Below, piece by piece: positions 1 through 64,000 of a DNA stretch of 64,000 nt (the stretch's first letter is position 1; each line of letters begins with the position of its first letter). The DNA is from Mobula birostris. Its lineage: Eukaryota. The stretch spans positions 57,604,581 through 57,668,580 of the forward strand of contig NC_092388.1 of the NCBI RefSeq assembly GCF_030028105.1. The letters run 5' to 3'. A model generated the notes under the pieces. It did not search any database, had not been told where the DNA came from, and worked only from the letters and a program-made list of their open reading frames with translations. The position numbers were made by a program, and so were the translations under genes.

Positions 1-2059
1 AGTGGAGACAGACAATAAAGTGCAAGGCCATGACCAGGTAGATTGTGAAGTAAGAGTCTATTTTGATTAAAACAAAAAAGAAATCAAACCCCAATATAAC
101 TTTTATGTGGCCACTGTTTTACAGAGTTGACAGATTAGTTAACTGCCCCCGGTGTAAAGATTAAAAATGAGCTTTATTTGTCACACATACATGAAACACA
201 GAGAGAAATGTCATTTGTGTTAATGGCCAACAGAGTGCAAGGATTGAGCTGGGGGCAGCCCACAGGTGTTTTCACGCTTCCAGTGCCAACATAACATTCC
301 CATTCCTAAATAACCCTGCCCTGTCCATCTTTGGAATGTGGGGGGAAATGAGAGCACCCAGAAGAAACCTACACGATCAGGAGGCAAACGTACAATCTCT
401 GATCACTGGCACTTTCAAGGTTCAAGGTACATTTATTATCAAAGCATGCATGCAGTATACAGCTCTGAGATTCATCTTCTCCAGAGAGCCATGAAACGAA
501 GAAAACCATGGAGGTTGTTCAAAGAAAACCATCAACCTTCCCCTTGTGTTAAAAAAACAAATAGCGTAAACGACAAGAAGAACATCAAACCCCAAACCCA
601 TATCTTGTGCAAAAAAAAACAAATCACACAAATGGCAACAAGAAAGAACAGGCAAAACTGAAACTGAAAGCTATATGATGTGTGCCTTGGCCAGTTAGAA
701 AAGTTGATGAGATGTAGGAGAAAATTAAACTCTGGGAAGTAAGTGGCGGTTGGAACTGACAGAATTGCTCTGAGAACTGTCATAGCCTTGCTGGTATATC
801 ATATCCTTCTGTGTCATAAGGAGAGATTAAAGTAAGGCAAAGGTCCTGTTTGAAGAATACCAGGATCTAGGATAAAATGTCAGAAATGGGAAGAGGATGG
901 GAATGATGCAGTGGAAAAATCCTGTCCTCACCTGTTTCCAGTTTTATAGCAGAACCTTATGAATAGTTAGATTATCTGACACTGAAGACTCCCCAGTCTG
1001 AATACTGGAGACGCAGGAGATTGCAGATGTTGGGATCTGGTGCAATGAAATGTCTGCTGGAAGAACCTCAGTAGGGGGAAAGAAATTGTTGGTGGTTTGG
1101 GTGGAAACTCTGCTTCGTGTCCTTGTGTCCTCCAGCAGGTTGTTACTCCTCTAATTCTGAAGGAAAGCAATCACTTCCACCAATAGCCAAGTTTGCTAGA
1201 TTGCATACCTCAAAACCACAATTTTCAATCTGCTAACCTGAATGGCAAATTATGCCTTAGGACAAGCAGCTTCCTAACATGCAGAAAATTTATTGTGGAG
1301 CGATTCATTTTTATGTAGGGATTAGCAACATTTTTATGAAATAATATTCTACACTATAAACCTTTAAACCCTACATAAACACAGAAACTAAGCAATAAAC
1401 ATTAACTGGGAGTTTAATGGGTGTAAAAGCAAATAAAATTTATATTTAGGCAGAAGGTCACAGAGGGTAACCTCTACATAGCCTGCACTGGAGGCTGGGG
1501 TTGAATATGGGGTCGTAGAGCTGGGCAGCAGTATCACCACTTATACCATTCTTTTAAAGTTGTTATCTAGTTAGCCCCACACCCATCATTGCTGTGTCTG
1601 GAATCTTGCTGGGCCATTTCAAAAGTACTTCATTGGCGAGAGGACGTCTTGGAATATCCTGAGATTATGAAAGTCACAATTATAATTATTATCTAACTCT
1701 GTTTTGCCAATCAAGGACAATAGTTGATAAAATCTTTAGGAGCGGAATGGAAAAATAAATCTTTATCTAATTTAAAATATCTTCTCTCATTCCCTATCTG
1801 ATAAACTTGGCACATTATAAATACAGGAGGACTGCTGCTGAAGGGAAGACATAATTATTGCATGGTACGTTAATGTAGACAGTTTATTTATGAAATGTTG
1901 CTTGCTAGTTTATAACTGAAATATCAGTAGCAGATTATGTAACTAGCTAACTCGGCAATTAAGTTAAAAGCAGAAAATGCTGGAAACAGCTGGTCAGAAC
2001 TGGGAAAGAGGAAAATCGATTAGAGAAAGTTGGGGAGAGAAGGATAGAAGTCTAGATGT

Positions 2060-2545
2060 CTAGAAGCTGAGTTTACTGTCATTTACATGAGGACGATGAA
2101 AGACTTACTGTGCTTTCAGTAGCATCACAGGCATAACATTAGATACACAAAATTCACAAGAAAAACATAAATAAAAAATAAATTATGCAGAAAGAACATG
2201 ATTTAAACGAAAATAAAGTTGTATAGCAAAATGGTTGAAGTAGTCACAGTACTGCTATACTGAAGTAGAGATTAGTGTTTTGTAGGTTGGTTAAAGAACC
2301 AGATGGTTGAAGGGAAACTGTCCTTGAACTTGGTGACGTAGCCTCCAGGTTTTTGTACCTCCTGCCTGATGGTACCTATAAAAAGATGGCATGGCCTGGA
2401 TGGTGGGCATCTTGGATAGTAGATGTTGCCTTCTTGAGAGAGCACCTGATGCAGGTACTACCATTGGTGGGGAGGGATGTGCTTGTGATGTATTGGGCAG
2501 ACTCCAATACTCTCTGCAGCTTATTACACTCTTGCGCATTCAATT
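2060..2545 (-). mobile_element. Rex1/Babar-like LINE 3' fragment
   Basis: ORF 2376-2591(-): NKLQRVLESAQYITSTSLP...KATSTIQDAHHPGHAIF, the typical C-terminus of Rex1-type RT. Confidence 0.7.
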
Positions 2546-2593
2546 GCAGATCATGATGAAACCAGCCAGGAAACTTAAGAATTAACAACAAAT

Positions 2594-2986
2594 GTTTACT
2601 AAAAAATTACCAATAAATTATTAAGTGGTGTATTACAAACAAGAGAAAATCTGCAGATGCTGGAAATCTGAGCAACACACACAAAATGCTGGAGGAACTC
2701 AGCAGGCCAGGCAGCATCTATGCAAAAGAGTACAGTCAACGTTTTGGGCCAGTCTTTTCCATAGATGCTGCCTGGCCTGCTGAGTTCCTCCAGCATTTTG
2801 TGTGTGTTGATTGGATTTCCAGCATCTGCAGATTTTTTCTTGTTTGTAATAAACCAACTTCACAATTTATTAGTAATTTTTTCAGTAAACTTTATTTGAT
2901 GAAGGGTCTCAGCCCGAAACATCGACTGTACTCTTTTCCATAGATGCTGCCTGGCCTGCTGAGTTCCTCCAGCACTTTGAGTGTGC
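2594..2986. mobile_element. Three Penelope terminal-repeat fragments (one -, two +) forming a fold-back, with a degenerate hammerhead at 2896-2928
   Basis: Repeat gatgctgcctggcctgctgagttcctccagc occurs at ~2764 and ~2943, and its reverse complement at ~2688-2718. Also ttgatgaagggtctcagcccgaaacatcgactg. Confidence 0.8.
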
Positions 2987-3374
2987 AAGTTGGTTTATTA
3001 TATCACATTTAAGAAGATACAATGAAAAGTGAACTTGCATATCATTTATACAGATTAATTCATTACAACAGAGCTTTGAGATGGTACAAGGTAAAACAAT
3101 GAAGAGGAAGTGTTATAGTTACAGAGAAAGTGCAGTGCAGGTAGTCAATAAGGTGCATGGTCATAATATAGTAGATTGTGAGGTCAAGAGTCCATCTTAT
3201 TGTACCAGAGGATCTTTCAATCATAGGATATGGAACAGAAGCTGTCCTTGAGCCTGGTAGTACATGCTTTCAGGCTTTTGTATCTTCTGCCTGATAGAAG
3301 AGGGGGAAGAGAGAAAGGCTGGGGTAGGTTGTGTCTTTGACTATGCTGGCTGCTTTACTGAGGCAGCAAAAGTA

Positions 3375-4987
3375 CAGTGGTATGCAAAAGTTTGGGCACC
3401 CCGGTCAAAATTTCTGTTACTATGAATAGCTAAGCGAGTAAAAGATGACCTGATTTCCAAAAGGCATAAAGTTAAAGATGACACATTTCTTTAATATTTT
3501 TAAGCAAGATTACTTTTTTATTTCCATCTCTTATAGTTTCAAAATAACAAAGGAAAAGGGCCCTAAGCAAAAGCTTGGGCAGCCTGTATGGTCAGTACTT
3601 AGTAACACCCCCTTTGGCAAGTATCACAGCTTGTAAGCACTTTCTGTAACTAGCTAAGAGTCTTTCAATCCTTGTTTGGGGGATTTTCGCCCATTCTTCC
3701 TTGCAAAAGGCTTCTAGTTCTGTGAGATTCTTGGGCTGCCTTGCATGCACTGCTCTTTTGAGGTCTATCCACAGATTTTCTGTTTAGGTCGGAGGACTGT
3801 GGGAGCCATGGCAAAACCTTTAGCTTGCGCCTCTTGCGGTAGTCCATTGTGGATTTTGAGATGTGTTTAGGATTATTATCCTGTTGTAGGAACCATCCTG
3901 TTTTCATCTTCAGCTTTTTTACAGAAGGTATGATGTTTACTTCCAGAATTTGCTGGTATTTAATTGAATTCATTCTTCCCTCTACCAGTAAATGTTCCCC
4001 GTGCCACTGGCTGCAACAAAAGCCCAAAGCATGATCGATCCTCCCCAGTGCTTAACAGTTGGAGAGGTGTTCTTTTCATGAAATTCTGCACCCTTTTTTC
4101 TCCAAACATACCTTTGCACTTTGTGGCCAAAAAGTTCTATTTTAACTTCATCAGTCCACAGGACTTGTTTCCAAAATGCATCAGGCTTGTTTAGATGTTC
4201 CTTTGCAAACTTCTGAGGCTGAATTTTGTGGTGAGGACTCAGGAAAGGTTTTCTTCTGATGACTCTTCCATGAAGGTCATATTTGTGCAGGTGTCGCTGC
4301 ACAGTAGAACAGTGCACCACCACTTCAGAGTCTGCTAAATCTTCCTGAAGGTCTTTTGCGGTCAAACGGGGGTTTTGATTTGCCTTCTATTAATCCAAGA
4401 GCAGTTCTCTCGGAAAGTTTTCTTGGTCTTCCAGACCTTAACTTGACCTCCACTGTTCCTGTTAACTGCCATTTCTTAATTACATTACAAACTGAGGAAA
4501 CGACTACCTGAAAACACTTTGAGATCTTCTTATAGCCTTTCCTGCTTTGTGGGCATCATTTATTTTAATTTTCAGAGTGCTAGGCAGCTGCTTAGAGGAG
4601 CCCATGGCTGCTGATTGTTGGGACAAGGTTTGAGGAGTCAGGGGATTTATAAAGCTTTGAAATTTGCATCACTTGGCCTTTCCTAATGATAACTGTGAAC
4701 AAGCCATAGCCCTAACAAGGTAATTAAGGTCTGAGACCTTGGTAAAAATTATCTGAGAGCTCAAATCTCTTTGGGTGCCCAAAGTTTTGCATGGTGTTCC
4801 TTTCCTTTTTTTTTCACTCTAAAATTGTACAAAACAGAAATAATACACTAATCTTGCTTAAAATGTTGAAAAGAATGTTTCATCTTTAACTTTATGACTT
4901 TTGGAGATCAGTTCATCTGCTACTCACTTAACTATTCACAGTAACAGAAACTTTGACCAGGGGTGCCCAAACTTTTGCATGCCACTG
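3375..4987 (-). mobile_element. Tc1/mariner transposon, IR/DR type, full length but defective
   Basis: TIRs cagtggtatgcaaaagtttgggcacccc (3375) and ggggtgcccaaacttttgcatgccactg (to 4987). Inverted similarity extends ~200 bp, with inner direct repeats at ~3567 and ~4773. TA on the left flank. Confidence 0.92.
3592..4605 (-). pseudogene. Frameshifted Tc1 transposase
   Basis: Starts MGSSKQLPSTLKIKINDAHKAG. Contains HGRVIRRKPFL, VLWTDEVKIELFG, PTVKHWGGSIMLW, FLQQDNNPKH and WLPQSSDLN, and ends AKGGVTKY*. Split across several frames. Confidence 0.9.
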
Positions 4988-6419
4988 GCAGCGTCCATGG
5001 ATGGGAGGCTGGTTTCCATGAAACACTGAGCTTTGTTCTCAACTTTGCAGTATCTAGTGTCAAAAACAGAGTAGTTGGCATACCAAACCATTATGCATAC
5101 AGATAGGATGGTTTCTATGGTGTATTGATAAAAATTGGTGAAATTCAGAGGTGATATGCCAAATTTCTTTAGCCTCCTGAGGAACTAGAGGTGCTAGTGA
5201 GTTTTCCTGGTTGAGGTGTTTGCAAGATTGGATCAAGACAGATGCCTGTAATGTTCACTGCTAGGAACTTGAAGCTGTCAACGTACTGTTGATGTTACCA
5301 AAAACATGTGCTCTGCAACCCCCCCCCCCTCCTTTTCTGAAGCCAGTGAGCAACTCTCCTGTTGTCATGAGAGGAAACAAGATTATCATGACACCATGTT
5401 ACGAAGCTCTGCATCTCTTTCCTGTACTTAATCTCATCATTATTTGAGATTATGGCCCACTATGTGGTATAATCTGCAAATTTGTAGATAGAGAATCTGG
5501 TCTCACAGTTGTGAGTGCATAGGGCGTAGAGTGGAGAGCTGAGGAAGCAATCTTGTGGAGCAACATTGTTGAGATTAATTGTAGCAGAAATGTTACTACC
5601 TTTACTTTCTGACTGCAGCCTGTTAATCCAGTTGCAGAGAGAGGTGTTGACTGCAGTTTGGAGAACTGTTTGCTTGGAATTATAGTATTGAGGTGTAGCT
5701 GTAATCAATAAACAATGGTCAAATGTAGGTGTCTTTACTGTACAACTGCTCCAAAGATAGGTGTAGGGTCAGGAACATGGTGTCCGTCACAGAGGCCTGT
5801 TTTGGCAAAGGGCAAATACAGTGGGTTGAGGTTGTCTGGAAGACCGGAGTTGAAGTGTGCTGTGACCAGCCTCTCAAAACACTTCATGTCAGACCTACTG
5901 GTGGTAGTCATTAAGCCATGCTGCCTTGTTTTTCTTAGGTGCTAGATGATAGTGATCTTTTTGAGGCAAGTGAGAACCTCATATTAAGCTTTATAGAGAT
6001 AATATCTCAGTTTCTTGTACAGGTCAGGGATGCCTGACTTGAATGCTGCAACCCTAGACTTCAGTAGGGAGTGGATCTCCTGGTTCAACCGTGGTTTCCT
6101 GTTTGGGAACACACAGAGTTTTATAAATTATAAACTTACCAGGAAACTAGCTACCTAATCTGTTGAAAGAAACACACTTACAGAATGTTTTTCTTAATTG
6201 TGGGAGATTATTAGATGGTTTCAAAGGGCACTGAGTTTATAAACTAAACTTTGCAGATCAGTGTGCTCAATATTGCTAATGTACCTAGCCAGCTGTGTGC
6301 TAGTGGTTTACAGTTTGAGGTGAGGATGTTATATGATTCAGGCAGCAATATCATTTTGACTACCTTTGGTACATTTTTGGATCTTTGTTCTGTAGAAGGT
6401 TGATCAGGGAAATGATGAA

Positions 6420-6905
6420 AAGAATGACTAGCATCAGAGAGCCATACGGCAGGGATTGACCATGGTGCCCAACCAGCTAATCCCATGTTCTTGTATTCAG
6501 TACATATCCTCCAAGCCCTGCCCCTCCATGTGCCTGTCCAGTTGTCCTTAAATGATGCTATTGTGTCTACCTCACTGGCAGCTCATTTCATATACACACC
6601 ATGCTCTGCCTGAAAGTTCCCCCTCGGGCCCCTTTTAAATCTTTCTCATCTCACCCGAAAGCTATGTCCCTTTGCTTTGGACTCCCCTCCCCTGGGAAAA
6701 GACTGGTAGCGTCCATCTTATCTTGTGCCTCTCAGCATCTTAAGCACTTCCATAAGATCACCCCTCATTCTTCTACGTTCCAATCAATAAAGATGTGGCA
6801 TGGCCAGCCTCTCCCTGTAACTCAGCCCTCCTAGTTCTGGCAACATCCTCGTAAATCTCTGCACTGTTTCCAGTTGAACCACATCTTCTCTAAAATAGGG
6901 TGACC
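6420..6905 (-). mobile_element. CR1 LINE 3' fragment
   Basis: Similar to the better-preserved CR1 3' end at 39981-40459. Confidence 0.6.
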
Positions 6906-7439
6906 ATGTGCTGAATTTCCTTGCAGTCCCATAATAGCCTGAAAATCCATCCCGACTATCATCTAATGTTCCTTCATAGGTATACGCTGTATGTAAGTCT
7001 GGTGTTTATAAGCTAGGAGAAGCTATACGTGGCTATGGACTTTGTAATAGGAGCTGTTCGATGCATACTAAGTCTAGATGGAGGAGTGAATTCACTCAGG
7101 AGGCTAGAGTGCTGCAGAGAGGAATCATGACACTAGCTAATTGCCTTCCAAACATTTGGAGAAACATCTTCCTTGTTATTGTTGAACTGATGTGTGTTAT
7201 ATCTGTACAAGTCATGTGCAGAGCAATATATCAGTGACTTGGACACCTCTGCTGTGAGCCCATCTTGCTTGATACAGATTGTCCAGCCAGTCCCTCTTGT
7301 GTGTCCAACTAGACTTCTTCTTTTACCAGTGACCACATTTTAACTTCAGTAAGTATGAAGAAGGTACTAACGCGTGGAAGTTGGACAGTCTTCTGAGACT
7401 TTATCCAATGTTAGGGAAAGAAATAACCAGCACGATTGT

Positions 7440-9023
7440 CAATTCAGGGAGGAGTGTAGGTGCTCAGCAAGGTGGTTTCCCAATCCACGTCAGGTCCTAC
7501 CAGCACATAGAAGGCTTCACGAGGAACACTGGAATGAAAAGCCTCATCCTGAGAGCAGATGTGGCGGAGGTAGCAGAATTGAGAGAAGGGGATGGGGTTT
7601 TCACAAGTTACAGGCCGGGAAGAAATATAGTCCAGGTAGCTGTGAGAGTCTATGGGTTTATAATAGACATCAGTAGATAAGCTGTCTCTGGAGATAGAGA
7701 CAGAGAGATTGAGAAAGGAGAGGGGTCAGAAATGGACTGGGTAAGTTTGAGGGCAGGGTGGAAGTTGGAGGCAAAGTGGATGAAGTCCGTGAGTTCTGCA
7801 TGGAAGCAACATCAATACAGTCGTCCCACCCTTCCCACCCATCCTCTTCTCCTAATTTCTCTGTCTCCACCGCATTTGCTCTCAGGATGAGGCTTTTAAT
7901 TCCAGAATTAAGGAGATATTCTCCTCCTTCAAAGAAAGATGCGTTCCTTCCTCCACTATCAATGCTGCACTCAACTGTGTCTCTTCTATTTTGCACATGT
8001 CTGCTCTTATCCCATCCTCCCGCCACACCACCTCTTGCCCTCACCTACCATCCCATCAGCCCCCGCATCCGGCACATAATTCTCTGCAAATTCTGCCACC
8101 TCAAAAGTGGGGGTGATCTTTCCCTCCCCCCCCACTTTCTACTTTCCGCAGGGATCGCTTCCTATTCAACTCCCTTGTCCATTTGTCCCTCCCCACTGAT
8201 CTCCCTCCTGGCACTTGGTCTTGCAAGCAGAACAAGTGCTACACCTGCTCCTACACCACCTCCCTCAGAGTCTCAAACAGTCCTTCCAGGTGAGGTGTCA
8301 CTTCACCTGTGAGTCTCTTGGGGTCATCTGCTATATCCGGTGCTCCCGGTGTGGCCTCCTGTATATCGGTGAGACTTGACGTGGATTGGGAGACAGCTTC
8401 GCTGAGTGTCTACGCTCCATCCACCAGAAGAAGTGGGATCTCCCAGTGGCCACCTAGTTTATTTCCACTTCCTATTCCCATTCCAATATGTCTATCCAAG
8501 GCCTCCTCTGCTGTCGTGATGAGGTCCCACTCAAGTTGGAGGAACAACAGTTTATATTCCGTCTGGATACCCTCCACCCTGATGTGATGGCATGAGCATC
8601 AATTTCTCAAACTTCCGGTAATGTCACCCCCTCAATTTCATCATTCCCCATCCCATTTTTCTTCCCTCACCTTATCTCCTTGCCTGCCCATTGCTGCCCT
8701 CTGGTTCTCATCCCCCCCCCACCCCACCTTTCTTTCTTCCATGGCTTTCTGTCTTCTATTAGACTCCCACTTCTCCAGCTGATCACCATTCAACTTACCA
8801 GCTCTTTTACTTCATCCCTCCACCTCCTGGTTTCACCTATCACCTTGTATTTCTCCTTCCTCTTCCCCCCACTTTTTAACTCTACTCATCGTCTTTTCTC
8901 CAGCCAAGACCCAGAATGTCGACTGTACTCTTTTCCATAGATGCTGCCTGGCCTGCTGAGTTCCTCCAGCAATTTGTGTGTGTTGCTTGAATTTCCAGCA
9001 TCTGCAGATTTTCTCTTGTTTGT
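7440..9023. mobile_element. Rearranged Penelope-like element (RT C-terminus, GIY-YIG, terminal repeat); left part inverted
   Basis: Minus strand ~7620-7675 encodes TDVYYKPIDSHSYLDYISS. Plus strand ~8320-8470 encodes VICYIRCSRCGLLYIGET...DLPVAT. The terminal repeat ends ...tctgcagattttctcttgtttgt. The hammerhead core is deleted at ~8905. Confidence 0.8.
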
Positions 9024-11094
9024 GATATGTAGTTAATGGATATGAATGGATGTGGCTGGAGTTGGCCATTTGTCTGTTTGAGGCCAAGAGTTAGAGAGTA
9101 AGAGGTTGCAGGAGATCGCAAAATCAGGCATGTTGCCATGAATGTGATATGTTCTATTCTGACAATCAGTGAACACTCAACATTTGAAAGTGTTAGTGAT
9201 GATTTACTGAATTGAGTATGTAGGGCATTTATGTTAAACTGTGGTGAAATGAAGAAAATAGTGTCCTTGGCGAGGAAGAACAAACATTTGCGACCTTCAT
9301 CCTCATTTTCTTAGTTGTTATCCATTTTAATTAGCAATTTCAATATTTGCAAGAATGTTCTGTTTTTATCATTGAAATTACAGAATCCTGTGAATCCCAA
9401 ATGATTTGAGAATGTAAGAGGATTGTGGAGCTCATTTAGATATTATTAAATTAATGACTGTGATTTTCATGTGTTTTAATGAGAGTAATCTCTTCTCCCA
9501 TTCTGATATGAAAGTATAATGCGCTTCAGATTATATTGCTCATGCTATTAAAAGCCAGTAATTTAATCCATGAATTGAAACACGTATTTGTCTTTGATCA
9601 ATACAGTGTGGGAGTCGGGTCTTGAGCAGAGTGTGTGAGTGTTGAGTGAGGGGTCAGTCCTGAGAGGAGGCAGGTTTTGGCTGTGGACTTGTAGGGGTCT
9701 AGGAGGAGTCAGTGGTCTGCTTCTGGGAGTGGAGTCTTGGCTCGGGGAGAATGCCAAGGAAGGGGTTGGAAAGAGGCAGAAGATGCAGCACATAACGTGC
9801 TATCTCTCAGCTCCAGTTACCTGGGGTCAATCCTGACCTCTAGGTGTTCTGATTTCTTTCACACCTCGAGGACAAGCTGTTGGGTGAATTGGCCACTGAA
9901 GAACAGCCCTAGTCTAGGTGGCAGATAGGACAATCAGGGTGGAGTTGATGGGCACATGAGAGACAATAGATTACAGGGAAATAAACAGGAAAATTGATTT
10001 GCTCTGAGAGCTGATGTCAACCTGATGGGCCAAATGGCCTTATTTATTATAAAGAAAAGTGAAGTAGCTTCTCTTGTACATTAAGCCAAGAGGAAATACC
10101 TTTCTGTGTTTCTGGTATACACTTCTCACATGCAAGGCTGCTGGACAGCAATACAAGAAACAGCAGCGGTCTTAATCCAGAGCAATGAACAGTGTGCTGG
10201 AGGAAAAGGCTTTGATGCAAGGTTTCAATTTGAAATGTTGACAATTCCTTTCCTCCCACAGATGCTGAATTCCTCCAGCTTATTGTCTGAAGGCTATTGG
10301 ATGGATATATGGACTCAAGAATTTTTCACCTCTATAATAGGAGCAGTGGGGGCAGTTAGTGGCTGTTTCGCAGTCTGTCGCTCAGTGGTTGAAAGGAATC
10401 TTCTGCTGAGCTACTAACATGGAAATGGGTTTCCCACAGTGCCTACACAGCCAGTGAAACCCAGTGATTAAAAACCAAAACTTTTTTTTGGTGTATGGGT
10501 GCCTGGTAGGTAAAAGTTGAGCATATATTGCTCTGGCTCCACAACAAACAGACCTATGGAGAACCACTTCCTCCACCTGCCTGACCTCTCTGAGACAGTT
10601 TTCCAGTGATGTTTGTGCATTTTTTCCCATTGCTATTGTCATTGACAAGAGTATCCAAAGAGTTGACATCCCCTTCTGCAGACAGGTCATTTACTCTTTC
10701 AGTTTCCTTTGGGAATTAACATCAAAACTGGTCACCAAACACATTAAAAGAAAGGTAACCATATTTGGTTGGTTGGTCAATGTAATTTCCCCATTATGGG
10801 TATTTAAAATCTCTCTTTTTTCAGTAACTTAATCACATGTTTTAATGAGACTAACACAGGTTGTGCTTGCTCGTGCTTATGATTTTACAGTCAATGAATG
10901 GGCAGTTTGAGGTTAAATGTCCTTCAAAGTAATCCTTTCACAGAATAGACAGCATCCATTTCAACACCGCAACCACAAGTTCCATTTTACTTCTCTGACA
11001 TTTGAACTCTACATTCACTGCACCCCCTTCCTGGTTCGCTCAGCTTCAGAGAGGCCTACATTTATTTCTTTATAAAACTAAAGTTGATGCCTGA

Positions 11095-11290
11095 TGGACG
11101 CAGAGTGGTGAACGAGTTAATGCCGCTACCCTTCCACTGTAAAGACCCAAGTTCAATCCTCACCTTTCTGTGTGGAGTTAACACATTCTCCCTGTGACCA
11201 CATGGGTTTCCTCCAGCAGCTCCTGCTTCCTACCTCATCCTGGCGCCGTGCTGGGAAATTAATTGGTCCCTGTATATTAACTCTTAGTGC
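11095..11290 (+). mobile_element. V-SINE/HE1-like tRNA-derived SINE (degenerate)
   Basis: B-box-like agttcaatcc followed by tgtgtggagtt...ttctccctgtgaccacatgggtttcctcc core. Confidence 0.6.
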
Positions 11291-11561
11291 AGGTTCATTG
11301 CACAAGATTTAAAGGGGAGTTGCTAGAAGCATATAATGGAAATAAGGAGAGAGGGAATATGACTGACAGGATTGTTCTGCTGGGAGCTGCCATTAGCTCC
11401 GTAAGATTGGGGCTGAGAGGAAAATTGGATCGGCCATGTTAAAATGGTGGAGCAGACTCAATGGGCCAAATGGCCTAATTCTGCTCCTATATCTTATGGC
11501 CCTATAAGCCTTTTTGCCATAAATAACCAAAGTGTTCTCTATAGTATTTGCTAATTAGTGC

Positions 11562-11951
11562 CCTGTGGGTCGTGGGGTGGATACATGTCTCTGCCAAAGG
11601 AGGTGTAAAGCACTCCTTCCAACTGCTAGCCTGCTGGTCACTCTTGGGCAAGGTGTAGCACCTGCTTAGCTCATCGATCAGGGTCATGTGAAGCTATGGG
11701 AGCAGGTGGTGGATGGTTATGTGAGCAGCCGGTGCATATCACAAGTCTTGGTTACGCGACCACTGACACCAGGCAGATGATCTCTGAAGAGTATTGATAA
11801 TGGCTGGGGTCACCCATCTTGTAAAGACACTGCCCAGAAAAAGGCAATGGCAAACCACTGCTGTGGAAAAATATACCAAGAACCATCATGGTCATGGAAA
11901 GACCCTGATCGACTGTGTCATATGACACGGCACGTTATGACAATTATGATG
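11562..11951 (+). mobile_element. Short retroposon with RTE-like 3' end and 9-bp TSD
   Basis: TSD aattagtgc at 11553-11561 and 11952-11960. Contains ggcaatggcaaaccact and a (tga)n-like tail. A partial antisense copy lies at ~43972-44145. Confidence 0.65.
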
Positions 11952-13381
11952 AATTAGTGCTCTACAGTCTCGTGAGAACACATTTGAAGTACTTGTAACT
12001 GGAGCTTTACAAAGCTGGTTTAAAAGCATCATGGAGATACTCTGAGAAGTGTAATCAGAGATGATTAACTGGATATGGCTGATTCTAACAGGAAGTCCTC
12101 TACAGAGGTTTCTGATCATTCCTTCCATCCCACGAGTTTCCTGTCACAATATTACTAAATTTATGCTGTCAACTTTTCTTTCCAATTGTACAGTTTGAGA
12201 CTTTCTGTTAGCACTGTTCACCGGTAAAACTTTCTGTTTATTTCACCACTTCCCCTCAAACTGCTGCTGGAGCCAACACACCAACAGGGGATTGATTCTT
12301 TAGACAGTGCATTTTCTTTAGACTGTATTTCCCTTTCCAGGAAGCATTACAGTTTAGTTATTTCACTAATATGCAAAATCCATAGGGATACTTAAATGTT
12401 TCTAAACTTTTATCCTAATCTACAATACTTAGATCAGCAGAAGATAAAGTTTCATCTCAGAAGATTGTAGGCAGTTGTGTTTAACATAAAGCACACAATT
12501 AGTCCTAAATTGTCTCAGAGTTAATTTTACAATTTGAGAATGGGGCTAGAGGGAAGAGAATGAGTTACATGTTCAGAGAATGAGTTAAATGATTTACATA
12601 TTCAGAGCAATTTGAGCTAGATAGAAGTTTTAGAAATGGCAGGGTTAAAATTTCCTAGTTCTTTTTTTCAACGGAAATGTTTCTCAATGACTTTCAGAAT
12701 TAGCATTTATCAGTTTATTCAGTATGAAGAATCAAGATTTGTAGTTCAAAGTGTAAGATCCCCAGTTGGGTTTATTCAATAAATAATTTTATACAGACAA
12801 GTGAGGTGTTGCACATTGAGAGATTAAATGTAAAGGGGAAAAAACAGTTACTGGTAGGACCATTAACAGTACTGGTGTGCACAGGGCTCTTGGGGTCTAA
12901 GTCTATATATCTTTGAAAGTGGCCACACAGTTTGATAAGGTATGGCATGCTTGCCTTTATTAGTCAAGGCATTGACTTCAAGAGTCAGGAAACTATATCA
13001 ACCCAGAACATTCACTACCCATTTCCCTCCACAGATGATGTCTGAGCCACTGAGTTCCTCCAGCATTTTGTCTGTTACTCCAGATTCCAGTATCTGCAGT
13101 CTCTTCTGTCAACAGCAATGGCAATGTGACTAAATATGGCTAAAGTGATTAAAGCGTCAAAGATTTTGTTTCCTGTTTTTTAAATACAGTCGTTACTCAG
13201 TTTCTGAAGGTTATGCTTTCCTGCAAAGGTCTAATTGAGTAAATTTTCTTATTTTGAAAGGGGTGGGTGAAGTGCATTGCGGTTTTTTTAGCACAGTGTA
13301 TTCTTACAAGGAGAGTGGCGCACCATTCAGTAGAGTGAAAAATAGCTTGAAGATGGATATCCCAAGCAGTCAAAAGCATCT

Positions 13382-13490
13382 GTCCTGCCGAAGGGTTTCA
13401 GCCCGAGAGATTGACTGTACTTTTTTCCTTTATATGTTGCCTGTTCTGCTGAGTTTCCTGCAGCATTTTGTGTGTGTGACTCAGATACAG
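13382..13490 (+). mobile_element. Penelope terminal-repeat fragment with degenerate hammerhead
   Basis: gtcctgccgaagggtttcagcccgagagattgactg followed by gctgagtttcctgcagcattttgtgtgtg. Confidence 0.65.
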
Positions 13491-15900
13491 AGATATTCTT
13501 TTGTTTATGAAAAGTAAATTTATAACATTTCTAATTCAAACACATGTAAATTGAAGAATGACTATAGAGAAATAGACTCCTGAGCTTAATTGATGATATA
13601 AAACTTCACATTCCTATCATTCCTGTAGATCTCAAATTAGATACTTAGAGACGCTTATGTAAGTGTTACGACATATCCGGGAAAGCATACAGCTCTAGAC
13701 CTAGACATCGAGGGACAACAGTCCAAGCATATTGGATAGAAGCAGGAGTGTTTAGCTGTTCTGTTGTATATCTTACTGTACACACTATTTTTATTACAAA
13801 TTACTATAAATTGCACAATGCACATTCTAACAGAGATGTAACGTAAAGGTTTTTACTCCTCGTGTGTGAAGAATGTAAGAAATAAAGTCAATTCGATTCA
13901 ATTCAGCCTGGATTTGTTCTTTTTCAATCTGTTATGTTCACATGTCCTTTGGGCCTCAGTAAAATAGCTGTACCCAGTAATAGGTAGAGTGTTTTCACTC
14001 TTTTTATGTAGCATTTTGATTCCCTGAGATATTCACTATTTGTACACAATAAAATGGGTTAATCGAAATATTTAAAAGTCCAGACCTGTATGATAGGAAG
14101 GTTATTATTAACAATCTTAAATATTCATGAGTTCCTAAGGGATAATTTAAGGTTCACATTGGTTTAATGCCATACACACTAGACTGCAATGGAATTCCAT
14201 GCTCATTCAAGTTCAAAGTAAATTTTATTATCAAAATACATAGACGTCACCATATACAACCCTGAGATTCATTTTCTTATGGACATACTCATCAAATCTA
14301 TAGAATAGTAACAAGATCAATGAAAGATCAACCGGAGTGCAGAAGACAACAAACTGAGCAAAAGAAAAAGGCAATAAATAATGAGAATATGAGATAATGA
14401 GATAAAGAATCCTTAAAGTGAGATCATTGGTGGAGGAACGTTTCAACGATGGGATAAGTGAATGTAGTTATCCCCTTTTATTCAAGAGCCTGGTGGTTGA
14501 GGGGTAGTAACTGTTGTGTGAAGTGCACAGAGTAAATGGTATTACATGATCATAATAAATATAGCAAAGAGCACACAAACAACAGAATACAGACATATAA
14601 TCTGAGCTAGTGCAAAAATGGTAACAATAATGGAAGAGGTAGAATTAATGGTTTGAAAATACCGGGAAGTGAGGTGGGAAAGAGTTTCAGAGGTCCGATG
14701 GCAGTGCGAAGAGCTGTTCTTAAGTCTAGTCATCTGGGCTTTTAGGCTTTTGCTATTGCAAGCTGTCAAAGCTGGCACGGAGCCTTGCTCAGACAGAACT
14801 GCAAAATGCCCGTTAAGTCATCAAGTATCAACTAATGATCAGAATCTGGAAAAATTAATGAATTAGGTACACCAACCTTCCACCAGAAACTTACTGCCTT
14901 GAGAACAAAGAATGTTAGATTTGAAAGTAATTGTTTCAACAATTTATAACTATAGAATCATGAGTCAGGATTAATTTAGACAATGGGACTAGCCAGGATT
15001 TCCTGCAACCTATGAAGTATGATTTCTAGATTAGCCATCCGTCTTTGGCACCTGTATAATATACTATCTCACTTGATGGATCTTATTGTTGCTGCCAGTG
15101 CTGTATTGTATTTTGACAAGAGCTCTGCTTACGGCAACTTTCTATCCCCGGGGATCTATTTGTAATATGTACATTATGTAACTCATAATAAATCAGTTCC
15201 ATGATCAGGGAATTAGAAAATATGAAAGATCTGCTGATCTGTTTACTATACAGAATGCACTAAAATAGTTTAATCAGAGTTTGAGGTCTAATGAAGAAAC
15301 TTTCTCAGAAGTGTGTTCTGAGATAGTAAAGGTAATAAGCTGTTGTCAAACAGATAGGCCACGTTATTGTAGCCAATGCCACACCCTCTGATTAGATAGT
15401 GGTAGACTGCAGTGTGATTACTAGAATATATTGACTAACAAAACAGATATTTTGTTCAGCCTTTGAGGGATGGAGGGAATGTGTGAGGGGGAAATGTGCA
15501 AGCAGAACATATTTAGTTTAATTTGGCTTGCGTTTGACGAAGACATCATGGATTAGAGGCCCAATTCTATGTTCTGTAAAACTACATTGCCCTCTGATCT
15601 CACCATCGGTAGATGTTGTAATGGTTGAACTAGGAATCATGAAGGCAGATCACACCAAGACCATAACAATGAAAAAAATTGCATTTATATAGTACCTTTC
15701 CGAAAACTTAGAATGCTTCAGTATGTAATGTAGTTATAATTGCTATTTAAATATTAGGGCATTTAATTAGTACACACTGAGGTCTCATGAGCAGTAATTA
15801 GTTCATGAGTTGTTTGTGATGAAGGTGGTTGACAGATAAATATTGACAGAGCACTGAGGAGAACTGATTTAATCTTTGAATAGAGCCATGAAATCTTCTT

Positions 15901-16340
15901 AAGGGCCCCTTCTGAAGGGGGTGGGGTGGGGTTCTCAGACAACGTGGGTGTTGTGATGGAGGACTGGCCTGAATAAGGTCACCTTCTGAGGGTGGGTACT
16001 GAGACAAAGTGGGTGCTGTGATAGAGGACCGGCCTGAGTAAGGGCGCCTTCTGAAGGGGAGGGGGGGTGGTTCTCAGACAACGTGGGTGCTGTGCTGGAG
16101 GACCGACCTGAATAAGGTTACCTCCTGGTGGGGGGGGGGGTGCGGTTCTCAGACGACGTGGGTGCTGTTTTAGAGGACTGGCCTGAGTAAGGGCGCCTTC
16201 TGAAGGGGGCGGGGTGGTTCTCAGACAACGTGGGTGCTGTGCTGGAGGACTGGCCTGAATAAGGTCACCTTCTGAAGGTGGGGGGGGGGCGGTTCTCAGA
16301 CAACGTGGGTGCTGTGCTGGAGGACTGGCCTGAATAAAGG
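15901..16340. repeat. G-rich minisatellite, six units of ~65-75 bp
   Basis: Unit ccttctgaag(G-run)ggttctcagacaacgtgggtgctgtgctggaggactggcctga(ataaggtca|gtaagggcg). Confidence 0.9.
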
Positions 16341-16809
16341 ACAGCTTGAGCCCACAGTATTCTGGCTCAGGGTGAGATGCTGCAGCTGAGCTCGGCTGAC
16401 ACAGTCCACAACATCCTTTCAGCCAGACCCAAATGTGCAGAATGGATGATGATAAATGGAAATAGATCACAAAATATACAAATAAAACTGCAGCCTCGGG
16501 ATAGGCGAGGGAGATAAAATCAAAACACTCACCAAATGTGTTCCAGAGCAACCTCCTACTAAAACCAAGAGAGCAGCTGGAAAATGACTGCTATAGTTGT
16601 GGTTTACATGACCAGCTTCTTTAAAGCTATTTAAATTACAAAGAGATTCAACCTTTGCCACATGCATATTTTTATTAGAAATGAGCTCTAACAGGTTGCA
16701 TCATGGACTGGTACATTAGTTTGAATGCACAGAGTGTAAGAAGCTGGAAAGAGATTCAGCCCAGCACATTCCTCAGTGGTATCTACTTGAAGCGCTGGCT
16801 GAAGAAGAC

Positions 16810-17900
16810 AATATTTATCAAAATCGAAGTACACATACAGTGTGCTATATACTGCTTTGAGATTAATTTTCTTGCAGGCATTTACAGGAGGAATTTGATA
16901 AAATTCATGATGAAGTGCACATAAGCAAAGACTTACAACCAATGTTCAAATGAAGACAAATAGTGTAAATACTGAGAACTTGAGTTGTAGAGTCCCTGAA
17001 AATGAGTCTGTAGATTGTGGAATCAGTTCAGAGTTTCAGTGAGTGAAGTTATTCACACTGGTTCAAGAGCCTGATGGATGCAGGGTCATAGCTGTACCTG
17101 AACCTGGTGGTATGGGACCTAAGACTTCTGTACCTCCTGCTTGATGGTAGTTGTGAGAAGAGAGCATAGCTTGGCTTGATGATGGACGCTGCTTTCCTGT
17201 GGCATCCCTTCATGTAAATGTACTCAGTGGTGGGGAGGGCTTTGCCTGTGATGGTCTGGGCTGTATCCACCACTTTTTGCACACTTTTCCATTCCTAGGC
17301 ATTGCTGTTTAAATACCAGACGATGATGTAACCGGTTAGGATACTTTCCCTGTACAAATATAGAAGTTTGTCAAAGGTTTGGTATCATGCCACATCTACA
17401 CAAACTTCAAAGAAAGTAGATGCACTGTGGTGCTTTCTTTGTCATGACACTTATGTGCTGGTACAAGAACAGATCTCCTGATATGATAACACCAAGGAAT
17501 TTAAAGCAACTGAACCGGTCCACCTCTGATCTCCTATGAGGAGTGGCTCATGGATATCTGGCTTCTTCCTCCTGTAGTCAATAATCAGCTCGCTGGTTTT
17601 GCTGAAGTTGAGTGAGAGGCTGTTATTGTGGCTCTATCATCAAAGGTCCACACCTCTCGGGACATACCACCTTCTCATAGTTACTGTCAGATAGGAGATA
17701 CAGAAGCCTCCAGTCCCGCAGAACTACCAGGTTCAAGAACTGCTACTTCCTTCAACCAATTGGTTCTTGAACCAATCTGTACAACCCTAATTACCATGTT
17801 ATTATAACGACATTATGACTATTTTGCATTATAATGAATTTTGTTTTATTGTTATAATTGTATTCTTCCTTGCACTATGTTTATAATTTACATACTGCCT
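16810..17900. mobile_element. Two opposed Rex1/Babar-like 3' fragments (- to ~17635, + afterwards)
   Basis: ORF 17049-17282(-): QKVVDTAQTITGKALP...LPSSRRYRSLRSHTTRFRYSY. A homologous + strand piece spans 17636-17780. Confidence 0.7.
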
Positions 17901-17945
17901 TGAGATTAATTTTTTTACAGGAAAATAAAGAAATCCATATATCCA

Positions 17946-18139
17946 TACGGGTCATATTCTGCATAGAGATCGGTGACCAGTGGTGTGCCTCAGGGATCTG
18001 TTCTGGGACCCCTTCTCTTCGTAATTTTTATAAATGACCTGGATGAGGAAATGGAGGGATGGGTTAGTAAATTTACTGATGACACAAAGGTTGGGGGTGT
18101 TGTGGATAGGGTGGAGGGCTGTCAGAGGTTACAGCAGGA
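17946..18139 (+). mobile_element. CR1 RT fragment of a different subfamily
   Basis: [23 protein letters not shown]...[11 protein letters not shown]. Confidence 0.85.
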
Positions 18140-20303
18140 AAAGTTTTTATCTGCAAGTTGAGAGGGATAAGGGCAGATCAGAAGTGTCAGTATTGCAGTT
18201 GAACAAAGGAGACTGTGGAGCCATGAGGGAGGAGCTGGCCAAAGTTGACTGGTCAGATATCCTAGCAGAAAAGACAGTGGAACAGCAATGGCGGGTATTC
18301 TTGGGAATAATGCACAAGGTGCAAAATCAGTTCATCCCCAGGAGAAGGATTGATTCAAAGGGGGGAAAATGGCCACAGTGGTTGACAAAGGAAGTCAGAG
18401 ATAGCATAGCATTAAAAAAGAAGTATAACAGAGCTAAGGTGAGTGGGAAGATGGATGATTGGGAAATTTTTAAGGAGCAACAGAACTTAACTAAAAAGGC
18501 TATACGGGGAGAAAAAATGAGGTATGAACGCAAGCTAGCTAGGAATAGGATGGCAGAAGTTTTTTTTTAGGTATGTGAAGAGAAGGAAGATAGTTAAGAA
18601 CAATATTGGGCCCTTGAAGAATGAATTGGGAGAAATTGTTATGGGAAACAGAGAAATGGCTGACGAATTTAATAAGTACTTTGGATCTGTCTTCACTAGG
18701 GAAGACACAAGCAATCTCCCAGATGTATGGATGGGCCAAGGACATAGGGTAACAGAGGAACTGAAGCAGATTGACATTAGGAAGGAAACAGTGATGAGTA
18801 GACTGATGGGACTGATGGCTAACAAATCCCCAGGTCCAGATGATCTGCATCCTAGGATACTAAAGGAGGTGGCTCTGGAAATTGCAGATGCATTGGTGAT
18901 CATTTTCCAATGTTCCTTAGATTCAGGATCAGTTCCTGAGGATTGGCGAATGGCTAATGTTATCTCACTTTTTAAGAAAGGAGGGAGGGAGAAAACAGAG
19001 AACTATCACCCTGTTAGCCTAACATCAGTAGTGGGGAAGATGCTAGAGTCCATTATTAAAGATGAAATAGCGGCATATCTTGATAGCAGTGATAGGATTG
19101 GGCCGAGCCAGCATGGATTTACCAAGGGCAAATCATGCTTGACTAATCTATTGGAATTTTTCGAGGATGTAACCAGGAAGATAGACGCGGGAGATCCAGT
19201 GGATGTGGTGTACCTTGACTTTCAGAAGGCATTTGATAAGGTACCACATAGGAGATTGGTGGGTAAAATCAGAGCTCATGGCATTGGGGGGAGGATATTG
19301 AGATGGATAGAAAACTGGTTGGCAGATAGAAAGCAAAGGGTAGCGGTGAATGGGTGTTTCTCGGAATGGCAGGTGGTGACTAGTGGGGTGCCACAGGGCT
19401 CGGTATTGGGACCACAGCTGTTTACGATTTACGTCAATGATTTAGAGGAAGGCATTGTGAATAACATCAGCAAGTTTGCTGATGATACTAAGCTGGGTGG
19501 CAGTGTGACATGTGATGAGGATGTTAGGAGAATTCAAGGTGACTTGGATAGGCTTTGTGAGTGGGCAGAAACCTGGCAGATGGTGTTAATGTGAATAAGT
19601 GTGAGGTTATTCACTTTGGGAGCAAGAACAGGAAGGCAGATTATTTTCTGAACGGTGTGGAGTTAGATAAGGGAGAAATACAGAGATCTAGGAGTACTTG
19701 TTCATCAGTCTCTGAAGGTGAATGAGCAAGTGCAGCAGGCAGTGAAGAAGGCTAATGGAATGTTGGCCTTTATTACAAAGGGAATTGAGTACAAAAGCAA
19801 GGAAATCCTTTTGCATTTGTACAGGGCCCTGGTGAGACCACACCTGGAGTATTGTGTGCAGTTTTGGTCTCCAGGGTTAAGGAAGGACATCCTGGCTGTG
19901 GAGGAGGTGCAGCGTAGGTTCACTAGGTTAATTCCTGGGATGTCGGGACTGTCTTACGCAGAGAGGTTAGAGAGACTGGGCTTGTACATGCTGGAATTAA
20001 GGAGATTGAGGGGGGATCTGATTGAGACATATAAGATTATTAAGGGATTGGACAAGATAGAGGCAGGAGATATGTTCCAGATGCTGGGAGAGTCCAGTAC
20101 CAGAGGGCATGGTTTAAGAATAAGGGGTAGGTCATTTAGGACAGAGTTGAGGAGGAACAACTTCTCCCAGAGAGTTGTGGAGGTGTGGAACACGCTGCCT
20201 CAGAAGGCAGTGGAGGCCAATTCTCTGGATGCTTTCAAGAAGGAGCTAGATATGTATCTTATGGATAGGGGTATCAAGGGTTATGGGGACAAGGCAGGAA
20301 CCG
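18140..20303 (+). mobile_element. CR1 LINE ORF2 (RT) fragment, few disablements, lacking the 3' tail
   Basis: [84 protein letters not shown]. Frameshifts near 18570, 19585 and 19680. Confidence 0.95.
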
Positions 20304-21391
20304 TAAGGCAGGCAGTTGGGCAAACCAAAGTCTCCAGGAAAATGGCGCCGGTTAACTCCAAGGTTAACTCACTAGTAGATAGGAAAGTGTAATGCTCGGC
20401 AGGAGTTGTTGTGATGGACGGTCTATATGATCTGGTGGACTAGTTGCTAGTCTTTGCTTTTCAAAATATAAAATTCAGACTTAAATATTTTAAATGAAGG
20501 AAACCAAAATAATAGCAAAACTGGCAGTCTGTCTAATGGCAAAGAAGCAGGTCATAGGGCACAGGAAGATATCAGTAGACTGGGTAGAAAGTCATAGGAC
20601 TGTCACATTAGATTCGTTCTGAAGTAAATGCAGGGTAATACTTGAGGAGAGCAAACAAGGCAAGGGAATGCACAATAATTGATAAAAAAAAAACAGAACA
20701 CTTTGGAGATTTAGAGAGATCTCACATTGCATATTCACTAGTTTTTCAGATAACAGATGGTTAAGAAGGCAAATAGTCTACTTGCCCTTACTGACCAAGA
20801 GTCAGGGAGGCCATACAGGACCTATGTGATGCATGAATTAGATCCATAGCTAGATAAAGTTTTGGTCACCATACTATGGGAAGGATGTAATACCACTAGA
20901 GAGGTAAGAGATGATTTATGAGGATATTGCAAGAGCTAAATAATTATGGTTATGAGGTGTCTGAACCAGGGTTGTTTTATTTGGAGTAAAAGGATCTGAG
21001 GAAGGTTTTAATCAAGCTTTGACAATGACAAGAGGTCTAGACAAATTGCACAGGAAGTATCAATTTCCTGATCAGAAAAGTCAGCAGTCAGAGGAGTAAA
21101 TATAATTTGTGAAAAGCTAAGAAAGGGTGTGTTCAGAATGAAAGTTTGTTTAATTTGGTGGGATTTCAGGATTGTCAGATGCATTCATTGATATGACCTC
21201 ATCGCTCTACAACCAAATCTTGAGGGTTCAGCCTGATTTTGATGAACACAACCATCTCCTCCCATGTCTTTATAGTCAGAGAGCTACCTGGCCCTTTTTG
21301 GGAAAACAAGATAACCCATCTTCCCCATCCAGGTTCATTGTGTAGTGCAGCAAAGGTGTGGAATCCATTTTCCTCCACATTTATATATTTA

Positions 21392-21667
21392 TGTTTATTC
21401 AGATACAATGTGAAATAGACCCTTCTAGCCCTTGAACCATGCCACTCAGCAATCCTCCAATTCTAGTTTAATTACAGGACAATTTACACTGACTAACTAA
21501 CCCACCAACCGAGATGTCTTTGACTGTAGGCAGAAACTGGCGCACCTGGAGGAAACCTATGTGGTCACGGGGAGAACATACAAACTCTTACAGGCAGCAG
21601 CGAAAACTGAACTCAGGTCACTGGTACTGTGAAGCATTGTGCTAACCACTACATTACCTTGGCGCCC
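21392..21667 (-). mobile_element. V-SINE/HE1-like SINE
   Basis: Homologous to 34430-34716 over its length. Confidence 0.75.
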
Positions 21668-22219
21668 AGTATCATACCATTGCCACACTGCTCTTCCCTC
21701 TTAAGACATGCAGGTTTGTGTTAGATACTTTTTAAGTGGTGCTGCTGAAAATTTGACCAGATGCCAACCAAATGCATCAATTAGCTAAATAAACAGGCAA
21801 CATAAAGTTGGTGTACTTTCTAGACCACTCAGTCAGGTTAGTTGCTCATTTTGATCTCCCTGTCTGTTTATGGAGGCTATCTCTTTTAAACCCTTCTACC
21901 ATCTGGAAGAAGAGCTTCCTATTCTATCTGAGGTTGAATTCATCTCAGGTTTTAGAAAGGGGGTCACAGCTTTCTGATCCAATTGATTCCAGGAAGGTCC
22001 TGATGCAGGATTTTGATTCAAATGATAGCAATTCCACTCCTCCCACAGATGCTGCTTGACGCGCTGAGTTCCTCCAGCAGATTGATCGATGCTCGAGATT
22101 CCAGCATCTGCAGTCTCTTGTGTCTGTAATCCAGCTGGTGTTTAAGACAATTTGCATGCAAAGTATCTCCAAAATGTGGCAGATAAAGTATGTTAAATTA
22201 ATGCATATCTGGGAGATAG

Positions 22220-23050
22220 AGAGCTTAGTAATGTGATGTTATGACAACAAACTTTGCCTCAATTTCAGGAAATCAAAAGAGCTTGTCATTGACTTCAGGA
22301 AGGTAGGCGGTGCACATGCTCCTGTCTACATCAGCAATATTGAGGTCAATAATATTGTGAGCTTCAAATTCCTAGGAGTGAAGATTACCAACTGCAAGTC
22401 CTGGTCCAACCATCTAGGTGCTATGACCAAGAAAACTCACCGACATCTCTACTTCCTCAGGAGGCAAAAGAAATTTTGCATGTCCCTGTCAACCTGTACC
22501 AAATTTTATAAATGCACCAGAAATGCATTCTATCTGGACGTGTCGTAGCCTGGTATAGTGACTGTTCTGCCCATAAACACAAAAAACTGCAGAGGGTTGT
22601 GGATACAGCTTGGTACATCATGGAAACCAGTCTCCCCTCCATGGAATCTGTCTATAATTCTTGCTGCCTCAGTAAAGCAGCCAGCATAATCAAAGGTCTC
22701 ACCCGCTCTGGATATTTTCTCTTCTCTCTCCCATCGGGCAGAAGATACAAAAGCCTGAGAGCACGTATAACCATGCTCAAGGACAGCTTCTATCCCACTG
22801 TTATAACACAACTGAATGGTTCCCTTGTATGATAAAATGGACTCTTGACATCTTAATCTACCGCATATGATATTACACCTTATTGTCCACCTGCACTATA
22901 CTGTCTTTGTAGTTATTTACAATTTATTCTGCTTTCTGTTATTGTTTTACCTTGTACTACCTCAATGCACTGTGTAATGAATGATCTGTATAAACAGTAT
23001 GCAAAGCAGGATTTTCACTTAACCTCTGTACATTTGAATGATAAACCCAT
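22220..23050 (+). mobile_element. Rex1/Babar-like LINE 3' fragment
   Basis: SFKFLGV, LYFLRR, KKLQRVVDTA, LPSGRRYKSL...KDSFYP. Confidence 0.8.
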
Positions 23051-23440
23051 TCTAATTCCACTTCGTCCAAATGAGGATGAATATTTGACTTTGTAGTGAC
23101 TTTGTAGCAATTTTCCTGACTGCAGAGGAATGACATTTAAAGGTTTCAAAGGTTTCAAAGATACACTTAAAGTCAGAGAAATATATACAATATACATTCA
23201 GAAATGCTTTTTCTTTGCAATCATCCACGAAAACAGAGGAGTGCCCCCAAAGAATGAATGACAGTTAAATGTTAGAACCCCAAAGTCCTCCCCCAGCTCC
23301 CCTCCTTCCCGCGTGTAGGTGGCAGCAAGCAACAATTCCACCTCCCCCACCGGCACAAAAAAAATCGGCACCCGCCACCAAGCACTCAAACGTGCAGCAA
23401 AGCAACAGCAAAGACACAGACTTGCAGTACCCTAAAGACT

Positions 23441-23995
23441 TTATACTTTATACTTTATTGTCGCCAAACAATTGGTACTAGAATGTACAATCATCACAGC
23501 GATATTTGATTCTGCGCTTCCCACTCCCTGGATTACAAATATTAAATATTTAGAATAGTAAAAAATAGTAAATATTAAAAATTTAAATTATAAATCATAA
23601 ATAGAAAATAGAAAAATGGAAAGTAAGGTAGTGCAAAAAAACCGAGAGGCAGGTCTGGCCCAGATCCGGGTCAGGATCCGTTCAGCAGTCTTATCACAGT
23701 TGGAAAGAAGCTGTTCCCAAATCTGGCCGTACAAGTCTTCGAGCTCCTGAGCCTTCTCCTGGAGGGAAGAGGGACGAAAAGTGTGTAGGCTGGGTGGGTC
23801 GTGTCCTTGATTATCCTGGCAGCACTGCTCCGACAGCGTGCGGTGTAAAGTGAGTCCATGGATGGAAGATTGGTTTGTGTGATGTTCTGCGCCATGTTCA
23901 CTATCTTCTGCAGCTTCTTTCGGTCTTGGACAGGACAACTTCCATACCAGGTTGTGATGCACCCTAGAAGAATGCTTTCTACAGTGCATCTATAA
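23441..23995 (-). mobile_element. Young Rex1/Babar-like 3' fragment with 7-bp TSD, nested in another repeat (~23140-24460)
   Basis: YRCTVESILLGCITTWYGSC...NSFFPTVIRLLNGS*. Tail (aagtata)n. aaagact at 23434-23440 and 23996-24002. Confidence 0.85.
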
Positions 23996-25056
23996 AAAGA
24001 CTGTTCGTTCACCCAGTATTTGACATACCACAGGCACTCTCTCTCCCTAATAAGGGAAAAAGAGGTGTCTCCGTTTCACAGCGAGAGGGGAGACATAATA
24101 AACAATTCGCTGGTTTATGATGTTAAGAGTCCATTGCGTTACTTTTTCCGAGCTGTATGCCCAAAGATCTCAGGTCTCTAGGCACACAGCCATAGATCTT
24201 CCGACTCCCACGACACACTGATCTGCCCGGACACCGACCTTTTCGATCCGCCCCTCTCCAGAGCCACAAGATCTCAGCCCTCTGACGGTGATCTGAACTC
24301 TTAGGCTGCACCCTTGGTACGTCGAATAATGGCCAGTCGTAAAACCCCAAGAGCGGGTCCCGTTCCTGTAAAAAAAAAACACTGAAGTCAGCGTGTAACT
24401 CCAGGTGAGGGTCTTCAAAAGAACCCTGAAAGGGAAAAATAGAGATATTAAAGATGGAAATAATTTATCATCGATGATGTTTTCAAATAAACTAGCATAA
24501 CCAAACTCTCAATACTATCTACAGCTAATGTATTGAAGATTTTTCCAGGTAATTCCAAATATGTTTCTTCTTATTGCAAAGCTATCACTGTTAGGTCAAG
24601 GTAGGCACAATCCTTTGCCATTCTTCCCCATGCCAATTTCAATTCTGAGGGTGTGTAGATTATAGTGAGCACATGGAGAATAGAATTTGATGCTGGTCAA
24701 GTCTAACATTCTAGGAAGAGCTTAATTCGGCTGTTCATTTGTTTCTGACTGAGAATGGCTCTAGAGAAATTTCTCACCTGAGGTACAAATTTTAACTTAG
24801 AACCATAGAACACTACAGCATAGAAAACAGGCCATTCAGCCCTTCTAGTCTGTGCTGAAACATTATTCTGCTAGTCCCATTGACCTGCATGCTGTCATGG
24901 AAGAGACTCATTATGTCTATTTTTGTAGTGTTACTGCCTTAGGTTCAGTCTCAAACACTAATATGGAACAAAGGCATAGTTATTGGAAAAATGAAGTTGC
25001 AAATTCAATAAATTTTTTGCAAAAAATATTAAATATTTGGCTTTACTGGGGAACAC

Positions 25057-26262
25057 CTCTATAGTTACCTGTACACAAGAGACTGAGGAACATTTTCTCG
25101 AGCTACCTGTACATGAAAAGGTGATGAACCGTCTCTACAATTATCTGTACACAAGAGATTGGGGGACGGTCTCTACAATTATTGCACATGTGAGAGAGCA
25201 GGAAACAATCTCAACAATTGCACTAGACAACAATTTTTTTTTAAAATGTTGCTTCCTCAGAATTTTTTTCGGATTGACTGCTTGAAACTGAACAGAAATA
25301 TTATTTCAGACTACTTAATTGCATAGAAATTTGGAGAAACAAGAAATTAACTTTTATTGAATATAATGTGTTTAATTGCATAATGGTGCTGACACTTTGC
25401 AATAGTTCAACTAAACTAAAAACATTTTATTGATGATTTTCGTTTGTGCTAAGTGTCTGAGGCTTCTTGCCTAAGTGTCCAAAAATAATCAGTCAGCATT
25501 GATCGATTTCAGTTGCTCTGAGACAGTTTCTCCATGACTGTAATGTCCTGGTGAAACCTTTCACCATACTCGTCACTAACAGAGCCAAGGTTTGCAGGGA
25601 AGAAGTCTAAATGGGATTGCAGAAAATGTATCTTCAGTGACATTTTGCACTTCATGGTTTTGTATGCTTGAAGCATGTTGTCAATCAGCCGTATATAGTT
25701 TGGTGCTCTGTAATTGCCAAGAAAATTTTCAGCAACATCCTTGTATACCTTCTGTGTGATTTTCTCTGGTCCCACTAGAAGTTCTTCGAATTGCCTTTCA
25801 TTGATGACCTGCTTGATTTGTGGTCCAACAAAAATGCCTTCCTGGATGTTGGCATCAGTTATTCTGACGTGAATTATATAACAAATATAGGGGATTTCAA
25901 AACAATAGTCCACGATAGGGAAATTTCACAGGGAGTTTCATGATCAGCAGCCCAAAATACATAAGGTACACCCGAAAGTATTCAGAAAGCAAGATCTTTG
26001 TTGTCCAGTGTTACCTGTACATGAGAGAGAGAGGGGAAGAGACTCTACAATCGCCTGTACATAAGGCATTGGAGGACAGTCTCTACAATTACATGTACAC
26101 AAGAGACTGAGTAACAGTCTGTCTAGTTATCTGGTCAAGAAGGGATGGGGAAGGCTGTGAAAAAACCTGGACACTCAGGAGTGGGGAATGGTCTCTACAA
26201 TTACCTGCAAATGAGAGGGTGGGGAAAAGTTTCTACAATTATCTGTACATGAGAGACTGGGA
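25057..26262. repeat. Degenerate ~35-40 bp minisatellite split by a DNA transposon
   Basis: Recurrent ctctacaatta(c/t)ctgtacac/tgagagactgggg motif at 25057-25220 and 26011-26262. Confidence 0.75.
25221..26010 (-). mobile_element. Non-autonomous Chapaev3-like (CMC) DNA transposon with transposase C-terminal remnant
   Basis: TIRs cactagacaacaa / ttgttgtccagtg (12/13). Flanks ttg / tta. ORF 25509-25913: EGIFVGPQIK...FLGNYRAPNY...MSLKIHFLQSHLDFFPANLGSVSDEYGERFHQDI. Confidence 0.75.
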
Positions 26263-27004
26263 AATAGATGTATAGAGGCAGAAGTTTGAGAGATTGGTAG
26301 CAGAGAGCATTGGGGTAGGTGTGGGAGATGACAGAGAATGTAAGCTGCCAGGTGGGATTGGTGGAGACCAAGTGGAGACAAGTCTTGCTTCTGTGTGTGA
26401 GCCTGCCTATGAGCTGAACAATGTTGCACATGTGACATCTTTACTGTGCGTTGTGTTTAGCCTTGTTATATACACTCAGTAATCTGTTTGCATATTTGCA
26501 TGGTGCACTAGAAGGACCTGAAGCAAAAATTCAGACTACACTGCCAACCTTCCAAACAAAATTCCATTGTGCATCGCATAAAGATGTTGCAACATGTAAA
26601 AGAATTTCTCTCGTACTTCTCATCTCGCCTGAATATTGAATTCAGCTGATTGTGAACAGTAACTATCCGTCAGCTGCACTGTAAGGTGTAAACAAGATGC
26701 TGTTACAGATCCATACAGTATAATCCAGCATCACTGTTTGAGCTGGTTATTCAGTACAGGCAGATAATGATGGAAAAGCACCATCAAATACAGCAGGATT
26801 GTGCACTGATTTCTACCCCCTACATAATTTGCACAACCCATATTCTAACAGGAGTTGTAAAATTATATGCCTTCACAGACTGGTTTCCAGTAACCATAAT
26901 TGCTGCTATTACGATTTTAGAGTAAAAATGCTTTACTTGCCAGACATCAGCAGAGTTGCTGGTTTCAGCACAGACATTAGTCATTAGAAATTACAACGGG
27001 AGAT

Positions 27005-29370
27005 GGAAAATGCGTGCCAAAGGGCAATGTTGGGGGATTTCAATATGCAGGTAGATTGGGAAAATCAGGACTGTGCTGCCTCCCAAGAGGGAAATTTCTG
27101 GAGTACCTATGAGGTGGCTTTTTGGAGCAGCTCATCGTTGAGCCCACTAGGGGATCAGCTATTCTGGATTGGATGTTGTGCAATGAACTGGAATTGATTA
27201 GAGAGCTTAAGGTAAAGAAGCCCTGAGGGGAAAATGTTCATAATATGATCGAATTCACCCTGCAATTTGAGAAAGACAAGCTAAAGTCAGATGTATCAGT
27301 ATTACAGAGAAGTGAAGGGAATTACTGAGGCATGAGGGAGGAGTTGGTCGAAATTGATTAGAAAAGAACACTGGCAGGGATGACAGCAGAGCAGCACTGG
27401 CTGATATTCTGGAAGCAATTTGGAAGCACAGGATATATACACCCCAAAGAGGAAAGAAGTATTCTAAAGACAAGATGACACAACCATGGCTAACGAGAGA
27501 AGTCAAAGTCAAGATAAAAGCCAAAGAGAGGGCGTAAAATAGAGCAAAAATTAGTGCAAAGTTAGAGGATTGGGAAGTTTTTTAAAACCATCAGAAGGCA
27601 GCTAAAAAAGTCATAAAGAAGGAAAAGAGGGAATACGAAAGTAACCTAGTAAACAATACTAAAGAGGTTTTCTCAGATACATAAAATGTAATAGAGAGGC
27701 AAGAGTGGATATCGGATTCCTGGAAAATGCTGGAGAGGTGGAAATGGAGACCAGGAAATGGCAAATGAACTGAATAAGTATTTTGCATCTGTTTTCATTG
27801 TGGAAGGCACTAGCAGTATGTGGGAAATTCGAGTGTAACAGGGGGCAGAAGTGTGTTAAGTTGCCATTACTAAGGAGAAGGTTCTTGGGAAACTGAAAGG
27901 TCTGAAGGCCGATAAGTCATCTGAACCTGATGGTGTATTCACCAGGGTTCTGAAGGTGGTGGCTGAAGAGTTTGTCGAGGCATTAGTAATGGTCTTTCAA
28001 GAATCAATTAATTATTGTGTGGTTACAGAGGAATGGAAAGATGCCAATGTCACTCCACTCTTCAAGAAGGGAGAGAGGCAGAAAAAAGGAAATTATAGGC
28101 CAGTTAGTGTGACCTCAGTGGTTGGGAAGATGTTCGAGTTGACTGTTAAGGATGTGGTTTTGGGGTACAGAGGTAGATAATAAAGTAAGCCCTAGTCAGC
28201 ATGGTTTGATTAAATGAAAACCATGCCTGCTAAATCTGTTGGAATTCTTTGAGGAAATAACAAGTAGGATAGATGAAGGAGAATTGGTGGATGTTGTGTA
28301 CTTGGATTTTCACAAGCTGCTGCACATGAAGGCTGCTTAAGAGCCCATGGTATTACAGGAAAGATACTAGCAATGATAGAGCACTGGCTGATTGGAAGTA
28401 TACAAAGAATGGGAATAAAGGGAGCCTTTTCTGGTTAGCTGCCAGTGGCTAGTGGTTAGTGTGGGATGCCTCTTTTTACATTATATATCATTGACTTGGA
28501 TGGCAGAACGGATGGCATTGTGGCCAAGTTTGCAGAAGATATGAAGGCAGGTGGACGGGCAGGTAGTTTTGAGGACGTAGAGAGGTTACAGAAGGACTTG
28601 GGCTAAGTAGGAGAATTACAAAGAAGGGGCAGATGGAATATAGTGTCATGAAGTGCATGATCATGCAAATTATTAGAAGAAATAAAATGGTAGAAAAAAT
28701 ACAAAATACTGAGGTGCTAAGGGACTTGACAGTCCTTGTGCAGGATTCCCTAAAGGTTAAATTGCATGTTGAGTCAGTGGTGAGGAAGGCATTTTGAGAA
28801 GATTAGAATATAAAAGAAAGGATGTAATATTGAGTCTTTATAAAGCACTGGTGAGGCCTCACTTGGAATATTGTGAGCAGTTTTGGACCTCTTATCTAAG
28901 AAAGAAGGTTCACAAAAATTACTCTGTGATTGAAAGGCTTGTCACATGAGCAGTGCTGGATGGCATTCAGAAGAATGATGGGTGACATTGAAATATATCG
29001 GATATTAAAAGGCCTAGATAGAGTAGATGTGGAGAGGTTGTTTCCAATGGTGGGAGAGTCTATGACCAGAGGGCCCAGTCTCAGAATAGAGGGATGTCCA
29101 TTTAGAATAGAGATAATGAGGAATTTCCTTAGCCAGAGAATAGTGTATCTGTGGAATTCGTTGCCACAGGTTGCTGTGGAGGCCAAGTCATTGGGTATAC
29201 TTAAGACAGAGGTTGATAGATTCTTGATTTGTCAGGGTATGAAAAGATATGGGGAGAAGACAGGAGATTGGGGATGAGTGGGAAAATTGGATCAGCCATG
29301 GCAAAATGGAAGAGCAGACTTGATGGACCAAGTGGCCAATGTTGCTCCTATCTGTTATGGCCTTATAGTC
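27005..29370 (+). mobile_element. Degenerate CR1 LINE ORF2 with 3' tail
   Basis: MLGDFNMQVDWENQ (APE), WKDANVTPLFKKGERQKKGNYRPVSVTS, SQRIVYLWNSLPQ, and 3' gatcagccatg...ctcctatctgttatgg. Confidence 0.9.
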
Positions 29371-29947
29371 ATAATCACCAATGAAATGGATCCAGTAATC
29401 AGTGATCTGTTGTTGGACCATATTAATTTGGTCTTTGCCTGAAGTTCCAAGTTAGCTTGCTGTAGGGACTCCATGCACACTGCTTCAGGCAACAGGGGAA
29501 GAATATACCCATGTAGAGCTAATCCTTATGACTTCCCTTGGACATGGCTGCTCCAGGAGGTATGTATGACCTTTCCAGGCAAACACAAAGTGTTAGCCCA
29601 TACTGAGATTCTTCCTGTCCTACCAGAATGTTGGACCTGATCATGTTAGCCAAACAGAGACGGGATGTCTTGGCAGGTTATATTATGTTCCCATATCTGT
29701 CCTGCTGGAGAAGTACTGGAAGGGATTTCCTTCCACTACAAAAAGTATCAGGCACTGTCAACTGAAGAGCACTTAAAATGCTAACATGAGAAGGGAGAGT
29801 TGACTCAGTGAACATTTCCCCAGTCAGCTAGTTGATGACATTTGGGAAAGTATCTTATCGCCAAATGTATACAATGACACCATAATATAGCCTGATTGGT
29901 GTTGTGGAAGACTGTCTGTTCAGTCCTTCCAATAAGATTGGAACAAA

Positions 29948-30590
29948 ATTCAAAGTAAATTTATTATCAAAGTACTGAAATTCCGTTTTTGTTTTTGGCA
30001 TTCACAGTAAATACAAGAAACACAATAGAATCAATGAAAGACCTCATCCAACAGGATAGACAAGCAACTAATGTGGAAAAGACAACAAACTGTACAATAC
30101 AAAAACAAATAATAATAATAAATAAATAAATAAGCAATAAATATTGAGAACATAAGATATGGAGAGTCCTTGAAAGTGACTCTTAGACTGTGGGAACAGT
30201 TCAGTGATGGGGCGAGTGAAGTTTTCCCGTCTGGTTGAAAAGTCTGATGGTTGGGGGGTAATAACTGTTCTTCAACCTGGTGGTGTGGGTCCTGAGGCTC
30301 CTGTACGTGATGACACAGTGAGAAGAGAGCATGGCCTGAATGGGGCGGAGTGCCCTTGATGATGGATGCTGCTTCCCTGTGACAGTGCTCCATGCCCAGT
30401 GGTGGAGAGGACTTTATCTGTGATGGGTTGGGCCTTATCCACAACTTTTTGTAGGATTTTCCATTCAAGGGCATTGGTATTTCCAGACCAGGCCATGATG
30501 CAGCCAGTCAATGTACTCTCCATCACACATCTATAGATGTTTTTCAAAATTTTAGATGACATGCAAATCTTCGCAAACTTCTAAGAAAGC
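29948..30590 (-). mobile_element. Rex1/Babar-like LINE 3' fragment
   Basis: YRCVMESTLTGCIMAWSGN...LQKVVDKAQPIT. Confidence 0.8.
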
Positions 30591-32214
30591 ATTCTCCTAG
30601 ATCCCGTGGAATGGACTCAAAACAGCCCATAGCTAAGCACAAGCCTAAGGATGGATGCAGTATTTTGTCACCCCAAACTATCTATCTTTGCACAGTATTG
30701 TCAAGAGGATACAGTCTATATATATATATGTCCCAAACAAAAAAAAAGTTAGATTGTTCAAGATACTAATGCAATGACTATGTAATCTATAGCTGCTGTT
30801 TGTATGAACTATGTAAATAATATCTTTCCATGGAAATTTTATTCCATGAAATGAAGCAATGAATCTTGTAAATTTTTCACTTGTTGAATACGCAGTGAGA
30901 GATTAAATAGATTGGAAAAAGGTATCAACTACTGGGGTTTGATGAGGCTTGTGCATTTGAATTGACACTAGATGTTCAGTCTTGCCTTCCATGATATTAC
31001 CCAAGTCAATGTATTGCTTTAAAATTGAAAAAAAAAGATTCTATTATTACATTTTATTATCCTGCATCTCTTGCCTGGCTACTTTTAGGGCCAACCACAA
31101 GGGCTGATCCAGAATATGTTTGGGGAAGGACATCAGAGTCCCTTTTCTGAGTGACATAAGTGAGGCTTTTCCTGACAATCCAGTAGTTTACTCTTCATCA
31201 TTATAAGCTGTAACTGAGTCATGGATGGGTTCCATTTTTATAGATGTCCATGCGTCAATTTTGTTCATGTTGGTTACTCTATGATGATCACACCTTTACA
31301 GTATTGTAATGAATGTCATCAAAAGAACACAAGACTGGTAAGAAAGAACAACTACTAAAAGTGGAGAGAGTGGGGGAACTAGTTATGTCATTCATAGGAA
31401 TGAAAATATGTACTTTGGACTGCTGAATTTAATAACATTATGGCAATTAGTTCCTCTGTGGGGTTGTAACCTGTGGACTGCCTGCATTTAGCTTTCTAGA
31501 GAGGGGCCAAATGGCCTACTCATTCTTTTGCTTCATATTATGCCAGGAGAGCTTCCAGCTTCCAGTCAAAGAGTAACTCATTTGGGCTTTGAAGAAACAG
31601 TCTGGGTGTTTTTATAATATTTCACCTGGAAACTCAGCACTCAAAGAATATCTTACTTGGTTAACACTGCATGTTATATGAGCCATACCTAGGTGCTGAA
31701 GTCTGAAGACACGATGTTCTGATCCGTGGTATGTGATCTTTGAGTAGGATGCACGCCTTCAATGTATCATTTGAGGTTTAAGTCCTGCCAGCTGCTTTAT
31801 TGATGAGCACATCAGTTCATTCACAGCTAACACCCTGTGAAGGTAGTAAGAATGGATAAATCATGATGTCAATTTGTTTGGTACAGTTATTGCTGCTTTT
31901 GATCATGCCTTGCCAATAATGTGTCATCATGAGGAAGGATTGCTCTTCATTTAGCTGGAGAGTAGTTGCCAGAGGAATTATGTGGCTTGGCATTCCAGAT
32001 TTCTTCATGGTGCGGGACCCACTGACTGTAAACTGACTAGTTTGCAGGCAGTATTTTGTATCTGTCATGTCTGATTGGGATTCTATCTTCTCAATGAGTG
32101 CTACTTGATCGGGATTATCAATGATATTCAGCAATGTTAGTTGCTATTTGATTTTATCAGTCTGTTGTGATGAGTGCACTCTTCTTTGTGGCTTTATGTT
32201 GGGAGAGCAGCATT

Positions 32215-32690
32215 GGTGCTGGTGAGGCAAAAAGACTAAGTAAAAAGGCTGGCTCCATCCTTGGCTACAACCCAGACTCTTTGAGTTAACGGTGGAGAGC
32301 AGGTCACTAAGCAAATCGTCATCCATTATGGACAATCTGGCACATCTTCTCCATGACCTACTGAACAGGCAGTGGAGCCCCTTTTCGAAGAGACGCACTC
32401 AGCTCTGCTGTCACAAGGATCGTTACAGAAAACCTTTCCTACCAAGTACAATAAGCATATACAACAGTTCACCTCTGTGAGACAGGAGACCACACATCGT
32501 AGTACAGTAGTCTGTTTTATTATTTCGTACATTATTATTGCACATTGGTAAGTTATTATTGCGTATATTATTATTCTGTACTTTATTATTAGTTAAGTCT
32601 GAACACTGCTAAGAGTGTTTTTAAATGTTGCTGCCGTAACGAGAGAATTTCCCACTGAGGATAAATAACGTATTTATTATTATTATTATT
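32215..32690 (+). mobile_element. Rex1-related LINE 3' end with (att)n tail
   Basis: SIMDNLAHLLH...KDRYRKPFLPSTISIYN followed by tail tttattattattattatt. Confidence 0.65.
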
Positions 32691-33644
32691 TCTGCTGGGC
32701 TTTGCTATGCTTCTGATGTTAGGAACTTTAGTACTAGAGGTATTAAAGGGCTACTAAATTCTACAGGCAGTGTGTGGTGAATACCTATGGGCATTGACCA
32801 GATTCCACCCCCAGGAAATTGCCCCACACCTTTCCTTTGAACTTACTCTGCCTCACCTTAAATGCATGGCCTCTAGTTACTTTGACCCTGGGGGAAAGTT
32901 TCTAGCTGTCTACTATAACTATGCATCTCATAATTTTTAAAATTTCTATCAGGAAAAGCAATCTGAAGATGATTATTGAGCACTGTCCCATTTTGGGGAA
33001 GTTACATGCTTGGACTAGTGGTAATGAAAATCCCACTGGAAAATTGAAAGTTTCCTTTTGGATGCCTTGAGCCTTGGAGATGTGGGCACGTGTGGGCCTT
33101 TCTCTGGGCTAAGTCTATTTTCAGCTGTACAACAGGGTTGTGCTTTACACAGCCTCAGTCGTATCCTGGACTAACATACTGGCAGCCTCAGTGATCTGTT
33201 GTAAGGCTGGGCTGCTGTGGGACTCTGCTCACAGTGATCCTACCCCCTGTGTTAGCAGCATGAACAATGTTACTCTTCAGGGGAGAATTCTGAGCATCCA
33301 CTGCAGCACACAGATGTCAGGTGATTGTTGCTTTGTGGCTCAGTATTTCCCAAAGGTGGAGTTAATGGGGCCCTAATGTCTGCCATAGCCCATCAGACTT
33401 CATTGTACACACACCCTTTGGTGCACCTCCCAATGCATTTGGTAATTCATTGAGTAGAACTGTTACCTTTCTGCTTTAGTCTCACAATGAGCTAATGTGA
33501 GTCATCTGTCCTTGAGTTGATGTGTGGCTTGCCCACTGTGAAATTAGCATCAGTACCACTCTTGTCCCTTGGCTTTTTTGCAGGGCACAAAACCCAGTGT
33601 TTCAACTAGATTACATGCAGTATTACTGTGTGAGCTACTGGTTG

Positions 33645-34020
33645 TAGAGTCATAGAGAAGTACAGCAAAGAAACAGGATCCTCGGCCCATCTACGTTCTG
33701 AATCATCTAAACTGCCTACTCCCATGTCATTTGCACTGCGACCATATCCCTCCATACCCCTAGCATCCATGTACCTATTCAAACTTTTCTTAAACTTCAA
33801 AATTGAGCTTGCATGTACCTTTTGCACTGGCAGTTTGTTCCACACTCTCATAACCATCTGAGTGAAGAAGTTTTCCTTCATCTTCCCCTTCAACTTTTCA
33901 CCTTTCACACTTAACCCATGATCTCTAGTTGTCATCCCGCCCAATCTCAGTGGAAAAAGCTTGATTGCATTTACCCTATTGATACCCTCATAATTTTCTG
34001 CTTTTCAATGAATAAAGTCC
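33645..34020 (-). mobile_element. CR1 3' fragment
   Basis: TRDHGLSVKGEK...FFTQMVMRVWNKLP...FKKSLNRYM. Confidence 0.8.
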
Positions 34021-34429
34021 TAAAGACTCCCTTCAGTCCTCGTGATTCACCAGGCTAGTTCCTGGAATTAGACCATTGCCCTACCAAATAAGGCTGTACA
34101 GACTGAGCCTGAATCCTTTTGAATTTAGAAGAAGAATAAGTAACCTTATTAAGATCCAGAGCATTCATGATAAGGATTGATGTTAAAATGCTTCCAGTAG
34201 TGGCAGAGTCTCTAACAAGGGGACGTAATTACAAGAGGCCAGCCATTCAAAATGTCTCCAGAGGGTTATGGAGGTTCGATCATTAAGGTGGAGCTGGGTA
34301 CATTTTTGAAAGATAGGGGAATTGAATCATTTGGAACTGACACAGAAGGGAATTGAAGGCAGTATTGATCAGCCATGATCTTATTGAATAACAGAGCAAG
34401 CCTGAAAGGTTTGGTGGTCTTTCATTTAA

Positions 34430-34716
34430 TTTTTATTTATTGAGATACAGTGCAGAATAGGCCCTTCCGGCACTTTGAGCTGCATTGCCCAGCAATCCCC
34501 TGATTTAACCCTAGCCTAATCATGGGACAGTTTACAATGACTAATTAACCTACCAACTAGCATATCTTTGGACTATGAGAGGAGACCGGAGCACCTGGAG
34601 GAAACCCACACGGTCATGGGGAGAACGTACAAACTCCTTCCAGGCAGTGTGTGAATTGAACCCGGGTCACCTATACTGTAAAGTGTTGTGCTAACACTAT
34701 GCTACCGTGCCACCGC
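34430..34716 (-). mobile_element. Near-complete V-SINE/HE1-like tRNA-derived SINE
   Basis: Minus strand: ggtggcacggtagcatagtgttagc (A box), ccgggttcaattc (B box), and core gtttgtacgttctccccatgaccgtgtgggtttcctcc. Confidence 0.8.
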
Positions 34717-34959
34717 AACCCCCCCCCCCCCCCCGCTCCTATTTGCTCCGGAGCTGATGCTGTTTTACGCCCACCTAGTTATTAGGTCCTGGATATCTGA
34801 AAGAAGCATGAGGTGAGAGGAAGGATGGAAACTGAGAACTGTGTGCTTCCCCCATCTGCAGCTTGATATTCAGAAGACATTGTGAGATGAAGGTGAAATG
34901 AATTTATAAGGATTAGGCCATTGTTGCTCACTATCACTTCAGCCCACTACCTCAATAAT

Positions 34960-35551
34960 AGGACCTTGCTCCAATTTGCCTACTGGAACTACAGGTTCAC
35001 AGCAGATGCCATATCATTGGCTCATCACTCAACCCTGGCACATCTGGACCACAAAAATGCATACACCAGGATGCTCTTTATCGACTGCAGCTCAGCATTC
35101 AACAATTATTATCCCCTCAAATCTAATCAATAAGCTTCAAGACCTTGGACTCAATACCTCCTTGTGAAATTCGATCCTCGATTTTCTCACTTGCAGACCC
35201 TAGTCAGTTCAGATTAGCAACGATATCTCCTCCATAATATCCATCAGCACCGGTGCACCACAAGGCTCTATGTTCAGCCGCCTGTCCTGCTCACTTTATA
35301 CTTATGTCTGTGTGGCTAAGCACAGCTCCAGTGCCATGTTTAAGTTTTCTGATGACACCAATGTTGTTGGCTGAGTCAAAGGTGGTGATGAGACACCATA
35401 TAGGAGGGAGATTGAAAATCTGGCTGAGTGGTGTCATAACAGTAACCACTCACTCAATGTCAACAAGACCAAGGAGGATGATATTAGGCTTTAAGAGGAG
35501 GAAACCGGAGGTCCATGAGCCAGTACTCGTCGGAGGATCAGAGATAGAGAG
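34960..35551 (+). mobile_element. Rex1/Babar-like RT fragment, upstream host of the Gypsy element
   Basis: LQFAY...DAISLAHHSTLAHLDHKNAYTRMLFIDCSSAFN. Confidence 0.85.
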
Positions 35552-38500
35552 TGTAGTGTATTAATATTTCAGTAATATTGTAACTATATTGTTTCATTAA
35601 GCATTTTTTGTGTACATAATTCATTCTGAGTTATATATAAGAAGTATGTGACTGGTGTACATCATATTATACCACCACATCATATTTGTGCGCCTCACTG
35701 ATGTAACTATGTACATGAATATCCCCGGGCTCCTGTGATTTTCTTTCAGTTAATTTCTGGAGATACAAAACATATCAGAGGTGACAGGCAAGTTTCAAAA
35801 CAAACCTGAAATGACTACATACCAGTTGCTGTGTAGCATGTATTTCTTTGGAAGGGGAAAAAGACAATAGAATTCAAAAAAGAAGGCAGAAAATGGATGA
35901 AATTTACAGGTTCATAAACAGTGAGTACAGGGTAATAATAAATACTGTAAATAGAAATCAGAAATGGCTGGCTATATCAGAAAGAAAACATGGATACAAC
36001 AGATAACTGGATGATGCACACTGAAAAAATTGAGCAGTATCATGAAGGGAATTAAATAGCCGATGAGAAATGAGTGCCAGTTTTGCTGAGTGCAATTGGT
36101 AGAAAAGCATACAGTTTACTTAGATGTTTAACTACTCTAATCAAACCAGCTGAAATGAGCTTGGCTGATATCGTGAATTTAATGCGGGAACATTTAGAAC
36201 CAAAACCATTGTTGATTGCAGAACCCTTTAGATTTCATAAGTGGAATCAAAATGAAGGGGAGTCCATTTCAGCTTACATATCTTAAATGAAGAGACTGTC
36301 TGAGCATTGTCAGTTTAGTAATGGGCTTAATGATGCTCTAAACGATCATTTAGATTGTAGAATCTAGCAAGAAAGCATTCAAAAACAGCTCCTAACTGAA
36401 GCACAACTTGCATTTAAAAAAGAAGTTGAAATCACAGTACCAATGGAAACAGCAGCAAGAGATGCAATTGAGTTGCAGTCAGGAATGAAAGTGAGTGTAA
36501 ACAAAATTGAAACATCTAAACTTGAATTTGCCTGAACGAACAAATTGTCTTACTGTTGTGACAGAGTCTGACATACACCAGACCAATGCAGGTTTAAAGA
36601 CGAAACTTGCAAGAAAATGCAACTAAGAAGGACACATAGAAAGAGCATGAGGGCCAGATGAACATAAATGGTCTACAATGGGAAACAAAAAAGATAAAAA
36701 GTCAAGTTGCAGTTTCAAAAAGAGCACTAATCAGCATGCTGTTGATGAAAAATTTGTTAATGATGAGAGTGACACAGAACTGGGTAGCCTTGATAATTTA
36801 CGAGGTGAAAACTAATAATAAACAAGTAACATGGCTTACACTAGAAATAAATATCAAATTAATTAAAATGGAATTGGACACTGGTTTGGTTGTTTCTGTC
36901 ATTCTACAAAATGAATTTGAACGGCATTTCAAAGGTACTGAACTGAATCCTGCAGATATCCAATTAAGAACTTACACTGGAGAAAAGATAACTTCTGTTG
37001 GAATGACATTCATAACTGTGAAATACAACCACCAACAAGCCTTGTTGGGGCCATGATTGGCTGAGACAACTACAACTTGATCAGAGATCCAACCACTGCT
37101 ACATGCTACCTCCTCTGCAATAAAGCCAACTGAAAATGAATTAAGAGAGTTACTGGATAATGTCATAGCAGTGTTCAAGGATGGCATTGGAAAACTCAAA
37201 CATATCAAGGATAAAATAGGGTTAAATAAAAATGCTGCACCCAAGTTTTACAAAGGCCACCTGTTTCCTTATACTGTCCATGATAACGTGGCCAGTGAGC
37301 TAGATTGCATGGAGACTGAAGGAATTCTTTCCAAGGCTGGGTGGTGACACTGGGCAACAGCATTAGTCCCAATAGCCACAACATCTCAAGTCTGCATGGC
37401 CACTCAAACTGGTTAGAGTGTCTAGCAGAAAATTCCAGTTCTCCATTTTTACCAATGCCAGGATGAACTTGCCCTTGACAGGGGTTGCTTTGTGTGGGGA
37501 TTGAGAGTTACTGTACCATCCACACTGACAGCTAAAGTGTTGGAGGAGCTACATGCTGGTTATGTAAGTGTGGTCAAAATCAAAGGCTTGCCTGATGGCC
37601 TGGGGTAGACCAACGGATTGAGCAGCTTGCCGTGACCTGTTTGGGATGCCAACACATCCAGAAGATGCAAAGAGTAGAGCCTTTCCAACCATGAAAATAT
37701 CCCGCATTTTCCTGGCAGAAGATTCATGTAGTTTTTGCTGGGTCATTCACGGGCACAATTTTTCCTAGTAGTGGATGTAGTTAGAAAGTGGCCAGAAATG
37801 TTTCTAATAGCCTCCACTACAGCCTTGCAAACTGTTGATGAGTGGAGAAGCCTCTTCTCAAGGATTGGTGTTCCAGAACACTGTCAGTGACAATGGACTG
37901 CATTTTGTTGCTCAACTGTTTCAGTCATTCCTGAAAATGAATGGAATAAGACATATTACATTTGCACTATACCACCCAGCTACAAATGGCGTGGCGGTGT
38001 TAGTTCAGAGTCTAAAGAACGCACTATGAACAATGTGAGCAGAACACACTACACTGACATTGAATCAAAAAATCGCCAATATCCTCCTTGCATGTCACAA
38101 TGCAGCCCACTCCACAACCAACATCTCACTAACTATGCTGTTCCTGTGTCGTCCCTAGAGCTCACACTTGATCTCCTCAAACCCAATCTCAGAAGGGGTA
38201 AGCAGAACAAACAGCTGAGACAAATTGAGGGCTCCTCAAACAAGGAGATTCAATGTTACAATGCTGGACAAGCAGTCCCAGTGAGGGATTACAGTGGTGA
38301 TCAAAAGTAGGAATTTGGAAAGATTAAGGACAGAACTACATCACTCTCCTAAACAGTGGAGATTGTGTCTGAAGATGATATATCGATCAGTTCAGGAGAG
38401 CAGAGTCAATTGTGAGAGAAGAAAGGTATTCAGAGCTCTCAGAAACACTTCCTGCAGACCCGGAGTCAACTTCAGCAACCACCACGGAGGAGGCCCCAGA

Positions 38501-39719
38501 ACCTGAGATTGTTTCATAGCCACAAGTCTCACCTGCCAAGCGAAGTGACCACCCTTTTCAGGAAGATATTAACCCACAAGAATAAGAAATCCTCTGCAGT
38601 GATTAAATCTTTAGGCCTGAATAGGGACAATTTAAAATTTACTATGCTGTAGATTTGCATATAGTAATTGTATTGTATAGTATTGTGTGTGTGTGTGTGT
38701 GTGTATACAGTATATAGATGACCAGAGAGCAATACATTACATTATTTGAGTTGAGGTGCATTCTATACTGAGTTGGAATTTATATAGCTAAGCAGGGAGA
38801 ATGTATTTAATACTTCAGTAATATTTGCGTAATATTGATTAAGTATTCTTGTTTGTTTACACGTCGAAGCTGCACCCTCTCTAACATGCTGGTAGAGAGA
38901 GTTTTATTTGGGTTTTCTTTAGCGCTGGAAATGGTTACATCCCGACACGTGGGACAGAAGCAAGGTCGCATTGCGTATTTCACGGACCAGCAAATCCCGG
39001 CCGGCTTAGCTAACAGAGCGGTGGACACCCCTGCCGAAATCCGGAGGAAAACACACAGATGGGGATCACAAAGCCGAGGAAAGAGGACCGGGTCGAGACA
39101 ACAGAGGCTTTTGGAGAAGAGGATTTCGGTGGTTAATACCATTCCGGCTGACCGGAAGTACTACACTGAGAGCGGTAAGCGTAAAGGAGTTTCGTGCTTA
39201 CTGATCTGGCTAACAACGGATGGTGCAATCTAGAGTATATTACAATCGAGGAACATGTTTGCAGACTGGATACTGAACTTTTTACTGTTGGACTTCGGCC
39301 ACATTCCACTGTGATACAACACTGGCGGCACGGTAGGTCGTTCCTGCCTGTGGCCATCGAACGTGCAGCTCCTCCCATGGAGCTCAGACACCCTGAGCCA
39401 ATAGACTGGTCCTGGACTTATTTTCCATCTGGCATAGTTTGCATTTTGTTGTTTGATTGTTGGGTTTTTTGGATTGCTATATTTACGCTCTATTCTTGGT
39501 TGGTGCGGCTGTAATGAAACCAAATTTCCCTCGGGATTAATAAAGTATATCTATCTATCTAATTCATTACGCGTTATATATAAAAGTATGTGAATGACAT
39601 ATGTCATCATGCCACCACTTCATATGTGAGTACCTCACTAGAGAAAAACTAAGTACACAAATATCCCCGGGCTCCTGTGTTTTTCTTTTGATCAGTTTCT
39701 GGTGTTACAAAACATAACA
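35552..39719 (+). mobile_element. Degenerate Ty3/Gypsy LTR retrotransposon (gag, protease, integrase; RT/RNase H missing)
   Basis: 5' LTR tgtagtgtatt...caaaacatatca (35552-35777). 3' LTR 38802-39719 after a purine tract agcagggagaa. Shared atatccccgggctcctgtg. Gag HLEPKPLLIAEPFRFH, protease MELDTG, integrase VSDNGLHF...YHPATNG. Confidence 0.88.
38861..39560 (+). mobile_element. ~700-bp CpG-rich retroposon inserted in the 3' LTR, probably an internally deleted Rex1-related LINE
   Basis: Interrupts LTR sequence gtttaca|taattcatt. Ends aataaagtatatctatctatc. Carries a basic RGKRTGSRQQRLLEKR stretch. Confidence 0.6.
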
Positions 39720-40665
39720 CCATCATCAAGGTCCCCATCATCTGGATCATGCTCTCTTCTTGCTGCTGCCATCAGGAAGAGGGTACTGGAGCCTCTAGAC
39801 CCTCACCACCAGGTTCAGGAACAGTTATTACCCCTCACTCATGGGCTCTTGAACCAAAGGAAATAGCTTCACTCAACTTCACTCGCCCTACCACTGAACT
39901 GTTCCCACCACCCTTGGACTCACCGTCAAGGACTCTTCATCTCAAGTTCTCAATATTTATTGCTTATTTATTTATTATTACCATAGAACCACAGAACCAT
40001 AGAAACTACAGCACAGAAACAGGCCCTTTGGCCCTTCTTGGCTGTGCCGAACCATTTTCTGCCTAGTCCCACTGACCTGCACACGGACCATATTCCTCCA
40101 TACACCTCCCATCCATGTATCTGTCCAATTTATTCTTAAATGTTAAAAAAGAACCCGCATTTACCACCTCGTCTGGCAGCTCATTCCATACTCCCACCAC
40201 TCTCTGTGTGAAGAAGCCCCCTCCAATGTTCCCTTTAAACTTTTCCCCCCTCACCCTTAACCCATGTCCTCTGGTTTTCTTCTCCCCTTGCCTCAGTGGA
40301 AAAAGCCTGCTTGCATTCACTCTATCTATACCCATCATAATTTTATATACCTCTATCAAATCTCCCCTCATTCTTCTACGCTCCAGGGAATAAAGTCCTA
40401 ACCTATTCAACCTTTCTCTGTAACTGAGTTTCTCAAGTCCCGGCAACATCCTTGTAAACATTATTATTATTATTATTATTATTTGTATTTGCGCAGTTTG
40501 TTGGCTTTTTCACATTGCTTGTTTTTCTGTTCTGTTGTGTGCGGTATTTCATTGATTCTACGATGTTTCTTAGAGTTACTGAGTATGCTCTCAAGAAAAC
40601 AAATCTCAGGGATGTATATAGTGACATATGTGTATTTTCATAATAAATTTACTTTGAACTTTAAG
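39720..40665 (+). mobile_element. Rex1/Babar-like 3' end, interrupted by an antisense CR1 tail
   Basis: catcatcaagg...ctgccatcaggaagagggtac... and tail aataaatttactttgaacttt. Confidence 0.75.
39981..40459 (-). mobile_element. Young CR1 3' end inserted in an (att)n tract
   Basis: Open ORF 40063-40461(-): FTRMLPGLEKLSYRERL...RGDLIEVYK...FFTQRVVGVWNELP. Tail (ttctatgg)n. Confidence 0.9.
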
Positions 40666-41093
40666 CTTTAGTGATCTGTGATCAGACTGAGAGGCATTTA
40701 ATGGTACATCCAGTGTGTTTAGCTTGCATGCTAGATGGATTTTATTGTTCATCCAATGTGACATTTTCATTCTTTCGTCCTGATAACTTCTCTTGAGTTA
40801 TCAAATAAATACGTAAAATTATTGAGCTTCGAGTAGGTTAATGATATGAAATCCTATCATTATTAAGGATAAAATTGAAGTTGGAACCTTTCACCTACAC
40901 TCAGAGATTGTGAAGGAAGTGAAACACATAAAGTGGAAAGGGGGAGAAGAACAGTCGAGAAAGATTACTTCTGTATTCTAATTGTGTTTTCTTGTACAAG
41001 TAGTGTATAATTTATGTTTTTCTTGTGAATGATGCTATGTGCCTTGTGATACTGCTGTAATAAAAGTTTTTATGTTGCAACTGTGTATACATG

Positions 41094-41313
41094 ATTGCTG
41101 GCTGGTGGCGTAGTGGCATCAGCACTGGACTTCGGAGCGAAGGCTCCCGAGTTGGAGTCTAGCCGGCTCCCTTGCACGCTTTCCATCCATGCTGGGTTGA
41201 GCATCAAGCTAGCAACTCGGCCTCGTAAAAATAAGAAAGCCCGCTAATAAAATGCCGTCATGATGGCGTTCCGATGACTCCACTTGGAGTTATGGGCTTT
41301 CTTCTTCTTCTTC
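41094..41313 (+). mobile_element. tRNA-derived SINE with (ctt)n tail and 10-bp TSD
   Basis: A box tggcgtagtgg and B-box-like gagttggagtc. TSD tgtatacatg at 41084-41093 and 41314-41323. Confidence 0.8.
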
Positions 41314-41432
41314 TGTATACATGTATTTGTGCACAGGACAACAGACTTGATTTTGAAGAATTGAGTGTATCCAGTGGCTGCCCACCACAGCCTCATTCTG
41401 TTTCTGGTATTATTTTCTCATTAAAGGATGTA

Positions 41433-41695
41433 CACTCAGCGGCCACTTTATTAGGTACACCTGCTCCTTAATGCAAATGTCTAATAAACCAATCATGTGG
41501 CAGCAACTCAATGCATAAAATCATGCAGATGTGGCTAAGAATTTCAGTTGTTCTTCAGACTAAACATCAGAATGAGGAAGAAATGTGATCTAAGAACTTT
41601 GGCAATGAGAAGATTGTTGGTGCCAAATGGGGTGGCTTGAGTATCTCAGAAACTACTGATCTCCTGGGATTTTCATGCATAATAGTCTCCAGAAC
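41433..41695 (+). mobile_element. Tc1-like transposon left-end fragment (second family)
   Basis: ta|cactcagcggccactttattaggtacacc terminus, recalled as a Tc1-type end. No right TIR found. Confidence 0.55.
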
Positions 41696-44600
41696 TTGTA
41701 AAGTTATTCTAGAATTTACAAGAATAATTCTATGCCTGTCTGAAAAATAACAAAGCCTCTGTTTCTACTGCTTTTTAAAGGAGAAAATTCCAATGACCCA
41801 TAACTTTGAAAGAAAAAAATACCTCACCTGTTTCCTAAATGGAAGAGCCCTTATTTTAAATGGTAACTGTAGTTGTAGATTCCCCCAGCAGAGGAATTAA
41901 CTGTCAAAACCCCACAGGATCTTACATATTTAAATCAAGTCACCTCCCCTCCTCCCTTCTAATTTCTAGAAGATGCAAGCCTTGTCTGTCTAACCTTTTC
42001 TTAGAATGCAGCTCATCCAGTGCAGGTTGTCAGTGAATCAGGAAGAGTGTTTGACAGGAAGCAGATATATAGCTGGAAATACCAGCAGGTCAAAAGTTTG
42101 ACCTAGTTCTGCTACCTTCCAGATTTTAGTCTAAACATGTCAATGGGAACCCCATTGGAAAGGCATTGGATTATACACATTAAATGCTATAGGGATGCAC
42201 TTGATCGTAGTTTGTTGAATCTGTAGTGGCACAGATATGGAAATGGTTGCTTTGCGTTGAGTGTTTATTTTTCCGTTGTCAAAATGTTCTTAAAAGGAAT
42301 TCTTCTGCCACCATTGCAGAATTATGTTTGTTAATGAGCATGTGGCCTTTTAGATTGTGTGAATTGAGAAGCCAGGATTAATTGTAAACAGTGGGAATTG
42401 GACAAAGCACAGGAAGATGCCTGGTTTATGTTGGCGATGGGGGAGTAGAAAAAGGGGATTACTAACTAGCTTTATATACTAATTAGCTTGAGCAAGTCCC
42501 TTGCATCTCTTGGAGTAATGTCCAATGTTATTTCATTGCTTAGTTTCATAGAAGTGGAAAAATCACTGCGTCCAGGATTAAATTCAAAGAACTGCAATCA
42601 AATCCTGAGAGCATTTAACATGTTTAATTTAACAACCTGCTTTTACCAAAGGCTTTTAGCCAGATCTACTTTGGCAAAAGTCTGGAAGTTTCCACGCTTG
42701 CACCAGGCTTTTGACCTGCTGACATTGCTAGCTATTTAAACCAACTTCCTCAGGGTAGAATGCCCTTCCTCTTAATATAGTGTTTTGATACCTGGTAAAT
42801 ACCTTCCCCTGCCTTCTGTCATTCAACTGCCCTGATCCATATTGCAAGTTCACAAATAGCACTATTGTATTGCAAGGTGAGAGAAAATATGCTCGTGTTA
42901 CCCTGCCTAAGGCAGTAGAAATCAATACTGCAGTTCCAAGGATTTCTCACCTTCATCAGTTTGGATTACAAGAACAATATGATATGTTGCAGCCAGAAAA
43001 ACATAAAATGAGTAAGTGCTTTCTTAGTCAGGTTGCACATCAGTGTTTCTCTGACACAGACTGCATTCCCCCAGTTACAGCACCTAATTTAATACTTGGC
43101 TGCAGTCTGCCAAGTCCTGCCTTACACTTGTGTTCGTTTTCGAGGTGAATCCCAAGATGGTTTGACGCACACTGCTCTAGATATGCCTTTCATTTTCCCA
43201 GATGTGGTGTGTTGAATTATTAGCAGCCCATGCATTCAACCAATATAAACTTAGCAATGATCTGGTTTGAATGAGAGCAGATAGTAACATTCCATACAGA
43301 ATTCTGTACAACTAACAGATATAGAAATATTATAAATTTAGATATTTATCTTTTATCATGTTAAACACTATATTGTCACTAGTGAGAGTACTTACTAACT
43401 TGGACTATTAGCTCCCAGTGAACCATAGGTTATTAACGACCTCCTGTCTCCATTGTCCTCTGAAGTTTATGGTATGGTTGGAGTTCATCAACACTTCTGC
43501 AATCCATTGCATTCACTGTACAGGGGATTGGTCTGTACAGCTTCACCAGAGCCCTGTTGGCTGGCCTTACCCATTTCCACCTCTCATGACGGGGACGTAG
43601 GGTTGGACGTTGAGTGGCACTAGTGAGAATAATGAAGGATAATAATAGATAGATCATATTCCCTGTCTTTTAGCTGTCTAGAAAATTGTTCTCACAAAAC
43701 TGAAACAAAATGTTGATGCTGTGCAGTTGAAAACAAGCTTCAGTCAGTGAAGAGTGAATAGCACTGACTTTTGGCTTTCCTGGTATTGGGCAACACTTTG
43801 TTGTCCTGATTTTGCAGAAAGTGATTGTCAGTGCTACAAATATGGTCCAGGATATACAGTACTGTACAAAAGTCTTAGGCCCATACAGTAAGATCTTTAA
43901 CCTCACTAGTCAAACAAAAGACAGTTGTTTGTTTACCTGCAGAACAGCCAGTTTTTCTGCTCCTGAAGCTCATCATTATTATCATATGCTGTGTCATATA
44001 CTGTGGGCGATCATGGTGTATAACCATAATTGTTCTTGGCAGATTCTACAGAAGTAGTTTGCGATTGCCTTCTACCGGGCAGTATTTTTACAAGATGAGT
44101 GACTCCACCCATTGTCAATACTCTTCATAGATTGTCTGCCTGATGTTCTGAACCTATTCTTTTTAATAGACCAACATCCTAACTGCCTCTCTTACTCCAC
44201 ACATTGCTCACACTTAAGACCAAGGCTTTCAGCTTAATGATTTCCTGATCTCAATGTTTTCAGATGGAGATATAACCAAACAGATGAAATTTCCAATGTG
44301 GTTTATGAGAGGCAAGTAAATCTTCAGCAACAGAATCTGAGGACCTGCGACAGATCAAACAATTGCTGTCAAAGGCCTTTCCAAACCTGTTCTTTAATGC
44401 AGCTGATGACCAAAGACAAAAACAAACATCTGAGTTTGATTTAAATAATTAAAACACAGTGGTGGGTGGGTGGGGTGTGGTGGTGATGGGACTAGGAAAT
44501 TGAGTAAAGTGAGGAATGGGATGGGATCAGTGAAATGTATTTAGTGATCAGAATCAGGATCCTGGAAGATAGACAGCACCCAGATTTTGGCAAATGGTTT

Positions 44601-45325
44601 GGTGACAGATGAAAACCTTCTGACTTTGACAAAGTTTTGAAACCACATTTCCTTAGCATTTAGCGGCTGTTTCAGCAGAGAAAGTAAAGAAAACCAAATT
44701 CAGTGGACATGAAAGTTGTCTACCGGCACAAAGTACTGAGGATTCATAGGTGCCCAAAGAAGCAGAGGAAGTCCCCAGTTTGAGAAGGTACCCCATCCGT
44801 TGCCTGGTCAGACTTGTGCAGATGCAAGATCCTTGCCATCAACCTGATAGAAGAACTGTTGTGGTCACTATTGGTACATGAGATCTCACTTACTGAAATT
44901 CATTAAGCATTCACTATGCTTTTTTCTGGAGAGGTCTGGAGATTGGATGCATGGAAGTGGATTCATAATCAGAATGATCTCACCGGAAATACTTTCCAAA
45001 CTTCCTGCTGGCTTGAATAAGGAACTCATCGAATCCTCCTGATTTCTGTATGGCATATTATAATGTGGACATGTTAGCTAGCACAGGGGAATAAGGGGAG
45101 AACTTCCACTCTGACTTGGACTTCATTCTCTAATAGACTTTTACAAGTGGTGGACTCATCCAGATGAAAGATGGTGATTGGAAAGGAATGATGGGAGGAA
45201 GTAGCCACAAAAAAATCTATCTCTTCCCAGACACAAGGAATTCTGCAGATGCTGGAAAGTCAAGCAACACACATCAAAGTTGCTGGTGAACGCAGCAGGC
45301 CAGACAGCATCTCTAGGAAGAGGTA

Positions 45326-45363
45326 CAGTCGACGTTTCAGGCTGAGACCCTTCGTCAGGGCTA
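45326..45363 (-). ncRNA. Hammerhead ribozyme motif, second copy
   Basis: Reverse complement: tagcc-CTGACGA-a-gggtctcagcct-GAAAC-GTC-gactg. The core is intact, with one stem I mismatch and weakened stem II. Confidence 0.65.
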
Positions 45364-45867
45364 ACTGAAGGAAGAGCTAGTAAGAGATTTGAAAGTGGGA
45401 GGGGGAGGGGGAGATCCAAAATGATAGGAGAAGACAGGAGGGGGAGGGATGGAGCCAAGAGCTGGATGGGTGATTGGCAAAAGGGATATGAGAGGATCAT
45501 GGGACAGGAGGCCCAGAGAGAAGGAGAAGGGGGAGGGGGGAAAAACCCAGAGGATGGGCAAGGGGTATAGTCAGAGGGACAGAGTGGGAATGGGATGTGG
45601 AATTAAAATGTGTGGCCACTGGGAGATCCTGCCTTCTCTGGCAGACAGAGCGTAGGTGTTCAGCACAACGATCTCCCAGTCTGCATCGGGTCTCGCCAAT
45701 ATATAGAAGGCCACATGGGCCTCCTGTCCCATGATCCTCTCATATCCCTTTTGCCAATCACCTGTCCAGCTCTTGGCTCCATCCCTCCCCCTCCTGTCTT
45801 CTCCTATCATTTTGGATCTCCCCCTCCCCCTCCCACTTTCAAATCTCTTACTAGCTCTTCCTTCAGT

Positions 45868-45905
45868 TAGTCCTGACGAAGGGTCTCGGCCCGAAACGTC
45901 GACTG
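45868..45905 (+). ncRNA. Minimal type I hammerhead ribozyme motif (Penelope-associated), core intact
   Basis: tagtc-CTGACGA-a-gggt-ctcg-gccc-GAAAC-GTC-gactg. Stem I is tagtc/gactg and stem II is gggt/gccc. The predicted cleavage triplet is GUC (after 45900). Confidence 0.75.
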
Positions 45906-46038
45906 TACCTCTTCCTAGAGATGCTGCCCGGCCTGCTGCGTTCACCAGCAACTCTGATGTGTGTTGCTAACTCTTCCCAGAGTTCAGTTCCACAAATACT
46001 GGTCTTTTAGAGAAAATAAAATGTGGGCAGCTTATAAA

Positions 46039-46130
46039 TCAGTCAGCCAGTCACCAGTCACCAGTCACCAGTCAGGCTAATCATGGTAGTTACCAGTCAG
46101 TCTGATCATGATAGTTACCAGTAAGGCTGG
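46039..46130. repeat. (ccagtca)n micro/minisatellite
   Basis: ccagtcaccagtcaccagtcaccagtca followed by degenerate ~24-bp units. Confidence 0.8.
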
Positions 46131-47159
46131 TTAAAATGATCCTCCTTCTACATGGCAAAAGTGGAACATAGCACCACCTATGGGCCTGGCTGTGCCTATG
46201 ACCTTTGAGTTTTCAGTGTGTTTTCAAATGGAATATTGCATTTACCTCAGCCATTTTAAACATGTATGTAGTTTTCAGCTATAAGTCAGACATTTACTTA
46301 AAATCTCCACTTTTGTACTTCACTGCTGACAGACATCAACTATGGAATCACCTTTGTTGGATCTGCCAATGTTAGTTGATACCTGCTCTTTACGAAAATG
46401 ATGATATTTCTTGTTTGCAGTAGCATGATTTTGTATAACATGAATAACACTGGTGAAGGTGGCTAGAATAAGCCCTGTCTACAGATGGTTTCACCTGTGC
46501 AGTCAAATCCAGTGAAACCCAGATGGAGGGCTGTGACCTGAAGTGTCGACAGTTCATTTCCCTCCATAAATGCTGCTTGACCCATTGAATCCCTCCTAAA
46601 TCTTATACGTTGCTCCTATAAAACCTGCTGCAATTTACCAGCAATTTCCCTTCCTTATTTTCCCCTACAAGTATTGTTTCTTAAGAATGCTGTGGAGGCT
46701 GAAAGTTTTCTGCTTTTTTGTTTGTAATTAATATTCTCCCTTGTTCCACATCTGTGCTCTGGTATTTTATTGAAGTAGCGATTAGTGATGTGTGAGGCTG
46801 AGGTCATCAAGTTACCTGACTGGAGATCGGTATTTACCTTGCCTAACGTTCATCAGCATACTTAGCTGAGGAGCAGAAATCTCAGGCACATGCCTTTCTG
46901 ATAGTTAGTTCTGATAGTCCAGAACTTTCCTCAGCCATGCATTTTAGGTGAGAGGGAAAATGACGACTTTCAGAACAAGACCCCTCAATGTTCTTAGCTT
47001 ATGTTGTAGACAAATTGGGATTGGTTAATTGACTACCTTGGAAATGTTCTGTTGATTAGAGAAACCTTGCATAGCACTATTCCAGTACTTTAAGATTTCA
47101 CTGTTTGGGGCAAAACTTTCCATAGGCTAGAGAAATTTCAATTAGAAGGCAAGATAGCT

Positions 47160-47760
47160 TAGATAATGTGTTTGTCTGTCATCCCAGCCCCAGGACACCT
47201 CTGCAGGTGTTCCTCAGGGAAGTTTCTTGTTCCCGATAATCCTCAGCTGCTTCATCTATGACCTTTATTCTATCATAATGTCAGAATTGGATATGTTTGC
47301 TGGTAATGCCCATGATAGGAAGGGGGCTTAGGAGAGGATGCAGAAGAGGTTTACCTGGATGCTGCCTGGAGTAGAGGGCAAGTGCTATAAGGAGAGGTTG
47401 GACAAACTAAGATTGTTTTCTCTGGAGTGTTGGAGGCTGAGTGGAGACCTCTGCTTACAAGATTATGAGAGGCGTTGATAGAGTAGACAGCCAGTCTCTT
47501 TTTCCCAGGGTCAAAATATCTAAACTAGAGGACATTTTTTAAGGAAAGAGAGAGTTACTTGAATGGAGGTCTGCAGGGCAAGTTTTTTTTCACACAGGGA
47601 ATGGCAGGTGGCGGGACTGGTGGTGGAAGCAGTCATAATGATGGTGTTATAGAGGGTTTTAGGAAGGCCAGGAATGGAAGGATATGGATCATGTACAGAT
47701 AGAAAAAATTTAGTGTAATTTGGCACCATATTTGGTACAGACGTCAAAGTCTGAAGGAAC
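47160..47760 (+). mobile_element. Old CR1 fragments
   Basis: gcaggtgttcctcaggga (GVPQG), tttgctggtaat (FADD-like) and a degenerate 3' region. Confidence 0.65.
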
Positions 47761-47818
47761 TGCTCTTCTACGTTATAAGTTCTGTGTTAACTTGGATCAA
47801 ATTACAGATCATTTGTCT

Positions 47819-50212
47819 CAGTTGGAAATTGGCAAGTATGATGTTGTAGGAGTAACAGAGACATGGCTGCAAGAGGACCAGGGCTGGGAAATGAATATTC
47901 AAGAGTATATGTCCTATCGAAAGGACAGACAGGTGGGCAGAGGGGGTGGGGTGGCTCTGTTGATGAGGAATGAAATTCAGTCCCTTGCGCAGGGTGACAG
48001 AGAATCAGGAGATGTAGAGACAGTATGGATAGAACTGAGGAATTGTAAGGGTAAAAAGACCCTGATGGGAGTTATCTACAGGCCCCCAAACAGCCTGGAT
48101 ATAGGGTGCAAGTTGAATCAGGAGTTAAAATTGGCATGTCGCAAAGGTAATGCTATGGTTGTTATGGGGGATTTCAGCATGCAGGTAGACTGGGAAAATC
48201 AGGTTGGTACTGCACCCCAAGAAAGGGAGTTTGTGGAGTGCCTCCGAAATGGATTCTTAGAGCAGCTTGTACTGGAGCCTACCAGGGAGAAGGCAATTCT
48301 GGATCTAGTGTTGTGTAATGAAGCGGATTTGATAAGGGAACTCGAGCTGAAGGAGTTATTAGGAGATAGTGACCATAATATGATAAGTTTTAATCTACAA
48401 TTTGAGAGGCAGAAAGGAAAATCGGAAGTGTCAGTATTACAGTTGAACAAAGGGGACTATGGAGCCATGAGGGAGGAGCTGCCAAATTTGACTGGAAAGA
48501 CACCCTAGCAGGGATGACAGTGGAACAACAATGGCAGGTATTTCTGGGAATAATACAGAAGGTGCAGGATCAGTTCATTCCAAAGAGGAAGAAAGATCCT
48601 AAGGGGAGTAAGGGGCAACTGTGGATGACAAGGGAAGTCAAGGACAGTATAAAAATAAAAGAAAGGAAGTATAATATAGCAAGGATGAGTGGGAAGCCAG
48701 AGGATTGGGAAACTTTTAAAGAGCAACAGAAGATAACTAAAAAGGCAATATGGGGAGAAAAGATGAGGTACGAAGGTAAGCTAGCCGAAGGTAAGCTTTT
48801 CCAATGTTCTATAGATTCAGGATCAGTTCCTGTGGATTGGAGGGTAGCTAATGTTATCCCACTTTTTAAGAAAGGAGGGAGAGAGAAAACAGGGAATTAT
48901 AGACCAGTTAGCCTGACATCAGTGGTGGGGAAGATGCTGGAGTCAATTATAAAAGATGAAATAGCTGCACATTTGGATTGCAGTAACTGGATTGGTCCGA
49001 GTCAGCATGGATTTACGAAGGGGAAATCATGCTTGACTAATCTTCTGGAATTTTTTGAGAATGTAACTATGAAAATGGACAAGGGAGAATTGGAACACAT
49101 GGTATTGGGGGTAGAGTACTGACATGGATAGAAAATTGGTTGGCAGACAGGAAACAAAGAGTAGGGATTAACAGGGTCCTTTCAGAATGGCAGGCAGTGA
49201 CTAGTGGGGTACCGCAAGGGTTGGTGCTGGGACCGCAGCTATTTACAATATACATTAATGCTGAAGGGATTGAAAGTAACATTAGCAAATTTGCAGATGA
49301 CACAAAGCTGGGTGGCAGTGTGAAATGCGAGGAGGATGTTATGAGAATGCAGGGTGACTTGGACAGGTTGGGTGAGTGGGCAGGTGTATGGCAGATGCAG
49401 TTTAATGTGGATAAATGTGAAGTTATCCACTTTGGTAGCAAGAACAGGAAGGCAGATTACTATCTGAATGGTGTCAAGTTAGGAAAAGGGGAAGTACAAT
49501 GAGATCTAGGTGTCCTTGTTCATCAGTCACTGAAAGTAAGCATGCAGGTACAGCAGACAGTGAAGAAAGCTAATGGCATGTTTGCCTTCATAACAAGGGG
49601 AGTTGAGTATGGGAGCTTCTGCAGCTGTACAGGGCCCTGGTGAGACCACACCTGGGAGTATTGTGTGCAGCTTTGGTCTCCAAAATTGAGGAAGGACATT
49701 CTTGCTATTGAGGGAGTGCAGCGTAGGTTCTTGAGGTTAATTCCCGGGATGGCAGGACTGCCATATGTTGAAAGATTGGAGTGACTGGGCTTGTATACAC
49801 TGGAATTTAGAAGGATGAGAGGGGATCTGATTGAAACAAATAAGATTATTAAGGGACTGGACACGCTAGAGGCAGGAAACATGTTCCCGATGTTGGGGGA
49901 GTCCAGAACCAGAGACCACAGTTTAAGAATAAGGGGTAGGCCATTTAGAACAGAGTTGAGGAAAAACTTTTTCACCCAGAGAGTTGTGGATCTGCGAAAT
50001 GCTCTGTCTCAGAAGGCAGTTGAGGCCAATTCTCTGGATGCTTTCAAGAAAGAGTTAGACAGAGCTCTTAAAGATAGTGGAGTCAAGGAATATGGGGAGA
50101 AGGCAGGAACGGGGTACTGATTGTGGGTGATCAGCCATGATCACAGTGAATGGTGATGCTGGCTCGAAGGGCCGAATGGCCTACTCCTGCACCTATTGTC
50201 TATTGTCTATTA
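47819..50212 (+). mobile_element. CR1 LINE ORF2 (APE + RT) with internal deletions and intact 3' tail
   Basis: YDVVGVTETWL, RKDRQVGRGGGVAL, GVIYRPPN, MGDFS, ILDLVL, SDHNMI, NYRPVSLTS, SGVPQG, KFADDTKL. Tail (ctattgt)n. Confidence 0.95.
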
Positions 50213-50280
50213 TAATTTCTGAGAAATTAGGTGTGTTTTTGAGGTGGCCACGCATGAGGCAAATGTATAAATTACTGCAC

Positions 50281-50312
50281 ACTAATATACTTTATTTTTC
50301 CTTTTGATTTAG
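50281..50312 (+). promoter_or_regulatory. Branch point, polypyrimidine tract and 3' splice acceptor of the GFOD1 exon
   Basis: actaat (CTAAT branch-like) + actttatttttccttttgatttag immediately before the in-frame GFOD1 sequence. Confidence 0.85.
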
Positions 50313-51232
50313 GAATCGGGAAGAATGTCATCTGTGACAGAGCTGCAACTCCTCTGGATGCTTTTCAGATGATGTCAGCTGCACATTATTACCCCAAACT
50401 AATGAGTATCATGGGTAACGTTCTCCGTTTCCTTCCTGCTTTTGTTAAAATGAAGCAAATGATTCAAGAGGGTTATGTGGGGGACTTGTTGATCTGTGAA
50501 GTCCAGGTTCATAGTGGAAGCCTTCTGGGTAAGAAGTACAACTGGAGCTGTGATGACCTAATGGGTGGTGGAGGACTACACTCAGTAGGAAGCTACATTA
50601 TTGATCTTTTGACTTTTCTAACCAGCCAAAAGGCTGTCAAAGTCCACGGCTTCCTAAAAACCTTTGTGAAGCAGACAAAACACATCCGAGGGATTCGCCA
50701 GATCACCAGCGATGACTTCTGTACATTTCAGATGGTGTTAGAAGCTGGCGTGTGCTGTACTGTAACACTGAATTTCAACGTTCCTGGAGATTTCAAGCAG
50801 GACATCATTGTGGTGGGATCCACTGGGAGATTGATAGTAAGCGGTAGTGATTTGTACGGACAGAAAAACAGTGCCACTCAAAAGGAATTGATTCTGGAAG
50901 ACTCGACTCCTTTAAGCAATGAATTGCTCCCAGAAAAAGCTTTCCGGGATTGCCCAATCCCATTCCTCAGGGGAACCATCATGATGGTTCAAGCCATTCG
51001 ACAGGCATTCCAAGACCAAGAAGATCGTCGGACCTGGGACGGGAGACCACTAACTATGGCAGCAACATTTGAGGATTGTTTGTATGCATTGTCTGTGGTG
51101 GACACCATTAAAAAATCCAATGAAACTGGTGAATGGCAGAACATTGTGATCATGACAGAAGAACCCGAGATTAGCCCTGCATATCTGATCAGCGAGGCAA
51201 TGCGTCGCAGTAGAATGTCCCTATTATACTAA
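50313..51232 (+). CDS. GFOD1: Terminal coding exon of glucose-fructose oxidoreductase domain-containing protein 1 (Gfo/Idh/MocA family); 5' exon lies outside the window
   Basis: After acceptor AG (50311-50312, phase 1) the frame reads (G)[43 protein letters not shown]...[14 protein letters not shown]...QITSDDF...[15 protein letters not shown]...[12 protein letters not shown]. This matches vertebrate GFOD1 as I remember it, including the GFOD1-type C-terminal tail. No frameshifts. Confidence 0.95.
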
Positions 51233-54200
51233 CTTTCAATTGCTTTTCATAGCAAGTAGTTGAGGCTAAGGGTGTTCAGGGAATCACTGGGTGAGCACGT
51301 TGATGCGATACTAATAGAATTTCCTGGTTTAAGTAACGTTGGCACATCTATAAAATGTATTTGCAATATGCCAAGTAAATTTAAAATGGTGTGTGTGGCA
51401 AGTATTATTGAAACAAACAAGTGCTGGTAACTATTGACGATCATCCCGACTTGGGTTATTGTAAACTTTTTAAAAGGAAATTGTTTTCTATTACATTTTG
51501 ATATGTTGACTTCTGTTAGAGTTCATTATGTTAGGGAAAGGGGTGCATTTTATACTTTAGCGTCCCAGAGCTTTGCAGAATTGCAGCAAGTGTCTTTGCA
51601 CACAGAGTCTAATAATCCATGCCTGCTGTGATCCAGAAGCGTAGAACATCTTTGCAGAAATTCTTTACATACATTATGCTTGAACGAAGTTCTGTAGTAG
51701 AAGCACTGTACAGAAAATTACCCTGGCATTAGAAATTATATATTTTTTTACATTCTGCAACCAGAAGGCAGAGTTTACTATGCAATGTGTGTGTAATATC
51801 AGTTGTTTTCACAATGGAGTGACATAAAGGAATTATTTGTAATGTGAAGCATATAGATTTCTTGGTGCCTGATTGTTGAATACACCACTGGAGCATGCTT
51901 GGCTGCAGGATGCTTAGCTGCCCTTTTAACAAGTGCATTTCAAGAGGGCACCTAATGAAAATGATAACGTTTTAATTAAAAGCTGTTTTAAAGTAGTCAT
52001 TTAAATAACCAATAGTGATATTGAAATTTGTCTGCTGTCGTAAGCATTACGCACGCAATGTGGTATGGTAATTACATTGGATTCTGCTTCTGAATTGTTA
52101 TTACACCCCAACTTTGTTTGAAAATAACAAAAGATGGTTTTCCACCTCAGTATGTTTTACAGTCTTGTGTAATAGTGTACTGGTTTGATACCTAAGGGAA
52201 CACAAATTGAAATTTGGCATTCATTTTAAACCAGAATTTGAAATTAAGATGAAATGAATAGAAAGGTGACCGTGAAGCTATTGTAGTGTTGAAGGAACAT
52301 GACATTGTCATGTTTTAAAGCTAATATGACCACTGACCCAAACCCTCCAAACTATTCTGATCCTGATGGCCTGCAAAAACTATTTGTAACCCAATCCTAA
52401 AATTTCCTGGTTCCCCAATCCAACTTGTGAGGTCCTGATCCACCCCTCCTTGTTGCGTTACCCCATTGTGACTGGGATATGTTTCCTTGCACATTAGTGG
52501 AGCCCATGAAGAAAGCTATCAAATTTTTGTCTTGTTGCACATCACCAAATGATTTCAAGCCTTTCCAGGTGCCATTTATTTTCTAGGCTGCTAAATGCAC
52601 TGTTGGTAGAAAATGTGGTTAATATGTTACCCCAGGCCACACTAATGTGATTACCTGTGATCTGACATATTAAGCATGCCACTCGGACAGTCAGAGGTGA
52701 GGAAAGCTCATTACCTATGAATGGAATTGGGAATGGAGAGTCAATCAATACCAGCCTTGCCTACAATGGTGGTGCTAGTGTGTCATTTATTTGCTGCATA
52801 ACTTACTTTCTTCAATACAAATATCAATTGATGCTTGTATATCTAAACAAAAACTTTAAGTAGGCAAAGTTCACTCATGCAAGAGTTGTGCTAAAGCCTG
52901 GACAATGGATGAACGCTTCATTCTTTGCATCCAGGCTCAAAATTTATCTATCTACAATTTCTTTTGAAAGCCATCACATCCTAGAATAACATTTTCAAGA
53001 TTTAAATGCTTAAGAATTTTATAAAGAACCTGTGAGCTTGAAGAGCAAAGGGGTAGTTACAGCATATGTTTCGTCTGTTAATCATCCCACAGTCAGTCCG
53101 ATTATCTGGTCATTATTTGTCATCACAAATTGGCTACCATGACCACACTGAGTAACTTCAGAATTGGCTGAAAATTTTTTGAGACACCCTGGGGTTGTGA
53201 CAGGAACTATGTAAGGTCAAGTATTTCAGTAACATGAAGTTCTGGTAAGCTGGGCTATTTAAACATTTTTTATTATATACTACAGATAATGCTAATAAAA
53301 CAGTGATTCTTTTCATGATAGAAGGCACTTTTCTCCTTTTTATTGCCTCTTTAGAGAAAGAAAAATTATATTTTCAAGAATTTAAAGGCAAGGGTGTTTG
53401 AAACAGGCAGGTGGAACCTGATTTGTATTTGAAACATGGTGTTATTGGTACAGTACACTGGAAAACATTGCCTTCTTTGCCTTCCTCAAACATGCCACTG
53501 TGATCGTCTAATGTAGCAGTATATGCTAAGATCCAAACCAAAGTCACACAGCTCTCTGTCTCCCCTATCCATTCATATTCTGGCATTGAGAAGGTGCAAT
53601 CACAAGGGAGTACACGGATAGGCACAAAAATGTGTTGAGCAGTCTGGCACTGAATATTCCTTTACAAATCCAATTGCGGGAATGAGAGTTCTGCAAAAAG
53701 TTTTGTTTAACTTTTGGCAACAAAGCTAATTATAAATTACCTATGTGGGTCATGAAGACAGAAGCATAAAAATGCTTTGATTTTTTTCCCCTGAAAATAC
53801 TTACTTCGAAATAAATTGGGTATTCAGATTAATTCCTGAATATTCTGCATTGAATTTGCTAGTGAGAAATCTTGCCAAATTCTAATAATTTTGTCCTGAA
53901 TTAATAGCTATTTTTGCTCATTGGAGAAAATATTAGTTAGGAATATTACTGTAAAATACCTTTATTGATTAAAAAATTATTCAAAAATTATCTACTTTGG
54001 TCAACTTAAAGGTACATGCTGTGAAGTGCCAAAGGGAGCCATAAGGTAGTTGAGCTCTTTAGCTTTGTTGACTGGCTTTGGAGGTGTCATCTAATTTGTT
54101 TCTAGTAGTAAATTTATAATCAGTAAGAATAAGAAAGCAGGGTCCATTTCTATGCTGGAACGTTCTAATGATGACTGGAGGGCATTGGGGTATGTTTAAG

Positions 54201-57200
54201 TAAGCTTCGAACAGTTTCTATTGCAATATTACCATATTTTTACATCAAAATGAATGTGTAAGATAATGCAGCTTTATACAATAAACTAATAAAGGTGATG
54301 ACCTATACCCTATACCAAAATAAAGACTCCAAGCAGTGCAGACGGACAGAACTACTCCCAAACCCTAATTATATTGCTTATCGATTAAAGTAGTATAAAA
54401 GTCAAAGATTTAAATATGGATTTGGTGATCACAAATTGAGGCTGACTCACATGCTATTCAAACAGCAATTTTCTAACTTGCGTCTGTACAATTTACAATT
54501 AAATCTATAACAAATTAAGAGCAAATTAATGAAATGTGGACTCCAGTTAAATATAATGCTTGAATTCCATAAAACAGTTCTTGGCTGTGAATGAATGTAC
54601 TCACTCAAAGAACTCGCTACATTTGTATTTGAAATTCAATGTTATTAATGATCAGATGAAAATTAATATTCATGACTAAATGCATTGATAATGTTTTTTG
54701 AAATGTTGCATTTATGAACAGAGGAGACGTTTGTGAAATCCCTATGTTATTTATGGTCATGTGTTTTTAGCATGAATATCTGTATATATGCAGGAAAGAT
54801 ATTTATCAAGGTTAAAAAAATTAAGTAGAAGAGACTGTACAAAATTTATATTTTCTATATAATAGATGACAGACCAAAACATTCTTAGTATGTTAAATAC
54901 TATTATTTAAAATATGCATAAAACAATGAGATTTTAAGATCCATTGTACTGTGAAAAGAGTTAAAAACACTATTGTTAGTTAAGATTAGTCTATGCATGT
55001 CTCTGTTGGACATAGCTTGTACTTTTTTGTTATGCTACCTAATTGTGCTTTCTGTCTGGGATTTCTGATATGTGCAGCTTGTAATATGCAAATGATTCTG
55101 TTACTGTTTTTGCAGAGTGTCCTGGTGAGTTTTCTAATGACTCATGCCCTCATTTACATACATCCAAAGGAATATTGCTCACTGAATGGATAATCAGAAA
55201 TGGTATCATGTCTTTGAAGAGAATGCAATCAACTTTATTATAAATCTTTGTATGCTTAGGACACTAGAGCTTAGAAATTGGATCCATTACCACATGTTTT
55301 TCAGGTGCAAAGTGATTTTACCAAGGATAGATGGTACTAGTAATCATTCTTGGGTGAATGCACTCTCAATGTAAAATATCTGTATTTTCCTGGCGCATTT
55401 AAATATGCCATAAGCAACACATGGCATTTTCTCTCTTATTGACAATTCCTGCTGTACACACTTAGAACATCTAGAAAATACATTCAGCTACTTTATTACA
55501 TTTGAGTATTTTTTAAAGGGATACTCTGTGGGCATTAGGTAGACTGAACTCATTGAAGACTATCTCTCAAAGGCCACAGGATGTGCTTAAACTAACAGCA
55601 AATGCTTCCCCAGTTTGTAACTGCTGAGATATTCCACAGTTGCCTCACTGGTGACATTGCTGACTCTATTTGATCTTTTCTGCTGAAGCACGGCAAAGTC
55701 TAGCAATGCCAGCGGCTGTCACACAAATATCACTTATCTCTGCACAATTACTTATATTATTTCTCCCAAAATCAGAAATGTTTCCACACAAATAGTACCT
55801 TCAAGACTTTGTATCCCAAAAATGGTGTAAATATTGTAAATCAGAACATCTTCAGTAAAAGTACTGAAAATTACTACTGTCTTTCCAAGTTAATGAAGTT
55901 TAGGATGTCTGATAATCTCATTGTCTCCCATTGGCTACAGGAAAGCTCCCCTATCCCTTGGAGTTACATGGAAACTTGGGCTGAAATCAGACTGTCACCC
56001 ATGGCTGGTGGTGAGGCATAGGTGAGAGTGCAAGCTGAGAGACAGTAGTGGGCAGTAACTCGGACCCTGCATGAGGGGAGTGCTCAGGTGACTGCAATAT
56101 TATTCCAATTTAAAGACCCAGAACTATGGCAACTAACAGACCCTGTTGTTCCAAGTTTTTTCCCTTGGAGTCAGCTCTTTGCCCGACTGGAGCAGGACTT
56201 GGCTCACAGTTGTGAAAGAGGTGAGAGGACGAGGCAACAGAGCTGTGATCTGTAAAAGAGAGAAAAGTTCCTGGGTGTTATTTTTCTGTGGGAGAGTGAT
56301 GTACGTATGCATGGGATTTCCCTGCTCTATACAGCAGAGCACTCTGATCACATATCTCTCTTCACAGAAAAACTCAGTGCTGTCATGTAGCATCTCTTCA
56401 CTCCTGGGGAGAAATGAGCTGCTCATGGTTGGCATTGTACCCACTGAGAGCAGTAAGCCCCCTTTGAATAGCAGGATGAAAGTAAACGAGGATGTTCAGC
56501 TGATTCCTGATGGTTTATTGCTGTTCCCTTACAGGTTTGAAGCAGGTCCTGTGTAGCTGAGTGGTGAAGCTACATTGCAGCAGTCAATAGAACAATTAGA
56601 TATGGTTGACATGCCAATGCAGTAGATGTAATTTAACTGTGTGTGCATTCAATAGAGTCTCTAAATGAGAGTGTACTATTCCTGTACTAGTGTACTAGGA
56701 CTTGTCTACACAAGACCACCACTGCCACCTCCTGCCATGTCTTTCTGATTTTTCTAATTTTTTTTGGAACCTGTGGCAGGGCTGGCACTTACTGCCAAGA
56801 TTTCCAGCACCTGCAGATTTTCTCTGATTTTTGCTCATTGCCAATCCATGATTTCCCCTTGACAAGGTGGTGATGACAACTGACCAGCTTGATTGGCCAT
56901 TGCACTCAAGAGAGGATCATATGATGTGGATGTAGAGCCACGCACGACCTAGACTGGTAAAGATGGTAGGTTTCCTTAGGTCATTGTCACTGAGTCCAGC
57001 AGCTATCCTTGTTCCAATTTTTAGTTGTTAACTAAATTTAAATTCCACAGCACCCTTGTTGGATTTGAACTCAGGCTTCTGTAATAACAGTCTGATGGCA
57101 TTGCTACTGTTTGACCTGAATACTGTGGTTGGGCCCCTGAATGGTGTCCTGGCACCCCCTCCTGACAGAGGATCTCCTTTCTGGGCTTGGTTATAAGAAT

Positions 57201-57790
57201 GATCTTGCTCAGTACAATGTGGAGCTCTGTCCTCCTCTTCTGCAATTAGTCTCCACCAGGGGAGCTGGTGTCTAGCTGCCATGGGAAATGCCCTGATCCC
57301 CTTGCTAATTGGTGCAGAGCAGATTGTTATCACCTGTTGACTATCGGGCCTCCATTTTAGCACATGATCCTGAGGGAAACTTTTATAGCGCAGCTTCTAA
57401 ATTCTTCTAAGGAATTTAACAATATTTCCTGGGGTATCTAATAGGAAAGTAGCACTATATCCACCACATGTTTAAAATCCAATTTCTAAGCATTGTTGTC
57501 CTGTGGATTATAAATTCAGATTACTTTGTGTCTGAGTTGTAATTATAGATTGATTCTAGTAAAATTAGTACAATGTCATCAAAAGCCTATTATCAATTTT
57601 TAGGCTTCTATTATACTAAGGTAGCAATGGGCAAACTTGTGATTCAATCTAGTTGTGTACTCTCTGAACTGTATTAAATATTCCTTTATTGTAATGACAG
57701 CATGAAGCATTGCTCTGTATATATTGCATTATTGTTGATAAAGTTAAAACAAAATGTTTCCCTCTGATAAAAATAAAAAGAATTAAAAGA
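51233..57790 (+). other. Probable long GFOD1 3'UTR
   Basis: AT-rich and free of large LINE insertions, unlike the flanks. AATAAA at ~53295, ~54280-54325 and 57772-57777. The end point is inferred. Confidence 0.5.
57772..57777 (+). terminator. Candidate distal polyadenylation signal
   Basis: AATAAA at the end of an A/U-rich tract, preceded by TGTA motifs (e.g. tgtatata 57716-57723). Confidence 0.4.
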
Positions 57791-58483
57791 ATTTCTATTT
57801 TAAGCAAATGGACTTGGTGCTTGTAAAATGCCTGGCTACAGCATTTTCAGTAGTGGAGCTTTTCTCTTGCAGTCCCTCTTAAACTTGTCACTACAGAGAT
57901 GTTTGTGGTTACAGTTCAATACATTGGGCATCTGGATGCAAATTCCACCAGCACTTTACATGAGGAAAACCAACCTATTGTTGGTGATTGGATGATTGAT
58001 TACTATTAGCGTTTATACTGATTTTACTGGTGTTTGGTGCTTTATAAAGTTCTTTAAAGTTGCTGACATCTGCAGTATGTGGTGTAATGTATCTGCTGTA
58101 GGGGACATATAAATTCTAGTAATTACGTTTAAGTATATCAATATTTCAACCAGCAATTTTTAGTACTATCAGCTCCTTATGTAACAATAATTTGTCTATT
58201 TTTTGAAATAAGTAACAAACTGTTTTAATGGGAAATGTGGAGGGAAGAAGTATGATTAACAAAAATGATCAGAAAGTTGGTTAAAAGAAAACTTACTATA
58301 GAGATGGAAAGTGAGAAACAAACAGGAAGGGCAATGGGAGCTTTAGGAAGACACTTTAAAAGTCTAGAGTAAAGACAATTGTTTCAGAGAAAGGTGCATT
58401 AATAATACAGTTCTGATGTACTGTTTTGCTGAAATCAATGTTATTGCAGAAAATGGAGGTGGTTAAGTGCTTGAGCACCTGAA

Positions 58484-60425
58484 ACCATAAGACCATGAGA
58501 CATAGGAGCAAGATTAGGCCATTCAGCCCATTGAGTCTCCTCTGCCATTCCATCATGGCTGATTTATTATCCTTCTCAATCCCATTCTCCTGGCTTCTCC
58601 CCATAATCTTTGAAGCCCTGTCACGTTAGCTATATCTAATCAAGAACCTAGTAACCTCTGCCTTAAGTATACCCAATGACTTGGCCTGCACGGCTGTCTG
58701 TGGCAATTAATTCCACAGATTTAACAACATCTGGCTAAACAATTTTTCCTAATCTCTGTTCTAAATGATCATCCCTGAGGCTGTGCTTTCTGGTTCTAGA
58801 CTCCCCCTCTATAGGAAACATCCTTACCCCATCCACTCTATCTAAGCCTTTCTGTATTTGATAGGTTTCATTGGGATCCTCCTTCATTCTTCAAAACTTC
58901 ATCGAGTACAGGCCCAGAGCCATCAAACACTCCTCATACATTAACAAGAGAAAATCTGCAGATGCTAGAAATGCAAGCAATACACACAAAATGCTGAAGG
59001 AACTCGGCAGGACAGGCAGCATCTATAGAAAAGAGTCAGGTCCTAATGAAGGGTCTCAGTCCGAAACGTTGACTGTTTACTCCTCATACATTAACCCTTT
59101 CATTCCTGGGATAATTCTTGTGAGCCTCCTCTGGACCCTCTCCAATGTCAGCCCATCTTTTCTTACATGAAGGATACAAAACTGTCATCTCTAAGTGTGA
59201 TCTGACCAATGCCTTATAAAACTGCAGTACTACATCCTGCATTTGCTAACATTGTAATTGCCTTCCTCACCACAAACTCAACCTGCAAGTTAACCTTTAG
59301 GGAATCTTACATAAGGACTCCCAATTCCCTTGGCATCTCTGATTTTTGAATTTTTCTCACCATTTAGGAACTAGTCCATGACTCTATTCCTTGTACTAAA
59401 GTGCATGAACATACACTTCACTGCATTATATTCCATCTGCCACTTCTTTGATCATATCTGTCTAGGTCCTTCTACAGACATCCTGCTTCCTCAACACTAT
59501 CCGACACTGCATCTATCTTAATATCATCTGCAAACTTCACCACAAACTCATCAGTTCCTTTATCCATTTCATTGACATATGATGTGAAAAGCAATGGTCT
59601 CAACACTGACTCCTACAACACGCCACTACTCACCGCCAACTATCCAGAACAGACCCCTATTATTCTCACTCTTTTCCTCCTGCCAGTCAGCCAATCTTCT
59701 GTCTATGTTAGTACCTTTCCTGTAATACCATGGAGCTTTATCTTTCTAATTATCTGGAAACAGGAAGGGCCATGTGACTTACAATATCTACCTTCAGGCT
59801 TTTTAGCTTCCCAAGAATCTTCTCCTTAGCAATTGCAATGGCACTCATTCTGCCCCCAACACTCTTGCATTTCTTCCATTCTCCTAATGTCTTCCACAGT
59901 GAAGATTGACGGAAAATACTTATTAAGTTTCTTCACCATTTCTTTGTTCCCACTGTTATCTCTGCACATCATTTTCCAGTGATAAGCACTCTCGTCATTT
60001 TCCAGTGATAAGCACTCTCGTCTATCTTTTACTCTTTATCTGAAAGAAATCTTTTTGTATCTTCTTTTATGTTATTGGCTAGCTTACCTTAATATTTCAT
60101 CTTTCTCTCTTAATCGCTTTTTCAGTTGCCTTCTGTTGGTTCCCAATCGTCTACCTTCCCATTATTTTTTGCTATATTATATGGCTTCTCTTTTGCTTTT
60201 ATGCTACCTTTGACTTCTTTTGTCTGCTACAGTTGCTCCATCCTCCCTTTAAATACTTCTTCATTATTGGATGTATCTTTTCTGCACCTCTTGAATTTCC
60301 TCCAGAGACAGCAGCCATTGCTGTTCTGCCATCATCCCTGCTTGTGTCTCCTTCCATTCAACTTTGGCTAGCTCCTCTCTCATGCCTCTTTAATTCCCTT
60401 TACTCCACTGTAATACTGATACATC
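58484..60425 (-). mobile_element. Degenerate CR1 LINE (antisense to GFOD1)
   Basis: Begins with tail ccataagaccatgagacataggagc. atcatctgcaaactt (KFADD) at ~59522. Colinear with 27005-29370. Confidence 0.88.
58946..59078. mobile_element. 133-bp bipartite Penelope terminal-repeat insertion with 17-bp TSD
   Basis: actcctcatacattaac at 58929-58945 and 59079-59095. Contains an antisense terminal repeat plus sense gtcctaatgaagggtctcagtccgaaacgttgactg. Confidence 0.88.
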
Positions 60426-60449
60426 CACTTTTAGCAAGTGGAATTAGCC

Positions 60450-60988
60450 AAGGTTACCCAACATAGATTGGGAGACCACTTCGCCAAGCATCTGCGCGCC
60501 ACCTGCCAGAACAAGCAGGATCTCCCAGTGGCCACCCATTTTAATTCCACATCCCATTCCCATTCGGATATGTCCATCAATGGCCTCCTCCATTGTCATG
60601 ATGAGGCCACACTTAGGTTGGAGGATCAACACCTTGTATTCCATTTGGGTAGCCTCCAACCTGATGACATGAACATCGATTTCTCAAACTTTCAGTAATA
60701 CCCCCCCCCAACACCCCCTTCTCCATTTCCCATCCCCTTTGCCCTCTCACCTCATCTTGCCTGCCCATCACCTCCCTCTGGTGCTCTTTCCTTTTTCTTT
60801 CTTCGATGGCCTTCTGTCTCTTTCACCAATCAACTTCCCAGCTCTTTACTTCATCCCTCCCCCTCCAGGTTTCACCAATCATCTGGTGGTTCACTATCCC
60901 CTCCCCCACCTTTTAAATCTACTCCTCAGCATTTTTTACCCAGTCCTGCTGAAGGGTTTCAGCCCAAAACGGCAACTGTACTTTTTGC
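60450..60988 (+). mobile_element. Penelope 3' fragment (GIY-YIG C-terminus + terminal repeat up to a degenerate hammerhead)
   Basis: HRLGDHFAKHLRATCQNKQDLPVATHFNS...RLEDQHLVFHLGSLQPDDMNIDFSNF* and cagtcctgctgaagggtttcagcccaaaacggcaactg. Confidence 0.85.
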
Positions 60989-61557
60989 CAAGTATACTTA
61001 ACTGTTGTTTCTGTAACAGTGTTGTTTTACCAGTCAGGCTTGTTAGCCCTTAGCTGAACTCCCGAACCTGGAGGATCGGTGGACCACTCTAAGTCTGGCC
61101 TTAACCCTTTGACCTGCTTGGATAGGTGATCCAAACAAGAGCCAAAGCATAAAGCCTTGACTCCAGCCAACATGACCCTGAGGTCATTGTGGCACGCAAG
61201 CCTCCAAACAAGGCTGTGGTCCTCTTGGAGGTTTCCAGTGATGGTCAGGACAATATCTGTTTTGAAATGACATCAAAAGATATTAGAAAATGTGGGGAGA
61301 ATAATGCAGGTACATTAGACACCATAATTTCAATTATCTTTAGAAGAACATGGGGAAGGAGGCAAATGTGTGAACTAACCATCACTGGTCTCTTCTCCCA
61401 GACCAACATCTGCAGCATTTAGCATGTTGAATTCAGCTATGCTCACTAAGTCATGCCATTCACATTCCCAACACCAGACTCCCAGAACAGATACTCTGAG
61501 CTCCACCTTAAATGACAAAGGATTATCAGATGGAAAGAGGAAGCTAACCAAAGATGT

Positions 61558-61868
61558 TCAGAATCAGAATCAGGTTAAATATCACCAACATATGTCATGA
61601 AATTTGTTGACTTTGCAACAGCAGTACAATGCAATACATGACAATAGAGAGAAAAAGAAAACTGAATTACAGTAAATATGTATGTATTAAATAGTTAAAT
61701 TAAAGAAGTAATACAAAAATAGGAAATAAATTAGTGAGGTAGTGTTCATGGATTCAATGTCCATTCAGAAATCAGATGGCAGTGAGGAAGAAGCTGTTCC
61801 TGACTCATTGAGTGTGTGTCTTCAGGCTTCTGCACCTCCTTCCTGATGGTAGCACTGAGAAGAGGTTT
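61558..61868 (-). mobile_element. Rex1/Babar-like 3' end
   Basis: Tail (cagaat)n and gaagaagctgttcctga...ggcttctgcacctccttcctgatggtagc. Confidence 0.7.
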
Positions 61869-62689
61869 TGTCAAAACCTCCTTGAAATTATGTAATGTTC
61901 CCACTGATGCCCAGGAATTCCATTACTGTGTAAAATGGAAGAGTAATGCAAATGGCGTTGAAAATTTCAGAATCATACTTGAAGCTTAGCATAATTGAAG
62001 GCAGCAGATCGGATCTCAAATTACCCACCTACCCACAATAATCCAAAAGATTCTGAAACAGAAAATACTGGAAAAACTCAGAAAATAAATCAGCATCCGT
62101 GGAAAAAAGGATTTTTTAAATTTGGAAAATAGATTGTATTTACGCAATGTAGATAGAGGAAATATGATACAATCAGTACATGCCTTTCTTGACATTGCCA
62201 TCAGATAAACCCATTCACAGGGTCATCATAACTGTAGGTTCTATTTACAAAATGCCGAAGTCATTCATGTGCCCTAATTTATCAATGCACCCATCTTGTG
62301 CTTGTGAGGCTGTTATGTTGAATTCAGCTCCCAGTATCTCAAAACATGACTTTCCCACAAAGCCTTTGGGTTGGCTGCACCAGGCTTCAGCACATACTCC
62401 TGCAGCCTCGAATGTATCAGTCAGCAGCATTCACTTATGGACATCTCATTGTGCTGGGAGACTAACCAATTTTGGACAGACCAAAGTACGTCTTTCACCG
62501 AGTTGGTGGTTTTCCAACAGCACTTGATAAAGAGAGATGGCAGTATGTTTCCAGTGGGACAGAAGATGGGGGAGGGATGTAGAAAACAAAAGGAATGATT
62601 GTGATCAGATATTTACAAGGCTGAATGAACTCATAATGATAAGATGCTTGGACCTGCCTGGCAGCCTAGAATTATGCATGTAATATGTG

Positions 62690-62933
62690 GAGAAACTTCT
62701 TTAGCCAGAGGGTAGTGAATTTGTGGAATTTGTTACCACAGGCAGCTGTGGACGCCAGGTCTTTGAGTGTCTTTAAGATAGAGATTGATAGGTTCTTGAT
62801 TGGACACGGCATCAAAGGTTATGGGTAGAAGGCTAGGGTGTAGGGCTGAACAGGGGGAAAAGGATCAGCCATGATTGAATGGTGGAGCAGACTTGATGGG
62901 CCAAATGGCTTAATTCTGCTCCGATGTCATATG
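62690..62933 (+). mobile_element. CR1 3' end
   Basis: ttctttagccagagggtagtgaatttgtggaat...gatcagccatgattgaatgg...aattctgctcc. Confidence 0.85.
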
Positions 62934-62935
62934 TA

Positions 62936-63992
62936 GACTATAAGACCATAAGACACAGGAGCAGAATTAGCCCATTTAAGCCCATGGAATCTGCGATGCC
63001 ACTTCATCATGGCTGAATCATTTCTCTCTCAACTCCATTCTCCTGCCTTCTGCCTGAAACTTTTCATGCCCTAACTAGTCATGAACCAATCAACTTCAGC
63101 CTTAAATACACCCAATGAACTGGTCTCCATAGCCACCTGTGGTAATGAATAACACAGATTCACTACTCTTTGGCTAAAGAAATTCCTCCTCATCTCCCTT
63201 CTAAATGGAGTTCCCTCTATTTTGACATTGTGCCTTCTTGTCCTAGACTTCCCAATCCTTGGAAACAGCCTTTCCACATCCACTCTGTCTCTCGATAGGT
63301 TTCAATGATATTCCCCCTCATTCTTCTAAATTCCAGTGAGTACAGACCTAGAGCCTTCAATCTCACCTCATAGGATAAGCCTTTCATTCCTGAAATCATT
63401 CTCGTAAACCCTCTCCAACGTCAACTCATCCTTTTCAAATAAGGGGCCCAAAACTGCTCACAATGCTCCAAGTGAGGCCTCACCAGTGTGCATTCCATCC
63501 TTGCTTTTATATTCCAGTTCTCTCAAAATAAATGCTAACATTGCATTTGCCTTCTTCACCACCAACTCAACCTGCAAATTAACCCTTAAGGAATCCCGTG
63601 CAAGGACTCCAAAGTCCCATCACACCTTGGATTTTTGAATTTTCTCCCCATAGGCTTTTATTCGTTCTAACAAAGTGCATGACCATACACTTCCCAGTAT
63701 TGTATTCCATTTGCCACTTTTTTACTCATTCTCTTAATGTGTCCAAGTTTTTCTGCAGTGTCCCTGCTTTTTCAGCACTACCTGCCCCTCCACCTATCTT
63801 CATATGACAGTATCTGCAAACTTGGACACAGAACCATCAATTCCTTCAGCAAAATCAATGACATACAATGTAAAAAGAAGCAGTCCGAACACCAACCCCT
63901 TGCAGAACACCACCAGCAGCCAATCAGAAAGGCTGCCTTTATTCCCAGGCTTTGCCTCCTGCTTATTAGTCACGCTAGTATCTTTCCTGAAA
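62936..63992 (-). mobile_element. CR1 3' fragment
   Basis: GLSYEVRLKALGLYSLEFRRMRG and RRNFFSQRVVNL. Confidence 0.88.
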
Positions 63993-64000
63993 ATCCAAGT

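Follow-up and report, generated by a model that had tools for sequence, protein, structure and literature searches.

Minimal type I hammerhead ribozymes (min-HHR) of Penelope-like retrotransposons (PLEs) are a known class of motif. A min-HHR of Schistosoma was inactive as a monomer, and its dimer or trimer cleaved weakly (PMC4209133). According to the accessible text of PMC11167929, the hammerhead of an Anolis PLE cut only in the presence of the element's protein, insertion in vitro did not require the hammerhead, and none of the RNA-seq reads had its start or end at the cut site. In vivo cutting by PLE hammerheads is posed as an open question in the accessible parts of PMC8557442 and PMC11167929. 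A layout with an inverted, truncated copy and a one-sided tail is known for PLEs, and a CX2-5CxxC linker between RT and EN is part of the description of Neptune and Nematis elements (available sections of PMC8557442 and PMC3846280 for the layout, of PMC8557442 for the linker).

Here, a motif of this kind is described in the window, i.e. the 64,000 nucleotides of Mobula birostris DNA that were analysed (NC_092388.1, positions 57,604,581 to 57,668,580). Its family membership and copy number, the anatomy of the insertion that carries it, the target duplication and the position within the gene GFOD1 were all observed. The reading that we prefer, with a probability of roughly 0.88, is that the motif is the terminal-repeat min-HHR of a Neptune-type PLE, which entered a GFOD1 intron in a young head-to-head insertion and likely does not cut the GFOD1 pre-mRNA.

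The motif and its position in GFOD1

The motif occupies 38 nt at 45868-45905 on the forward strand. The letters read from the window match exactly the sequence quoted in the first-pass annotation, and its description (core, 5-bp stem I, extra A, 4-bp stem II, ACGU) was correct when re-read. Based on the sequence and a descriptor scan this is a minimal type I hammerhead motif with a predicted cut 3' of C45900. The core comprises CUGACGA (45873-79) and GAAA (45893-96), and an unpaired A45880 lies between positions 9 and 10.1. Stem II (45881-84/45889-92) has 4 bp, three G-C and one U-G, while stem I (45868-72/45901-05), the closing helix of type I, has 5 bp, four Watson-Crick and one U-G. Helix III is absent and is replaced by the palindrome ACGU at 45896-45899 (positions 15.1-16.1). 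C17 falls on 45900, so that the cleavage site predicted earlier appears to have been placed rightly. All parts of the min-HHR core (CUGANGA, GAAA, UH) are found within 45868-45905, and the sense copy in the GFOD1 intron has the canonical G10.1-C11.1 pair (G45881-C45892).

A degenerate 27-nt pattern of the motif had 5 matches in the window and 0 in 100 shuffles, and a core-only pattern found 88,934 core-intact matches in the genome (4.0 Gb assembly) as opposed to 1,514 for a reversed control; thus, the motif is not a product of chance. The first-pass annotation had proposed a search with the Rfam hammerhead models as a check. These covariance models gave no match to a hammerhead family, whether at the gathering threshold or with E values of up to 10 allowed, which would be expected of a motif without helix III. 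An Rfam match to the Hsp83 3' UTR element was rejected, as it corresponds to a purine-rich inverted repeat.

The gene in the window is GFOD1. It matches PDB 8y7p (E 6.6e-180), and its best named homologues are shark and ray GFOD1 with 91-96% identity, compared with about 60-63% for GFOD2. By homology to GFOD1, the last coding exon (exon 2) lies at 50313-51232 on the forward strand, and coding exon 1 (G000:C23:57571417-57571671) on the same strand, 33 kb upstream of the window. The intron between them measures 83,221 nt, with donor and acceptor phases in agreement; positions 1-50312 of the window are the 3' part of this 83.2-kb intron, which starts 33 kb further upstream. Since exon 1 is upstream and on the same strand, the hammerhead has the sense orientation within the intron, and 4,413 nt separate it from exon 2. 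The gene identity, the sense orientation and the distance of about 4.4 kb to the last exon had thus been called rightly, and exon 1 does not lie downstream of the site, the arrangement that had been named as one that would speak against the call.

Given the genome rate, the GFOD1 intron would be expected to contain 0.92 core-intact copies on each strand. One per strand was observed, both of them within the insertion at 45232-45967. BLAST detected 13 matches in the intron, 9 of which are sense. Neither among these 9 nor with the descriptor was another intact, ACGU-bearing sense copy found in the intron; one further sense copy passes the core descriptor, and its palindrome is lost. The hammerhead is not a feature of GFOD1.

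A young head-to-head insertion of an abundant PLE

An inverted repeat of 253 bp, whose arms at 45263-45515 and 45716-45968 are 97% complementary, contains the motif; the first-pass annotation had missed this repeat. The element is a single insertion, 45232-45967, with a target duplication of 14 bp (forward strand, 45218-45231 on the left and 45968-45981 on the right) that is identical at 13 of 14 positions. Its right arm (45716-45967, forward strand) is a 5'-truncated, tail-less Penelope-like pLTR with 94% identity to the 3' pLTR of a full-length locus, L158, and consists of 3' UTR, the hammerhead and then about 62 nt. The left arm (45232-45719, reverse strand), as determined by BLAST to L158, is a 5'-truncated Penelope-like 3' end containing 140 nt of GIY-YIG coding sequence (45580-45719), a gap where about 200 nt are missing, 3' UTR, a hammerhead and a tail. 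This tail of about 32 nt (45232-45263, reverse strand) is present on the left arm only. The mirror hammerhead (45326-45363, reverse strand) is antisense to GFOD1 and is the predicted pairing partner of the sense motif; its core is intact, with one mismatch in stem I and with U11.1, where the sense copy has C11.1. The two arms differ at 8 of 253 sites (3.2%). If they were identical at birth, this small difference and the near-intact target duplication indicate a young insertion. A repeat scan of the window found no tandem array over the motif, which sits in a head-to-head pair with no tandem unit.

The motif belongs to an already known class and to a very abundant family. Among 625 candidate places, the best 40 match the right arm with 97-100% identity (the other 39 with 97-98%). 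Exact copies of 36 of the 38 motif bases number 4,423 genome-wide, and a 23-nt stretch downstream of the motif has 69,018 exact genome matches. In 52 arbitrary 10-kb stretches (520 kb) there were 54 terminal-repeat matches and 8 core-intact motifs.

In several of the 30 loci examined, an RT/GIY-YIG frame continues into the repeat. L158 is a full partial tandem, consisting of a pLTR, an open frame of 1,114 codons and a second pLTR. Both pLTRs carry the motif, 3.7 kb apart, which bears out the earlier assignment to the Penelope class of minimal type I hammerheads. The L158 frame matches RVT_1 with an E value of 1.4e-5 and GIY-YIG with one of 0.0066, neither of which reaches the Pfam cut-off; in another locus, L003, GIY-YIG is above the cut-off, and the homologues carry RVT_1. 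A C-x4-C-x2-C linker precedes the endonuclease in all 7 long frames (including that of L160). Judged by its sequence, the carrier is a Neptune-type EN+ Penelope-like retrotransposon, with the clade taken from the linker motif. Ahead of the RT domain, the L158 ORF also contains a direct repeat of about 210 nt that is rich in proline and serine (L158:4866-5286).

Constraint on the motif was assessed by comparing 15 old and 16 young motif-spanning copies among the 54 random matches. The majority base was the same in old and young copies at every invariant position of the core (11 of 11) and at 17 of the 18 positions in the stems, where the sole change is a stem I U-G to C-G that keeps the pairing; downstream of the motif this holds for 46 of 63 positions and upstream for 3 of 13. 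The difference between the constrained motif positions (28 of 29) and the downstream sequence is significant (Fisher p 0.009), with an upward bias from the use of a motif-containing query. The free position N7 varies among lineages. No two-sided compensatory change was found among these 31 copies, where covariation is one-sided only. Because the motif is better kept from old to young copies than the sequence downstream of it, selection in the source elements probably acts on the family motif, and a lack of conservation of core and stems across copies, which the first-pass annotation had listed as contrary evidence, is not what these copies display.

At 10.1-11.1, G10.1-U11.1 is a weakened pair relative to the conserved G10.1-C11.1. 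U11.1 is the commonest young form, with 18,694 exact copies compared with 4,423 that have C11.1, and the opposite-strand CpG change (CA) is found in 999 copies. Symmetric CpG decay is ruled out as the source of U11.1 by the 18,694 TG versus 999 CA copies, and the three counts together indicate that U11.1 came from source elements. The sense copy in the GFOD1 intron keeps the G10.1-C11.1 pair that most young copies have lost. None of the papers returned by a literature search on the effects of G10.1-U11.1 mentions U11.1.

A total of 37 inverted pairs (38 rows minus one duplicate) were compared, at loci that had been picked by similarity, motif or ORF. All but two have one tailed and one tail-less end (35/37); these two are tailed at both ends, and no pair is tail-less at both. 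Around many of them, target duplications of about 10-14 bp enclose the whole unit, as judged by eye. Some tailed ends have four extra bases before the host DNA. The 5' ends were determined in a sample of places matching the downstream 23-mer, namely 75 of the first 76 on contig C1 (L164-L233). Of these young arms, 24 start between -10 and +20 of the hammerhead C3, at 7 times the per-base rate elsewhere, and one starts at the cut site (+27 to +29). The -10 to +20 range had been suggested by 9 of 16 arms and was then tested on the separate 75-arm sample, in which the arm ends may be off by a few bases and the two arms of a pair are not independent observations. Cleaved RNA was rejected as the usual insertion template, since a single arm starts at the cut site and 24 of 75 start within the hammerhead upstream of it; the templates were thus mostly uncut.

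The GFOD1 insertion probably arose by priming of reverse transcription from both nicks of the target, at the tail end on one strand and about 32 nt upstream on the other. In the native partial tandem, such as L158, the two pLTRs 3.7 kb apart would allow the ACGU dimer fold, probably aided by the element's protein. A more far-reaching proposal, which we consider unlikely, is that the hammerhead of the Neptune family acts mainly as a structure and not by cutting. Two element RNAs would be joined through ACGU, a dimeric RT would copy both of them into the two nicked strands of the target from two start points, and it would often stall where the dimer is joined. This would explain the inverted arms, the one-tail rule (35/37), the distribution of 5' ends (24 versus 1 of 75) and the success of G10.1-U11.1. 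An RNA 5' end at the front edge of the motif may explain the cluster of 5' ends equally well.

The window contains further repeats. At 2591-2893 and 2897-2985 lies a short head-to-head pair that is older and belongs to the same superfamily; its arms are both tailed and are joined inside the hammerhead, and the pair sits in an AT-rich palindromic flank and is followed by a third, decayed copy. An older Penelope-like insertion at 7529-9022 (72-80% to L158) includes 1.2 kb of ORF end and pLTR on the forward strand, together with an inverted ORF piece. Decayed Penelope-like ends with damaged cores are located downstream of the GFOD1 stop (58943-59076 and 60456-60981). Two LINE copies, which we take to be CR1/L2-like, contain RT or AP-endonuclease domains and are found at 18000-20400 and 47700-50210; the second of them ends about 100 nt upstream of the GFOD1 exon 2 acceptor. 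In addition, there is a GC-rich tandem array (15900-16347; unit of 72-75 nt, about 5-6 copies) and a degenerate palindrome of about 510 nt that is 71% self-complementary (62685-63193).

Folding and the likelihood of cleavage

When 45200-46000 was folded, 37 of the 38 motif bases were paired with 45326-45363 (p at least 0.996). Forcing stems I and II to form costs 64.8 kcal/mol in this segment, and the same for a nascent chain ending at 45915. The lowest-energy fold of the isolated 38-mer pairs the core with itself, with a probability of 0.0007 for the open-core fold and a z-score of -1.27 for the motif. A modelled swapped dimer reaches -16.7 kcal/mol, compared with -34.1 for the best co-fold. 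These ViennaRNA energies omit the tertiary contacts of the catalytic core, and silence is thus a thermodynamic prediction. The antisense left arm would be transcribed first, and 152 nt of right-arm sequence preceding the motif would pair before the motif emerges.

Cutting of the GFOD1 pre-mRNA is unlikely in view of the predicted 253-bp duplex with the antisense arm and the lack of an intact sense partner nearby. The models suggest that the hammerhead is likely an inert transposon remnant, a silent passenger rather than a gene switch. An active ribozyme of special interest in GFOD1 pre-mRNA, as had been implied in the first-pass annotation, is unsupported: the motif is present at chance level (0.92), is predicted to pair with its antisense copy and has no intact ACGU-bearing sense partner in the intron, and the insertion is a young one from a family with tens of thousands of members. 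For GFOD1 it is probably of no consequence.

Low-rate cleavage of GFOD1 pre-mRNA, by means of pLTR RNA in trans or the element's protein, might modulate splicing or termination. The core, both stems and the G10.1-C11.1 pair are intact in this sense copy, which precedes the 3' splice site by 4.4 kb; the duplex could be opened by ADAR editing or helicases, and tens of thousands of intronic copies could act as partners in trans. There are also precedents in the available text of two papers, in that protein-assisted cutting has been shown for the Anolis PLE hammerhead (PMC11167929) and roles in mRNA biogenesis have been proposed for amniote intronic hammerheads (PMC6155905). Nevertheless, such cleavage is improbable, considering the predicted duplex of 253 bp, the rarity of the open core in the lone 38-mer (0.0007), the deficit of the swapped dimer (-16.7 versus -34.1 kcal/mol) and a presence no greater than chance expectation.

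The intact state and intronic sense position are the only points in favour of a motif domesticated as a conserved GFOD1 regulatory element, similar to that of RECK. A young insertion with 3.2% arm difference and a nearly intact target duplication, 4,423 identical copies elsewhere and the absence of helix III make this extremely improbable. A hammerhead look-alike with no catalytic history would agree with the lack of an Rfam match, a fold z-score of only -1.27, the G-U at 10.1-11.1 of the commonest young form and the one-sided covariation. It is very improbable all the same, because all 11 invariant core bases are kept in old and young copies while N7 varies and a stem I U-G becomes C-G, and because the pLTR position and the anatomy match the published min-HHR consensus (PMC4209133). 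A terminal-repeat min-HHR of a Neptune-type PLE is the reading that we retain. The approximately 89,000 core-intact motifs of this genome are a natural test bed for the cutting of PLE hammerheads in vivo.

Comparison with described elements

The amniote intronic hammerheads, e.g. in RECK, are also of type I and in a host intron; according to the accessible text of PMC6155905 and PMC10761166, they are conserved among amniotes and show activity in cell reporters. Unlike these three-helix, low-copy motifs, the GFOD1 copy is without helix III, young, multicopy and inside an inverted repeat. Animal non-LTR retrozymes (bioRxiv 10.64898/2026.07.22.740005, as far as available) likewise have a type I hammerhead from PLE pLTRs; they form head-to-tail tandem arrays, whereas the GFOD1 copy belongs to a head-to-head pair with no tandem unit.

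In the accessible text on the Anolis Poseidon element PAc (Frangieh et al. 2024, PMC11167929), two RT start points define the tail, the hammerhead is upstream of them and uncleaved RNA is the main template, all as in the present family. By contrast, the PAc ORF starts inside the hammerhead, while in L158 the cut site precedes the first ATG by about 140 nt.

With the published PLE min-HHR, the family shares type I, the lack of helix III, a palindromic 15.2-16.2, an unpaired base before stem II, a helix I of 4-5 bp, thousands of dispersed copies and pairs on opposite strands 100-700 bp apart. It differs in its 4-bp stem II, in the G-U at 10.1-11.1 of most young copies and in its host group, shark and skate terms being absent from the two supplementary files searched. 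Literature searches found no publication on elasmobranch PLE hammerheads, and the family may be listed in the supplements of PMC4209133 (file 1) or of the bioRxiv preprint, in which one chondrichthyan was sampled. The family count is about ten times the 9,000 min-HHR of Xenopus tropicalis, with a looser pattern and a larger genome here.

The family also resembles the EN+ Neptune-type PLEs, as described in the available text of Craig et al. 2021 (PMC8557442) and Arkhipova et al. 2013 (PMC3846280). Both have an RT with a C-terminal GIY-YIG and a Zn-finger-like linker, pLTRs in partial tandem with an adjacent inverted 5'-truncated copy, a tail of 30-40 bp at one end and a target duplication. Compared with these elements there is no structural difference, and the linker motif places the family in their clade.
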